Shown here: in pieces, positions 1-64,000 of the stretch | How the letters are laid out: the number at the start of each line of letters is the position of its first letter | How positions within the stretch are numbered: the stretch's first letter is position 1 | Source: Styela clava | Taxonomy: Eukaryota | NCBI RefSeq assembly: GCF_964204865.1 | Contig: NC_135255.1 | Coordinates: forward strand, 7,502,001 to 7,566,000 | Reading direction: 5' to 3' | Length of the DNA stretch: 64,000 nt | Translations under genes and position numbers: made by a program | The notes under the pieces: generated by a model | Database searches by the model: none | Told to the model about the DNA's origin: nothing | Seen by the model: only the letters and a program-made list of their open reading frames with translations

Positions 1-48
1 ATTAAAGTGCACGTTTTGCTTTATTAATTGTCATTAAATTAAATTTAA

Positions 49-375
<327 letters not shown>

Positions 376-621
376 CTTTGATTATTTATTTTGCTCCTTC
401 GCAAACTAGAATTCAATACGAAGAGTTGATTCTGAAAATAATAAATAATCGGAATAAAATAATTTGAATAAATGTGAACCTGGTACAAAGGCATCAGCGT
501 CTCGTTATCATATTCTCCTTTGAATGAGAACGACCATGGGTATCTCAGTTTTATCTCTTTAGCGCTAAAACTAGACTCTACTGATGAGATGCTAATGCTA
601 CATGAAAAGACAAGTGCAGTT

Positions 622-706
622 ATCACTTATCGATCTTTAGATCGGTAAGTATGTTGATAGGTATTTGTCTGTCTGTTTGTCTGTTAGATGCACGCGATAT
701 CTCACG
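622..706 (+). mobile_element. 5' fragment of HINE/DINE-1-like element, truncated where identity between the two actin units ends
   Basis: Identical to 5917-6001 (subTIR, short IR, GTCT microsatellite) but stops at 706. Confidence 0.75.
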
Positions 707-836
707 CAGTCGTCAAACTCGGTTGGCTGTGAGTTCTCACCCGTTCTTCCAAATACTTCAATTATATATGTGGAATTCACTGCCACATAGCTGTTTTCTT
801 GAATGTGTGACATATACTATTTAATGACGGGACGGG

Positions 837-1148
837 TGTCACAGTTTGGGTTTTGCTACTGTGATAGTTAATATATCAGAAGACTCAAAATTTCGGATTG
901 GTTATTTATCGATACCGCAACTCTACACTTGAAACAAAAGAAGCAGCAGACACAACCAAGAAGCAGCCGACCCCTAGCCCGACGAAGAAAGCAAGAGAAA
1001 TATTTTCTGTCGCACGTGTAATGGGTTGTACGAGTCGGATAATACATATTCGGATGTTAACACAGCATCTAATAAGGGGTTAGCATAATAGTATATAAGC
1101 ATAAAATATATATACAAAGCATAAAAACGTACACTATGGTCCGTGACA
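837..1148 (-). mobile_element. Solo LTR (Gypsy-like, 312 bp)
   Basis: TGTCAC...GTGACA termini; perfect 4-bp TSD CGGG (833-836 / 1149-1152); homologous to 20444-20773 (shared tcagaagactcaaa.att.cggattgg). Strand inferred from the AATAAA on the minus strand of the other copy. Confidence 0.8.
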
Positions 1149-2252
1149 CGGGTCCGGTATTACAGAGATTCGACGAATACGAGTAATAATAAGTCATGGA
1201 CGTAAATAGAGTGTTCAATAGAAAGTTCATGACGTCATAACGTAAAAAAAGAAAAATACGTTTCAGACTGCACTACCACAATTGTCACCAAGATATGTCG
1301 TATCTGGTATTTCATTGCAAAATGGTGCCGTAGTAGCTGTTCAATCATTTTGGAAAGATATTTTTACATTTGTTTTTAACTCCAATACAAACGAGAATAT
1401 ACCGTACGGTGTAGTAGGAAAGATTATAATCGACAAACTATATCGAACTGCCGCGAAAGAAGTCATCTGAGTTAAATAAATATAATCTTCAGTCGGCCGT
1501 CTCATGTTTAGTCCCCACGCCCATATATGCAACTGCACGTTCACTGATATGCATATTCCAGAAGCGATGGAAGATCCACCCGGCGCATTTAATTCTTCAA
1601 TTTAATTCACGCCGTTAAAAGAGGCGATTCTCAGATTTTTTTCATAGGAGGGAATTGCCGAAAAGACAGTTAATTACATGATGTTAATAGGCAAATATGG
1701 AAATGCTGGAAAAATTAATTGTTTCAGGCGCTAAATACAACCTGGATTGAAAAAGCAAATCTAATTTCAACTGAAAAATAAGGATGTAAATATTAAGAAT
1801 AAAAAGCGGTATCATAATATATGTATATGTAAAATGAAAAAACTATAAAATATGTTTTAGGAGTGCCGCGACAGATAAAAAACTCTATTTTATACGTGGT
1901 TAAATCGCAAAATTTCGCAATTTTCAATCGGAAACTATACCGTAGTCACCTGGAGTTGATCCAATCCATTATTAAAATACCAGCGGATTGCACACGACTT
2001 AATTTCTCATTATGATGATGATACTAATCAATGTAATAATGTAAAATTTTATCGTCGACCTTGGGATTTTGCTAACGGTGATATCTTGAAAATATTATTG
2101 AGCGGCTTAAATTTAACAATTTTCCAAGATCGCAAAAATGCGAATATATCTAATTATATTCGGGAATTACACCATATATTTTTATGTACGCAGATTGCAG
2201 TATTTCAGAGCAATAATACTTTTATTTTATTGTAATCGTAGGTAGACGCAAC

Positions 2253-2439
2253 GGTGACCGTACATTTGAACCCATGTGTATATCCGCAGGTTCAATTTAT
2301 ATGCGGGTGCTAAGACCCTTGGGTTAGGGTTAGTATATGTTCAAATATCCGTGAAACAAAAAAATTTCCATAGGTACAATAATATGCAGGGGCAATTGTC
2401 GTGGGTTCAAATGTAAGTTGTTTCAAATGTAATGGAACC
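2253..2439. mobile_element. Merlin-like MITE containing GGGTTAGGGTTAG
   Basis: GG...CC termini with imperfect TIR (tacatttgaa / ttcaaatgta); 9-bp TSD agacgcaac / aggcgcaac. Confidence 0.7.
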
Positions 2440-2914
2440 AGGCGCAACGGCGAGTTACGTTAAAAATAATTACATTAATATGGCAAACCCTTGTTAATAC
2501 TCATATCGGCCATGGACTGACTATTTTGCGCAACAGGAAAATAATCATCGACGAAAAAATCGGCAATATCAACGAATGACGTAATCGCGAGCTAGGACTG
2601 TTTCGATCTCTTATTATTATTGGACACGAAATGGAACTGTGGAGCGTTTTGGTATTATGTTGTTGGGTGAATCCTAACTCGATTTGACGAATTTATCAGT
2701 ATTCAGTTTTCATATCGATAAAATTTCCGGCGTGAACTAACCGAACACAACTGTAAATTTGACTAACGTTTGCGATTTCGTGGAAAGAAAATAACCAACA
2801 AAGGGCAAAAGAGGGATTATTACTCGCAATGATTATACTTACAGTTTGTTAACCCCCTCAATTTCCAATATATATATATATATATTAAATATTCACCGGT
2901 AAAAATGACTGTGG

Positions 2915-3095
2915 ATTCAAACATTCACGGGTGCCGATGTCTGTGCATGAAAATGTCCATGTCTGCAAATGTACGTGAGTGAAAATTCCGTTTGTGTAAA
3001 TGTATATGGGTACAAGCGTCTATGCGTGCTCAAGTTCGTGTGTGCAATTGTGCCGCAGGAAATATCGCCGAATGAAATTTTTCCGCATATGAAAA
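2915..3095. repeat. Degenerate ~15-bp tandem repeat (aaatgtccgtgtgtg-like), probably MITE subterminal repeats
   Basis: Recurring aaatgt/aaattcc...gtg units at about 15-bp spacing. Confidence 0.4.
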
Positions 3096-3154
3096 ATAGC
3101 AAGAGCATTTTGCTGTAAAACAAGTATTTGTGATAAAAACAGTTTGGTTTATAG

Positions 3155-3230
3155 CAGTGGTTCTCAACCTGTGGTACGTGTACCACTAGTGGTCTGCGGG
3201 AGCTTTTCAAGTGGTACGCGAGCAGATTTG
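3155..3230. mobile_element. Left end of hAT (Charlie-type) MITE
   Basis: CAGTGGTTCTCAACCTGTGGTACG terminus with GTGGTACG subterminal repeats; right end and TSD not located. Confidence 0.6.
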
Positions 3231-4084
3231 AATTATTGCAACAATTAACCTTTCAGTTGGCTAAAATATGCCGGCAACGCTTTATATTTCTTACTGTATG
3301 TACTCGCTGAACATCGTTTATGGATGTTTCCCCAAGCTTCAGTTTTCTTGTTCATTCCCGTAACCATAACCAATCAGCAATAAGTCAATAATGTCGCAAC
3401 ACGTAACAATTGCATTTTCGCACCCAGCTGCTCAGACACTTCCGTCGCCCAAACAGATATTCAAGCATGGTTGCAAACATTGCCTCGTTTTTGTAGTTTC
3501 GAGTGATATTTGTCAGTGTTAGTTTTGTTTCAAGAAAATAATTGTGAATTAATTAACTTAAATGTCATTATGTCTTCCGCGGAGCTTTAATTTATTTGCA
3601 GTAATTAATAATGAATCTCGTAAATGCTGCGATGGACAAGGCTAAACTTAGCTATATATATATATATCAGTACCTGCAAACGGTACATGGTTGACTAATT
3701 TTAATACAAATGATGGTTTCAAACACGTAAACCAGTTTATATGCCCCAACACTTTCAGAATAAGCATAAAGTTTGCAATAGTAAAGTATAGGGATAATTT
3801 TTCCGGGGTCAATGGTCGTGGAAACGTCTATAGCGCTGGTCCGCTACCAGTCCTTGTCTTTAAAGATCGCCCTCTTCCGCTATTGCCCACCTTAAATGAA
3901 GCGATATGGGCATGTTATTGTCCGTTTTGCGTGTTACGCCACAAAGAATGTAGTGCCACATCATAAAATACTCCCATAGCACGTTTCTTGTGTCTTTTTC
4001 CTTACGCCAAAAAAGGGGCTTTGTCGGTGGTACGCGGCCATAGTAAATACAGTAAAGTGGTACGCGGTAATATATCTTATCTTC

Positions 4085-4247
4085 CCTTTTATGGTGTCTA
4101 AATAAAAGTGCAAGTTGTCACGCGGTTTAAGTGTCACGAAAATGTGTGAAAATATGCTAAAATAGGTTGTGAATAGTGCTGGATAAAAATTTAAAACAGC
4201 TGGGATGTTGAAATTTCGTACATCCAAGACATCAAGTAATATAAATA
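4085..4247 (+). promoter_or_regulatory. Muscle actin proximal promoter: CArG box, E-box, TATA box
   Basis: CCTTTTATGG (perfect CArG, 4085-4094); CAGCTG (MRF-type E-box, 4197-4202); TATAAATA (4240-4247) about 80 bp before the ATG; several GTGTCA/GTGTGA T-box-like half-sites in between. Confidence 0.7.
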
Positions 4248-4325
4248 AGTGCGTAGATCAAATTTTATCATCATTCGACAGTTCAAGTCTTCTAATCTAC
4301 AAATACATTAATATTCCTAAGTTAA

Positions 4326-5670
<1,345 letters not shown>

Positions 5671-5916
5671 CTTTGATTATTTATTTTGCTCCTTCGCAAA
5701 CTAGAATTCAATACGAAGAGTTGATTCTGAAAATAATAAATAATCGGAATAAAATAATTTGAATAAATGTGAACCTGGTACAAAGGCATCAGCGTCTCGT
5801 TATCATATTCTCCTTTGAATGAGAACGACCATGGGTATCTCAGTTTTATCTCTTTAGCGCTGAAACTAGACTCTACTGATGAGATGCTAATGCTACATGA
5901 AAAGACAAGTGCAGTT

Positions 5917-6207
5917 ATCACTTATCGATCTTTAGATCGGTAAGTATGTTGATAGGTATTTGTCTGTCTGTTTGTCTGTTAGATGCACGCGATATCTCAC
6001 GAAGGCGTTGTTGAATCTGCTCCAAATTTTGCATGTGCATTCATCATATTTCGGACCAGAAGCCTATTGATTTTGGATAAATTATGTCGTATAATTAGCG
6101 AGTTATTAATCAATTAGTGATGGGACACGCGGTGTCACTATAGAGTCATGGATCGAAACCGCAGTTTCGATCGATAAGTCTTCGGTCTCCGACCGATTTT
6201 CTCGTTT
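5917..6207 (+). mobile_element. Helentron-associated HINE / DINE-1-like non-autonomous element
   Basis: subTIR acttatcgatc (5920-5930), short IR gatcggtaagt (5935-5945), (GTCT/GTTT)n microsatellite, 3' subTIR gatcgataagt (6169-6179), stem-loop tcggtc-tcc-gaccga (6182-6196), T-rich end, no TSD. Second copy at 44286-44592. Confidence 0.8.
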
Positions 6208-8549
6208 AACACTTTGTGGCGTCTGAAGCTGCCGTGAAACCATGGTGGGAATGTCAAACCAATGCCGCTATGGCCAAACCACGGCGGGAGACTTTTAGGC
6301 TGTTACAAGCAATGGCGTGTGGCAGAGTACCACGGCAGCATATTAGAAACCATGGCGGGTAAAATAGTGCATGTGGTAAGATTTCATGACATCCATTTGT
6401 AACATGCCATGAACAACGACAGGAGCTGCCGCAACCACGCCCCGTAATAACAACCTTTGGAAGCGTCCTATACGAGCCGTCATGTAATTGTTAAAACGTT
6501 TCGTAACTGATAGACCTCGCATCTTAATCTTTTGCTGGTATATGCCGTATTACGCCAATGTTCACCTTGTATGTAAATACTGGATTTCTCGTCCACCGAC
6601 TTATTATGTCTATTGCGCAAATTTTAAAAGGGATGCCACTCGTCAATGCAACGTAGTACATCTACTTGCACTCTACGGTTGTTCATGTAAAAAATCTAAA
6701 ATCACTCATTCTAATGTTTTATGGCTTGGAGTTGGTGGTTGATTTTTTTCTTTTAGCAGAATTTTATATCTTTCAGCAAATCTCTCCTTTGCTTTCTTTC
6801 CAGGAAGAAAATTGCACGTAATAAATTCGTATCGTAATAGTTATTGATGAAATCGCCCCCTGAGTTGGTCCGCTCCATATTTTGTGTTATAATAATTTGA
6901 TATGAAATTGTTTTTATAAAGCATGGGCGGGTTTTTACTGGTGGTAGAGCATGTTTCATTTCTATACGATCGAAAAATTCAAATACAGCGCGCCAACACA
7001 TAATTCGTTCATATATATATACATCAGAAAAGATAAATGTTTTATTATCACATGGGAATTCATAACTAGATATGGTATGAACTGATCTTTATAGAGGTAA
7101 AAAATACACATCACGTATAAGCGTCAATTAGTGAAAACGAAAGTGATTAAGGATTCGGCAAAATGACGTGGACTTGAAATTGAACCCGAGTCCAAAAAAT
7201 GTGTGGATTCGAGTCCAGATCCTAATCTCGTCCCATCCCCAATACTAACTCGCAACAATCGGTATTTACTCACGCGCAATTCTATACTATATTGATTTAT
7301 AGTCTCAGTAGCTTTCGGCACCTTAATAGTTGCCCGTGGATTAATTTAATATATTTCCGAGTAAATGCGTTTGACCTTGCTTCGAGCAAATTTTCTTGTA
7401 AACAAAAATTATCTAGCGGAAAATAGATATGACACTGTGCCGCGTCTTTATTCTCATTTTGCGCTCAAATTTGCGCTCTGATTTTTTTGCTTCTATTACA
7501 TAAGGCACAACGTGACTTTCCCGAATCAGGTTTTTAAGTATTGACAAAATCAATTCCCAGTCATCACGTCGTAACATGACATCATCATATGTTAACATGA
7601 CGTAACAGTAATTTTTTATTCTAACTACAATATCAGTCATACAAAGGCGTTTGGGAGTTCTGTATTCTTTAAATTTTCCGTGCTGACAATGAAAATTAGC
7701 ATTCAGTAAATTTAATATATTGAACATAGCCAGCTCACAAAATTTGGTCCTAACAGCGACAGATTGTCCATTATGACCGCTGTAGGAACGATACAGGTAG
7801 GCCTATGACATGTTAACATTTTATGCACATGATAGGTCAGTTCAGGACAAGTATCATTTTATATTTTCTTATTCATCCATGTGACCGGGAGTTTCCAAAT
7901 TACATAAAATTCTGACAACGTTTTCATGAATCGTGACTAATTTTAATATTCTGCCAACTAATTAATGACAAAATAAAATTAATGAAAGATCTAATAATTT
8001 ATTGTTTTAGACAATTCATCATATCTCGACTAGACAATACGACAAATGTTTCGAATCATGTCAGTTTTTGTCGCGTTTCTTGAAATATATCCAAATTTTA
8101 ACTATCAATATTGGAACGTATGAAAAACTTGTCAGAAATAACTTCCCTGGAATTTAAGTCTCAGTTCAGAGGGGTTACAGTGGTTATGGTCATGATATAA
8201 CATCTAATTTTACTGGCTTTACATAACTATATCTTAACAGTGAAGTGTAAATTGGTATTTTTAGGCATCTGATAGACTTGACTAGACAATCGAATTCAAA
8301 ATGTGTTTTTGGAGTAGCATCGTCTACAGTAGACGATATATGCAAATAAAATTCGTTTAAAAATAAGGCGATACATATATTACGTAATGTATTGCTTTTT
8401 ACACAAAGAAGATATAGTTACACGAAAGGACTATTTTTTCAAGGAGGAATTACTTTCACAGGTAGTTAGTGCAGGTTTGCTTCGTTATTGTAGGAGGCAG
8501 TTCGAACTTTTTAAAACTCTTTTATCTGGAATACTTTATTGTAATTTAC

Positions 8550-9339
8550 TAGGGTTGTAAAATTCAGAATATCGAGTCGAAGCGATTCGAATCAACATCA
8601 ATTCGAATTGATTCGAAGCAATTTCAGAAAAAAAAGCTTAATTGTGTTTGACTGCTTAAAATCTTAAGAAGTTTTACAAATATGTCAACATATAAACAAC
8701 ATCATTACATCATTCTTTAAAAACATAGCTCTGTGATGTTTCCCTGGTAATCATTGCTCTTTTTGGCGACAACGGTACTTCCGTTTGATATATAGATAAA
8801 TTCTGAAGGACAATTTTAGAAGAAAATGATAACCATACTTCCGGTATTGTTGGCAAACGAAAATTTATGTAATGAAAAATTAATATGTAACTAAGTGTAT
8901 CCAGTGGTGGGATCCAAATTTTTTGTCAGCCGGTTCCTTCACAAAAGTTATATATATTTTTTAGTTGGTTCTGTTACAAGCAGAGCATTGACAGTAACTA
9001 GTAATTCTAACTGGTTCGCTGATCTCATAAAATTCCGTGAGACGGTTCTATAGAACCGGTGCGAACCGGCTGAATCCCACCAGTGAGTGTATCTCTATGT
9101 AAAAAAAATTCAATTTTCTCAGACTGAATAGATCGGGTATTTGTTGCATACATAGAATGAATTTCATCTACTAGCTCATTCATTCTTTAGTTCATAAATA
9201 TTATTTAATCTCAGTTATCCTGTGGTTATTCTAAATTTGGGTAAAGTTAATGATAATATGATATTATACTAAATAGAATCAGATCCGGAAATACTTGAAT
9301 TCTGATTCGAAAACTAAATATTCAAAACTTACAACCCCG
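8550..9339. mobile_element. Degenerate hAT-like MITE (TAGGGTTGTAA...TTACAACCC) hosting a nested MITE
   Basis: Inverted termini and GATTCGAA-type subterminal repeats at both ends; no clean TSD. Confidence 0.5.
8902..9085. mobile_element. hAT MITE
   Basis: CAGTGGTGGGAT...ATCCCACCAGTG termini, AACCGG repeats, perfect 8-bp TSD agtgtatc. Confidence 0.85.
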
Positions 9340-11199
9340 ATTGTGAGTTCTAAGCTAACCTCCATCGTTACCATTATTCAATAATTTGCCAAGTGCCTCG
9401 AATGCACTGCAGCCATGAGCAATAAAAAATTGTTGTGATTGTTTATGATAGAATTACAATTTTATCGCAATGGAGAGGAAAGCCGAGCGCACTGTACATT
9501 ACCACGATGACGAATATCAGTGATATAAAACACTTTTTCATCGTGATTTACTCTTGCAGTATATCATTCAATAGTATTTTATGAAGTAAAAGTTATTCAA
9601 ACAATATGCCCATACGAATTTATACTCCATTTCTCATTTAGCATGATAGTCACTACGTCACTGAGAAGTTAATATTTTGGAACTTCTTGGGAAGTCGGGA
9701 ACTATTAATAAAGTTTGTAGATTATGAGGACACATTTTTTCTCTTTGTGACGATAAAAATTTCAACAATTTGAAACTTTACGTTATCTCAAGTCTCTGTA
9801 AAAATATTCTCTAGTTTGTGAGAAGGTTAGTCAACAGTTTCAGTCACGACTCTAACGTTACGTTGGCAAATTCACTATTTCCAGACATTGTCATTCTGCG
9901 AGTTTTTTGTAGTATTGTCGTGACCAAGTTTGAATCGGTATAAAATCAAGTTATATCGTGATAGATCAGATGTACACTAGAAATTACCATTTGTACATAC
10001 TACCTTTCTATAGTTCAGTAACCTACTGTTGACTCTAATTAGCTGAACATATAAATATTTTTTCAAATGTTTTAAACTTTTCATTCAATGTTTGTTAAAT
10101 TATGGTTTAAACTGGTTAGCTATTCAGTTTTTGTTGCTTGCTGAAACATGAAATCAAAAGCTTAGGTAGGATTTATATTATTTCGATATTGATGTAAGAT
10201 TTTTATTTACTGGGCCTTAGATTATTTATGAGTAATAATAATTTCGATTTGGCCATGTCTGGCGTTTCAGGTAATAAAATACGATATGTACAGCATGGAA
10301 TTGATACTGAACAATATTGGTATGGTAGGATATTTTTGATATATTGTTAGCAGACTCCTTGGGTATATTTAGCAAATATTCTCTTAGAATGGAATTTGTT
10401 AACTTCTTGATCAAGATCAAAGTTGCTATATTTGATCTATAGTGGAGTTTGGCTTCCGGTCGCTGTCGCTCAGACACGCACGGTTAACGTTTGATCGATC
10501 GACCACGGATTGACCACCTGAACTTTGCTAAAACATTATTCCTTGATGACGATGTTGAAAGAAACATTTCAACGCCATTTTAAAAATATTTTAGTTTGGT
10601 CCATGTATTGCTTCTAGACCTTTCTTATAATTTAAGTGATACGTTTTTTATCAAATTGTTACAAAATTGAATAAAACATGAACTGATTTGATCAGAATTT
10701 AATTGAATTGTTGTAAAACAAATTGGATATCCGTTTGTACTTTTATTGAATCAGAAATCGAAAGTTTGAATTCACTAGTAATCGAAAATACACAAATCAA
10801 CTTGGCATGCCTCGATTTCTCAGTGTGATAGAAATTTTATTTTAACTTTCTATCACAACTCCTGTCAGGTCAACAAGTCGAAAAATTTCGTGATCTTTAA
10901 TTTTTGATATGATTTGTGATCCGACTCATTAGAATCATGAAATAAAGCAAATTGATCAATTCAGTGTTACTTTGTGTCTACCGGTAACTCAACCAATGTG
11001 CAAGTTAATTCCATATCGACCCTTTATAATGAGTTAAAAGTGAAAGGTGAAAACATTAGATTGCCAATATCTGCCAACAATGATACATATACTTTCATTT
11101 ACGGAACAGAAGTATATTTCACATACTCATTCATTGATAATTTATTTTCATTTGTATTTTACTAACTCATCGTTTATAGTGCCTGCAGAATTACTACGC

Positions 11200-11408
11200 G
11201 GTACTCCCGTGTGTACCAGGTTAGGGTTAGGCCACGATTTTAATTCAATTTTCCTTATTTTAGTTCTATTACGAGTTCGAGGACTGTTTGTGTTAGCCAA
11301 GTGAATATACCCCCTGCTCAAATGCTTCCGTCCCTTTACACAACTTGATGTAAAGTAGGCGAACAAAATTGGTTACCTCCATATTGGTACGCATACTTCT
11401 GGAGCGCC
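11200..11408. mobile_element. Merlin-like MITE containing GGTTAGGGTTAGG
   Basis: GGTACTCC...GGAGCGCC termini; 8-bp TSD tactacgc / tactaagc; same family as 61283-61467. Confidence 0.8.
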
Positions 11409-13223
11409 TACTAAGCCAAATTCAGAGATCCATCGTTTTATTTATTTTTTATTTCGCAATATTTATTCAAATGGCTGCAGGCCAACTGACACCACCTGTC
11501 ATCATATGTTCGAATGACCCGGATATTTAAAGATATAATTCATGGTATAAACATTTCTTGTCGTAATTAATCTTCAAAATTATTGCAAGTCCATTCCAAG
11601 TTCATATGTAATTAAAAATTCCTAATCAATGTGACAGATTATGTACGTCAATACCAAATTGTAATTTCACTCTCGAGCGGAAATATAGCATCCATACGAA
11701 CTACCATCCATTAATTGTAAGTGATTGATTGGCTTTCATTGGAAAATCAAAGTACGCGTAGGTTTCTTATTTTTTAATCCTTTAGTAGCTTTTTTGTGCG
11801 AATTTCAACATCGCGAACTTGTTGTTAGCATTGTGAATAGTTCGTACCAATTTTCAAGTGAAAGATAATCTAATTGTATATAGCGCTATAATCAAACGCT
11901 GCTATTTATTCAAAATATACACAGGTATACCAACGAAACTCTAGGGGAGAAGAGACTAAAAATAAATTATTTTTGGTATCGAAGATTTTTCAATTCGGCA
12001 TAGCAGTTTATTTAGCGAAAATATTAATATTACATTCAACTATTTTTTTAAATTATTTTAGCTTATTAAACATTTGACTCCTACCACAAAATTTTCATCA
12101 TGATTCAGCATTGCCAGAATAATGAGTCAATTGTTGTTTATTCAAATCATCAAAAATTGACGGAGATGAAAATAATTGAACTTTAATGCTACCTCAACAA
12201 AATTGACTCTCGAATAATACAACGTACTTTAATAGGTTTAAATTAAACTTGGTATATTTATCTTGCACGAATTTAAATTTTCGTTTTATAGACCTAATTA
12301 ATTTTGTTTAATTCGAGTAGTAAGCCGAAGGCTGATGGACATTTTAGAATAAATGACTAGACCGACTTAAATAGAATTTTACGAAAAACTGGTTTTCCAG
12401 CAATGTTGTCCATTTGTGGGAATATTTCGCGTAATGGAAATGTTTGAAAAGTGAACCTTGTCGTATATTTCAATTTTTTTTAAACTTTTAGTGAGAAGTG
12501 TTTTCATTTGGACCTGGTAAGCATGGCAAGAGAAGGTAATATATTCTAAAAAATGTTTCACGAGCAGTGGCATTTGAAATATTTTGTTACATTTTAAAAA
12601 CTATATATTTGGTTGAGCAGTAATTTTAGCCAGTTCGCAAAAGAAGTTAATAGAACCTTGACATTTAGTGTGTTTCTCATATATTTTTATTATGATTGGA
12701 TAACCGTGACTTTCGTGAACAGTAGATAGACTGTAAGCTTTCAAAACCTTTATTGTTTACGATACCGTGGATGATTATACTTGATGTAGCATCGAATACA
12801 TGAGAGAGAATTAGACGGATTTTGAGGCTAAGAACTAACGAAGAAGAAATTCTTTTGTAACAATCAAAGTTGTAACTGTCATGTAGATGTAGATGAAACA
12901 TGATATGCATTTTCAAAATATTTTTATAGAGGTTTTGTGGGATTATATGAATATCTTATTTTTTCATTCTAATATTATAGAATATAAGTGGATAGTAGAG
13001 CATGTATGTTTATATATTGTTTCTCGGATTACTCTTGAGTGTTGGACAGACGTTTGGTAAGAGAATGTTTATTTTACGCATGAGAAAACTCTTTTGCATC
13101 AAATAAACTCAAAGATTATCAGAAAATTGTCTTTTGTGGTTTATTTTATTTTGATAAGTTTGGGAAATTTTTGCTCGTCAATTTATTATGTAAATTGCTA
13201 AAGAATATGAATAGTTTTTTTTT

Positions 13224-13332
13224 GACCTCCTGAAGTATGCGCACCAAGATGGCGCACAACCTGAACTCAGGTTGTATACCAGGTTAGGGTTCAGGTTATG
13301 CGACATCTTGGTGCGCATACTTCAGGAGTACC
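13224..13332. mobile_element. Hairpin MITE related to the 11200 family
   Basis: Near-perfect foldback ctcctgaagtatgcgcaccaagatg...catcttggtgcgcatacttcaggag with central ggttagggtt; flanked on both sides by G(T)9-10. Confidence 0.75.
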
Positions 13333-13424
13333 GTTTTTTTTTTAAATTAACGTATTATGTGAGTTCGAAAATTTGTTTAGTTTTTCCCGTTGTAAATGAT
13401 ATTTTATTTCATCGTTTAAACAAG

Positions 13425-16400
13425 TTTCTTGCTCGGTTCACCTATTCGTTTCAACAAATTTCGTCTACTGAGTCTTAATTATTACTCAATATACCAAAAT
13501 ATTGGTGAGTGCTATGAGTCATTCTCATGTAATTTACGACATTTAAATTGAGGTTATTTAAAAACCTTCACATTTTTTCGTAAAAACTCCAAACCGCAGT
13601 ATTGTACTGAAGTAATAAACAAATAAACACTTCTGATTATTTTCAGGTTTGAAATGTTGGACATGCGTGAACGCAAAATCGAATCGACAATGCAATAAGA
13701 TAGGATATTGGAGAACATGCGATGCACAAGAGGTATGAACGAAGTTGAGTTCAGGTTTACTTTATTTGACCAGGAATGAATAGCAAAATTGTCCCGATTA
13801 GGAATAGTTTTCTATATTTGACAGTCAAACGTTTTGTATTTTCTGTTTCTAATATTACCAGATAGGTCAATTTAGCAATAAAAATATTCTTGTAATTAAT
13901 GTGTAATTAAAACTGAAGAACGGATGACTAAATGAGTGAATTCAAAACGTGGGAATAATGATATTGCAATAAATTTTGCACCCGCCGTGCATGATGATGA
14001 AATTCATTTCATATAAAAATAACTTTAATATTAATCGCAACATCGCCCCGGGGCCGGCAATTGAGAACACGTCAAGCTGGTCGCTGTCGGATATAAATGT
14101 CGTGAAAAAAATGTAAAATATATGATGATTTTGACAAAATTTCGTGTTGCGTGTAGTTTTGTATGGGCAAATCGATGAATATGATATTGAATGACATGGA
14201 AATATAAACTATACTACGTGTTTGATTAATATGAGAAAAATGCTGCGACATGTTTGACAACTTTTGATATTTGTATCCAATGATATTCTTTTCTTCAAAA
14301 TTGATTTATACCACCTGATTGAATTTTCCGGGAAATCGAACTTTGGTCGTTTCAACTGTCACGCATTAATTTGGATAAATATCTTTATTTTCAAAAGAGC
14401 ACGCGAAGAGCCACCGACGATTAAAGCCATCAATCATGTTAATGCTTGGCTCTTTGTGGTAGCTATGTGATTTTGTAGAAAAAAAATAATGAACAAACAT
14501 TTACTCACGGCAAAAGCTTAATACGTTCTGTTTGCTCAAAATCAGGTATCGGAACGAATGAATTGATTCAAATTGAATCACGCCTGCAAACTCAAAATCA
14601 AACTGCGCAAGTTTTTTTTTGAAGCAGGTGGCAACGTCCGTTCGCCTTTTTTTATTTTGAAAAAATACAAAGAGTAACTATGATAATCATTTACATGACA
14701 TCGCTGTCTTGACTTATTGCCCTATTTATCAATTTATCATTTAAAACCGTTCATATTCAACATATTGAGATCATTGAATAACTTTATTCAGATATATTGT
14801 CACAATGAAGTTCAAGTAAGAAATGGAGTCAGAGGACGTGTCACGAAAAGATGTGCGCAGGGCCCAGCATGCAACCAGGTACCTTGGGAAATAAGTTAAC
14901 TATTGTATAAATTTATGTTTATTCTGAAAAATCTTCTAGGAATAGACATATTTATATATATCAATTAACCGCTTGTAATTTAATTCATGGCATGTTAGTC
15001 GTTCTTTGATGGTTTTGGCAAACAGGATGATACGTGACAGACTACCCATTTTTTTATCTTTTAAACAGAAAACAACGTTGAAACATTCCTAAAAAGTGCA
15101 TAAAAAGTCCTGGGTAATTTGGTATTCTTCAAAAAAAAAATTATCACCATTGTTCGAATTGATATTGGACATAACAGGAAAAGAAATACTGGAAGACATA
15201 CAGATACTATTAATTTCATTCATATGAAAATTATATATCATGGCGAATGGACTACTGAAAAAAATCATATTGATATTTTAGTAATTATTTTTCTTATATT
15301 TGAAAATTTATTATATATATGAACAAACTTTCAATCATCAGAATGCTGAAAATGCAACAGAAACAAGGTGTAATGGGAACCCTAGAAAATCGGCAGCTTG
15401 TAGTTGTTGCTGTAATCAAGATAATTGCAATGCACCACTGTTTAGATGCGGTGGGGGTGAGTTTGCAATTTTCTTATAAGCCTAGTTTGTTGGCCTGGTA
15501 CATAGCCCAGTTGAGTATTCTGCCACACTAGCTTCGTGAATTTGTAATCCTGCTTATAGAAACCACGGCCATATTTGAACCACACATTAATCTCGTGTGT
15601 TCGAATTAAATCTTTGTCTTTATTGTATGAATATTCAATCAAGTTGAATCGTGTACCACATGGCAAAATAATGATATTTTTATAAAGCCTTTTAGCCAAA
15701 TACGAATCCTAAACGTATTAAAATTTTGTCGATATGTATAATCTATGATTCTATGTATATTATTTGGTTACGGATAACTAAAAAGATATAGATATTTATA
15801 CCAAATTCTTCACACAACTTCAAGATCAGTCATACAATAGTTTTACAGTGTTTAACTTAATCAAACGTCGTGAGACGTGGCTCAGCATCCGTTTGTGTCC
15901 ATCATGATGGTTTAGCTTACATACGAAAATTCATATATCAAAATATTCAACTATAAGATCCCCACCGATTTTCCACAAGGCCAAAATATTTCATACTGTA
16001 GAAGCTAAAGTAAAATAATTTACTGTATTCAAAAAACTTTTCAGTTGAAATGTGCAAAAAGCCTCGTTATATTCAAAACGGAGAAATATCGTGTCCGAAG
16101 AAGATTAATATAGGAACCGTATGCAAGTTGAGATGTCAAAGAGGATTCATTCCAAACAGAAATAATGTTATAAAATGCCAACATACTCCAGGAAATAAAC
16201 CAGAAAGAGCGTTTACAAATCTATTGGGCTTGAAATGTATACGTAAACAACCACGATGCCCCTCGCTGAAAAACACAATTGTGCCGAGAGGCACTTTTAG
16301 TTGTAAAAACGTTCGACCACATATTAGGAAATTTATGAAAAATTTTCAAGGTACAACTTGTACTTTTAAATGCAATAGCAATGCATTTATGTCTGGAAAT

Positions 16401-17915
16401 CCTAGTCTTGTTTGTAATGCTGGACATTGGAGTCATGGAATTCCTAGATGTATTGTAGGGAGATGTCCAGCTCCACAAAAGGAAGAACTCACCTTCAGAC
16501 AATGCACCGCTGGAAACAAATTTGGAAGTATGTGTAGCTATACATGCGCAATCGGACTAAAAATAATAGGCGATTCAATTTCAGTATGTGGACCAACTAC
16601 CAATGATCCTTCGAGAGGAGAATGGGACAATGGGATTCCAAAATGTAAGATTGTACAATGCCCATCTCACGTATCAGTGAGCAATGGAGAAGCGCTACTG
16701 ACAAATGACAACTTTGAAGGTAGTGTTTGTATCTTCTCTTGTAAACCTGGATTTGATTTAGTAGGAACTCCATTCATTGAACTTGAAAGCGTATGTGAAG
16801 ACGACGGAACAGGTGTTGGAAAATGGAGTGAGCCAGCACCTACATGTTCCCAAATTACTTGTGATCCGGTTTTCAAAGCCCCAGAAAATGGAGCTGTGTT
16901 TTGTACTGATGACAACAAGTGGGGGAGCGCTTGTACATTCAGATGCAACTCTGGGTATGATTTGGGTGACACGTACTCTAACAGCATAAGATGCTTTTGT
17001 GAAGAAGGTAGAAATAGAGATAGCATTGGAGAATGGAGTCGAAAACCTCCAACCTGTACTGCCATCAAATGCCCGTCTGTAAGAAAGGCCCCTATCAACG
17101 GTTATGTTACTTGCACAAACGCAAATTTTGCAGAAAGTGTCTGTACTTTCAGGTGCAAACCAGGCTTCGACTTGGATATGACACCAAAAAAGACTTTTAC
17201 AAATCGTTGTGTTGACAGGGGATACGGAACAGCCACTGGCGAATGGGACAATTTTGAGCCTGGCTGTAGACGTAGAATATCTTGTTTACAAAAACACGAG
17301 TTTTTAGCAAATGGAAACGTGGAATGCACAAATGGTAATTTGGTGGGTAGCGCATGCAAATTTACTTGTTATAAAGGTTATCGATTGGTAGGTAGAGTAT
17401 ATTCAAATTGTGTCGAACTTTTGGCTGATGGAGATGATATTGCAGAGTGGACTAGCAAACCACCACGATGTGAGGCCAGTCACTGTCCATTTCAATGGTA
17501 CGACAAAGATCTTGTGATGGAAGATTGCGTTGGCAGAAAGACTAATCGTAAATCGTTTCACCTTCTTGGAACAAAGTGTCATTATACTTGCAAACGTCCG
17601 GGATATTATCCAGCCATGGCTAGCAATAAATTTGTGCAAGCTAGAACTACTGTGGCCACTTGTCTCAGTTCTTTAAGTTGGAGTACAAGACCTCCGAGAT
17701 GTTTTGTGAAAAAGTGCCCTCATATTCCAACACCGAAACATGGCTATGTACCGGACTGTTCAAATGCAAACAACTTCGGCTCAAGATGTGAATTTTGGTG
17801 CAAATATCCGCATAAAATATCTCATAAATCTAAATTATTATGTGTCAGCAAAGGCAGAAATGGAAGGCTGGGCAGATGGAATAAACCACCGCCAACATGC
17901 GATTCTGTGAAATAA
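13425..17915 (+). CDS. Probably secreted protein: N-terminal Ly6/uPAR (three-finger) domain + 9 six-cysteine sushi/CCP modules (selectin/SRPX-type)
   Basis: Phase-compatible exons 13647-13732 (LKCWTCVNAKSNRQCNKIGYWRTCDAQE), 14792-14878 (IYCHNEVQ...KRCAQGPACNQ), 15342-15456 (...CSCCCNQDNCN, the LU C-terminal CCxxxxCN signature) and 16045-17915 (nine C..C..C.F.C..G.....C....W...P.C repeats, stop, no TM segment). The 5' exons 13425-13504 and possibly 12492-12516 are less certain. Confidence 0.88.
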
Positions 17916-18523
17916 GATTCAAGATTATTTATAGCGCATAAAGCATGGTATTTTCAAATAGGAAAAATCAGTTCCAGTCGATGGAGTAACGCGAAATCAT
18001 AATTGACTAAACAGAGTGTTATCCATACACACCTGTTGGCGTAAAAAACACTGTATTAGATGGCAAATTTATGACTTTTTGTCAAAATACACTTCATTTA
18101 CTTACAATTCAGACAAAGAATCACTTTGTAACAAATTTTAACCTTTTTTAACGACGAGAACTATATATAAAAGAACTTTGAAAAAAGAAAGAAAATTTCA
18201 GGTTCAGCCTTTAAACATTGGCACGTTCATATAAAGGCATGCCATAATTTTTGTGTTTGAAAACGAATTTGCAAAAAGGATACTTTATTGAGCATGATAT
18301 ATTTAAAGATAAATATAATATTCTTCATTGATATGCATCTACTATCTGAAAGTCTGACGACTATAATACTGAAGAGTGACTGAGAATTGAGCAATAGGCA
18401 TACATGATCTCAAGGGGAGTTTCTCCAGAAAACAAACACAATGGTGATTTTTTTCTACTCAGATGCGTGGCAGTCGTTTAGTTTCCACTTACACTGGAAA
18501 GAGTAAAACGACAATCATTCAAA

Positions 18524-19632
18524 TAGAGTTGGATCATTTGTAATTGATGTAATTAATTACAGTTTTTCATGTAATTGAGGCATTTTCATTCTGTGTAATT
18601 GTAAATGTAATTTGCTAAAATTTTTGCTCACTTACACTTTCAATTAGACCAGGAATCACCAAACCACGGTATCCTTTCATCTGGCCCGCAATAACACGAA
18701 AAAGGGCGATATATTTTTTCAAGGGGCGTTTTCCGGGAATCGCCTTCCTTTTTTATTTCGTAACATTAGCCAATCAGCAGGACGCGAAAAATTGACCTAA
18801 CAATATGCCTTTCCGCATCCGTTAGGACACTCAGACAGATTTTCAGTCGTGGTTGTAAACAATACCTCATTTTGCGATTTCGAATGCTATTCGTTAGATT
18901 GCATTTTGACAAAAACCCATTTAATGTATTGGAAGAAGAAATCATAAGAATTTCCCAGGCTTGCTTCTTTAGCCAAGCATTATTTGGGACTAACAGCAAC
19001 ATCAGCCCCGTCAGATAGAGTTCTTTCAATTGTGGGTAACTTTTATACGGCAAGAGTAAATTTATTGGGGTCAGAAACTTTTCGTAGCCTAATTTTACAT
19101 CAAGTGCAATCAAACAGTTTTTGAGCAAGAGAAACTGTGAATATGAACCAAAATGTTGTGGACAGGTTAGTGGACACAATGATCGTTTTGACCAAAACTT
19201 TTGGTATTTTGTGTTGTTGTCCTTTGACATAGTTATTATTGAAAAGTCGCATTTATCTTCGATTACTGGACCTGATGCTCTGAAATTTTCAGTGGTTGAA
19301 GATGGAATTTGTTTCTAGAAGGCTATTACTTTTATTTCTAAATTTCGTATGAAATCTGATATTTCGTCCAAGATTTCGCTGTATTATTTTATCCATAGGA
19401 ACACTGGCTGTCTGGTTTGATTCTTGCTACGCTAAACTCGGAATTTTTTTGATGGTATCGGTAGCGTCAAGGGTAAGGACTGCTTCGCTCTGTGTAACGT
19501 GTTCATATATTTGAGCATTGCTTTGTTGTAATTGTAATTTTATATTTTTTGCACGGAGTAATTGTAATGTAATTGAAAAATTTAAGGGAATAATTGTAAT
19601 TGAACTGAATTAATGCAATTGATCCAACTCTG
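18524..19632. mobile_element. Non-autonomous hAT-type DNA transposon with internal non-transposase coding relic
   Basis: TAGAGTTGGATCA...TGATCCAACTCTG TIRs, TGTAAT subterminal repeats, perfect 8-bp TSD cattcaaa. Confidence 0.85.
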
Positions 19633-20443
19633 CATTCAAAACATATATATATACTATTATAAGTGGGCAACTTAATTCATCAAACTCATAACTCTACCAA
19701 AGTTGCATAGAATCAGTGTGTATGACAACATGTGAGTAACACTTATGCAACATCTAGTATCAGCTACTAGTGCGTATGTTTCATTCATGTGTTTTTTGAA
19801 CGGATAAACTTGCTGGCCAAGTTGGTAGGAGTACACCACCAAGTTTAATGTTTATATTTTGATAGAATATTTTCTAGAATTCGCTTCTCAATAATAAATA
19901 GTCTTCCGATTGTGTTCTAGTATTTTGCAAATGAAATCGTAATGCTACAGCTTCTCAGTTGAATCAAAAATACAAAATTTATTTACGTTTATGTTAGGTT
20001 CACTGCTTTTGACATGTTAGGTAGATCATAATACGCAATGTTGGAGAAATCCATAATAACCCAGATTCTCTGTATTATTTCTTATGGCTTGAGATATAGA
20101 AATATCGATTGAAGTAAATACTCTACTGAGAAGAAAATATTTCCTTTTCCTTCTCAATCGAGCTGTTCAAATATCTTGGAATTGTTTAACTTTACTTTTT
20201 GATACTAAAATGAAACCACTTGGTGGACAAATACGCCTTTATTTTAAAGATTCTATTTTTAAATGTTTACCCGATGCAGCCACTAGCACTAACAATAGCC
20301 TAGCAAGAACATATTCGGAAAAAAGTTGACGAGTCCAGATTTGAGAAACTGGACTTATTCGAGATTCAAATTCAAAAACGAATTTTCGGAAAGAATGTAG
20401 GCTACATTTATTTGGAGAAAGTTAGAATCAGTAGGCCTACTTG

Positions 20444-20773
20444 TGTCATAGTCTGATGATGTTGCTACCGTGGTTGTAGATGAATCAGAAGACTCAAAGA
20501 TTCCGGATTGGTGGTTTATTGAACAGCAACTCACAATTTATAACTTAAAACAGCATAACAGATTACATCACTAAAGAACTGAAAACACGTCCGGCCGCCG
20601 GCCCAGCGACCGGAGAAAAGGGATCGAAAAACAGTTTTTTTCTCATGTGTAGTGAGTGGTCGGAGTCCAAATCCAACAAATCAGCATTAAACAAGGGTCA
20701 GCATAACTGTCAATGAATATAAATATATATACATATACACAAAATATGAACACGGACACTTTAGTCCGCGACA
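20444..20773 (-). mobile_element. Solo LTR (Gypsy-like, 330 bp)
   Basis: TGTC...GACA termini; perfect 4-bp TSD CTTG; AATAAA on the minus strand; related to 837-1148. Confidence 0.8.
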
Positions 20774-20781
20774 CTTGGTAT

Positions 20782-22761
20782 TAGGCCGCGAGCAGAGGCC
20801 CTGAAAAACGCCTAGAAAGTGAGTTTCGTAGCGCACATCAGGTAACTACCTGAAAATGATTTTAAAATGTTCCTTAAAAATTTAGTAACAAATATTGCCT
20901 TGTTCCCACTTCCAAAAGTTGCACGTTTCACGGAAAAGACGCTTTTACTACAAGAAATATGTGCTACGATCTGTCCTATATTCTCGGCAATGAACAATGA
21001 CTTCTTCATGACGTAACAATTGAATCGAATCAGCTGTCAGCGAGCGGATGAATATTAGTTATTACTGCTCGACCTTGCGTTGAGTTGGGCAGCCTTTCCA
21101 TAGCCCTGTTTATTAGTTAAGTTATGCTAAGACGTTGTTGAAAAATGTATAAGTAAGTTATTAAACACTTGTAGATCCCTACCACGGATATGGGCCGTGA
21201 GACGAAGCCTTGAAAACGCTCAGAAAGTGAGTTTCGTAGCGCACATCTGGTAACTAAATAAATTCTTCAGTTTTGTGTGAAAATGAACATACTGAACGCA
21301 TTGGGCTACAGCTTGTTCCACAATTCTGATGCGAAATTGAATATAAGAGGTTCCCGGAAATTCAATAACCATAAGTCTACAACACATACATAAGAACTAG
21401 GCAATTCGAGAGCCCTACAGCACACTAACACAAATGTATTCCTGTAATGTTTGGCCTGACCAAAATCGGACTTCCTCAGTCAATCATAATTTATTAGGTA
21501 GGTTACGAAAAATATGGCATACATGTAACCAATAACAAAAAATACTTTAATTGTGTGACAGGAGTCGCGAGTGACCTCGAAAGCAGCGACACCAACAACG
21601 CTGATTCACATTAGCGAATAAATTTTATATAATAACCACAAGCAGTTTACAACATGAACAGCATAAAACACTACATCCATTTTATAGAAGCTATCAAACG
21701 TATTTATTTTAAAGCAATGAGGTCACAAATCAACATCGTGAGCACGAAAACACAAATAAATCAGTTATTTCTCACTTAGAAATTTACCGGAAAAGTCAAG
21801 AAAATTAAATGAATGTACAATATGTACATAACATAGTGAACAGAAATATTACAATTAGTTTTTTTTTAGTTTATGTGGTTATGTATTTGAACAAAGACAA
21901 TATTATTTCTAGAAACAGGACTACGACACTAACAAATGTCCGAAAAACAAAACAAATAAATGATACTTATTAAATCAACTGCAATATCTAATTCACTTTC
22001 TTCTGAATTGTTTTCGAAATCTACTATCTCGAAAATCGACTTTTCCTCTATAAGTGTACTGTGATTTTTGCAGTCAATACAAAAACAAAAATCTGTGCAA
22101 TTTAGGTTGATTTTGGCACACTTGCATAAATTATTTTTGACTATTTTTCTTACACTTGCAGTTTGCCAACTCAAGAACTGATTTGAGGGCCACATGCTTC
22201 TTCAGTGAATCATTGTTGGGTAGAAAGAGTATAATCCTTATGTTTGCCAGTGTTAAATAGACGTGCCCTGGTATCATTTACAATCTTCATATCCTCTTCA
22301 TACAGTGAACAAACAAATTCCTCAGCTTTATTCATTAATGCCTCGTTAACCGCAAAAGATCTTCATAGTTGAGAAAAAATGAATTGAAAACCTCAATGAA
22401 GTCTCCAACATGAGTTTGATGGGCAGTTCCAATTGCAGGAATGTGCTAAAGTATTTCGATATGAATAGCTCATCTAAGCTGTTTGCAACTATTATAATTC
22501 TCATATACCTTCACGCTTCAAGACTTCTTGTTTAATCCATTTTATAGCACTAATAGCTGCAGGGATTAGAGCCTGCGTTAGGATTAACGCACATATTTAT
22601 TGTAGTAAAAGCGTCTTTTCTGTAAAACGTGCAACTTTTGAAAGTGGGAACAAGGCAATATTTGTTACTAAATTTCTAAGAAACATTTTAAAATCATTTT
22701 CAGGTAGTTACCTTATGTGCGCTACGAAACTGAAAGATAAATGGCCTCGGCTCGCGGCCTA
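20782..22761 (-). mobile_element. Academ-type DNA transposon, internally deleted
   Basis: TAG...CTA termini with ~180-bp TIRs (20782-20964 / 22589-22761). Minus-strand relic reads FSQL*RSF..AEEFVCSLY..VNDTRARLF..LPNNDSLKKHV then CKC..NCTDFCFCIDCKN (22390-22060), resembling the C-terminal XPG-adjacent and Cys-cluster region of Academ proteins. TSD imperfect (tat/taa). Confidence 0.72.
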
Positions 22762-24103
22762 TAAGTGTTCTACTCGAAACCACTTTTTCCGCAAAACTAG
22801 CATTTGTACAATTGCTCGCTTTTACAAACTTAATCGCCAAAATATCAAAATAGTTGGTGTTCCCAATAATTCATTCTGGCCAAATTTGGTTCTCGCAAAA
22901 CTAAATCCCGACGTTAACCCGCTGCGGTTGCTGCAGAGACGTATTCCTCCAAACAATCTATTTAGATTTCATACAATAAAATACTCCTGCAGTACGAGCG
23001 CGGCAGCTCATAGTTGTGATCAGTCGCATCAACGAGTTTGGGGCAGTGGCGGAACAGCATTTTTGTTCTGTTGTATGATTAGCTAATGCTAGTATAAAAA
23101 AGTTCATGACTCAGCTTGAAGCAGGTAAAACGAATCCATTTCTCGCAAAAATGACAAAAAATACAACTATCGTAATCTGCGATAGTAGCAAACTTGACAT
23201 TTTTAAAAAGTTTGATTTTGAATATATAAGTTAGGATAAAAGGATCAAGCGACAGAAGCGACTAAGGCGAATTAATGCAATGCTGAGAGATCAATGAGCA
23301 TTGGACTGAGTGTCACACCGCAAATGATGTACGCCAAGTGAAGTGTATCCATAAAGACGTGCAGATGCGGTTCATTAACCAATGTTCACCCACTCAATCG
23401 GTAAATAGCCACTGGCAACATCTGACTGAAAACGCGGGCTGGCTGCGAGGATAGGTTGCGATGAAGTTCTCTCCATAATAATTAGGAGCCCCCAATTAAT
23501 CAATCTCAATAAAAAGGAAATGCTAGTACAATGTTTCCGCCACATACCGGTATAAACGCAATAAAACTTAACTGTCTAACGTACTACCTAAACCAGGCGT
23601 GGTATCGGTCAGTTAAGTTGTATTAGGCCTTTGTTAGAAGTAGGCAGTTTTTAGTAGTTGGTTTCTTATTTTACTTTAATGTTTGATACAAAACGAGGCC
23701 AGACTCGAAATAGAGGTACAGTGGTGGCTAAGTATGCTTACTATGAAATTAAACGAGTGTTATATTTGCAAAAAGTTAGGGAAGGAAACCGAGCGAATGG
23801 TCACGGATTACATGCTCACTTATGCGTGATAAAGTAGCAACTGATCAAAAGGATGCGCCGGCGATAACAAAACGCGAACCGTCAATCTGCAAATGCTCTA
23901 TTGACCCAGTTTTAAACGTTGATGCAATGTAAAACGTTACAGTAGTAAAAAGCAGCATGCGAGGATTCGAGACCTCGGTTGGACTAGAAATCTTTGAAAC
24001 ATATTTAATCTTGTATTGATAAATATTTTTAAATTACCAGACAATAGTTTATCAAGTGTCTCATTTATTCAATTGACTGGTGTTTCCAGTTTAAGAACTT
24101 AAA

Positions 24104-25012
24104 ATGGAGGTAGAAAAACTATTTAAACGGATGAATTATTGCGGACCGATTGACCACACTAGTATTGATATTCTAAATGAGCTTTGTCTGTCATTTGTAT
24201 CAACAATACCGTATGAAACCTTGGATAATTTTGCGGAGAAGAAACGAGCAACACGACCCTATGATTTGAAAGTAACTTTCAATAGAATTGTTAATGAACA
24301 CAGGGGAGGTAATTGTCTTGAACTGAATATGATTTTGGAGTGGATGCTGGAGAAGCTTGGTTATAATGTCAGTAGATATATGGGCTATGGTTACGATGTT
24401 GAAAATGATTGCTTTGGACATGACCGTCATCATGTCATTTTATTAGTAACATTTGAAGATGGAATGACCTGGTTGACAGATGTAGGTTGGAACGGTGCTT
24501 CCTTTGTGTTGCCGTTGCTGATGCATGTACCTACTTTAGAGCAATCTCAACCTAGTGGCATTTACAAAGTTGCCAAGCACGACGATGGCTATTATGTAGT
24601 CGAAAAAAGATGGCAAAATCAAGTGGACGAGGAAAAACAGATTATCAAACACAATCAAAAAGCTAATGAAGCTTTGAGTCGATACCAAACCAGCAAGGAT
24701 TGGATGGTAATATACGGGTTTAAATTGGAAACAAAGCCAATGGAAGAATTCGAAAAGGCCTTTGTTTTGTCACAAGAAAAGCACCCATTCACGACTTCCA
24801 ACTGCCTTGCTATACTACAGGACAGATATCATAGGAGATTTATAAATGGGTATACCTATGTCAAAAAGAAATACGTTAATAGCATGATGATTCAAGTTGA
24901 GAAACGAAAATGTGAAAATAGTGAATTAATTGAAATTCTAAGGTCAGAATTCGGTATAAACCTGGGTTACAAACTCCAACCTAAAACCGATTTGCCACTC
25001 AATGTCGCATAA
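24104..25012 (+). CDS. Arylamine N-acetyltransferase (302 aa, single coding exon)
   Basis: IPYETL; RGGNCLELN (catalytic Cys); HHVILLV (His); LTDVG (Asp); ends ILRSEFGI. Confidence 0.95.
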   Translation: MEVEKLFKRMNYCGPIDHTSIDILNELCLSFVSTIPYETLDNFAEKKRATRPYDLKVTFNRIVNEHRGGNCLELNMILEWMLEKLGYNVSRYMGYGYDVENDCFGHDRHHVILLVTFEDGMTWLTDVGWNGASFVLPLLMHVPTLEQSQPSGIYKVAKHDDGYYVVEKRWQNQVDEEKQIIKHNQKANEALSRYQTSKDWMVIYGFKLETKPMEEFEKAFVLSQEKHPFTTSNCLAILQDRYHRRFINGYTYVKKKYVNSMMIQVEKRKCENSELIEILRSEFGINLGYKLQPKTDLPLNVA

Positions 25013-26060
25013 TTAAAAATAGAAACTCTTTAAATCACATTTCACGTTCATGAATTTGGTATTAATGTTTGCGTATGTTTTTCGAACAAGCTACTGCATT
25101 AAAAGGTATCACCTCATTTTATTTTGTTAATCGTTCAAATATGTTATATATATATCGTAAACTTATCTGGGTTCTGAGAGCAGTTTGAAATACATTATTA
25201 AAAAAAAAACGCGGTAATAAATATGCTAAATCTTTCCAAGTCCAGAAGATGATACATTAAGATCCAGAAGTACTGTTTTTGCAAATGGGATTGATAAATC
25301 AACTTTTTTATCATTGGTAGTGATGAAACAATTTTTAATTAAAACAAATAAGATTTTATTAAAATAGTGCACATATAGATGCGTATTAGAAGGTATTTCC
25401 ACGAGGCAATGCAGCGGATACATTCAACGAGGAAAGCATATTAATGTTTTTGTTGCCGTCGTCTATCACGCCAATTTTCATTAATATATAATTTTGATTT
25501 CACAAAACAATTGATTTCGTCTCAATTAGCTGCATAAATAGCTTCGGGTGGAGTCAGCCATATCCCGAGAAATATTTTTGTAATAAATTTAAATAAATCA
25601 TTCAGTATTTGTTGTTTTGTGTTTGTATCTACAATTTTCTATAGACAAAACCATGGCTACAGGCTATATGCTTACAAGACGCCATTATTTACGCGTGTCA
25701 TTAAATATTCAACGATAATGTTAATATCGAATTCTTCAGAAAACTTATTAAGTTCTAAACAGGTAACATAAACATTGAGTCAAGCATGTTCAGTGAAGTG
25801 AATCCTTCACAAAAAGTGGCTTAACTTGAAAATGAAAGATCCCCCCAGTCGCAATGGTAATTGCCAAGCGTTAGCAACAGATGAGTCTGCTATACCAATA
25901 AAGTTCTGGCGTTTTTTATTTTTTATTTTACATTCTGCCTACCGACTATATCCTACCTATATTGATTAATCTCAGAATGATGGGTGTTAGGAATCACATG
26001 ATACGTCGTAATCCATGTTATTAGATTCCACAGCGCCGGAATAGCAGATACCAGGCTCTG

Positions 26061-26317
26061 CGGTGTGGTGCATCGTGATAAACCTTAGGAATACGCTTAA
26101 GTACGAATCCCGCGGGGATAATTATGTGCGAGAGAATTGCCGGACTCTTCGTGGTTCACGTAACCCGCTAGTCGGTTATGGCTTCCTCCAGCATCAAGTT
26201 CATGCATCTAAAAGAAATACCTGGCTAACAAATCCCATACCCAAAATATACTGGTAAACGGACCAGAGGCTTAAGGCGTATCATCGACTTTCCTTTCCTC
26301 CGGGATAAATATGTGAA
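26061..26317 (+). mobile_element. tRNA-derived SINE (internally deleted copy)
   Basis: Homologous to 32385-32720 and 50278-50554 (tatgtgcgagag.attgc.ggactc, gtcggtta.ggct, ggataaatatgt). Confidence 0.75.
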
Positions 26318-26354
26318 CGAAGAGGTAACTTTTTTGTTATGTCTTCACATAGGT

Positions 26355-26848
26355 CTATGGACGTGGACCTTTCTCTGAGCATCGACTTCCTTGTTTACTT
26401 CGTGGCATTGGCCAATCAGAAAGATGCAAAAAGTGACGTAACAAGGCTCCCTTTTCGCATCCGCTCAGGCAAACGAGGTAATGTTTACGACCTCGCTTGA
26501 AAATCTGTCTGAGTGAGAAAAGTGTCTGAGCGAATGCCAAAAGGGAGCATTGTTACGTCACTTTTTTCATCTTGTTGATTGGCCAATATCACGAAGTAAA
26601 CAAGTAAGTCGTTGCTCGGGGAAAGGTCCATTAGTGTAGAAATAGCTGTGATAGACTAGGCTGAAACTCTTTAGCGGTACTTTTATTACAGATTGTTGTA
26701 TGCGATGAATCATATTGATGGTTTGAAACATACCCCATTTTACAGACGCCAACTCGCAAAAACACTCTTAAAATAGCCCCGAAAATTTTGCAATGGTGAA
26801 GTATATGGAGAATTTTTTGGGGGTCAAAGGTCGGGGAAAGGTCCATAG
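26355..26848. mobile_element. Foldback MITE (26364-26630) nested at the left end of a related MITE
   Basis: Long inverted arms tggacctttc...gaaaggtcca containing CCAAT and TGACGTAA; outer ctatggac (26355) pairs with a second gaaaggtccatag end (26848). Confidence 0.7.
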
Positions 26849-27680
26849 CTCTCCAAATATAATATTTTTTTAAACCTACCTATCATATCAAATTATGGCT
26901 TTCGTAAATTGTCGTTCATAAATAAACATTTTGATCAGTATTTATATACATCAACGGTATCTCTGACATTTTTTAGGTAAAATAGAATGCAGAATGACTT
27001 TAATGCGCTACTTGACTACGTCTGAATTTCCATTCGGGGGAAGGGGGATTCTTCCACAAAAAGGAATTTTGCTGTTTTCGGAAGAAATTACAAAAATATT
27101 ACCTATAAGAGTCTTATAAGAGCAAGACTCTTGTGAATCACTTAAGATAGTTATCTTTACTTTTGCTACAGCACCCTTGCATTATGTTCACACGGATCCG
27201 CCGGCACAAAAGCATAGAAGAGGTAGTTAGTCTCGCATAAACAAAATCATTAATACTTATAAGTTGAGTTGTTCCTTATCTTTCTTTAAATTAAATGGAA
27301 AAAAATTGGGAAATAACTTGACCCAACTTAATCTAATATGAGCAGAATCAAAAGAAACTTATCAGAAAATCAGTAGGGTAGCAATATCTTTTTTCAATTC
27401 TTTCCTTGAAAATATCTGGGAAAGGCGTATAAAATATGTCCATACCATACACACTAATAATCTTAACATAAATGAACGAATTCTCTATACTGCGCAGGCA
27501 GATGCTATTTTTACTGTAGTTTCCTCCACTAAAATTAATATATTTAAAACTAACACGACTTTGTTACAAGCAAATTTAACAAAAAAAAATTACGATACCA
27601 AAAATCAAATCCATCGAAATCCGTTTTGTTATCATAACGGAACCACAGTCAGCGTAACCTTTAACCCATGAATTTCGTGG

Positions 27681-27727
27681 TTCATTCTTTTCGTTGCGAT
27701 TTCCTCGCGTGGTTTATTCAGTATTTA
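27681..27727 (+). promoter_or_regulatory. Putative polypyrimidine (TCT/5'TOP) start and non-coding exon 1 of RPL30
   Basis: ttcattcttttc followed by donor GTGAGT at 27728; next acceptor ends at 27816. Confidence 0.5.
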
Positions 27728-27843
27728 GTGAGTTCGTATTTTCCTTTTTTAACGTATTTTTCTATCATTGGTTTTATTTTATATTTCATAATTAATCATT
27801 ATTACCACTATTTTAGGTGCCAGAACCACCTTGAGCTCGCAAG

Positions 27844-30265
<2,422 letters not shown>

Positions 30266-32109
30266 TGTGATAAGAACTAATAAATATTATATGGTCCATA
30301 AATTTGTCTATTTCTCAGTATTTGGGCCAGGCATGAACAGAGCTTGTGACTTGATTGATGTATTCTGTTTGTGGATATATCATTTCAAACATTCTATCAC
30401 ATCGTAATTAGCAGTTGAGCATATTAGGTCCTTCCTTTTGGGTGCAAGTTGATCAGAATACGGGTATCAAGAATGCCTTGTGCTGCCACTACAGTTTAAT
30501 GTGACCGGGAAAAAAGAACCGAAATCCAGTTAATCTTCAGTCGTTGAAATATCATTATTACAAATCACATCTCTATATGTTTCTTTTTGTACATTGATCG
30601 ATGCCATCGTTTTGTATGAAATGTACTGAGCTTTTTCAGTGTTTAAAATTTACTGAGACTTAGTTGGCCAGTACTAATGTGTGTTGTGCTGAGTATCTTT
30701 TCCGCAAGATTGACAATAGATAGCTCGCCCGAAAAAATAATCAAAGAGTTTCTAGTCTCCAACTCTTCCGTTGTGGGAGTTCACCGACTTGCAACTGGCT
30801 GAGATTTAGTTTATATAAGCTGCTCCTCAAAAATTTTAGTTTCTTCCAGACCGCACGGCGACTAACCTCCCTCCTCGGCAAACTGATTAATTCTGCGCCC
30901 CCAGTTGGGGAAAGTGATGGTGGCTAAGATATATCATGCGATAAGAACGTTAGTAGATAGCTGTTGATGCATTGCCGTGATTGAGTTAAGTGATTTCTGT
31001 CATCCAAATGACTTACTCAATTATCTGCCAAGAGAGACTAAAAAAAAGGAGCAGATTCTCCACGCCGCTGCCAGATTCACATTGTAATGAGGAAGTATGA
31101 AATTCTTTAGCTTGTATAATGAATCTGTCACCAACAACCAGTTGCGTAGTGAGCGCTGTGGTGACGGGTTTTGCACTCTTTCGTACATGCCCCTATGTGC
31201 AGAATTTGGTGAACAGGCAGCAATCCGAGATGTAAAACGCGTTTACAGTGCCCAAAAGTTAGCTCCAACACAGGGACTGGTGCAATTTAAACAAATCTAC
31301 ATAACTTTGAAAAAAACGCCGAAAAGTTCCAGTGTTAAAGTTCTGGGGGACTTACCCAGTGCTGTTAAAACTGACCAGGAAGCAACAAATCTCACGACAA
31401 TTTCTATCCTCAGCCCTCGCACAACCCATTCAGTCTGCCAGCAATCAAATGCTATATTGGGAATTCCAATGATTAGGCTATTCGAAATTCCAACCATAAT
31501 TTAAATGCAATAGACTCATATCAGCAGAACCAACACAGAACATGGCATTAAGCGGCATAATATATCTATTTGTTGAAAACACAATCTTCACTTTGATGCG
31601 CAGTAGAAGACCAAGGTTCACCAGAACTCCTCCACAGTTGAGCTTTATTAAGGAGTGGAGAAACATCAAAAGTTCAACTGCATTTGTCACCTAATCATTA
31701 ACTATCAATATATAACACAAATATAATGAACGAAAGTAGATTTTAAATGAATCCATGGTTGAGTAGAGCAAATGGTCCTAAAAGATCAGAACGAAATAAC
31801 TAATTGCATGAAAAATGAGTTTTCAGTTTCACACATTGAAAAGCTTCAAGTTCAGCTTCCATTAAAAAAACCCAATATTAGGTATGGTAAAATACAAGTT
31901 TCCATTTTCATTAAGTTCCACCATTTATATGCTCTTAAGACAATTTAAAAAATAATGCTTCCATAGGCACCAAGGCACATTAATCTCAAAATTGAGGTTC
32001 CAGAATTGTTAAGGGTTCATTAAATATATTTCTGGTGCTAGGACGATATTTGGTCTGGTCAAATTTTTGTTCTCGTTAGACATGACCTACAGAAAAATAT
32101 ACGACTGCA

Positions 32110-35100
32110 TCACAATTCATCATCCCATTTGAAATCACTAAGATCAACTTCTTCTTCTTGAGGTAACTGTAGAAAAAATCAAAACATAGTATGAACGAGA
32201 GAAGAAAATGCATCACTGAAATTACAGAGAATAAATACATATTTCTGATTTGTAACTCTGTTCAGTTCTGTTGGAAAATATATATACCGGTAAAATGACT
32301 AGAATTTTTACATTTTCGGGTCGGGACCTTTTTTTCCCAACGTATCCTTCACAAATGAAAAACACTCTTGGCAAAAAGTAAGATTAGGATTTACATATTT
32401 ATCCTATGAAGGGGAAAGCTGATAAGATGGTATAATCGTATGGCAAATCACTGCCTCTCGTCCAGTTATACTGTACCAGTACATGTCGGGTATGGGATTA
32501 GTTAGTCAGTTATGTTTCAGATGCATGGCCTTGACGGTGCAGAAGCCGTAACCGACCAGCGGTTAATTGAACCGCCCTACGAAGGTGAGGAGTCCAGCAA
32601 TACTCTCAAACATAATTACCCCACACAGCATTCGAACCGGCGAACCAAAGCAGGGTAAGGGTAATCAAAGGTGCAGTGGCAAGCGTATTCCTGATGTTTA
32701 GCATGATGCGGCACACCCCACAATCCTTGATCAAACATCCAAAATTACCTAGGGCTTATGCATCCCCCCCTGTAGCTTGTCAAGCCAACATAAATGAACC
32801 AACTCGCTTTAGAATCAGTGATCAGCTTTGATATATACCTGTCCATCTTTTCCGTCCCAAGGTGAACAATCCACAACGTTTGGAAGTTGAGAATCAGGTA
32901 GAGCGTGAGAATTTCTACCTGCCCTACCGTATGAAATTCCATTCAAGAAAGATTCAATGCCATCATTGTTAAAAGGTCCAGTAAGAACAGTGTAGAATTT
33001 TTTCTTGTCTACAATGACCGCCATTGCCTGTGAGAAATAAATGAAATATAACCTACACCTAATTATTATTTCACGAAAATAATTTTCTATTCAGATAAGG
33101 TGATTAGTTAAATGTTCTGGCTGATAAGACAATTCAGTATTTTTATGCCACAACAAAGCATGAATAATTGATAGTATCAGATTTGTTATTTTTTGCTGTT
33201 TTTTCAGTGTTTGGAGTCATTAAGTTGCATTAACAATGGCGCAAATGAATTTCCCTCTCTAAGCCCATATTGGATGGCAGAAACACAGTGCTGTGCTTTG
33301 AATGATTGAAAAATCTTATCATACATACAGGGAAACCAGATCCACCGATGTTCAAAGCTTTTTCCAAATCTTTTTGTTTTCCAGCTTCAGTCCACACCCA
33401 TCCCCATTGCTTCTTCTTGAATTTTTCTCCCATAGTAGTCAACAATTCCAATGCTTCGTTTCTACCTTTAGCACCTAATGGAGAACATTTAACTTTTGTT
33501 TATAGTATTCCATGTCAAGAAGAATTAAATATCACATTTGCAACTGCAAGAATCCATCAAAGTCGGAATAAATTAGTTTCCCTTATCGTTTCTTAAAGCT
33601 AGCTATCGGGCAGAAAGTTAGTTGCACAGAAATAGTTTAATATCATTCACAAGTCATTTGACATAAAACAGAATACAAAAATTGGTTAAGATTAAGAAAT
33701 ATATTATTTTCATTATCATGAATAAAATACTTGTGCATAAAACACAACTGAATTCTACTTACCAGTATCAAGAATGTCTGCAAGAAAAGAGATAACACAA
33801 AGTTGTTTTCCAATGCAGTTATCTTCTTGCACCTTTGCGGAGATAAGTTCATCAATCTGAAATAAAATATAAATAAAGTCATTTAATACCGTCCTTTGAA
33901 CAGAGAAAACATTCAATTTACTACTATAACATGGCTAATTCAAGCATGATGGAGCATGAATTGGTATTCCATATAAAAACTATTCTCCCTAAACGAGAAA
34001 AAAACTTACAGTTGGTGGCTCAACATTTTCTTCATAGAGTTCCATAGCTGCACTGAATATAGAAGAACTATCCCTTCCACCTTGAAAATCTTCAGGACTC
34101 TCTTTAGCCCCCTTACGAAACACTTTTATAGTTGGGTAGCCACGAACCTGAACATCAGAATTAAATAAACTCAAACTAAAAATGAGTAGTTTTACAAGAT
34201 AGGATAGAATATAGCCATGGAGACATGTGTTTTGGACAATTGAAAAAAGGCCCCAAAAACATTTTGAAAACATGATTTTTTTATATAATAATATTGTAAA
34301 TTATTTTCTATTTATTCCGCACATTGAGTAATTTTCAAATACATGATTTTAAGAAAAAAAGACTTGTAAAAAATTCATGTAAAGTTGACGCCCTGACATA
34401 TGGAAGTAAACAAAAATATTGTTTATCAATATATTGGTACACACCCCATATTTATTCCCAAGTGATTGACTAACAGTAGCATCAACTGCACCCATTCGAA
34501 CTGCATCTCCAACTTCATTTTTCAGTTTGTTAGCAGCAGCTTTCCACTCTGGTTCTAATCTACAGAATAATCAAGCAGTTCGAATATATGAGCATTTTCA
34601 TAAATTTATCAATAGGATGTTAAAATTTGTTTATAGAATGCATATGTTAACTAAAGGCGCGGCCCCGCAGTTTCTACCAGTTATTTGTATCTGGCCATCT
34701 TGTATTAAAGTTGGAAAACCCCTGCTTCACTGTTCAGATGAGTCTCTTCTAGGAGAAGACAATAAAATAATAGAGTTTATTTTTACCGTTTGCAGTGACC
34801 ACACCATGGTGCATAAAATTCAACAAGCCAAGGTTCATCACTGTCCAAAACAAGTTCTTTGAAATTATTATCATTAAGCGTGACAACTGCATTTCCACCA
34901 CTTTCTTGTCTACCTTTGCCCTGCAAGAAGCATCATGAATGATTATGAAAGGCATTCATTTAAAACAAAGCTTGGTATTTTATAATAAAAATGGCACTCA
35001 CTTGTTCCTGATCATCACCTGCTCCACCACTTTCTCTATCTTGGACCATTTTTCTCAAAGCTTGGAAAGCAAAGTCACTAATTTCTTTTTCACTTCTGGC

Positions 35101-38058
35101 ACCTGCAACAAAATTTCAATGTTATGATTCAGTATTGAATATAGGATTTATGAAATTTTCTGATAGTGTGAATTTTGTATCCTGAAAACCATATTGGAGC
35201 ATATGATTTATGAATAACCTATTATTATGATTTATGAATATGTAATATAAACATTATAGATAATCACGACTATTTAAATTGTTATTTCAACTATTTAATT
35301 TAAATTTTTAATTTAAAATTAAAATTTAATTGAATTTTAAATTTCAGTCAGACAGGATTTTTTACACCCCGATCTTAACCAAAAAATATGTCTTATTAAA
35401 GATATGAAATTATAACTGTACCTTGATAGTCTGTTGGTTTATTTTTATTATATCCAAAAACTTTAATAGTTGGGAAGCCTTGGATACCATATGGTCTTCC
35501 AACAGAATCATGTGCCGTCATATCTACTGCTCCTACATTCGCAACACCCTACAAAAATATTGACTATGATAGTACTACTAGCAACTAGATACTATATATA
35601 TCATTAATCTAATTAAACATGCATGTATGAATCTTTCGGATACAGTGATACCTCAGTAGTTGAACCACTCGGCACTAACAATTTGGTAGTCAATCAAAAA
35701 ATTTGTGTTGAAAATGCTGCCGTACTCAAACATAAACTCGGGAGCACTAACACCTGAGCCGAGTGCGCGGCCTATTGAGATTACGTTACCAGGCAGAATT
35801 TCAACCGTTCAACAAGCATCAGTTCAAGTCAGAATTATGACAGGATTAAACATGTAGAGAAACTTTTGTGATTTAGTGTTTTTTTCTTGCCTTTATTAGG
35901 CGTTGATTATAGCTCAAAAAAATAGCGATAAAGGTGTAACCTCCCCCCTTCAATCCTCTAAACATATATTCCTGCCATGTAACCGGTGCTCAAGGGTATC
36001 AATAATGATGCAAATCTTTTCATATTTTCAACTTTTTTATGTTTAATCTTAAATATGTACACATTCAAATAAATATTGTTGTTTAGGTACATGTTTTACT
36101 AATATTTTTGGTATTTTGGAATGCATAAGAACATATTAAAATAATAAACATTGTTTCTTAAGCCAAAAAAATCAATATACGAACACCAATCCTGAACGAA
36201 TTATGTTCGACTACGGAGGTATCACTGTATATGCCATCTGCAAATCAGGATGCCTGACGTTTTTATTGCAAGACTTGCTCTTATGTGTCAAATAAATTCA
36301 GACTAAAGAACGGATATTAGTGAATGTCAGCATTGATCTGAACTTGAATCTCAGCTGTCCAATGACCCAATTTGTAACATATTCGATATGCCATATTTAA
36401 AAATATTATTTAGTTTTGGCCATCTCTCTGTTATAAATATCTTCCAACCTTTATGCAAGCAATCTTCCCACACCATGTCAGCTAAAAACTATTAACTATA
36501 TGCCACACACTTATAATAAATTTTTTTCTCCATGATATCGCCACATATTATGCATCAATGATAAGTATGATTCGTGCAAACTATTCAAACAAACAATTAA
36601 TTACTATTATCTGGGTTGAACTTTCCCAAATGAGAACAAATTCCAAAAATGAAAAACGCGGGAAAATTTATCAAAGAGTTTCTATTTTTTGAATAATTAC
36701 CAACCTGGAAAAAAAAAATACCAAAACCTTCAGACCATCACCAATTTACACTAGATAGGTTTGTAGCATGACCATTCCCTACCACCACATAAATGCCAAA
36801 TGTTTGTTATATATATACCATTATAAATTGAACCCTTGCTTCTGTTATGTCCGAAAGCCATGATTACAGGCACATCAGATGTGGTGACATTATATTTTCT
36901 TGCTAACTTTTTTCGCTTATATACGTTTATCGCACCCAATCTTACGGCACCCTTTAATTTGTAAAAGTTTTAAATGTATCATTTTGTCAGTGCAGATATA
37001 ATTTTAATACTGTATATATTGTAGAATTGTCGCTATTCAGGGTCACATTTTCAGGCATCGGGGCCATTTTATGCCATCATGTACTTCTTTCAAAAATACA
37101 TAAGAGTAACATGATTAGTAATCATTTTTCCTGAAAATTTCTCGTATCTCATTCAGGAATATATTTAGTTAGCATTGTACCAACACAAATGGCAACTCCA
37201 ACACACAAAAAACATACCTTCAATGTTTTAGCTGCCTTTTTCCAAGCAGGTACCAACTGTTGACAATGTCCGCACCATGGGGCATAAAATTCAACAAGCC
37301 AAAGCTCATCGCTGTCCAAAACTTTTGATTTAAAATTTGCTGATGTCAATTCGACAACATCATCACCGCTACTGTATAGTGCACTTGTATATGAAACCAA
37401 TGCCAGTAAGAAACCTGAAACAAAAATTATCATCAAGAATACAGAATAAAGTCCAGAACTGTATAAAGAAATTTAATAATAATTTCTGATAGTCACGAGC
37501 ACTGCAAGCAAAAAAGTCTGTAATTGCGGTTTCAATTACATTTATTGCCACCTCTACCATCAGGCAAGCTTGGAATTGATTTGAATGACATGAAAATCTA
37601 ATCCAGAAATCAAATTGCAGAACAAATTGACTAAAAATATGGGGTTTCCTGAAGCAAACGCAGTAACTGCTTAAATACCCCCAACACAAATATGGTGTGA
37701 AACAGAATGCTGTAAATGCTTAAATAACGCCAAACAAAAATGTGATGAGAAAATACAACCCAAAATTTCATTTTTTTCTAAAAAATAAAAGTCTGTCTTG
37801 CGCGAACACAATACACTAAACGCATGGGACAAACGGAAGGCGGACAACTCGACTCACAAGAGGAAAGATGAGTTGTCCACCTTTTCGACGGGGACATTTT
37901 AAGACAATACGGGTTTAATTTCGATCTTTTTACATTAAAATTTTTGTTGGGTGTTATTTCAGTATTTGAGCAGCTACAGCGTTCATTTTACATCACATTT
38001 TCGTTAGGCGTTACACCCAAAATATGTACCCTAAATACTTACCTAATGCTTTCATCAT
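32110..38058 (-). CDS. PDIA6: Protein disulfide-isomerase A6 (P5), 437 aa
   Basis: Exons 38058-38043, 37414-37218, 35548-35422, 35102-35002, 34920-34787, 34559-34445, 34147-34010, 33856-33763, 33474-33329, 33027-32839, 32166-32110 (1314 nt, all phases compatible). Signal peptide, two WCGHC motifs, P5-type C-terminal domain ([24 protein letters not shown]), C-terminal DDEL. Confidence 0.96.
32385..32720 (-). mobile_element. tRNA-derived SINE in the last PDIA6 intron
   Basis: Reverse complement of the 26061/50278 family; includes B-box-like GGTTCGAATG. Confidence 0.75.
35643..36227. mobile_element. Tc1/pogo (Tigger-like) MITE
   Basis: CAGTGATACCTC...GAGGTATCACTG TIRs with TA TSD; lies between the two versions of PDIA6 exon 3. 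Confidence 0.85.
36819..36951 (-). CDS. PDIA6: Duplicated alternative exon 3 of PDIA6 (mutually exclusive candidate)
   Basis: AG|[45 protein letters not shown]|GT; 133 nt, phase 0 to phase 1 like the canonical 127-nt exon 35548-35422, and aligns to it end to end. Confidence 0.75.
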
Positions 38059-40022
38059 TGCTATATTTTCAGACCGTCAACACATATATGAAGAGATTAT
38101 TTAAATGCAGGATTCGTTAAAACAGTAAGAAATTTGAATAGACAGATTGAAATCAGAAATTTGATCCAAGTTTAGTCAATCACTGAATTATGTTTTGATG
38201 AAATCTTCTAAGAAAATTACAAAAAAAAGGATTCTGAGGTTGCATTACATTATCATACATAAGTCAGTATGGTACGGTAAGTAATCTACATGCAGACATG
38301 CTGACATAAAATTTAACTTATGTCAATTCTTTCATTGTGTGAACTACTCTGCCATAGCAGGTACCGGTACCGTACCGGTTACCAGACTTCTATACCGTAC
38401 TCAGTACGGTACCTACTATTAACAATTTCAGTCAACATAAATGACTAATGCACACATAATACGAAAGTGAATTTGGAACCACGGTACCGGTATAGTCTAC
38501 CTAATCACCGACTGCTGGATTGCGACTATCCCCACAACCGCATACAGAGGCTACCCTTTTTATTGGTACGGTAATAGATCAATCTCGGTACGCTACTGGT
38601 AGACGATACTGGTAGACTAAAACATCAAAACAAAGTTGCATGAAACCTTCATTTGAAAACCACGGAAACGAATCAACGTTTTCATCTGGTGTGACGCCTG
38701 GTTGCACAACTCTGACATCATAATAAAAACTTACAATTTGGCGCAATTTAATTGGCTGTCGCAAAAGACCCCGCCCCAGGCAAGGCAATACGAGCACACG
38801 TGTCCTAAACGCTGGGACTACAAAATCTTCTCAGAAAACTTAGCTCGCGGCATTGTTCGATGTTATTTATTAGTCTTCCTGTCAAACAATGAACGACTAT
38901 TTGAATCATTTAGAAGCTAGTAAAGTTGCGACAGTAATATTCAATTCGCAAAACTGGGGAACAATGTAGTGTTATAAACTTCTTCAAATAGTGATACTTC
39001 TTCAAAGGTTACAGCAATGACATTAACCAATGTCATTGTTTAATGTCATTGGTTACAGCATACCTTCTTATCTAACCGTGGGATGGGTATTTTCCCAATC
39101 ATCAAATTTCCTGTGATATGGCGATTGAAACTTGCTATCATATCAGACACCAATCCTACCATGTTTAGCATAAAAGTCTCTGTTGATCGCTATACATGCC
39201 ATTTGAAATTGATAGCCACTGTGTGCATTCGCAAATTTGGAAAGGTTGATCCCGTCAAATTGAATATATATAGCGGAACGAATATATATTAGATCCGTTG
39301 TCAAATATTTTTAATAAAAATCAGGTTACCTCGCCGTGCGCGTAGATATTTATATAGTGAGTGTATAGCTTACTTCACTGTTCAAGAAAGCGGTGTCTGA
39401 TTTCCTTAATTTGTCTGTGGTTGGTCTCAGAAATCCTCCCCGTAAAAAATTTAAAGTGAGTTTGTTGTTAAAAATGTGCAATACAAATCGGTTCACTTTA
39501 TTGTGCACATAGATATTTATCTCATATATGCTTATTTCAACCGCAACTAATGAGTCAATCAATTTTAAAGTTTTAGTAATTTAAGATGCAAGTAGTCGCT
39601 GAACGCTACCTTCTTTATCAAATTCTTTACAAGCCTCAGGAGACCAATTATATATATATATCACCAAGTTTTGCTGTCTTATTTTAATTTGTTTTAATTT
39701 ACACTTCGATGAAAAATGGAAACACTTTATCCCGCCATTCGAGTCCACCTCCGTACGATCTTCCGCTGATCTTTGCAGCAACCACAGCTAAGGCTTTACC
39801 ATAGTGCTGGTGCGCAAACATCGCGTCCGTCAACCATTGCTATGTTATCATTCTTGTTATTAGTTGACCAGAAGAAAGTCCTGTATAGCACCAATTCAGT
39901 ACCATAATAAAAGTACCATTAACAGTACCATTTTTTAAGGTGAGTTCAACACTGAAAGGGAGGACTGTATATTATTGGATTGAAAGAGCTACCAGGAAAC
40001 TGTCCACATTTTCAGTTACCAT

Positions 40023-41410
40023 TACGGTTGTCAACCGTCCTTTATTTCAAAGGACAATCCTTTATTTGAGATTTTTGTCCTTGTCCTTTTTAAGATGATA
40101 ATTGTCCTTTATTTTTTCCAACATCGTTTTGCCCGATAGTTATAGTAGGCTACTGTGTTTGATATTGTTCCGTTCCTAAATCGCCTCCGTTTATGTTTTC
40201 GAAGCTTTTATTCATTCTTTTTAATTTTGCTTTAGTCCGGCTCAAATAGCCAAAAAAATATTTATTTCAGCTTGGGACATGGCACAGTTACTTATAATAT
40301 TGATTTCTTCGAGAATGCAGATGAAGGTGCGGATGGAATGTTCACTCGTTTGAAAAACACTTTGAACAATTTATAACTTGATTGGAAAAGAGTTTCTTGT
40401 TTAAGTGCTGATAACGCAAATTGCAACTTTGGAGAAAAACATTCTCTTTATACTAATGTTCGCACACTAAATGATGGTATTATTAGGGCTAACTGCAGTG
40501 CACACATTGTACACAATACATTAAAATTTGCTTTAAGAAATTTGAATGTTGACTTTGAAAATATTGTCTTGAAAATTTACAGTCATGTCTCAATGTCAGC
40601 AAAAAGACGAGAAACTCTTATAGAATTTCATATATTTGTAAAGACGGAATTTCATAAACTTCTGCGCCATGTACCTACTAGGTGGCTATCTTTGCACCCA
40701 TGCATCGAATGAACCTTACTTTCTTGGAAAGCTTTAAGTTCTTATTTTTTGAGCAGACCAGCTGAATGTTCCAAACAATTACTTAAACTTCTTGTGATTG
40801 ACAATGAGTCAACAGAAGTTTCTCAGCTTATTGGAATGTATAATATTCTCACAACATGTAATGGAGATATTCAAATTACCTGTTCAAGAACTGGAAAAAA
40901 TAAAAATTCAACAGCATATGTTTTCATTATTCTTACTAAATTAAGAAATAGGTTAAAATCTCAATCTGAGGAAGAATTTTTTGGGCATGATGTTCACCAA
41001 CTTCTTGCAAATGTGAGTGCTGCTGAAGCTCAAGAGGCAACTGAGGATTTCAGATTATTTCTCAACTCTGCAATAACGTATTTAGAAAAAAGATTTGATG
41101 AAAATTCAACATTTGGAAAATTATCTCTTTTGGATAATCTTTCCTCAAAATATTAGACACTTGTAAAGTTGTAAAGCATTTGAAGCTAAAAGACAAACCT
41201 CAGTTGAATATGGATGACCTATTTGATGACGTTGCACTCATTCAAAAATTTTTTGGCAGGTTTCACAGCAATAAACTGTTCACAGAATGCAAAACAACAA
41301 GCAGTAAATCACAATCTTGCGTGTGTTAATATTTTTAAAATAGTTTTATTTGTGCTTCCAATTTTCAGAACCTCAGCTTATTTTGAACGCATTTTAAGTG
41401 TAATGTCATC
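40023..41410 (+). pseudogene. hAT transposase relic
   Basis: Degenerate TAGGGTTGCCAAC-like terminus; translation SADNANCNFG..NCSAHIVHN..LLRHVPTRWLSL with stops and frameshifts. Confidence 0.85.
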
Positions 41411-42724
41411 TAATTCAGTGGTTTCAACCTTTCTACCATGGCGGACCGGTAAAATTGAATAAAATGTACTCGCGGACCGGCAAAACATTCAAAGGAATGG
41501 AACATGATATAATAATATATTATATTTTTGTAATAAATGCATTGACGGGCTCTCACCATGTTTCTAGGTAAAAAGGCACACAGAAAACTTAATACAGAAA
41601 AAATACTATCAAATAATGTGCCGGCCAAAAATTGAAACGGGTGGAACATTAATAAAAAAAATAACGTAATATATTTGCGTAATAAAATGTAGTACTAGGC
41701 ACTCATTATGCGCAAAAAAGACACACCGAAAACATCACAAATAAAAAACATGTAGCTACATGCCAAATCATGTACAAACACAATTAATTTTAGTGAGAAT
41801 TTTGCTGCGTGTGTGTACGTATATTTATAGTGATTAGTTATCACTACACATAGATTGTTTGTAGATTGGTCTGGTTTGTGTATTGCATCCCCAGGATTGA
41901 CTGACAACAATTTAGGGTAGTGATAACTAATCACTATATTTGGTGAGTTGTTCTCAAGTGGATAATTTGGTTTTAACAAGATATTTCGAATTTACGTTAT
42001 TGGAATATTACTGGAAATTTTTTTTATTTTTACATGAGATGGCACCGAAAGGCTATTAAAACTTGAAATTGGGTTTTGAGAAATTGATAATTGATATAAC
42101 AGGAATAATTAATTCTGTTTTTCGTGAGTTTCTCACGAATTGGGCCAATTTGGTTTAGTTTTGTAGTTACATAACAACTAATTGGCTACATATTTAGTAG
42201 TTATTGACAAAATATCGTGAAGAAGATACCGTTACCTAATAAATTAATCAAACGAATTCTGAATTCTTTTCCCAGTTTCTTTGCCAGGTGCAGCGACAGT
42301 GCCTATCTGTTCCTGGTTTTCTTCTGCATAAAAGAAATTCCAACTCTAAGACTGAAACCTTGTCGCGGTGAGTTGGCTTACAACTGATACCGGTATCAGT
42401 CGGCACAAAAAAAATTGAGTATTGACATGTGAATCACCTGCCTTCCGGGTATTGACTTCTCATCCCCATTTGTAGCATGATAATTACAGAATCAGGTAGG
42501 TAAGCTATTAGTATTATGTATATTAATGTCAACAATCTGGTAGCAGGAAATGTGAACTGGTGAAGGTTAAAGCAGGTTATATAGTGTTTCAGAAAAGACG
42601 AATCGCTTGTCAGTGTAGATAAGGAGATTTGCCTCTCTCATATAGTAATATTTAACATTGCACAGTGACTTATGTAATTGCAACTCTTGATTCTGCAGAA
42701 TATATATATGTTTATTAAGTAATA

Positions 42725-43330
42725 TGTCTGATCCAGGAACTTCGAAAGCATTTCTTGCTTCTATCGGGCAAAAAGTGTCTGGAACAAATAACGAGTTGCA
42801 AAATCATGTTATTCTTTCCTCAGAACATGCTCAGCTTCATAAGCGTTATCGCCATAAGTAAGACACCTTAAAAAAATACAAAGCAATTTTCAACCGCAAA
42901 TTGCCTGTAGATGAGGTGAATAGTATTAGTGGTGTGTGGGTTGTTGGATGTTATCCCCCAGTCTCGGAAACTCAGTTTTACACTTACATACAAACATACT
43001 GATCGTGAGTTTTTATTTGATATACTGTATTTCAAAACATAGCTCATATTTTCAGGTTGTTACAGTTCGGACCCTGACAGCGAAAGAAAATCTGTATATC
43101 CGAGCTCATGTCAGAAGCTCGTACAACAATCTTGTGACCAGAGTGGGCATATTGAAAGTCAAATTTGGAATTCCTCACTTGGCATATTGTGATTGCCTTA
43201 TTGGCAAATCAGGAATGTGCTCCCATGTAATTGCCATAATATACCAATTGATAAATATTAAAAAAACAGACAATGCAATTCTTGAAACTCAGGTTACAAA
43301 ATACCTATGCAGTGGCACAAGCGAGGAAAA
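42725..43330 (+). pseudogene. Relic of a SAP + SWIM zinc-finger transposon protein (ISL2EU/Kolobok-type accessory ORF)
   Basis: KAFLASIGQKVSGTNNEL (SAP-like); YIRAHVRSS..AYCDCLIGKSGMCSHVIAIIY (SWIM CxC..CxH); then (frameshifted) PMQWHKRG. Confidence 0.6.
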
Positions 43331-43807
43331 AGGACATCTGCGGCTATGCTCCCCATACAAAAAATTCAGGTTTGCCCAGTCATTTTATATTTGATACAAC
43401 CATTTTCCTCACTTTTTTCAGAATCTTCAAATTACTGTTCACATGCAACTTGAGGTTTCATAAAATTGGCATGCAAACATTTCGTACAATGCATGATAAA
43501 CCTGAACCAACAATAAAATGATTATGATCCATTGGTGAAATTTGATAATAATTAACTGATTTGGTGCGTGGTACTGATGCATCAATGGCGCAATATTTAC
43601 ACTCGTCATTCATGGCATGAGAATACGCCTTGTTTTAAGATGTATGTTATCTATTGCCCATGTTCATCCTCTCAATACAAACATGAGAGCAAATTTTGTT
43701 TATTGTAGACCTGCAGTTTCAGTAGAATTAACGATTACATGTTTCGTATTTCATAAACGCAATTTCTTAGTTCGATTTCTTGCTTTTCTGATAATCTCTG
43801 CACAGCG

Positions 43808-46800
43808 ATGCCAGATATTAGGAATATTTCGTTAAACAAAGAAAAAACAGTTGTAGAAATACATTGGGGCGATGACCATAAAAGCAGGTTAGTAATTTAC
43901 TATTTCAGTACTGCCCCTAATTCTAGCTTCTCACGTTCGTACGACTTTCACTAGTGATGAAACTTTATATGAGGTGTAACTTGCAATTAATGTCTCTCGC
44001 TTATATATTTCCTGTGTACTGATATTTTAAATTCGACTGTGATCGTATGAATTTAGCAATATGCTCTTTGTAGCTATTTTGTGAATGTATAGTAAAGACG
44101 GTTTATTGGTAGCTTGTAATACAGCTTATATGATGTGGCATAATCAGAGTGACTAATAGCCAAGTTCTTCAATAGGATTTGTCAACCTTTGTCAATCATT
44201 TTGCAAAAAATGGTTGGAAATAAAAAATTTATTACGTGGAATAATTTCAACTAATATTGGCAAATTACATTAATACTTAACATTCATTACTCATCGATTT
44301 TAATCGGTAAGTATGTTGTTAGGTATTTGTCTGTCTGTTTGTTTGTCTGTCTGTTAGATGCACGCGATATCTCACGGAAGCGAGATTGGATCTGCTGCAG
44401 ATTTTGCACGTGCATTCATCATATCTCGTACCAGAAGCATATTGACTTTGGGCGAATTATGTCGTATAATTAACGAGCTATCAAATAATTAGTGATGGGA
44501 CACAAGGTGTCACTATGGAGTAAGAGCGCTGTTTTGGGGATCCCCTAACTTTCGATCGATAAGTCTTCGGTCTCTGGCCGATATTCTCGTTTATTGTTTA
44601 ATTCTTAACTAAGTAAAAATCGTTAAAATGACTCGAATACTGTGTTTCAGCTGGGATGCAATATTGTTGCGTTTGTACTGCCAATGCGACCGCTGCGTTG
44701 ACAAAATTTGCTTAAGTTCACTCAATGAAGACACCTTTGTGCAGTCAGTTAAGCTGGATACAGCGCCAACTGGTAATCAATTTGATACTAACAAAATTAA
44801 TCGTAAAACTATTTAGGTTGACAATTTCTTCAATAAAATTCATTTTCCGAAAGAATTTGATCATGACGTTTAAATTTTAACTGAAATTGCCTCATCTTCA
44901 AAATTTATTTTTCTATGCCCACAGAAATCGAGAACTCAAACATATTCAATATATAAGATATCTGCGTTTACGTAAAAATATATAATGGAGAGTATTGATA
45001 TTTTATATATATATTCCAGATAATGATCTCTTGGTGGAAATTGGAAATGATATCTTCGATAAACACGTGACAAAAATTTCATTGACATGGCTCAGGCTAA
45101 ACTGTTACTGTGATTTGTGTCTTAATAATGCAATTGCTGAAAGACAAACGTCTTTTGTCGATCCGCAAATTAGTTTCATACCATCTGTTGAATATAGCAG
45201 AATTGTAGACGACAGGGATGCAGGATTGTTCGAGTATGTTGTATAGTGCTACAAATTTTGCGTGCTTAAACGAAATATGTTAATTCAAATAGTTCAAATA
45301 GCACAAAATGAACCGAATTTCTCTTATATATACTTTGATTGAAAAACTTTGTTTTTAAAAGGTTTGCGAGTTTCTGATAAATTGTGTAACACAGGCATCA
45401 CATGTACACTTGCAAATAGAAATTCGTCTTTGTCTTTAAAGCAGATGTTTTTTTATGTCAAGTATATATATATTTAAGTACTGGATTCATTGTTTATTGC
45501 TTCAATGCAGGGGTGTGCAACATTTTTTGTCGGTGGGCCATATAATCAACTTCTGACATCTAGGGGGACCACACAAAAAGAGATTGCGGCTATCGCTCAA
45601 CCTTACAGTAATAAATGGTGAAACGGCGAAAGATTTAACGTAGCGAAAAGAGAACAAAATGTTATGTATTTTTACCCATCTGATCAACTTTTTAAACATA
45701 AACTGTGAGATTAAGATATTATGCTGGATGGGGAAAAATCTGCGTGTTGACAAGGGATCAGCGGTCCGCGACCCGCCTGTTGCACACCCCTGCTTTGATG
45801 TAACAATAAAACTACGGGCCAGGACATTCAAAAATTATTTTAAAGGGTGGCAGAACGGGTGATGAAAGTCGGATTCTGTGTGATAAAAGATACTCCAACG
45901 GTGGAAGAAACAGTTATCAAGGTAAGAAGTGTAAAACGTGTGAGAGAGAGAGAATCAAAATTGTAATTGTTCGTAATTTTGTTTATGTATTTTCACAACT
46001 CCAGGTCGCAGAAATGTTTGCTCCAGTGCACGAAACTGTAACGAATAAAGTAGGTTTTTTATTATTTATTTTTTTATTTAAACGATTTTAGAAATAATCA
46101 GAAAACAAAAACGTCATTTCACTTACTACTATTTCATAGGCATTTCACAAATAATCGAGCGGTATCAACCTAGCGTTAAACTAAAAATGCCAGGCATATT
46201 GCTTTTGAAACTGGAAAAAAAATTTACCCGAATCTTTGACGTTCAGACATTAATGGTTTTTAATAAGTAACGAATTAGTGAGAACGAAACTTTTTTTAAA
46301 GTGGAGTAGAAAGATAAATCTATTGATCAACGTATATGATGATTTCGTTTTGTGCAACAAAAGCATCAAGTACAAGTTTATCATAACTTAATATATCAAG
46401 CAATAAAAGTGCTAACATATTTTCTACCTATTTTTTATAATTTACTTTGATTATCTACATATATTTCATTCATATTATCTTCATAAACTTCCAGATGTTC
46501 AATGTTCGAATCCAACCTGGTCCACGAAACACCGCTCATACTGCACTCGGTCTCTGTTACCACCAAGATTTACCGTGGTATGAAACGGAGCCAGGAGTCC
46601 AGTTTCTGCATGCTCTGAAGTAAATTTTACGAGTATTCTTTGATTTGAATATAGAAAGGTCAAATTTCCCGTCGAACAATGGTTAAGACATGTTTCGAAT
46701 AGTCACCTCCGAAGACTTACTGAGTTACTGTGCAAAACGTACTTTTGAGTAATTTTTTATCAAATTGTTTTTATGATCTCTTCAAATATTGTTCCAGGAC

Positions 46801-48452
46801 CAAATTTATAGTTTTGTTCACAGATTTGATGAAGACATCGAAGGTGGAGAGTCTCAGTTTGTGGATCTATTTCAAGTGGCAGAAATTTTAAGAAAGGAAG
46901 ATCCCGAAGCATTCAATGATCTCGCGAGAATTCCAGCAACTTATGAAACAATCGATTACATTCGAGCAAAACCTGCTCATTACGAGACACTAAAACCACA
47001 TATTGAACTGGATTATTTCGGAAATGTGAGTTTCAGAAGCGAAAATAGCGTTCCATTAGCATGTCGGTTGATTTTGAGATATCGATTCATATATTAGTTG
47101 TGCTTGTAAATTAAATCGCTAAAATAAATCTAAATTTCATAAATACATTTCCTTAAAGATCTAAATTTGACACTCGACAAACAGATCAATAAAGTAGGGT
47201 CGAATTGTGGCAACAAGGCGATAATTGGGATATGGCAACATATATTAGAACTTGTGGATAATGTCAGCTTTGAATTACCGCGTTGTTGCCACATTTCGAC
47301 GCCGTCGTTGTCAGTTTTTATTAATGCCGTTATTGCTTCTTTGGACAGTTACAAAATTAGCCAAGTCAGTTAAATAAACAAATAACTGGCGGCGCCCCTA
47401 TAGACTTCTCTCACGTATTTTCTGGGTCAGAAAATACGATATCTATAAAATATATCAATATAGGGGTTGCTTCGCGTAAAAGTAACGTTTTATATTGTAA
47501 CTTATACATATGATTGAATAGAGTAGGGTATACCTAACTACTAATCCGTTTTCTCTCATGTTGGTTGGTATACACTGTGACATGAAGAATTTTATAGCGA
47601 GAATAAATGATGCTGCATATAGTGGTTCAAAAGTCTTACACCATACTTTTTCAAGGTTTATTCACATTGGTTTGTCACATTTGGCCGGGCTTCAATCTAT
47701 ATATTTATATGAATTCAAAACTTTCTGGTTATAGGTTGTAGCTTTGCATTGGAATCCGGGTGTGGAAGGAACACTGCGAGCAAAGGGTGACGACGTGAAG
47801 AAATATTACAGAGGCTACAACAAACTTTTGGGAATCATAAGACGGAAAGAACTTGAGGTAGATCTGAAAAACCAGTAAAGGAAGTAGTATCAAAGCCATA
47901 TAAGTTAACTAAATGTGCAATCCATGAATCAGGATACATCTTTTCCAGTGAATTTTATACTCGCATGAATCAACTCCTGGAATCCAACAATGACACTATT
48001 TAAGCAACGTTGTTGCCTTTTGTCAGCACTAATCAAAATAAGCTATATAATTTCGAATGATATATTTATGAAAAAAGTACTCTTTCTCGCAGTGGGCATT
48101 CAGAATGGATGCTGGTGACATTATTGTCTTCAACAATCATCGAATGGTACACGCAAGAAAAGCGTATTCTTCGAAAGAAAATGGACAGAGACATTTGCAG
48201 GTAAGCATTGCCGTCGTTTTTACTTATCTCGCAATGGGTAATTTAAGATCGCGATGTGCTAATTTGCGAATTTATACAATTTTCTTGACTTACGACGGGA
48301 CTGAATGTTTTTAGTTACTTTTACTGTATGTTATACGTTTTCAGGGTTGCTACATCAGTTTGGACGAGTTTCGTAGTGTGTATGTTACACTTGGAGAATC
48401 GCTGAACAGAGAAGTCCCGTTGTTCAAAGTTGGCAATAAAAGCAGTTTCTAA
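43808..48452 (+). CDS. Gamma-butyrobetaine dioxygenase-like (BBOX1/TMLHE family Fe(II)/2OG dioxygenase)
   Basis: Exons 43808-43887, 44651-44772, 45020-45233, 45846-45921, 46005-46049, 46495-46619, 46824-47025, 47735-47857, 48093-48200, 48345-48452 (phases compatible). HQD iron motif, PGVQFLH, GGESQFVD, FNNHRMVHAR, RHLQGCY. The true start may lie in an upstream exon (ATG at 43617). Confidence 0.9.
44286..44592 (+). mobile_element. HINE/DINE-1-like element, diverged full copy in a BBOX-like intron
   Basis: Same subTIR/IR, GTCT microsatellite, gatcgataagt and terminal stem-loop as 5917-6207. Confidence 0.8.
45508..45792. mobile_element. hAT MITE
   Basis: CAGGGGTGTGCAAC...GTTGCACACCCCTG; TSD cttcaatg / ctttgatg. 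Confidence 0.8.
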
Positions 48453-48723
48453 TTAATATACATAATTGTATTTTCTTAATGTATATATAAAAAATAAATT
48501 TACCTAATTTAAATCAAAGTGGATACTATATATACAGTTTTACTGTACTGTACAATATACTCTATATATATATATATATATTGTTTGTTCAATATAAATT
48601 TCGACAATAAATAAAATAATAATTGATTTCACTTTCATGCAGGAAAAAGTGCAAAATAAATATGTTGGTTTTTACAGTAAATAGACATAGACGAACATTC
48701 GAGAGTTTCTTCATAATCTAAAG

Positions 48724-49491
48724 CAGGGTGGTCCAAGGTTGTCGGCATCGGAGGCCACAGTATTAATTTTGAGTTGTTCGCTGACCACATTAGTCCCAGG
48801 ACATTTGATTATCATTTATCATTAATCAATGTTTTCATAGCAACAAATACTTTCGTAGTTGAAAGTCACTGATTGAGATGGTCAGCTTTCCTTTAGCACT
48901 CACGTTTAACAAGCAACCCCATAAATCACTGAAGATTGATCGATTACTTAATTTAGGCAATATAGGCAAGTAGCCTACAACAGGGTAATTTCCCGACATT
49001 AATTGATATTTACTAAATTTTCTTACATATAGGCACCAACTTTGTTTTTGTGTCACTGTTCACGCTGATTAAAAAAGACAATGCGGCAGGGAGTAATTGC
49101 TATAGGCTGATATTTAGTTTTCTATACGAATATTCAAGAAAGTAAGAGATCAATTTTTGGAAGTTAAGTCATTCAAGCGTGTCGAAATTGATAACTGATT
49201 TTTAAGCCAGTTTAGGCTGACCAAACACACTTTTTTGAACCCTACCAAATTCACTGACTGTTTTAGCTATCCCTGTCACAATTAAATTCAACTACGTTTG
49301 GTGATGCGACAATGTGTAACAAGATTTTTCCGGTTATTTTTATCACGAAACAATACCAAAATGCTATTTTTTGGTTGTCACCAATTATGACCTATATATA
49401 TATATATATATATCAGCAAATGTGACGCATGCCGCAGATAATAATACAGCGGGCCACATGTGGCCTGCGGGCCTGGGTTTGAACCCCCCTG
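48724..49491. mobile_element. hAT non-autonomous element between the convergent BBOX-like and CAPSL 3' ends
   Basis: CAGGG...CCCTG termini; perfect 8-bp TSD atctaaag. Confidence 0.85.
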
Positions 49492-49592
49492 ATCTAAAGT
49501 TCTAATCGAATTCCGGTGAAATATACGGCACATGGCCAGTGGAACGTAGACAATAAAAGAATAAATAAATATTAAGTAATGAAGAAGTTTAA

Positions 49593-51464
<1,872 letters not shown>

Positions 51465-54289
51465 TTATACTGTTGAATGAAACTGAACAACATTTGTTTA
51501 AATCGTTTTTCATTTAAAAGCTTTTATTATAGAGATTAGTGAATTATATCATATAGCAGATCGGTATCGGCTTTGTGGAAGGATAGAGCACATAATTTCA
51601 TTTATGTATCTATAAATTGAAACTAGTCAAAATTCCTGTGCTCATCTCAATTGCACATGTCTGTATAATTTCAATCCCTCGAGAGACGCAATAAAAATGT
51701 AGCTCCAAATGCTCGTTCTTCTATAGATTTGCCTTATATTATGGAGTATGGACCGCGTATTAGAGCATTTGGTGTATTCGAAACAATAATGCGCTTTTAC
51801 TATTGGTATTTACTTTCACAATTATCCACCAAACGGATTTCCTACTAACTTCTGTATACAAAAGACTTGACCACTGAGGGTAGTCGCCAGTTATAAATAC
51901 CAGTTGATTGCCATATACGTAACAATCCCGTTTTTGAACTACCATTGACAAGAGACGAAGACTGACTATGTTTAAACTGCTAAATCATTTGTATGCATAT
52001 TGTCTATAACCACTTACTCAATAACAAACCATAACCACGCACTTCTCGTTCTTTTATACACCTAATGAAGCAATATGGAATGTAAAATCGTTTACATCAA
52101 AAATGTTGGCTCACACAAAAACACGTTACTTTTTTACAAACTCTTACGCTCAAGCATTTGCGATCGCATAAGTGGGCAGAAGTGCTTACCAAAGTATCTC
52201 GTGCCACATTCATAATGACAAAGAAAAAATCCAAGCTGAAATTTGATACTTTTCTTTTAATACATCTCGCCTATTCCAATTTGGATCGAATCTCAAATGT
52301 GCCCTTTGATGAAACTTTACAAAGTCGTCTAAAATTCAAATATCAGAAATCGCTCTTAACCTCATGCTTTTGAAAATTTTCGAGTATAAATCCTCTAATT
52401 TCATATCTTCATAAAGTATTTAAAGCAGCATTTCACATCTGAAAGTAATTTCTTGATCTTCTATCCAGCTCATCGCATCGGAGTTACTGCGTTACTAATA
52501 TGGCCACTGATTTATGGCTGACCACTCCCATTTAGCTAAGGAAGACTTGCGACAACTTACTGCTGGCAATAAAATAGTGCTCAAGAATTTATTACATAGA
52601 AACACTAATATTTGCTTGAATCAATAATAATGGCCGGGCATGACATATATATATATATGGTGTATTTATAAGGCGTCAACCGTCCAAACGAGAACTGTAT
52701 CCATACTGCGTAACCTTGACAAAAAAAAATGTTGATAACCGTAATTAATACACGAACGGGTATGGTATGGAACGCGTCATATTCGTACAATATTCGCTTA
52801 TGATTGGCAAGAAAAAAGGTTTAATTGCGTTGTATAATTGTTGTCTTCTCTTATTGGTATATAAAGTTGATGCACTTGCCCTGTAAATTACAAATTGTAT
52901 GCCTCAAGAAAGTACCTTAATTACTTTGTACAGCACAGGGTACCCTAAGTCCTAAGATACTATGCAACAATTCGAAAACTAATACAATCGCAGACTGTGA
53001 TTTGTTCTGTCGCTGTTCCTGAAACAAATTTAAAGGTAGCTTACTTTTTTTCCTTTCATGTCTGAATGCTATAACAAAACCGGTAAATTGGTACACACAC
53101 TGCATCCGTTTGCGCATCGATGTTCAAAAGTCGGTTTACAAATAAATTATTCAAATTCTCTGTTTTGATGCGGAGAATTTATATCCAGTCTAATCAACGC
53201 GAAAGTACGTTGCAAAGTGCCGTCACCGGACATACGACAAAAAGAGCGGCCATTTACTAATTTTGCTTACACCATGGTCGTTAGACTCGTTACCACAAAT
53301 GGTAGCATAAATATTTAGTTAATATTCTAGAACTGATCTCGATTCTTTAACACTCTGGTTTCTCCTCATTACACGAACAAATCTTTCGCCTTTTACTAAA
53401 AATTTCCGTGGGGAGGAGCGCTCAATGAGTCTTCACTTATTTTTTTGCCCGGCCGAGCTCGGGTTTTCACTAATAAATTCGCTTCGATTATCGTAGGAAG
53501 CATTATTCAGGTAGGGGTTTTTGTCAAGCGAACATGGACCGGATTAATGTTCCCTCGAAGAAAATTTTACACTGAGCAAATGTTTGTTTCAGTGAGCAAG
53601 AATATTTTGAGGCTGAATTAGCACAATCCTAAAGACTGTACAAACTTTGTGAAATATTATTATGGCATTATGGAGCATCCAGAGAAATCAAGGTACAGTT
53701 TTTGGACTTAACAGACACGTGTGTGACATAATAACGAACGGTGGTGAGCAAAATACACGTGAAACATTGACGAACCACACTTTGAAACGCGAGGCTGCAA
53801 GAGCGCGGGATTGAGATTTCATTACGCAAGTGGTTTGGGGTTACTGCACAATGCGCACCTTGAAGAAAGCCTTGAACCGGACCTCTGTAGTAAAATCGAT
53901 AAACTTCTTGACAGCAACTCGGGATAGATAGGATTTTTTAACAAGCGTTTGGAATTGGGAAGCAAATCGGTTGTCATTCGTACTATATATAATTGTCACC
54001 TGTCCGCAAAAATGATCTTGTACTGAACTGGTCACTGTCGCATAAGATTGAATACTGTTCTCAAAACCAAACCCGATTATCTAACAAGTGGTGTATACAT
54101 TCTTATCTTAAACGAACAGCAAAATAAATGCGGAATTCAAAGCAATCTGATGTAGCTGCAGAAGAGTATTCAGGACTGCAAAAACTTGATAATAATGGAC
54201 GTTATTAGGTATAATCTACGCAAAGCTGAAAAAGTGTCTCAAATTTAATCACACGGCTGGTATTTTACAACGACTAACATAGCCTACAT

Positions 54290-54585
54290 CAGGGGTGGGC
54301 AACCTTTTTCGGCTCGCGTGCCAAAATCGGCTAAATTTAGCGACAGAATTCTTCCGCGTGCCGACCAATATTAAAAACAATGCTTTGCTACTGTCAAAGA
54401 AAAAAACTTTTTTACATGTACAGACAGATCCACTATTCGGTAAAATATCAGTCCGGCAAATAGATTTTATTACTTTTCTTATTAGTCTATATTCAGTTAG
54501 TCTGTTCTATATTAGTGAGACTTCTGCTGCTGCAATACCGCTGATAGACAATTTTGGCACGCGTGCCAGGGGTTGCCCACCCCTG
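54290..54585. mobile_element. hAT MITE
   Basis: CAGGGGTGGGCAACC...GGTTGCCCACCCCTG; perfect 8-bp TSD gcctacat. Confidence 0.9.
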
Positions 54586-55062
54586 GCCTACATGGTATTT
54601 GACATACACGGTATTTGTTAATCAGTGGGACAAAAAGACTCACAAGGATCGCACTGCAGATGGAATCGCTAGAAGGAGGTAACGAATCAATCAATATGCT
54701 ACGTGCGTAGTAGAAAAAAAAGTTGAACCTTATTGAACTCTTGACTTGTTTGTTATTCTTTCGATGGCGCCGGCGTGCGAACGATCGCGATGTTTTCGCT
54801 GGTAAGTCATATAGAGATGACTTCCACAGCGAAAGTGTACATTCACTGTCGTTTGTTGTATACCCGTAACGGTTAATTATTATGTGCGGTAGACTATCAG
54901 TCAAACAGAATATTTTAACATTATCGGTTAATCTATTAATTGTGTTTGTTTATTAATCTTGAGGTTTATTGTAGGATATGATAAAACAGTAAAACGATCT
55001 CTAGATCTTGTAACACACTAACATGAGGCTTTGTCGACCAACATCGTGGGCAATTTTTTGAC

Positions 55063-58000
55063 ATGGTTTTCGGTAGAGTTTTCGTTTGTCCATTAATGCT
55101 GGGTCTTACTCTTCTCCTGCTAAGCAGTGAAGTTTTGGTGGCAAAAGCAAATGTTCGTAATGGGGATGTTTTTCTTGAAATTAAGGCAAGATTGGACAAG
55201 AATACAGTAAGTCACAAACACTTCTGCTGTTATGATTTTGTTAAATTTCACTTTATTTCGCTTAAAGCTTTAAAGTCTAAAAAATTGTAAGTCCTGAAGT
55301 CAGTACTGCAGTGAAGACTTTTAAAACTTTCAGACTTTGTTAATTTTATGTCACGGGTGATAAAATATAGTTAAAGAATCTAACTATTAGCGTGTTCTTT
55401 TTGAATAGGCAAATACTACAGTACGGTACTAGTAGTACTAACTTTACATATTTTTTCTAGACAGTTAGAGAATCATTCTTCACAAATGTTCAGGACAATT
55501 CCGTCATTATGCATTTTCAGCTTCATAATGGAATGATTTGTTACCTCGCTTATGATTTTTCTAATGTAAGTAAAGTGCTGTACTGTATCAGCTTATATTA
55601 TTTATTTATATAAAATTTCAGTTCTATTCAAGTAATCAACAAGATTGAAATTTCTCATATAAAATATGTTGTAATCAATACCTAGTTCATGGTGTTTTAC
55701 TATTTTAATTGGCTTCTACATTGTATTCTTTGCTGCAACTTATTCTTTTTTGTTACAGGAAATCAAAATCTTCAAAGTTGATGTTCTTGGTGAACCAGAG
55801 TTGGGACAAAAACAATATCAATCATTATGTTTTGTAACAAAGTTGCATAAAAATGACATCATTGCATCTGATTCTATGGCGAAGTTACGTCAGGTATGTA
55901 GATCTAATTATTTTTTTTTTTTCTGATCAAATAGGCCTAACTTCTCTAGCCTTGAAGCAACTGTCTGCAAACTACGGTACGCAAGCCAATTGCGGCCTGC
56001 AAAAAAATTTTTTGTGGCTCTCAAAATTCCTTCATTTCCATGCATCAAAACTGAAATGTTCATAATATTGTTGATTATAGGCGTTAATTGATGCGCCCCG
56101 CATGCTACCAGAAATGTGTTTATTTGGCCCAGTAATACATAAAGTTTGCCAAACACTGTCTCAACGGCTATATATCCCAATTGATATTGGGAAAATATCA
56201 TGATTTATTTTCTTGTGTCAAGCAGTTAAAAAGAATTGTATGGCACCCCCTTAGGTATTGACTTCAGGAAGCTAACTTTTCAGTGACATTGTTACATTTT
56301 TATCAATATTAAATTAAAAGCGGTAAATTTTGTGTATTTATTATTCTTTAGGCATGGTAAAAAATTTAATGAATTGTTTTGGTTATAAGGAATAAACAAA
56401 CAATTTTCTTTTTAAAAAAATGTTATTGTACTTCCTGTATTCCTAATTGTCCAAACGATTATTTTATATTCTGATATTTTGGCTACAAATTAACTTGCAT
56501 TACACCTATTGATGACAGAAGGTATAATTATCTTTTATACGGGTGGACTTATTATATTAGAGTATTTTAACATCATTCATATGTGACTCCATTTCTGGCT
56601 TGTATCTCAGATTTATTTTCAGAAAAAACCCACTATTAAATTACATGCTCTGATAGTTTTATATGAGTTTTCAATTTCCTGTGTTTTGTATTTGAATGTA
56701 TGAAATTTGATTATTCGTCTATAGACTTTTAACAACCATAAAATCGACAATGCGTATTAACAATAAATCTTCCATATTTTCCATTTGATCTCGGGTTTTT
56801 ATGTATAGGATAATAGGTATTAATGAAAAATTTATTTATGCGGTGTGCGTGACATTTTTCAAATTGAATGGATTACTTAGCCAAATGGGGAATACAACAT
56901 AACTAACTGTGTGCTTTATCATAAAGACATATTTGATCATGTGTTATTTCTTCATATAGTGTTTGTTTGTGGTAGGTGGGTTATGGAATGAATAAACTTT
57001 CTTGATCGCCAGAATGTTTTAACTTCACCAGTACCATACTGGTGTTTAAAAAAAGGGAACATAATTACTAAATATCAAAATCAGTAATGTTAAGAGTATT
57101 CAGAATATATTTTATGATATGTAATTGTTACCAGTTATTCTTATGTTCCCAATTGATCATACATTGGACCACGGTTTTATTGAAAGCATGTTTTTATCTA
57201 GTAAACAAAGTTTCTATGAGTCATACATCACTTCCGAACATTTTCTCTATAGTGCTAATAATTTCGAGAAATTATTCATCTTGTTTTCGAGGTCTTTTAT
57301 TTTTTTCTAACATATTCTGAATCTTAATTGTTTCTATGATAAGTTTATTACGCAACTCTTGTCTATTTTTGTTTATTTATCGATTTGTTACTTAATTTAC
57401 ATATTGAATACCGAAGATGGTATTAAATCATTGAATTTATTATCTTACCGCAGTGTTTATGAGTTATTGCGGTTAAAAGGCATTGCCATGGATTTTCAAT
57501 ATTAAAAATTGAATTGAAATTATGTTTTTTATATTTACAAGTCTAGGTAAACATCTGTAGACTTTAGGACAAAATTTTTTTCAAGTTTTTTTTTATTGTA
57601 GAAATATTTTAGGGCATATTTTTAATAAACTTTCTCTACCTTGGTAATATTACTTCTCATTTTATATTGGATGGCTATAACTAATAACTAGGTACTTATT
57701 ATATGTGTACTTTTAACATATAAACAAGTCATTATAAGGTTACAGTAGCCACCTGTCAGTTTATAGATAATCCATTAATTGGCACTTGTGAGATGATCTG
57801 TTCTGGTTCATCAAGATTTGATATGGCAATATCTGGTTCATCTACTTTCCGAGTAGTTATCATTGTAAATAATGAATACTATATTTATATATATATTTGT
57901 GCCTCAAAGCACCCTAGTATGCAACTTTACTCGCAAATTAAATGAGGGAATGATAAAGACGATTTTATTATGTTCTTAATTTTTTATGTTGATAATTTAC

Positions 58001-61000
58001 TGATTGAATGAGAAGGAATTTTTCAAATTTTTTGGGTTTTTGGATAGGACTTTCATATTCATCCCACGAAGTGGTAAACCATTGCTCTGCTTAATTTTAA
58101 AAATTTAATTTTTGTTTTCTTGGTATCCATTTATTATTTATAGTATTTCAAGAATTTTTACTTTTGCTTTTTGACAGAAATCATCAGGCTCTATCCAAGA
58201 AGCGAATGACGTTTTGAAACCTCAGGAATTTTTGACTGACATCCAACTAATTAAAATGGGAAATACACAGAATATTTTGGGAGAAAAATTTCAACGACTG
58301 TGTTCTGGCCCTGAATCAATTGTTCATGCAAAAGAATCAGAATTGTACTCTCTTGCAAAAGGTATGGTAGGTACATTGCTGGTATCAAGTTTCTGTAGGG
58401 GTAACAGTGTACTTTAACCTCTATTGCTGAATCATGTTTACCGCAAATACCTATCCATTCAAATGGGATTATCAGGTTTATGGTAATAATAGGAATGGAT
58501 TTTCAATTTCCTCAAATCGATGTATAGTAATTTTTTGTAAAGTGCATGTTGGGAAATGGTAGGCAAATGTGTTTGGTTATACGAGGATGCCCAAAAACGA
58601 AGAGATTATTCCAATCTATTTGAAATTAATTGTATACCATATTTCAAATTTTTATAAATTCTAATAGTTTCTAATGATGAATTATTATCTTGAGCAATTG
58701 AACTCTCAGGGTATGGTCATAGAGGCCTTCAATAAATTGAACCAATGAAATACCTATTCATCTTAATTTCCTGCATTTTACAATTTAACTCGTTCGATAT
58801 ACATCAACTTCTGCTTTTTTTTGTTGAACAATTTTGAATATATTTGATATTCCATATTCAAAAATAATATTTCGGATAGAGTTCCATATTATTCAAATTT
58901 AGTCTTCTGTCCCGGGGGTATTCTAGACAAGTGTATTACGCAAACCAAAAACAGACAGCAAGCTATTTGAACTTCTAAAGAATCAAGATTTCTTTATAAT
59001 AGATAGCCTTTTTGTACTGTATTGAATGCTAGTTTTTATTTATCTCAATTTTCTGGGTAACATTTGAGCTGGGAATTTCATCGTGTCAATTCAATTTTGC
59101 AAGCTTGGCTAGCTATTCGAGCATGTGAAAATAGAGCTGGATTATTGTTGTTTATCCCTAAATTGATTTTGGATGGGTCTTGCAAGCATAGCTTCATCAG
59201 TTCATAAGCATGTTCAATTTGATTGTATATTACTGGTATATAAGTTCTTTTTCTGTACATATATACATTTTATATGTTTGGTTCAAGTATAAACTTTTCT
59301 ACTTCAATGATTTTCAATTAAAAAAACACAATGCTCTTATTTTTTTCTTATTTGCTGACCATATTCATGGCATAGGAAGCTCAAAGTTAGGAAATAAAGA
59401 GGGCGATACCAACCTTTGTCATGATTGGCGAATATTTTTAGGAACAATTTATAATATAATTTCCAAGTCACGAATCTGGTTTATGTGATCATGCTAGGGA
59501 TGTGAGGGAGAAAATTGGGCTATTGGTGTGGTTTATTGAATTGGCTTATTTCTGCCATAAAATTGCTACTGTTCAATTTAATCATGTCATTGTTGGGTCA
59601 ATGATTTGATTTCATGGGTTATTTCATGCTCGGCTGGACAATTTAAACTGTAGTAAATCCATTCATGGCGTCTTAGTGGATTTTAATAGAATATTCTATG
59701 TCTGGACTAAAATATAAATAAAAAAGAAAGTAGACAATCAGCATTACCAAAAGATTTTTTCCTCAAATTCAAAAATTAGAAATTATATTTTGGTATTGCT
59801 AACTTTCAAAATATAAATATATAGGGTTAGAATCAAAATATTCTTTTTTTCAATTTTCAACTGTTAAGATGAGAACATCCATAGGTTTTATAGGTTTTCA
59901 TCATTTTTAAAACTAACGTGTTTTCAAGAGTTTTACAGCACATGTGGATTTAAAAGTAGTAGTCTAATCCCCTTTTAACCTCTTTATTTTGAATGGTGGT
60001 GCCAATTTTCTCAAATTTAAATATACTGTGTCTACCAGGGAGTCATATTTATTATATCCTGTGTGATCTTTGAGAAAATTGATGGCTTGATTTGGTATCA
60101 TCTAACTACAGAATGCCTTTAGGCAATTGCTATTAGTCTTACACTAGTGTATTAATGTCATTTTGATGATAGTCCTATTTCCTGTCTATGTTTTTAGCGA
60201 TGAATTTTAAATTTCAATTTTAAAAATGGAAGCCTGGTTAAATAATGGCGTACATTGTGATATGGGGTTGTACTTGTGACTGATTCTAAAATTTTGCTGG
60301 AGTGTCGAGAAAATTTTCAACTTGCGATATTTTGAAATGATTCAATAACAAAAGAATAGAATGGGTACATCATTGTGTATTTGTATTATGTAATATAAAA
60401 TATTGTATCATTGTGCTACATTTGTTATGGAATATATCTCTGCATATTGTCTAATTGACAATCAATCTTGATCAAATTTGATTTGATAGAAAATAGTCTC
60501 ATCCATCATTTCTTCTTGTGGCATTAAGGTGAATGATAAATCGAGCAATAAAAACATCTTGAATGTGGTAAAGTAAACCTGGAAAGATTCTGGTTTGAAT
60601 AATATTCCATGTCTGATTTATATGTAATTCAAGTATAATCGAATTTGATCCATAAGAGTTTTTCCTATGCTGGAATATCGCCAACGTTACTTATTGTTTA
60701 AATAATCTCAATTTGACGTTTTGTCAGGATTGTGTTTGTATATACAAGATTTAGTTTTTAAAAGCCTCAATTCTGTGTGTGGGATATTTTCTTAGTGCTA
60801 ATACACACATAGGGCGTGAAATTCCGGAGTATTATTGTGGCTGACCGAGGATATGCGGTGTAAAACTAAACCATCCAGTACTAAAGGCACTTAAATAACC
60901 TTTGTTTACTTATGCTTTTCATTCACAACTCTTTTTTAAAAGATTTTTGAACCAGGTATATAAATGCCTTCTTCACCTCTTATCGCAGTAACGCATCGAT

Positions 61001-62878
61001 AAGAGAATACTATGTCATTGAATATTGAGTTTTGATGGCATTGTTTTTACATATTTGACTGAAAAATATTTTCATCTGTGAAAGTGTTTTTTTCTCCCAA
61101 TTCAAAACGATAAAGAACAGGTTTTGTATAACCCATCTTAATCAGGTTGGTAGAAATCGGTTACAATATGCCAAATGAAAAATTTCATTTTGTATAACCA
61201 TAATATGGATTACGGAGTGTCTTGTATGGGGCTGTGCCCTAGAACATTTCAATATAAATCTAATTTCTCATATTCAAAATTCTTTACTCTTGTAGTGTGC
61301 GTACCAGGTTAGGGTTAGGCCATAATTTTATTCCGATTTTCCTTATTTTAGTCATATTACGAGTTCGAGGACTGTCTGTGTTAGCCAAGTGATTATACAC
61401 AACTTGATGTAAAGTAGGCGAACAAAATTAGTTACTTCCATATTGGTACACACACTTCTGGAGTGCCCTAAATTCTCTTGTATAGTTTCAAGTGTATTTT
61501 GTATCGTACATTCCATTCAGATATTTCTATCAGCAATTATTTTTGCTTGCCTGTGAATCGTTGAGAATTTGAGCACTCTACTGAGACCACCCCAGTGTTT
61601 TTTAAGTAATTAATAACTTTGTTTTGAAGAATGTGTCACCCTGGTAAATAGGAGGAATTGCTTCCGTCAAGTGTTTGTAAATATCATGGCGAAGGAGTAT
61701 ATAAGTGCACGTTTTATGGTTTCAATTTAACACTTAGACCAAACAATAGGCATTCTTTTTTAAAAAATAGGAGTTGATAGTGTATTTGTCATCTTGTGGT
61801 AATTTTTTTTACATACTTCGCTAGCCTTTTTCATCGTATAAAATGTTTGTGTTCATTTAACCATAATACCAATTTTCCAGTATATCCTTTTTTCTATGCC
61901 GACAAACATTATCCTAAAACAGAACACTGAAGTATAGTTGGAGATTTAACGTTGCAGTATGTGAGTGCGCTAAATAAAATTAATCGAATCAATCGACAGA
62001 AACTAGCTTCCAAATAAAATAGTATATTTCTGTGAAGTCCGTTAAAACATTTTTGAATGGTCTTTATCACTATCCCCAAATTTTGATTTAATTCATTTCA
62101 TCTGGTAAATTTCAAATTATATCTCTTATAATGTGGAAGGATTCCCGTTTTTACTTTACTGTCAGTCTGATATGAGATAATCAAACCCCTTCTGATAAGT
62201 CAGATTTGTGCCCACGAGTTGCAGCAGTTATTTATTTGAGTCATACAATGTCGTAAACATCCTGAAGTACAAATTTCTTGAACAAATATTGTTTTAATAC
62301 ATATATTTATATACTGGATAATTCCATATTGGCCGCAAACCAGGGTATCTGATAATTACATGTGTATATCTTGTTTTGCTTCATATTATCTACAACATCA
62401 ATGAAAATAAAATTTATCACATACATGTTAAACATGTCTGAATGTTGAACTTACAGCAATTACTATTCTAATAATTTGTCTTAAGCTAAATAGCAATTTT
62501 CAAAACCTAACCAAGTGAAATATTAAATTCCTTTTTGCCAATTTGAACAAATTCAGAATATTCCGAATTTAAAAAGCAATTGAAGAGGAAATCTTAGATT
62601 GGTAACCTATTATTATATAATATAGAGTTCTGCAATAATGTATCATCGTAAAAAAATTTGCAATTATGATACATTTTCTACTTCTATTACAGGAAATTCA
62701 GAAACCTTTGCAATTTTAAAAAGTCGTATACGCAAACCAGAATCAGGAGAATCGTTGGCAGAATGTTCATTCAAAACAAAAACCTCATCTAAGTATCTTC
62801 CATGCAAATGTAAGATTCCTTTCACTATCCCATGGTATCCGTGTCTGGTCAAATACTGCCCATCGAAGAATTCTCAAG
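55063..62878 (+). CDS. OAF: Out at first protein homolog (3' end not found within the window)
   Basis: Exons 55063-55206 (signal peptide), 55461-55565, 55759-55893 (LGEPELGQKQYQSLCFVTKL..MAKLRQ), 58178-58361, 62693-62878 (PCKC..WYPCLVKYC); phases compatible. Confidence 0.92.
61283..61467. mobile_element. Merlin-like MITE, same family as 11200-11408
   Basis: High identity to 11200-11408 including ggttagggttagg; 8-bp TSD caaaattc / ctaaattc. Confidence 0.8.
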
Positions 62879-64000
62879 GTGCGTATTTTCTTTAACAATG
62901 ATTATAAAGCTGTGGATATAGGTAGAGCTAGGCGTTTTCGAAACATCGATGTTTATCATTATTTTTATCTCAAGAAGAGGAAGTCCCTTGCACCCTATGT
63001 AATGGCTGGGCTCATTTGCTATGTTATCTGATGCCATAGTTTTTTATTCTGTGAAAATGTGATACCTTGACGAATTTTAGTTTGCATTCACTATGATGCT
63101 GTAATATTCCATTTCTAAAGTTTAAACAGCGCTGTTTCGATATATCAGTGTTGCGAAACGCCCAGCCCTAGATATTAGGTCACCTTTCACTCATAGTTAT
63201 GAGACATATTACATTCAACATTACACATACTTTTTTGCATAAAATATGGAAATCACATGCAATTTGAAAACATATTTTTCATATTAATGCCTTAAAATTA
63301 GAACTATTCTGGTACCTTTTAAAAATTGTGACCTTCACAAAATCAGTGGCACTCAAAGCCGCTCATACTGAAAGAGTGAATATACCTAATGTTCACCATT
63401 TCTGATTGGATGCACCACTGATGAAAAAAATGCTATATATGTTACTGTGTGTGTACTGTGAATATGGTTTACTGGCTGGAATGGTGATAGATCTGTTTTT
63501 CTATGTCATTGGTTGTTTTTGTTTGCTCGATTTTTTTCACTCGATTCCATGACTCACTGTTAGATTCAAATTCCAGTCATCAATCATTGAGTCATCTGAA
63601 TCGATTTCATTTTTGATTTTCAAATTGAAATCATCCCAAATCATTATGATGCAAAAACTAATGCTGAGCTAATCTTGATTTTTGGATAGTATTTTACCAA
63701 ATATATTTTCAATTGTGTCCTCCTTTATTGGCAAGATTGCCAATTAAAAATGTTCAAATGGTTTTATTTCTGTGACTATGCAAATATTCTCCACTTTTAT
63801 TTTAAGCTTCTCAAATTATTATTATCCATCTATAAATTTGCGGCTTTATCATGGAGATAGTTATGTTATCACAATTATTGGAATCGCAATGGGACTTCAT
63901 TTTTGGCTTCATTTTTTTAAATATCGGATATTTTATATGTTTTATTGTCGCAATCTTGTAATGGATTATTTTTTCATAATTTAACAAAAGGAATTTTTAT

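What the first reader, a model, noticed from the sequence alone, without database searches (positions are those of the whole stretch)
13647..17915. Ly6/uPAR domain fused to nine sushi/CCP modules
Seen: three small exons missed by the ORF track build a three-finger domain (LKCWTC...CCCNQDNCN) that splices in frame to the 621-aa CCP array. There is no TM or GPI tail. Terminal modules are strongly basic, central ones acidic (EDDGTG, DGDDIAEW). Established: in vertebrates LU proteins (CD59) and CCP arrays (factor H, CR1, selectins) are separate complement or adhesion proteins. Inference: a tunicate-specific soluble complement regulator, recognition protein or tunic/matrix protein combining both modules.
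Basis: partly seen in the sequence, partly recalled or inferred. Interest (0 to 1): 0.7.

Follow-up and report, generated by a model that had tools for sequence, protein, structure and literature searches.

The report
Truncated sea-squirt three-finger sushi rod
This intact sea-squirt gene encodes a likely secreted rod protein with a predicted three-finger domain on top of nine sushi domains; it is a shortened, strongly basic member of a large sea-squirt family that databases mislabel as selectins, and it likely sticks to sugar-rich matrix while its tip binds another protein.

Summary
The N-terminal domain folds as a three-finger (LU) domain closest to LYPD6/6B/LYPD1, with 14 cysteines; nine mostly six-cysteine sushi (CCP) modules follow; no membrane or GPI tail. 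One probable-RNA contig fits the spliced form exactly, and alleles show purifying selection. The fusion is not a singleton: it is the plan of a large ascidian family (signal-LU-CCPn-vWA; at least 25 other LU-bearing loci here), which by published primer sequences likely includes Ci-sushi. This gene belongs to an eight-gene Styela subfamily whose CCP array lies in one long exon, and is the only one of the eight that stops before CCP10 and vWA. It is the most basic of them and lacks the acidic Dx[DN]xD hairpins. All named relatives are ascidians; I found no paper describing LU-CCP fusions. Function is untested: a matrix-docked binding protein is likelier than a complement regulator. This scan noted the same family before on other DNA. 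New variant of a known kind; moderate interest.

The parts
13002..13056 (+).
   Evidence: probable-RNA contig of run X1 ends its piece at 13056; P0033 identical
13647..13732 (+). Exon 2: LU domain, finger I (4 Cys)
   Evidence: Pfam PF16975 E 0.11 alone; depth bin fits
14792..14878 (+). Exon 3: LU domain, finger II (3 Cys)
15342..15456 (+). Exon 4: LU domain, finger III, C-x-C-C-C...CN motif and 14th Cys; phase-1 donor
   Evidence: (record 4)
16045..17915 (+). Exon 5: all nine CCP modules and the stop codon in one 1871-base exon
16050..16454 (+). CCP1 and CCP2, strongly basic (+11, +10)
16461..17474 (+). CCP3-CCP7 with long pre-Trp hairpins; CCP4 acidic (-8) with 5 Cys, CCP5 with 7 Cys
17481..17903 (+). 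CCP8 and CCP9, basic (+8, +9); CCP9 hairpin basic where six of seven paralogues are acidic
17916..18273 (+). 3' untranslated region as far as the probable-RNA contig reaches; no CCP10 or vWA remnant
   Evidence: X1 record 8
13224..13332 (.). High-copy short inverted-repeat element (MITE-like) in intron 1; not part of the protein
   Evidence: (very high depth, loose ends)

Best explanation
The gene encodes a likely secreted, rod-shaped protein whose predicted three-finger tip would bind a partner protein while its basic end modules likely dock it on sulfated sugars of the extracellular matrix or tunic. Shown: intact five-exon gene, signal-peptide-like N-terminus, 14-Cys LU-fold domain, nine CCPs, no membrane anchor, no vWA, purifying selection. 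Inferred: family members with LU at one end and vWA at the other act as two-ended linkers between cells and matrix; this copy arose by duplication from a 10-CCP+vWA gene of the single-exon subfamily, lost CCP10 and vWA, eroded its acidic hairpins and became basic, so it would hold on by charge and present the LU tip (or compete with full-length members for the LU partner).
For: Gene and protein. Splicing: X1 has zero depth in five intron-only bins where the DNA-like run X7 is covered, and a 415-letter contig equals 78+86+87+115+49 bases of exons 1-5. Selection: 15 silent to 5 replacement differences among the 20 coding differences shown, pN/pS about 0.09. LU fold: pLDDT 87.6, LYPD6 TM 0.73, LYPD6B Z 10.7, rmsd 2.7 over 84, LYPD1 E 5.7e-8. 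Family: 25 of 48 profile hits carry Sushi+VWA, 9 Sushi without VWA; colinear with the tandem neighbour XP_039254673 over LU+9 CCP, 34% identity; 7 of 7 subfamily paralogues continue into CCP10 and a vWA-like domain. Charge: net +45; CCP region +5.9 per 100 residues, highest of 34 rows with four or more modules. S. clava tunic holds GAG-like and sulfated-galactan-like polysaccharides (PMC8747265, abstract). Unidentified 'P-selectin' genes of Styela are reported from endostyle and tail regression as matrix-related (PMC9953650, PMC11988888; passages). That basic CCP modules bind polyanions (factor H, C4BP) is recalled knowledge.
Against: No binding, localisation or tissue data for this gene; its accession appears in no paper searched. 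Basic charge is not tied to vWA loss across the family (Mann-Whitney p 0.09), and four of seven vWA-bearing paralogues are also net basic (+15 to +26). Only two minimal heparin-type consensus matches. The published 'P-selectin' genes could not be mapped to this locus. The sister relation to the tandem neighbour has only 88% SH-aLRT and joins two long branches.
Confidence: 0.45

Rival explanations
1. Secreted developmental signal or modulator, like Ci-sushi: the LU tip acts on a cell-surface receptor (by analogy with LYPD1/LYPD6 on nicotinic receptors or LRP6, recalled) during metamorphosis or tissue remodelling. Not exclusive of matrix docking.
For: Published Ci-sushi qPCR primers (PMC4389792) translate to two peptides that fit the family LU domain in the right order, the second being its C-terminal cysteine cluster. 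Ci-sushi is reported as a JNK target needed for tail-cell apoptosis (passages in PMC4389792, PMC8495957, PMC13225635). Nearest solved structures are LYPD6/6B/LYPD1.
Against: The Ci-sushi protein itself was not among the 105 stored proteins (no exact match to the forward-primer peptide); orthology to this gene is not shown and the LU tree is unresolved. No Asn-x-Ile motif is conserved at the finger II tip across the family. The primary paper could not be read.
Confidence: 0.22
2. Soluble complement regulator or innate-immune recognition protein from haemocytes, combining a CD59-like and a factor-H/CR1-like part.
For: Best PDB sequence matches of the array are CR1, Crry, CD55, CD46. Ascidians have C3, Bf, MASPs and putative CCP regulators (PMC5465252, passages). 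A Botrylloides Sushi/vWA gene marks phagocyte-like cells (PMC12212465, passage). Basic end modules recall factor H (recalled).
Against: The PDB ranking reflects which CCP arrays are solved; the only non-self hit in the near-length search was a frog P-selectin, and the modules have six cysteines whereas complement regulators have four (recalled). CD59 is not the nearest LU fold (Z 7.3 against 10.7) and there is no GPI tail. Allelic variation is mostly silent, unlike a diversifying recognition gene.
Confidence: 0.2
3. Egg-coat or gamete-recognition protein (LU domains such as Bouncer act in fertilisation).
For: Secreted, cysteine-rich, fast-diverging paralogues (31-37% identity); fish LU proteins regulate fertilisation (PMC13719153, text).
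Against: No gonad data; replacement polymorphism is low; no ZP or other egg-coat domain.
Confidence: 0.08
4. Decaying duplicate: a truncated copy on its way to being a pseudogene.
For: Loss of CCP10+vWA, one missing Cys in CCP4, one extra in CCP5, eroded hairpins.
Against: Open 737-codon frame at only about 35% identity to its nearest paralogues with 68 cysteines kept, spliced probable-RNA contigs, pN/pS about 0.09.
Confidence: 0.03

Closest known systems
Ascidian LU-CCPn-vWA proteins, auto-named 'E-/P-selectin-like' or 'SVEP1-like' (e.g. Styela XP_039254673, Ciona XP_009861089 and XP_002125765, Clavelina XP_076808717)
   Same: Signal peptide, 14-Cys LU domain on phase-matched small exons, six-Cys CCP array, no membrane anchor
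   Different: No CCP10 or vWA; net charge +45 against mostly negative values; no Dx[DN]xD hairpin
Ci-sushi (ci0100139289 / KH.C11.274, 'P-selectin-like')
   Same: Its published primers translate to motifs of the same LU domain; described as a sushi-domain protein
   Different: Full sequence not seen; orthology untested; its function in tail regression is known to me only through citing papers
LYPD6 / LYPD6B / LYPD1 (Lynx2), 12-Cys LU domains (PDB 6GBI, 6ZSO, 6ZSS)
   Same: Nearest folds and profile matches
   Different: Two further cysteines; below the Pfam cut-off for PF16975 (22-24 bits against 31.5); fused to a CCP array instead of ending in a GPI anchor (GPI status of LYPD1 from PMC13719153; of LYPD6 recalled)
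Vertebrate selectins (E, P, L)
   Same: Six-cysteine CCP modules in tandem; frog P-selectin 27% identical over the array
   Different: No C-type lectin, EGF, transmembrane or cytoplasmic part
Regulators of complement activation (factor H, CR1, CD55, CD46, C4BP) and CD59
   Same: CCP fold; secreted array with basic ends; LU fold shared with CD59
   Different: Six rather than four cysteines per module, long inserted hairpins, LU closer to LYPD6; no activity tested
Non-standard invertebrate LU fusions (Kunitz, C1q, fibrinogen-like, Ig, MAM, thioredoxin, 7TM; PMC13719153)
   Same: LU used as a module in a larger secreted mosaic, each confined to one lineage
   Different: That survey of 387 genomes had no tunicate and its main text names no sushi/CCP fusion

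Membership tests
Ly6/uPAR (LU, three-finger) domain | Three-finger beta fold | tested here: met
   Alignment-based model pLDDT 87.6; Foldseek top three LYPD6/6B, TM 0.66-0.73; VIA Z 10.7, rmsd 2.7, 84 aligned
Ly6/uPAR (LU, three-finger) domain | Core of ten conserved cysteines with C-terminal CC-x4-CN (ten Cys per PMC6337849; motif recalled) | tested here: met
   Cysteines align with LYPD1 and LYPD6 in the profile alignments; 14 Cys in 59 of 67 rows; motif in exon 4
Ly6/uPAR (LU, three-finger) domain | Canonical disulfide pairing | not testable with these tools
   No coordinates returned; pairing of the extra cysteines (Cys98 with Cys112 suspected) is inference
LYPD6/LYPD6B/LYPD1 orthologues | Single LU domain with GPI-anchor tail | tested here: not met
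   LU is followed by nine CCPs and a polar C-terminus
LYPD6/LYPD6B/LYPD1 orthologues | Pfam PF16975 above gathering score | tested here: not met
   22.1 and 24.4 bits against 31.5
LYPD6/LYPD6B/LYPD1 orthologues | Asn-x-Ile LRP6-binding motif at the finger II tip (recalled) | tested here: inconclusive
   Asn-Gly-Val at 58-60 and Asn-Lys-Ile at 35-37 here; neither conserved in the family alignment
Sushi/CCP/SCR domain | Pfam PF00084 above cut-off; Cys and Trp pattern | tested here: met
   138 bits, 9 stretches; Trp before the last Cys in 8 of 9 modules, absent in CCP1
Selectins | N-terminal C-type lectin plus EGF domain | tested here: not met
   Pfam finds neither at E up to 10; LU occupies the N-terminus
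Selectins | Transmembrane helix and cytoplasmic tail | tested here: not met
   stop four residues after the last Cys, probable-RNA contig runs through the stop into 3' UTR
Selectins | Six-cysteine CCP modules (recalled) | tested here: met
   6 Cys in 7 of 9 modules, 5 in CCP4, 7 in CCP5
Regulators of complement activation (factor H, CR1, C4BP, CD55, CD46) | Arrays of four-cysteine CCP modules (recalled) | tested here: not met
Regulators of complement activation (factor H, CR1, C4BP, CD55, CD46) | C3b/C4b binding with cofactor or decay-accelerating activity | not testable with these tools
   needs a bench assay
Ascidian LU-CCPn-vWA family | 14-Cys LU directly after the signal peptide, followed by six-Cys CCPs | tested here: met
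Ascidian LU-CCPn-vWA family | C-terminal vWA domain | tested here: not met
   No Pfam VWA; no hit of a family vWA profile in six frames of the window at E up to 1; neighbour's C-terminus finds only CCP matches in the window. The profile also missed the neighbour's degenerate vWA, so a very decayed remnant is not excluded
Dx[DN]xDG calcium-type hairpins in ascidian CCPs | Dx[DN]xD(G) in the loop before the conserved Trp | tested here: not met
   0 of 8 loops here, against 10 of 19 strict matches in P0011 and 1-3 loose matches in six of seven paralogues

The most novel reading that the evidence does not exclude
Ascidians evolved their own 14-cysteine three-finger module and placed it at the tip of dozens of secreted rods (with CCP, vWA, EGF, lectin and other modules), including the metamorphosis gene Ci-sushi. 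The tip is a receptor ligand, making these matrix-tethered signals; this gene is a natural vWA-less, polyanion-docked version that came from an intron-stripped (reverse-transcript-derived) subfamily and acts as a decoy or switch for the full-length members.
Probability: 0.15. Interest if true: 0.75.

Novelty: new variant of a known kind. Interest (0 to 1): 0.45.

Why it matters
Dozens of ascidian genes are read in transcriptome papers as 'P-selectin', 'E-selectin' or 'SVEP1' and interpreted as such, yet they lack every selectin-defining part and carry an unannotated three-finger domain that Pfam scores below cut-off. Recognising the family corrects those readings, gives Ci-sushi a likely binding module to test, and adds a lineage-specific LU fusion that a 2026 survey of invertebrate LU proteins missed because it held no tunicate. 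This particular gene is a natural deletion variant (no vWA, no acidic hairpins) next to a full-length paralogue, which makes a ready comparison for what each module does. The individual domains are all known, the gene model is in RefSeq, and no mechanism is shown, which limits the interest.

Tried and rejected
Single-sequence AlphaFold of the whole protein failed (mean pLDDT 31) and was not used. A word-index search with the LU region alone found only the protein itself; the HMMER and profile searches found the family. The LU-only tree was unresolved: 30 of 63 inner branches open, this row long. The idea that vWA loss goes with basic charge family-wide is not supported (p 0.09). A first loop count missed loops through a regex fault and was redone. 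No run holding the stretch is on record as RNA; thin or absent cover in X5 and X11 is no evidence on expression. No cross-check of the junction in further runs was given. Supplements of PMC13225635 held none of three family UniProt accessions; those of PMC11988888 and PMC9953650 gave no hit for 'selectin', so the published Styela 'P-selectin' genes could not be mapped. Supplements of PMC13719153 (full LU lists) were not read and might hold a CCP fusion not named in the text. Atlas feature search for LU+CCP1 gave no usable hit. Chambon et al. 2007 was not held. No complex prediction was run because no partner is identified. The orphan cysteines of CCP4 and CCP5 might allow cross-linking; not tested.
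Full report
Gene structure. A database protein 100% identical to the long exon's product in local alignment (P0001, 'E-selectin-like', Styela clava) showed a 19-residue leader, which maps to a fifth exon at 13002-13056. The five-exon translation has 737 residues, differs from P0001 at 9 positions and is identical to RefSeq XP_039254674.2 (P0033). So the gene model already exists in RefSeq; the LU domain is what is unannotated.

Splicing and selection. Four runs of one study hold 36-38% of the words of the region, about the exon share; they are only guessed to be RNA. Laid on 11000-18600, run X1 has zero depth in five intron-only bins while the DNA-like run X7 covers 30 of 30 bins. The joint table was cut (85 rows hidden), so I did not see the junction rows. 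But one X1 contig of 415 letters places 15339 at its letter 249: that leaves 78 letters for exon 1 after exons 2 and 3, and 49 letters after exon 4, ending at 16093 if joined to 16045, which overlaps the next contig (start 16064) by 30; expected bin depths match (2.6 with the junction, 1.1 without, 2.55 seen). Another contig runs through the stop to 18273. Of the 20 coding differences shown in X1 and X7 (45 rows of the table were hidden), 15 are silent and 5 replace a residue; pN/pS is about 0.09, binomial p 3e-7. The gene is intact and under purifying selection.

Domains. Pfam gives nine Sushi stretches and a sub-threshold LYPD6-type match for residues 19-110 (E 1.8e-4, 22.1 bits, cut-off 31.5). 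An alignment of 26 LU stretches gave a confident model (pLDDT 87.6, pTM 0.78). Its best matches are LYPD6 (E 1.5e-4, TM 0.73) and LYPD6B (Z 10.7, rmsd 2.7 over 84; CD59 Z 7.3); the profile's best PDB sequence is LYPD1 (E 5.7e-8). The domain has 14 cysteines, as do 59 of 67 rows examined, fragments included: the 12 of LYPD1/6 plus one before the CC pair and one after CN, which I infer to pair. CCPs have six cysteines except CCP4 (5) and CCP5 (7). There is no hydrophobic tail; pI 9.1; end modules and LU are basic, only CCP4 is clearly acidic.

Family. HMMER over 1.84 billion representatives gave 31 hits; of the 30 besides the query, 19 have Sushi and 13 Sushi+VWA. Thirty of the 31 were looked up: 20 carry names, 19 of them with a visible species, all Styela, Ciona or Clavelina; 10 are unnamed. 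The profile search for longer proteins gave 48 hits: 34 with Sushi, 25 with Sushi+VWA; 30 show a species, all ascidians; 4 names are cut before the species and 14 are unnamed. The same LU is also fused to EGF, C-type lectin, somatomedin B, EF-hand and globin domains. The profile is ascidian-built and that search needs shared words, so restriction to tunicates is supported, not proven. In this genome 19 of 20 non-self matches, from 18 loci, show LU-type exons; with the minus-strand gene P0090 upstream and six genes fetched later there are at least 25 other LU-bearing loci.

What is special about this copy. Searching the genome with the CCP exon gave eight genes whose arrays lie in open frames of 633-813 codons; the other matches are short frames of one or a few modules, and the neighbour P0090 has its CCPs on several exons. 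The eight, with P0032, form a starred group in a quick tree (SH-aLRT 97); the pairing with the tandem neighbour 21-31 kb upstream (XP_039254673, 34% identical and colinear over LU and nine CCPs) has 88 and joins long branches. All seven paralogues continue into CCP10 and a vWA-like domain; this gene stops after CCP9, and no vWA remnant was found in the window. Its long pre-Trp hairpins hold no Dx[DN]xD motif (0 of 8 loops) whereas six of seven paralogues keep one to three, and its CCP9 hairpin is basic. Its CCP region is the most basic of 34 rows compared, though four paralogues are also net basic. Loss of introns through a reverse-transcribed copy, sparing the 5' introns, is my inference for the single exon.

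Literature. Searches for ascidian/sushi/Ly6/von Willebrand, tunicate/three-finger/Ly6/Ciona, LU domain/sushi/domain architecture and the accessions found no description of an LU-CCP protein. PMC13719153 (parts 1-3 of 4 read, the whole main text; supplements not read) surveyed 387 invertebrate genomes, with a lancelet as the only chordate, and lists LU fusions with Kunitz, C1q, fibrinogen-like, Ig, MAM, thioredoxin, permease and 7TM domains, with VWA in the figure legend, but no sushi. Ci-sushi (KH.C11.274, 'P-selectin-like') is cited as a JNK target needed for tail apoptosis (passages of PMC13225635, PMC8495957, PMC4389792). Its published primers translate to two peptides that fit the family LU domain in order, so it is likely a member; the lead came from an earlier scan note, and the full protein was not seen. 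Styela 'P-selectin' genes are mentioned as matrix-related in endostyle and tail regression (PMC9953650 passage, PMC11988888 section 3.4) but could not be mapped here. S. clava tunic holds GAG-like and sulfated-galactan-like polysaccharides (PMC8747265 abstract). Passages of PMC5465252, PMC12212465, PMC7401272, PMC6337849, PMC4109947 and a blank term search in PMC13746493 were also seen.

Mechanism. Shown: an intact gene for a signal-bearing, anchorless LU-CCP9 protein that lacks the family's vWA end. Inferred: full-length members are two-ended linkers; this copy would dock on sulfated matrix sugars through basic end modules and present its LU tip to a protein partner (0.45). Rivals: Ci-sushi-like signalling (0.22, compatible with docking), complement or immune regulator (0.2; best PDB matches are complement regulators, but the modules are six-cysteine type and CD59 is not the nearest LU), gamete recognition (0.08), decaying copy (0.03).

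Verdict. Real, correctly spotted, and apparently undescribed in print as an architecture; but it is one truncated member of a large ascidian family that this scan has noted before on other DNA (a look-up by sequence found no note on this gene). It fails the membership tests for selectins and for complement regulators. New variant of a known kind; interest 0.45.

Noticed in passing
G000:C6:7485452-7493792 (+), upstream of the window: Tandem paralogue XP_039254673: same four small exons, LU + 10 CCP in one 791-codon frame + degenerate vWA without an evident DxSxS motif.
   Followed up: yes
G000:C6:7473969-7481327 (-): Third family gene (P0090, 595 aa), divergently oriented, with CCPs on separate exons and a vWA that keeps DxSxS.
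   Followed up: partly
L031-L036 (C6:9.85-9.88 Mb, C10:18.05-18.06 Mb, C19:9.44 Mb): Six more genes of the single-exon CCP subfamily, with acidic Asp-rich hairpins at CCP4, 5, 7, 9 and vWA-like ends; the two C10 genes are recent duplicates.
   Followed up: partly
window 4329-5670 and G000:C6:7501034 onward: Two nearly identical actin genes inside a tandem duplication of about 5.3 kb (99.6-99.95% identity); recent duplication or assembly artefact. The N-terminus looks like ascidian muscle actin (recalled).
   Followed up: no
window 24095-25012 (+): Single-frame arylamine N-acetyltransferase-type ORF, Pfam PF00797 E 2.6e-39.
   Followed up: no
window 11210-11408 and 13224-13332: High-copy short elements with inverted-repeat structure, MITE-like.
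   Followed up: no
P0091 (Clavelina), P0025, P0008, L006: The same 14- or 12-Cys LU module is fused to a globin, to EF-hand/EGF/thyroglobulin, to somatomedin B, and between EGF repeats and vWA: a mobile ascidian module.
   Followed up: no
window 16656-17060: CCP4 lacks its second cysteine and CCP5 has an extra one (Cys431), leaving two likely unpaired thiols that might cross-link.
   Followed up: no
L010, L013 (C1:8.19 Mb): Two adjacent genes with an LU domain followed by Pro/Thr-rich tails instead of CCPs.
   Followed up: no

What the first reader, a model, noticed from the sequence alone, without database searches (positions are those of the whole stretch)
35422..36951. PDIA6 has a duplicated, radically diverged exon that must be mutually exclusive with the canonical one
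Seen: after the first WCGHC exon come two paralogous exons. Canonical: [43 protein letters not shown] (127 nt). Alternative: [45 protein letters not shown] (133 nt). Both go phase 0 to phase 1, so including both frameshifts. Only about 13 of 45 positions are identical, but these include the structural ones (GA, Y, P, I, FG.N, Y); the indel is in frame and there is no stop, which suggests selection. The splice sites are weak (AAG acceptor, GTATAT donor). Established: this segment holds the cis-Pro loop facing the CXXC site, which governs substrate binding and redox behaviour. Inference: a splice switch producing a PDIA6 isoform with a rewired cis-Pro loop (GFP to SDVP) and a KRKKLARK basic surface, suited to acidic or polyanionic clients. 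I know of no such isoform in vertebrate PDIA6.
Basis: partly seen in the sequence, partly recalled or inferred. Interest (0 to 1): 0.8.

Follow-up and report, generated by a model that had tools for sequence, protein, structure and literature searches.

The report
Silent duplicated exon in sea-squirt PDIA6
The sea squirt's PDIA6 protein-folding gene carries an old, still intact second copy of one exon that could replace the normal one, but the RNA data examined show only the normal exon in use.

Summary
The gene lies on the minus strand and matches RefSeq XP_039254908.2, Styela clava PDIA6-like. Its intron between exon 2 (37414-37218) and exon 3 (35548-35422) holds a 133-nt open segment (36951-36819). 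That segment is a true, very diverged homologue of exon 3, with the same boundaries, the same phases and AG/GT in place.

Several features argue for protein-level constraint rather than neutral decay:
- codon-position identity of 0.52/0.55/0.33;
- exon-like base composition;
- 0 of 20000 neutral-decay simulations reproduce it;
- its sampled words are intact in runs whose flanking intron differs by about 4%.

The frame logic for mutual exclusion is also correct.

Use of the exon was not seen. In 4 of 4 RNA-like runs from four studies, every spliced contig joins exon 2 to exon 3. The alternative exon appears only inside low-depth, unspliced contigs. RefSeq has one model, with the canonical exon. 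None of 179 full-length homologues has such a segment. Related ascidian genomes could not be reached.

Verdict: a candidate mutually exclusive exon, either narrowly deployed or recently retired. The scan has noted similar exon pairs elsewhere in this genome.

The parts
37218..37414 (-). PDIA6 exon 2: signal peptide end and first WCGHC active site; ends in phase 0
   Evidence: Pfam Thioredoxin E 6.3e-17; the peptide is found exactly in XP_039254908.2; joints 37412>38041 and 35547>37217 in 4 of 4 runs
36819..36951 (-). Alternative (duplicated) exon, 133 nt, phase 0 to phase 1; encodes the beta3 / helix / cis-Pro loop / beta4 segment of the first Trx domain in a diverged form
   Evidence: no splice joint seen
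36952..36953 (-). AG of the putative acceptor (AAG|G), with a poor pyrimidine tract. It is the first AG downstream of a CTGAC branch-point-like motif at 36990-36986
   Evidence: Read; printed. The branch-point consensus is recalled, not tested
36808..36818 (-). Putative donor GT (36818-36817) running into a (TA)5 microsatellite (36817-36808)
   Evidence: Read. The same GTATAT donor type is used by the constitutive exon ending at 32839 (protein continuity)
36754..36969 (-). Whole open frame around the alt exon (72 codons): 6 codons before and 22 after the exon
35640..36230 (.). Transposon-like insert (MITE type) between the two exon copies, with 26-nt terminal inverted repeats
   Evidence: arms 92% complementary; 45 matches scored in the genome, 286 candidates; RNA contigs break into other copies at 36181-36230 (loose ends)
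35422..35548 (-). Canonical exon 3, 127 nt, phase 0 to phase 1; the only one seen in RNA
   Evidence: best PDB matches are PDIA6 a domains at E about 1e-13; joints 35547>37217 and 35100>35420 in 4 of 4 runs at depth 690-1633
35001..35102 (-). Exon 4, the common downstream partner (starts GT GCC...)

Best explanation
This is an old tandem duplicate of exon 3 of the Styela clava PDIA6 (P5) gene. For most of its history it evolved as protein-coding sequence, and it is still fit for use: open frame, AG and GT at the homologous boundaries, the same phases, exon-like composition and few variants. By frame it can only replace exon 3, never join it. The product would be a PDIA6 whose first catalytic thioredoxin domain keeps its core and its cis-Pro. 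That domain would have a changed loop before the proline (two extra residues, V instead of F before Pro). It would also have a far more basic helix (net +8 against +1) and two N-glycosylation sequons. In the RNA examined this form is absent or below about 1% of the canonical form. I read it as a rarely or conditionally used mutually exclusive exon whose context (tissue, stage or stress) has not been sampled. Shown: homology, frame logic, signs of constraint, and lack of use in four runs. Inferred: present-day use and any biochemical effect.
For: 1. Homology is beyond chance.
2. At E<=10 the alt peptide hits 5 PDB sequences. All 5 are thioredoxin folds, aligned at the homologous place, and one is mouse PDIA6.
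3. Identity to exon 3 by codon position is 0.52/0.55/0.33 against 0.28 at random, with no DNA-level similarity: local score 9 against a shuffle mean of 8.9.
4. Neutral decay of exon 3 to the same DNA identity was simulated 20000 times. 5.4% of simulations keep the frame open, 1 reaches score 60, and 0 do both. A codon pattern as extreme arises in 0.46%.
5. P(44 open codons) is 0.026 at intron composition.
6. T and purine content are as extreme as the alt exon's in only 0.05% of 1953 intron windows, and they match the real exons.
7. 11 of 12 holder runs keep 10 of 10 sampled words of the exon, and one keeps 8 of 10. Meanwhile the X1 and X5 contigs that carry the exon differ from the reference at 33 and 26 places over about 820 and 745 nt. 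None of the listed places lies in the exon.
8. Frame enforcement is confirmed.
9. It keeps 10 of 23 columns that are at least 80% conserved in the family, among them G, A, Y, the invariant P and F, I, G and Y.
Against: 1. No joint at 36951 or 36819 appears in 4 of 4 runs from four studies. The X1 (36428-37246) and X5 (36502-37246) contigs run straight through both putative splice sites.
2. Contigs that hold the alt exon have depth 2.1-6.2, like intron-only contigs (3.4-8.3), against 630-1630 on exons. The tool warns that contig depth is crude and that contigs drop rare forms.
3. RefSeq has one model without isoform label, and both cluster members are canonical.
4. 0 of 179 full-length homologues carry an alt-like segment. 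These include the two nearest, at 76% and 73% identity, from transcript contigs.
5. No short protein in the 5.8-billion set shares words with the exon.
6. The acceptor is weak (A at -3, poor pyrimidine tract).
7. Pfam Thioredoxin does not detect the alt peptide.
8. 13 of 23 strongly conserved family positions are lost, including the invariant K and the G-F-P-T motif.
9. X13 holds next to none of the sampled words, and its partial contig has 3 unplaced differences.
Confidence: 0.45

Rival explanations
1. Recently retired exon. The duplicate was a working alternative exon for a long time but is no longer spliced in S. clava. It has not yet had time to pick up stops, indels or intron-like composition.
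For: No splice joint in 4 of 4 runs; only unspliced coverage. Single RefSeq model. Weak acceptor. Loss of 13 of 23 highly conserved positions. No Pfam match. No alt-type protein among 179 homologues.
Against: The retirement would have to be very recent compared with the age of the duplicate, whose third codon positions are saturated. The frame, both splice dinucleotides and the exon-like composition are all intact. The exon's words are unchanged in 11 of 12 holder runs while the flanks vary by about 4%.
Confidence: 0.3
2. Regulatory (unproductive) exon. Inclusion together with exon 3 shifts the frame and sends the mRNA to nonsense-mediated decay, so the exon tunes PDIA6 output rather than making a protein variant.
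For: Inclusion of both exons gives a stop 13 codons after the alt exon. Transcripts of that kind are unstable and would be rare in RNA data, which fits the blank.
Against: A decay-coupled exon needs no protein-level conservation, yet codon positions 1 and 2 are conserved and position 3 is not. Fold-core residues are also kept. No 36819>35548 joint was seen either.
Confidence: 0.1
3. Chance open frame or non-exonic sequence with accidental resemblance.
For: Pfam does not call it. Single database E-values are weak, 0.024-0.72 against PDB. An open frame of 72 codons is not rare in a long AT-rich intron when all frames are counted (P 0.0025 per frame start).
Against: 0 of 5000 shuffles reach the score, and the next best intron window scores 25 against 60. 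The window-wide profile E is 1.1e-5. 5 of 5 PDB hits are Trx folds in register. Boundaries and phases coincide exactly with exon 3.
Confidence: 0.03

Closest known systems
Tandem exon duplication-derived, mutually exclusively spliced exon pairs (as surveyed for human genes in PMC8373072; passages found with paper reading)
   Same: Adjacent homologous exons of nearly equal length and the same phases. Including both or neither breaks the frame. The copies differ mostly at surface positions near a functional site. The duplication is old.
   Different: Use of the second copy has not been seen here. Conservation in other species is untested. The copy is far more diverged (28% identity) than most described pairs. 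'PDIA' has 0 occurrences in the main text of that paper; its supplements were closed.
PDIA6 / P5 (solved a domains 3vww, 4ef0, 3w8j, 2dml)
   Same: The gene has the P5 layout: two CGHC thioredoxin domains, then a non-catalytic domain, ending in KWDDEL. Exon 3 matches PDIA6 a domains at E about 1e-13.
   Different: No PDIA6 among the 179 full-length homologues fetched has a second version of this segment. The alt version replaces the G-F-P-T-I-K motif, which is 98-100% conserved in 131 unique sequences, with D-V-P-V-I-M and adds two residues.
Other duplicated-exon candidates noted by this scan in the same genome: ERp44 tails, GRP94 client loop, PDE5, a glycosyltransferase, otoferlin (AI notes, not checked here)
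   Same: Old tandem exon copies in the same species, three of them in ER folding factors. The notes say some have RNA support and others do not.
   Different: For PDIA6 no RNA support was found.

Membership tests
PDIA6 / P5 gene | Two N-terminal CGHC thioredoxin domains, a C-terminal non-catalytic domain and an ER retrieval signal | tested here: met
   WCGHC in exon 2 and exon 5; ends KWDDEL. Pfam Thioredoxin. Best PDB matches are PDIA6. Exon peptides are identical to XP_039254908.2, 'protein disulfide-isomerase A6-like [Styela clava]'.
Mutually exclusive tandem-duplicated exon pair | Two adjacent exons that are homologous | tested here: met
   (profile E 1.1e-5 among 2141 open frames)
Mutually exclusive tandem-duplicated exon pair | Either exon alone keeps the frame; both or neither break it | tested here: met
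   The exons were concatenated only inside the script to find stops.
Mutually exclusive tandem-duplicated exon pair | Splice dinucleotides at both ends of both exons | tested here: met
   AG/GT at 36953-36952 and 36818-36817, and at 35550-35549 and 35421-35420. The alt acceptor is weak (AAG).
Mutually exclusive tandem-duplicated exon pair | Transcripts exist with each exon alone | tested here: not met
   The canonical joint is present in 4 of 4 runs and the alt joints in 0 of 4. These are contigs only, which drop rare forms.
Mutually exclusive tandem-duplicated exon pair | Both copies conserved in related species | not testable with these tools
G000 has no relatives in the genome search. The metagenome scan gave no ascidian genomic locus.
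Thioredoxin-fold segment (beta3 to beta5 with cis-Pro loop) | Alignable in register to Trx folds, with the cis-Pro and core hydrophobic residues kept | tested here: met
   5 of 5 PDB hits at E<=10 are Trx folds in register. The invariant P and F are kept.
Thioredoxin-fold segment (beta3 to beta5 with cis-Pro loop) | Reaches the Pfam PF00085 score | tested here: not met
   No PF00085 match at E<=10 for the alt peptide. The 42-aa canonical peptide also stays under the cut-off (21.0 against 23.5 bits).
Dead (decayed) exon copy | Stops, frameshifts, lost splice sites or intron-like composition | tested here: not met
   Open frame, AG/GT kept, exon-like composition. Neutral simulations do not reproduce it.

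The most novel reading that the evidence does not exclude
In some unsampled cell type, stage or stress state, Styela clava swaps exon 3 of PDIA6 for its old duplicate. The result is a P5 enzyme whose first active site faces a rebuilt cis-Pro loop (two extra residues, Val before Pro), next to a strongly basic and probably N-glycosylated surface. That would be a splice-encoded change of redox behaviour or client choice in a core ER oxidoreductase. With the ERp44 and GRP94 candidates noted elsewhere in this genome, it would point to exon-swap diversification of the ER folding machinery in this ascidian.
Probability: 0.3. Interest if true: 0.6.

Novelty: new member of a known kind. Interest (0 to 1): 0.35.

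Why it matters
Alternative exons that arise by tandem duplication are rare. Where they are used, they usually mark functionally important isoforms. None is described for PDIA6: 0 of 179 homologues here carry one. Three full-text searches and a term search within PMC8373072 turned up no such case, judging from titles, abstract starts and found passages only. If the exon is used, it offers a natural experiment on how the cis-Pro loop and its neighbouring helix set the specificity of a PDI-family active site. If it is not used, it is a clean example of an exon copy that looks fully functional by sequence yet is silent. That is a caution against calling isoforms from sequence alone.

Tried and rejected
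1. The search for homologous proteins with the 44-aa alt peptide found no candidate. It sees only proteins of 24-77 aa, so this says nothing about full-length isoforms.
2. The search of protein representatives with the 63-aa b-domain exon (33027-32839) was meant to reach ascidian orthologues. It returned 41 hits, mostly fragments, and was of no use for orthologous loci.
4. The metagenome scan with the exon 2 peptide kept 80 loci (97 relatives among 590 pattern matches). None holds an alt-like segment. The nearest, L003 (83% identity over exon 2), is cDNA-like with a canonical-type segment directly after exon 2.
5. Two full-length searches (L003 ORF; P0060) listed 120 proteins each, out of 4121 and 2417 hits. 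Only the listed ones were examined.
6. Other checks: no rival ORF on either strand, no Rfam family in 35400-37450, and no second copy in the genome.
7. Test of whether alt keeps conserved columns preferentially: 10 of 23 strongly conserved columns against 5 of 19 weaker ones. I dropped this as not significant.
8. The polymorphism argument is only suggestive. 23 difference rows were not shown, the differences are clustered, and the positions of the 10 sampled words are unknown.
10. Papers. Searches were seen as listings only (titles and abstract starts). For PMC8373072 I saw the passages found; its supplements were closed and may list further genes.
11. The RefSeq naming habit (isoform X labels), the branch-point consensus and the role of the residue before the cis-Pro are recalled, not tested.

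Full report
**What is there.** The window holds a PDIA6 (P5) gene on the minus strand.
- Exon 1 ends at 38041. Exon 2 is 37414-37218 and carries the first WCGHC.
- Exon 3 is 35548-35422, exon 4 is 35102-35001, and exon 5 is 34919-34787 with the second WCGHC.
- Further exons follow down to a KWDDEL stop near 32110.
- The peptides of exon 2 and exon 3 occur exactly in P0060 = XP_039254908.2, 'protein disulfide-isomerase A6-like [Styela clava]'. The genome is therefore Styela clava, as earlier notes of this scan had said.

- It is 133 nt and sits inside a 72-codon open frame.
- It begins after AAG and ends before GTATAT.
- Its boundaries fall at the same residues and in the same phases as those of exon 3 (phase 0 in, phase 1 out).

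**Is the resemblance real?** Yes.
- BLASTP gives 12/43 identities, 26.6 bits.
- 0 of 5000 shuffles reach the local score of 60 (max 42). No other window in six frames of the intron exceeds 25.
- I built a profile from 131 unique canonical-type segments of other species, leaving S. clava out. Among all 2141 open frames of the 64-kb window it finds exon 3, the two exons of the second Trx domain and this open frame (E 1.1e-5). The next hit is at E 0.34.
- Against all PDB sequences at E<=10 the alt peptide has 5 hits. All 5 are thioredoxin folds aligned in register, and one is mouse PDIA6 2dml.
- Pfam's Thioredoxin model does not reach it.

**Has it been under selection?** The evidence points that way.
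- At the DNA level the two copies are no more alike than shuffles: local score 9 against a mean of 8.9.
- In the codon alignment, however, identity is 0.52, 0.55 and 0.33 at positions 1, 2 and 3, with 0.28 expected at random.
- I simulated neutral decay of exon 3 to the same DNA identity 20000 times. The frame stays open in 5.4% of the simulations, protein score 60 is reached in 1, and both happen in 0. A codon pattern this extreme arises in 0.46%.
- Base composition is that of the gene's exons, not its introns. Only 0.05% of 1953 intronic 133-nt windows are as T-poor and as purine-rich.
- The sequencing-run index holds 10 of 10 sampled words of the exon in 11 of 12 holder runs, and 8 of 10 in one.
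- The X1 and X5 contigs that carry the exon differ from the reference at 33 and 26 places. All 22 and 13 listed places lie in the flanks.
- That last point is only suggestive. 23 rows were not shown, the differences cluster, and run X13 holds next to none of the words and has 3 unplaced differences in a contig covering half the exon.

**What would the product be?**
- Alt alone keeps the frame through exon 5. Both exons together give a stop 13 codons after the alt exon. Neither exon gives a stop 15 codons after exon 2. The exons were joined only in memory, to find stops.
- The alt segment keeps 10 of the 23 columns that are at least 80% conserved in the family, including the invariant Pro and Phe. 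Exon 3 keeps 21.
- It replaces the G-F-P-T-I-K motif (98-100% conserved) with D-V-P-V-I-M and inserts two residues before the Pro.
- It has 9 K+R and 1 D+E, against 4 and 3 in exon 3. It carries two N-x-S/T sequons, against none.
Whether the domain still folds is therefore untested.

**Is it used?** No use was seen.
- Nine of the 12 holder runs have transcriptome-sized contig sets. I laid four runs from four studies, one of which (X13) held none of the exon's words, on 34700-38200.
- All four behave as RNA. Spliced contigs at depth 630-1630 carry the joints 38041/37412, 37217/35547, 35420/35100 and 35001/34919.
- No joint touches 36951 or 36819.
- The exon lies in contigs colinear with the genome, which cross both putative splice sites (X1: 36428-37246; X5: 36502-37246).
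- Their depth is 2.1-6.2, no higher than intron-only contigs (3.4-8.3). That puts inclusion under about 1%, with the tool's warning that contig depth is crude and that contigs drop rare forms.
- RefSeq has one model for the gene, and both members of its 90% cluster are canonical. They differ at residues 75, 85 and 377.
- None of the 179 full-length homologues fetched has an alt-like segment. These include the two nearest (76% and 73% identity, from transcript contigs), Clavelina and Ciona.
- None of the 80 metagenome loci has one either.

**An oddity.**
- In X12 the contig over the exon ends at 36817, two bases past the donor. Those two bases are shared with the start of exon 4. That is where an assembly graph would branch if some molecules were spliced alt-to-exon 4.
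- However, no joint was listed, a (TA)5 repeat starts at that base, and X13's neighbouring contig ends at 36811.
- I leave it open (note 3).

**What could not be done.** The key comparative test, presence and integrity of the exon in other styelids, was therefore not possible.

**Reading.**
- The duplicate is old (silent sites are saturated) and was coding for most of its life. To be a dead relic it would have had to die very recently.
- I therefore favour a rarely or conditionally used mutually exclusive exon (0.45) over a recently retired one (0.30).
- A decay-coupled regulatory exon (0.10) and chance resemblance (0.03) are the remaining named readings.
- This is a new instance of a known kind, tandem exon duplication-derived substitution (PMC8373072, passages), in a gene family where none is described.
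- Three paper searches and a term search within PMC8373072 (no mention of PDIA) gave nothing on such a PDIA6 exon. The search listings were seen as titles and abstract starts only, and supplements were closed.
- The scan has noted similar exon pairs in other genes of this genome, three of them ER folding factors counting this one (unchecked).

Noticed in passing
window 35640-36230: A 591-nt element with 26-nt terminal inverted repeats (92% complementary), flanked by TA, sits between the two exon copies. At least 45 related copies (72-85% identity, 286 candidates) are spread over the genome. RNA contigs break into other copies at its ends. It looks like a Tc1/mariner-type MITE; that family name is recalled, not tested.
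   Followed up: partly
window 35507 and 35537 region (exon 3); protein residues 75, 85, 377: The two RefSeq versions of the protein differ by N75K, D85E and N377H. Run X5 carries the change at 35507 that gives D85E. The canonical exon therefore has conservative amino-acid polymorphism, whereas no listed variant falls in the alt exon.
   Followed up: partly
window 37037-37084: A cluster of 10 differences within 48 nt is shared by the X1 and X5 contigs in the intron upstream of the alt exon. It is probably a diverged haplotype block or a complex indel.
   Followed up: no
P0038 (413 aa): A PDIA6-like protein of an unnamed organism has a first domain that has lost the CGHC motif and has an extended, changed loop at the cis-Pro position. 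The same segment is thus remodelled elsewhere in the family, there in the only copy.
   Followed up: no
window 37717-37757: Runs X13 and X5 have short contigs in intron 1, one with a 12-letter insert between 37754 and 37717 (table 5c). Possibly another repeat or a small rearranged allele.
   Followed up: no
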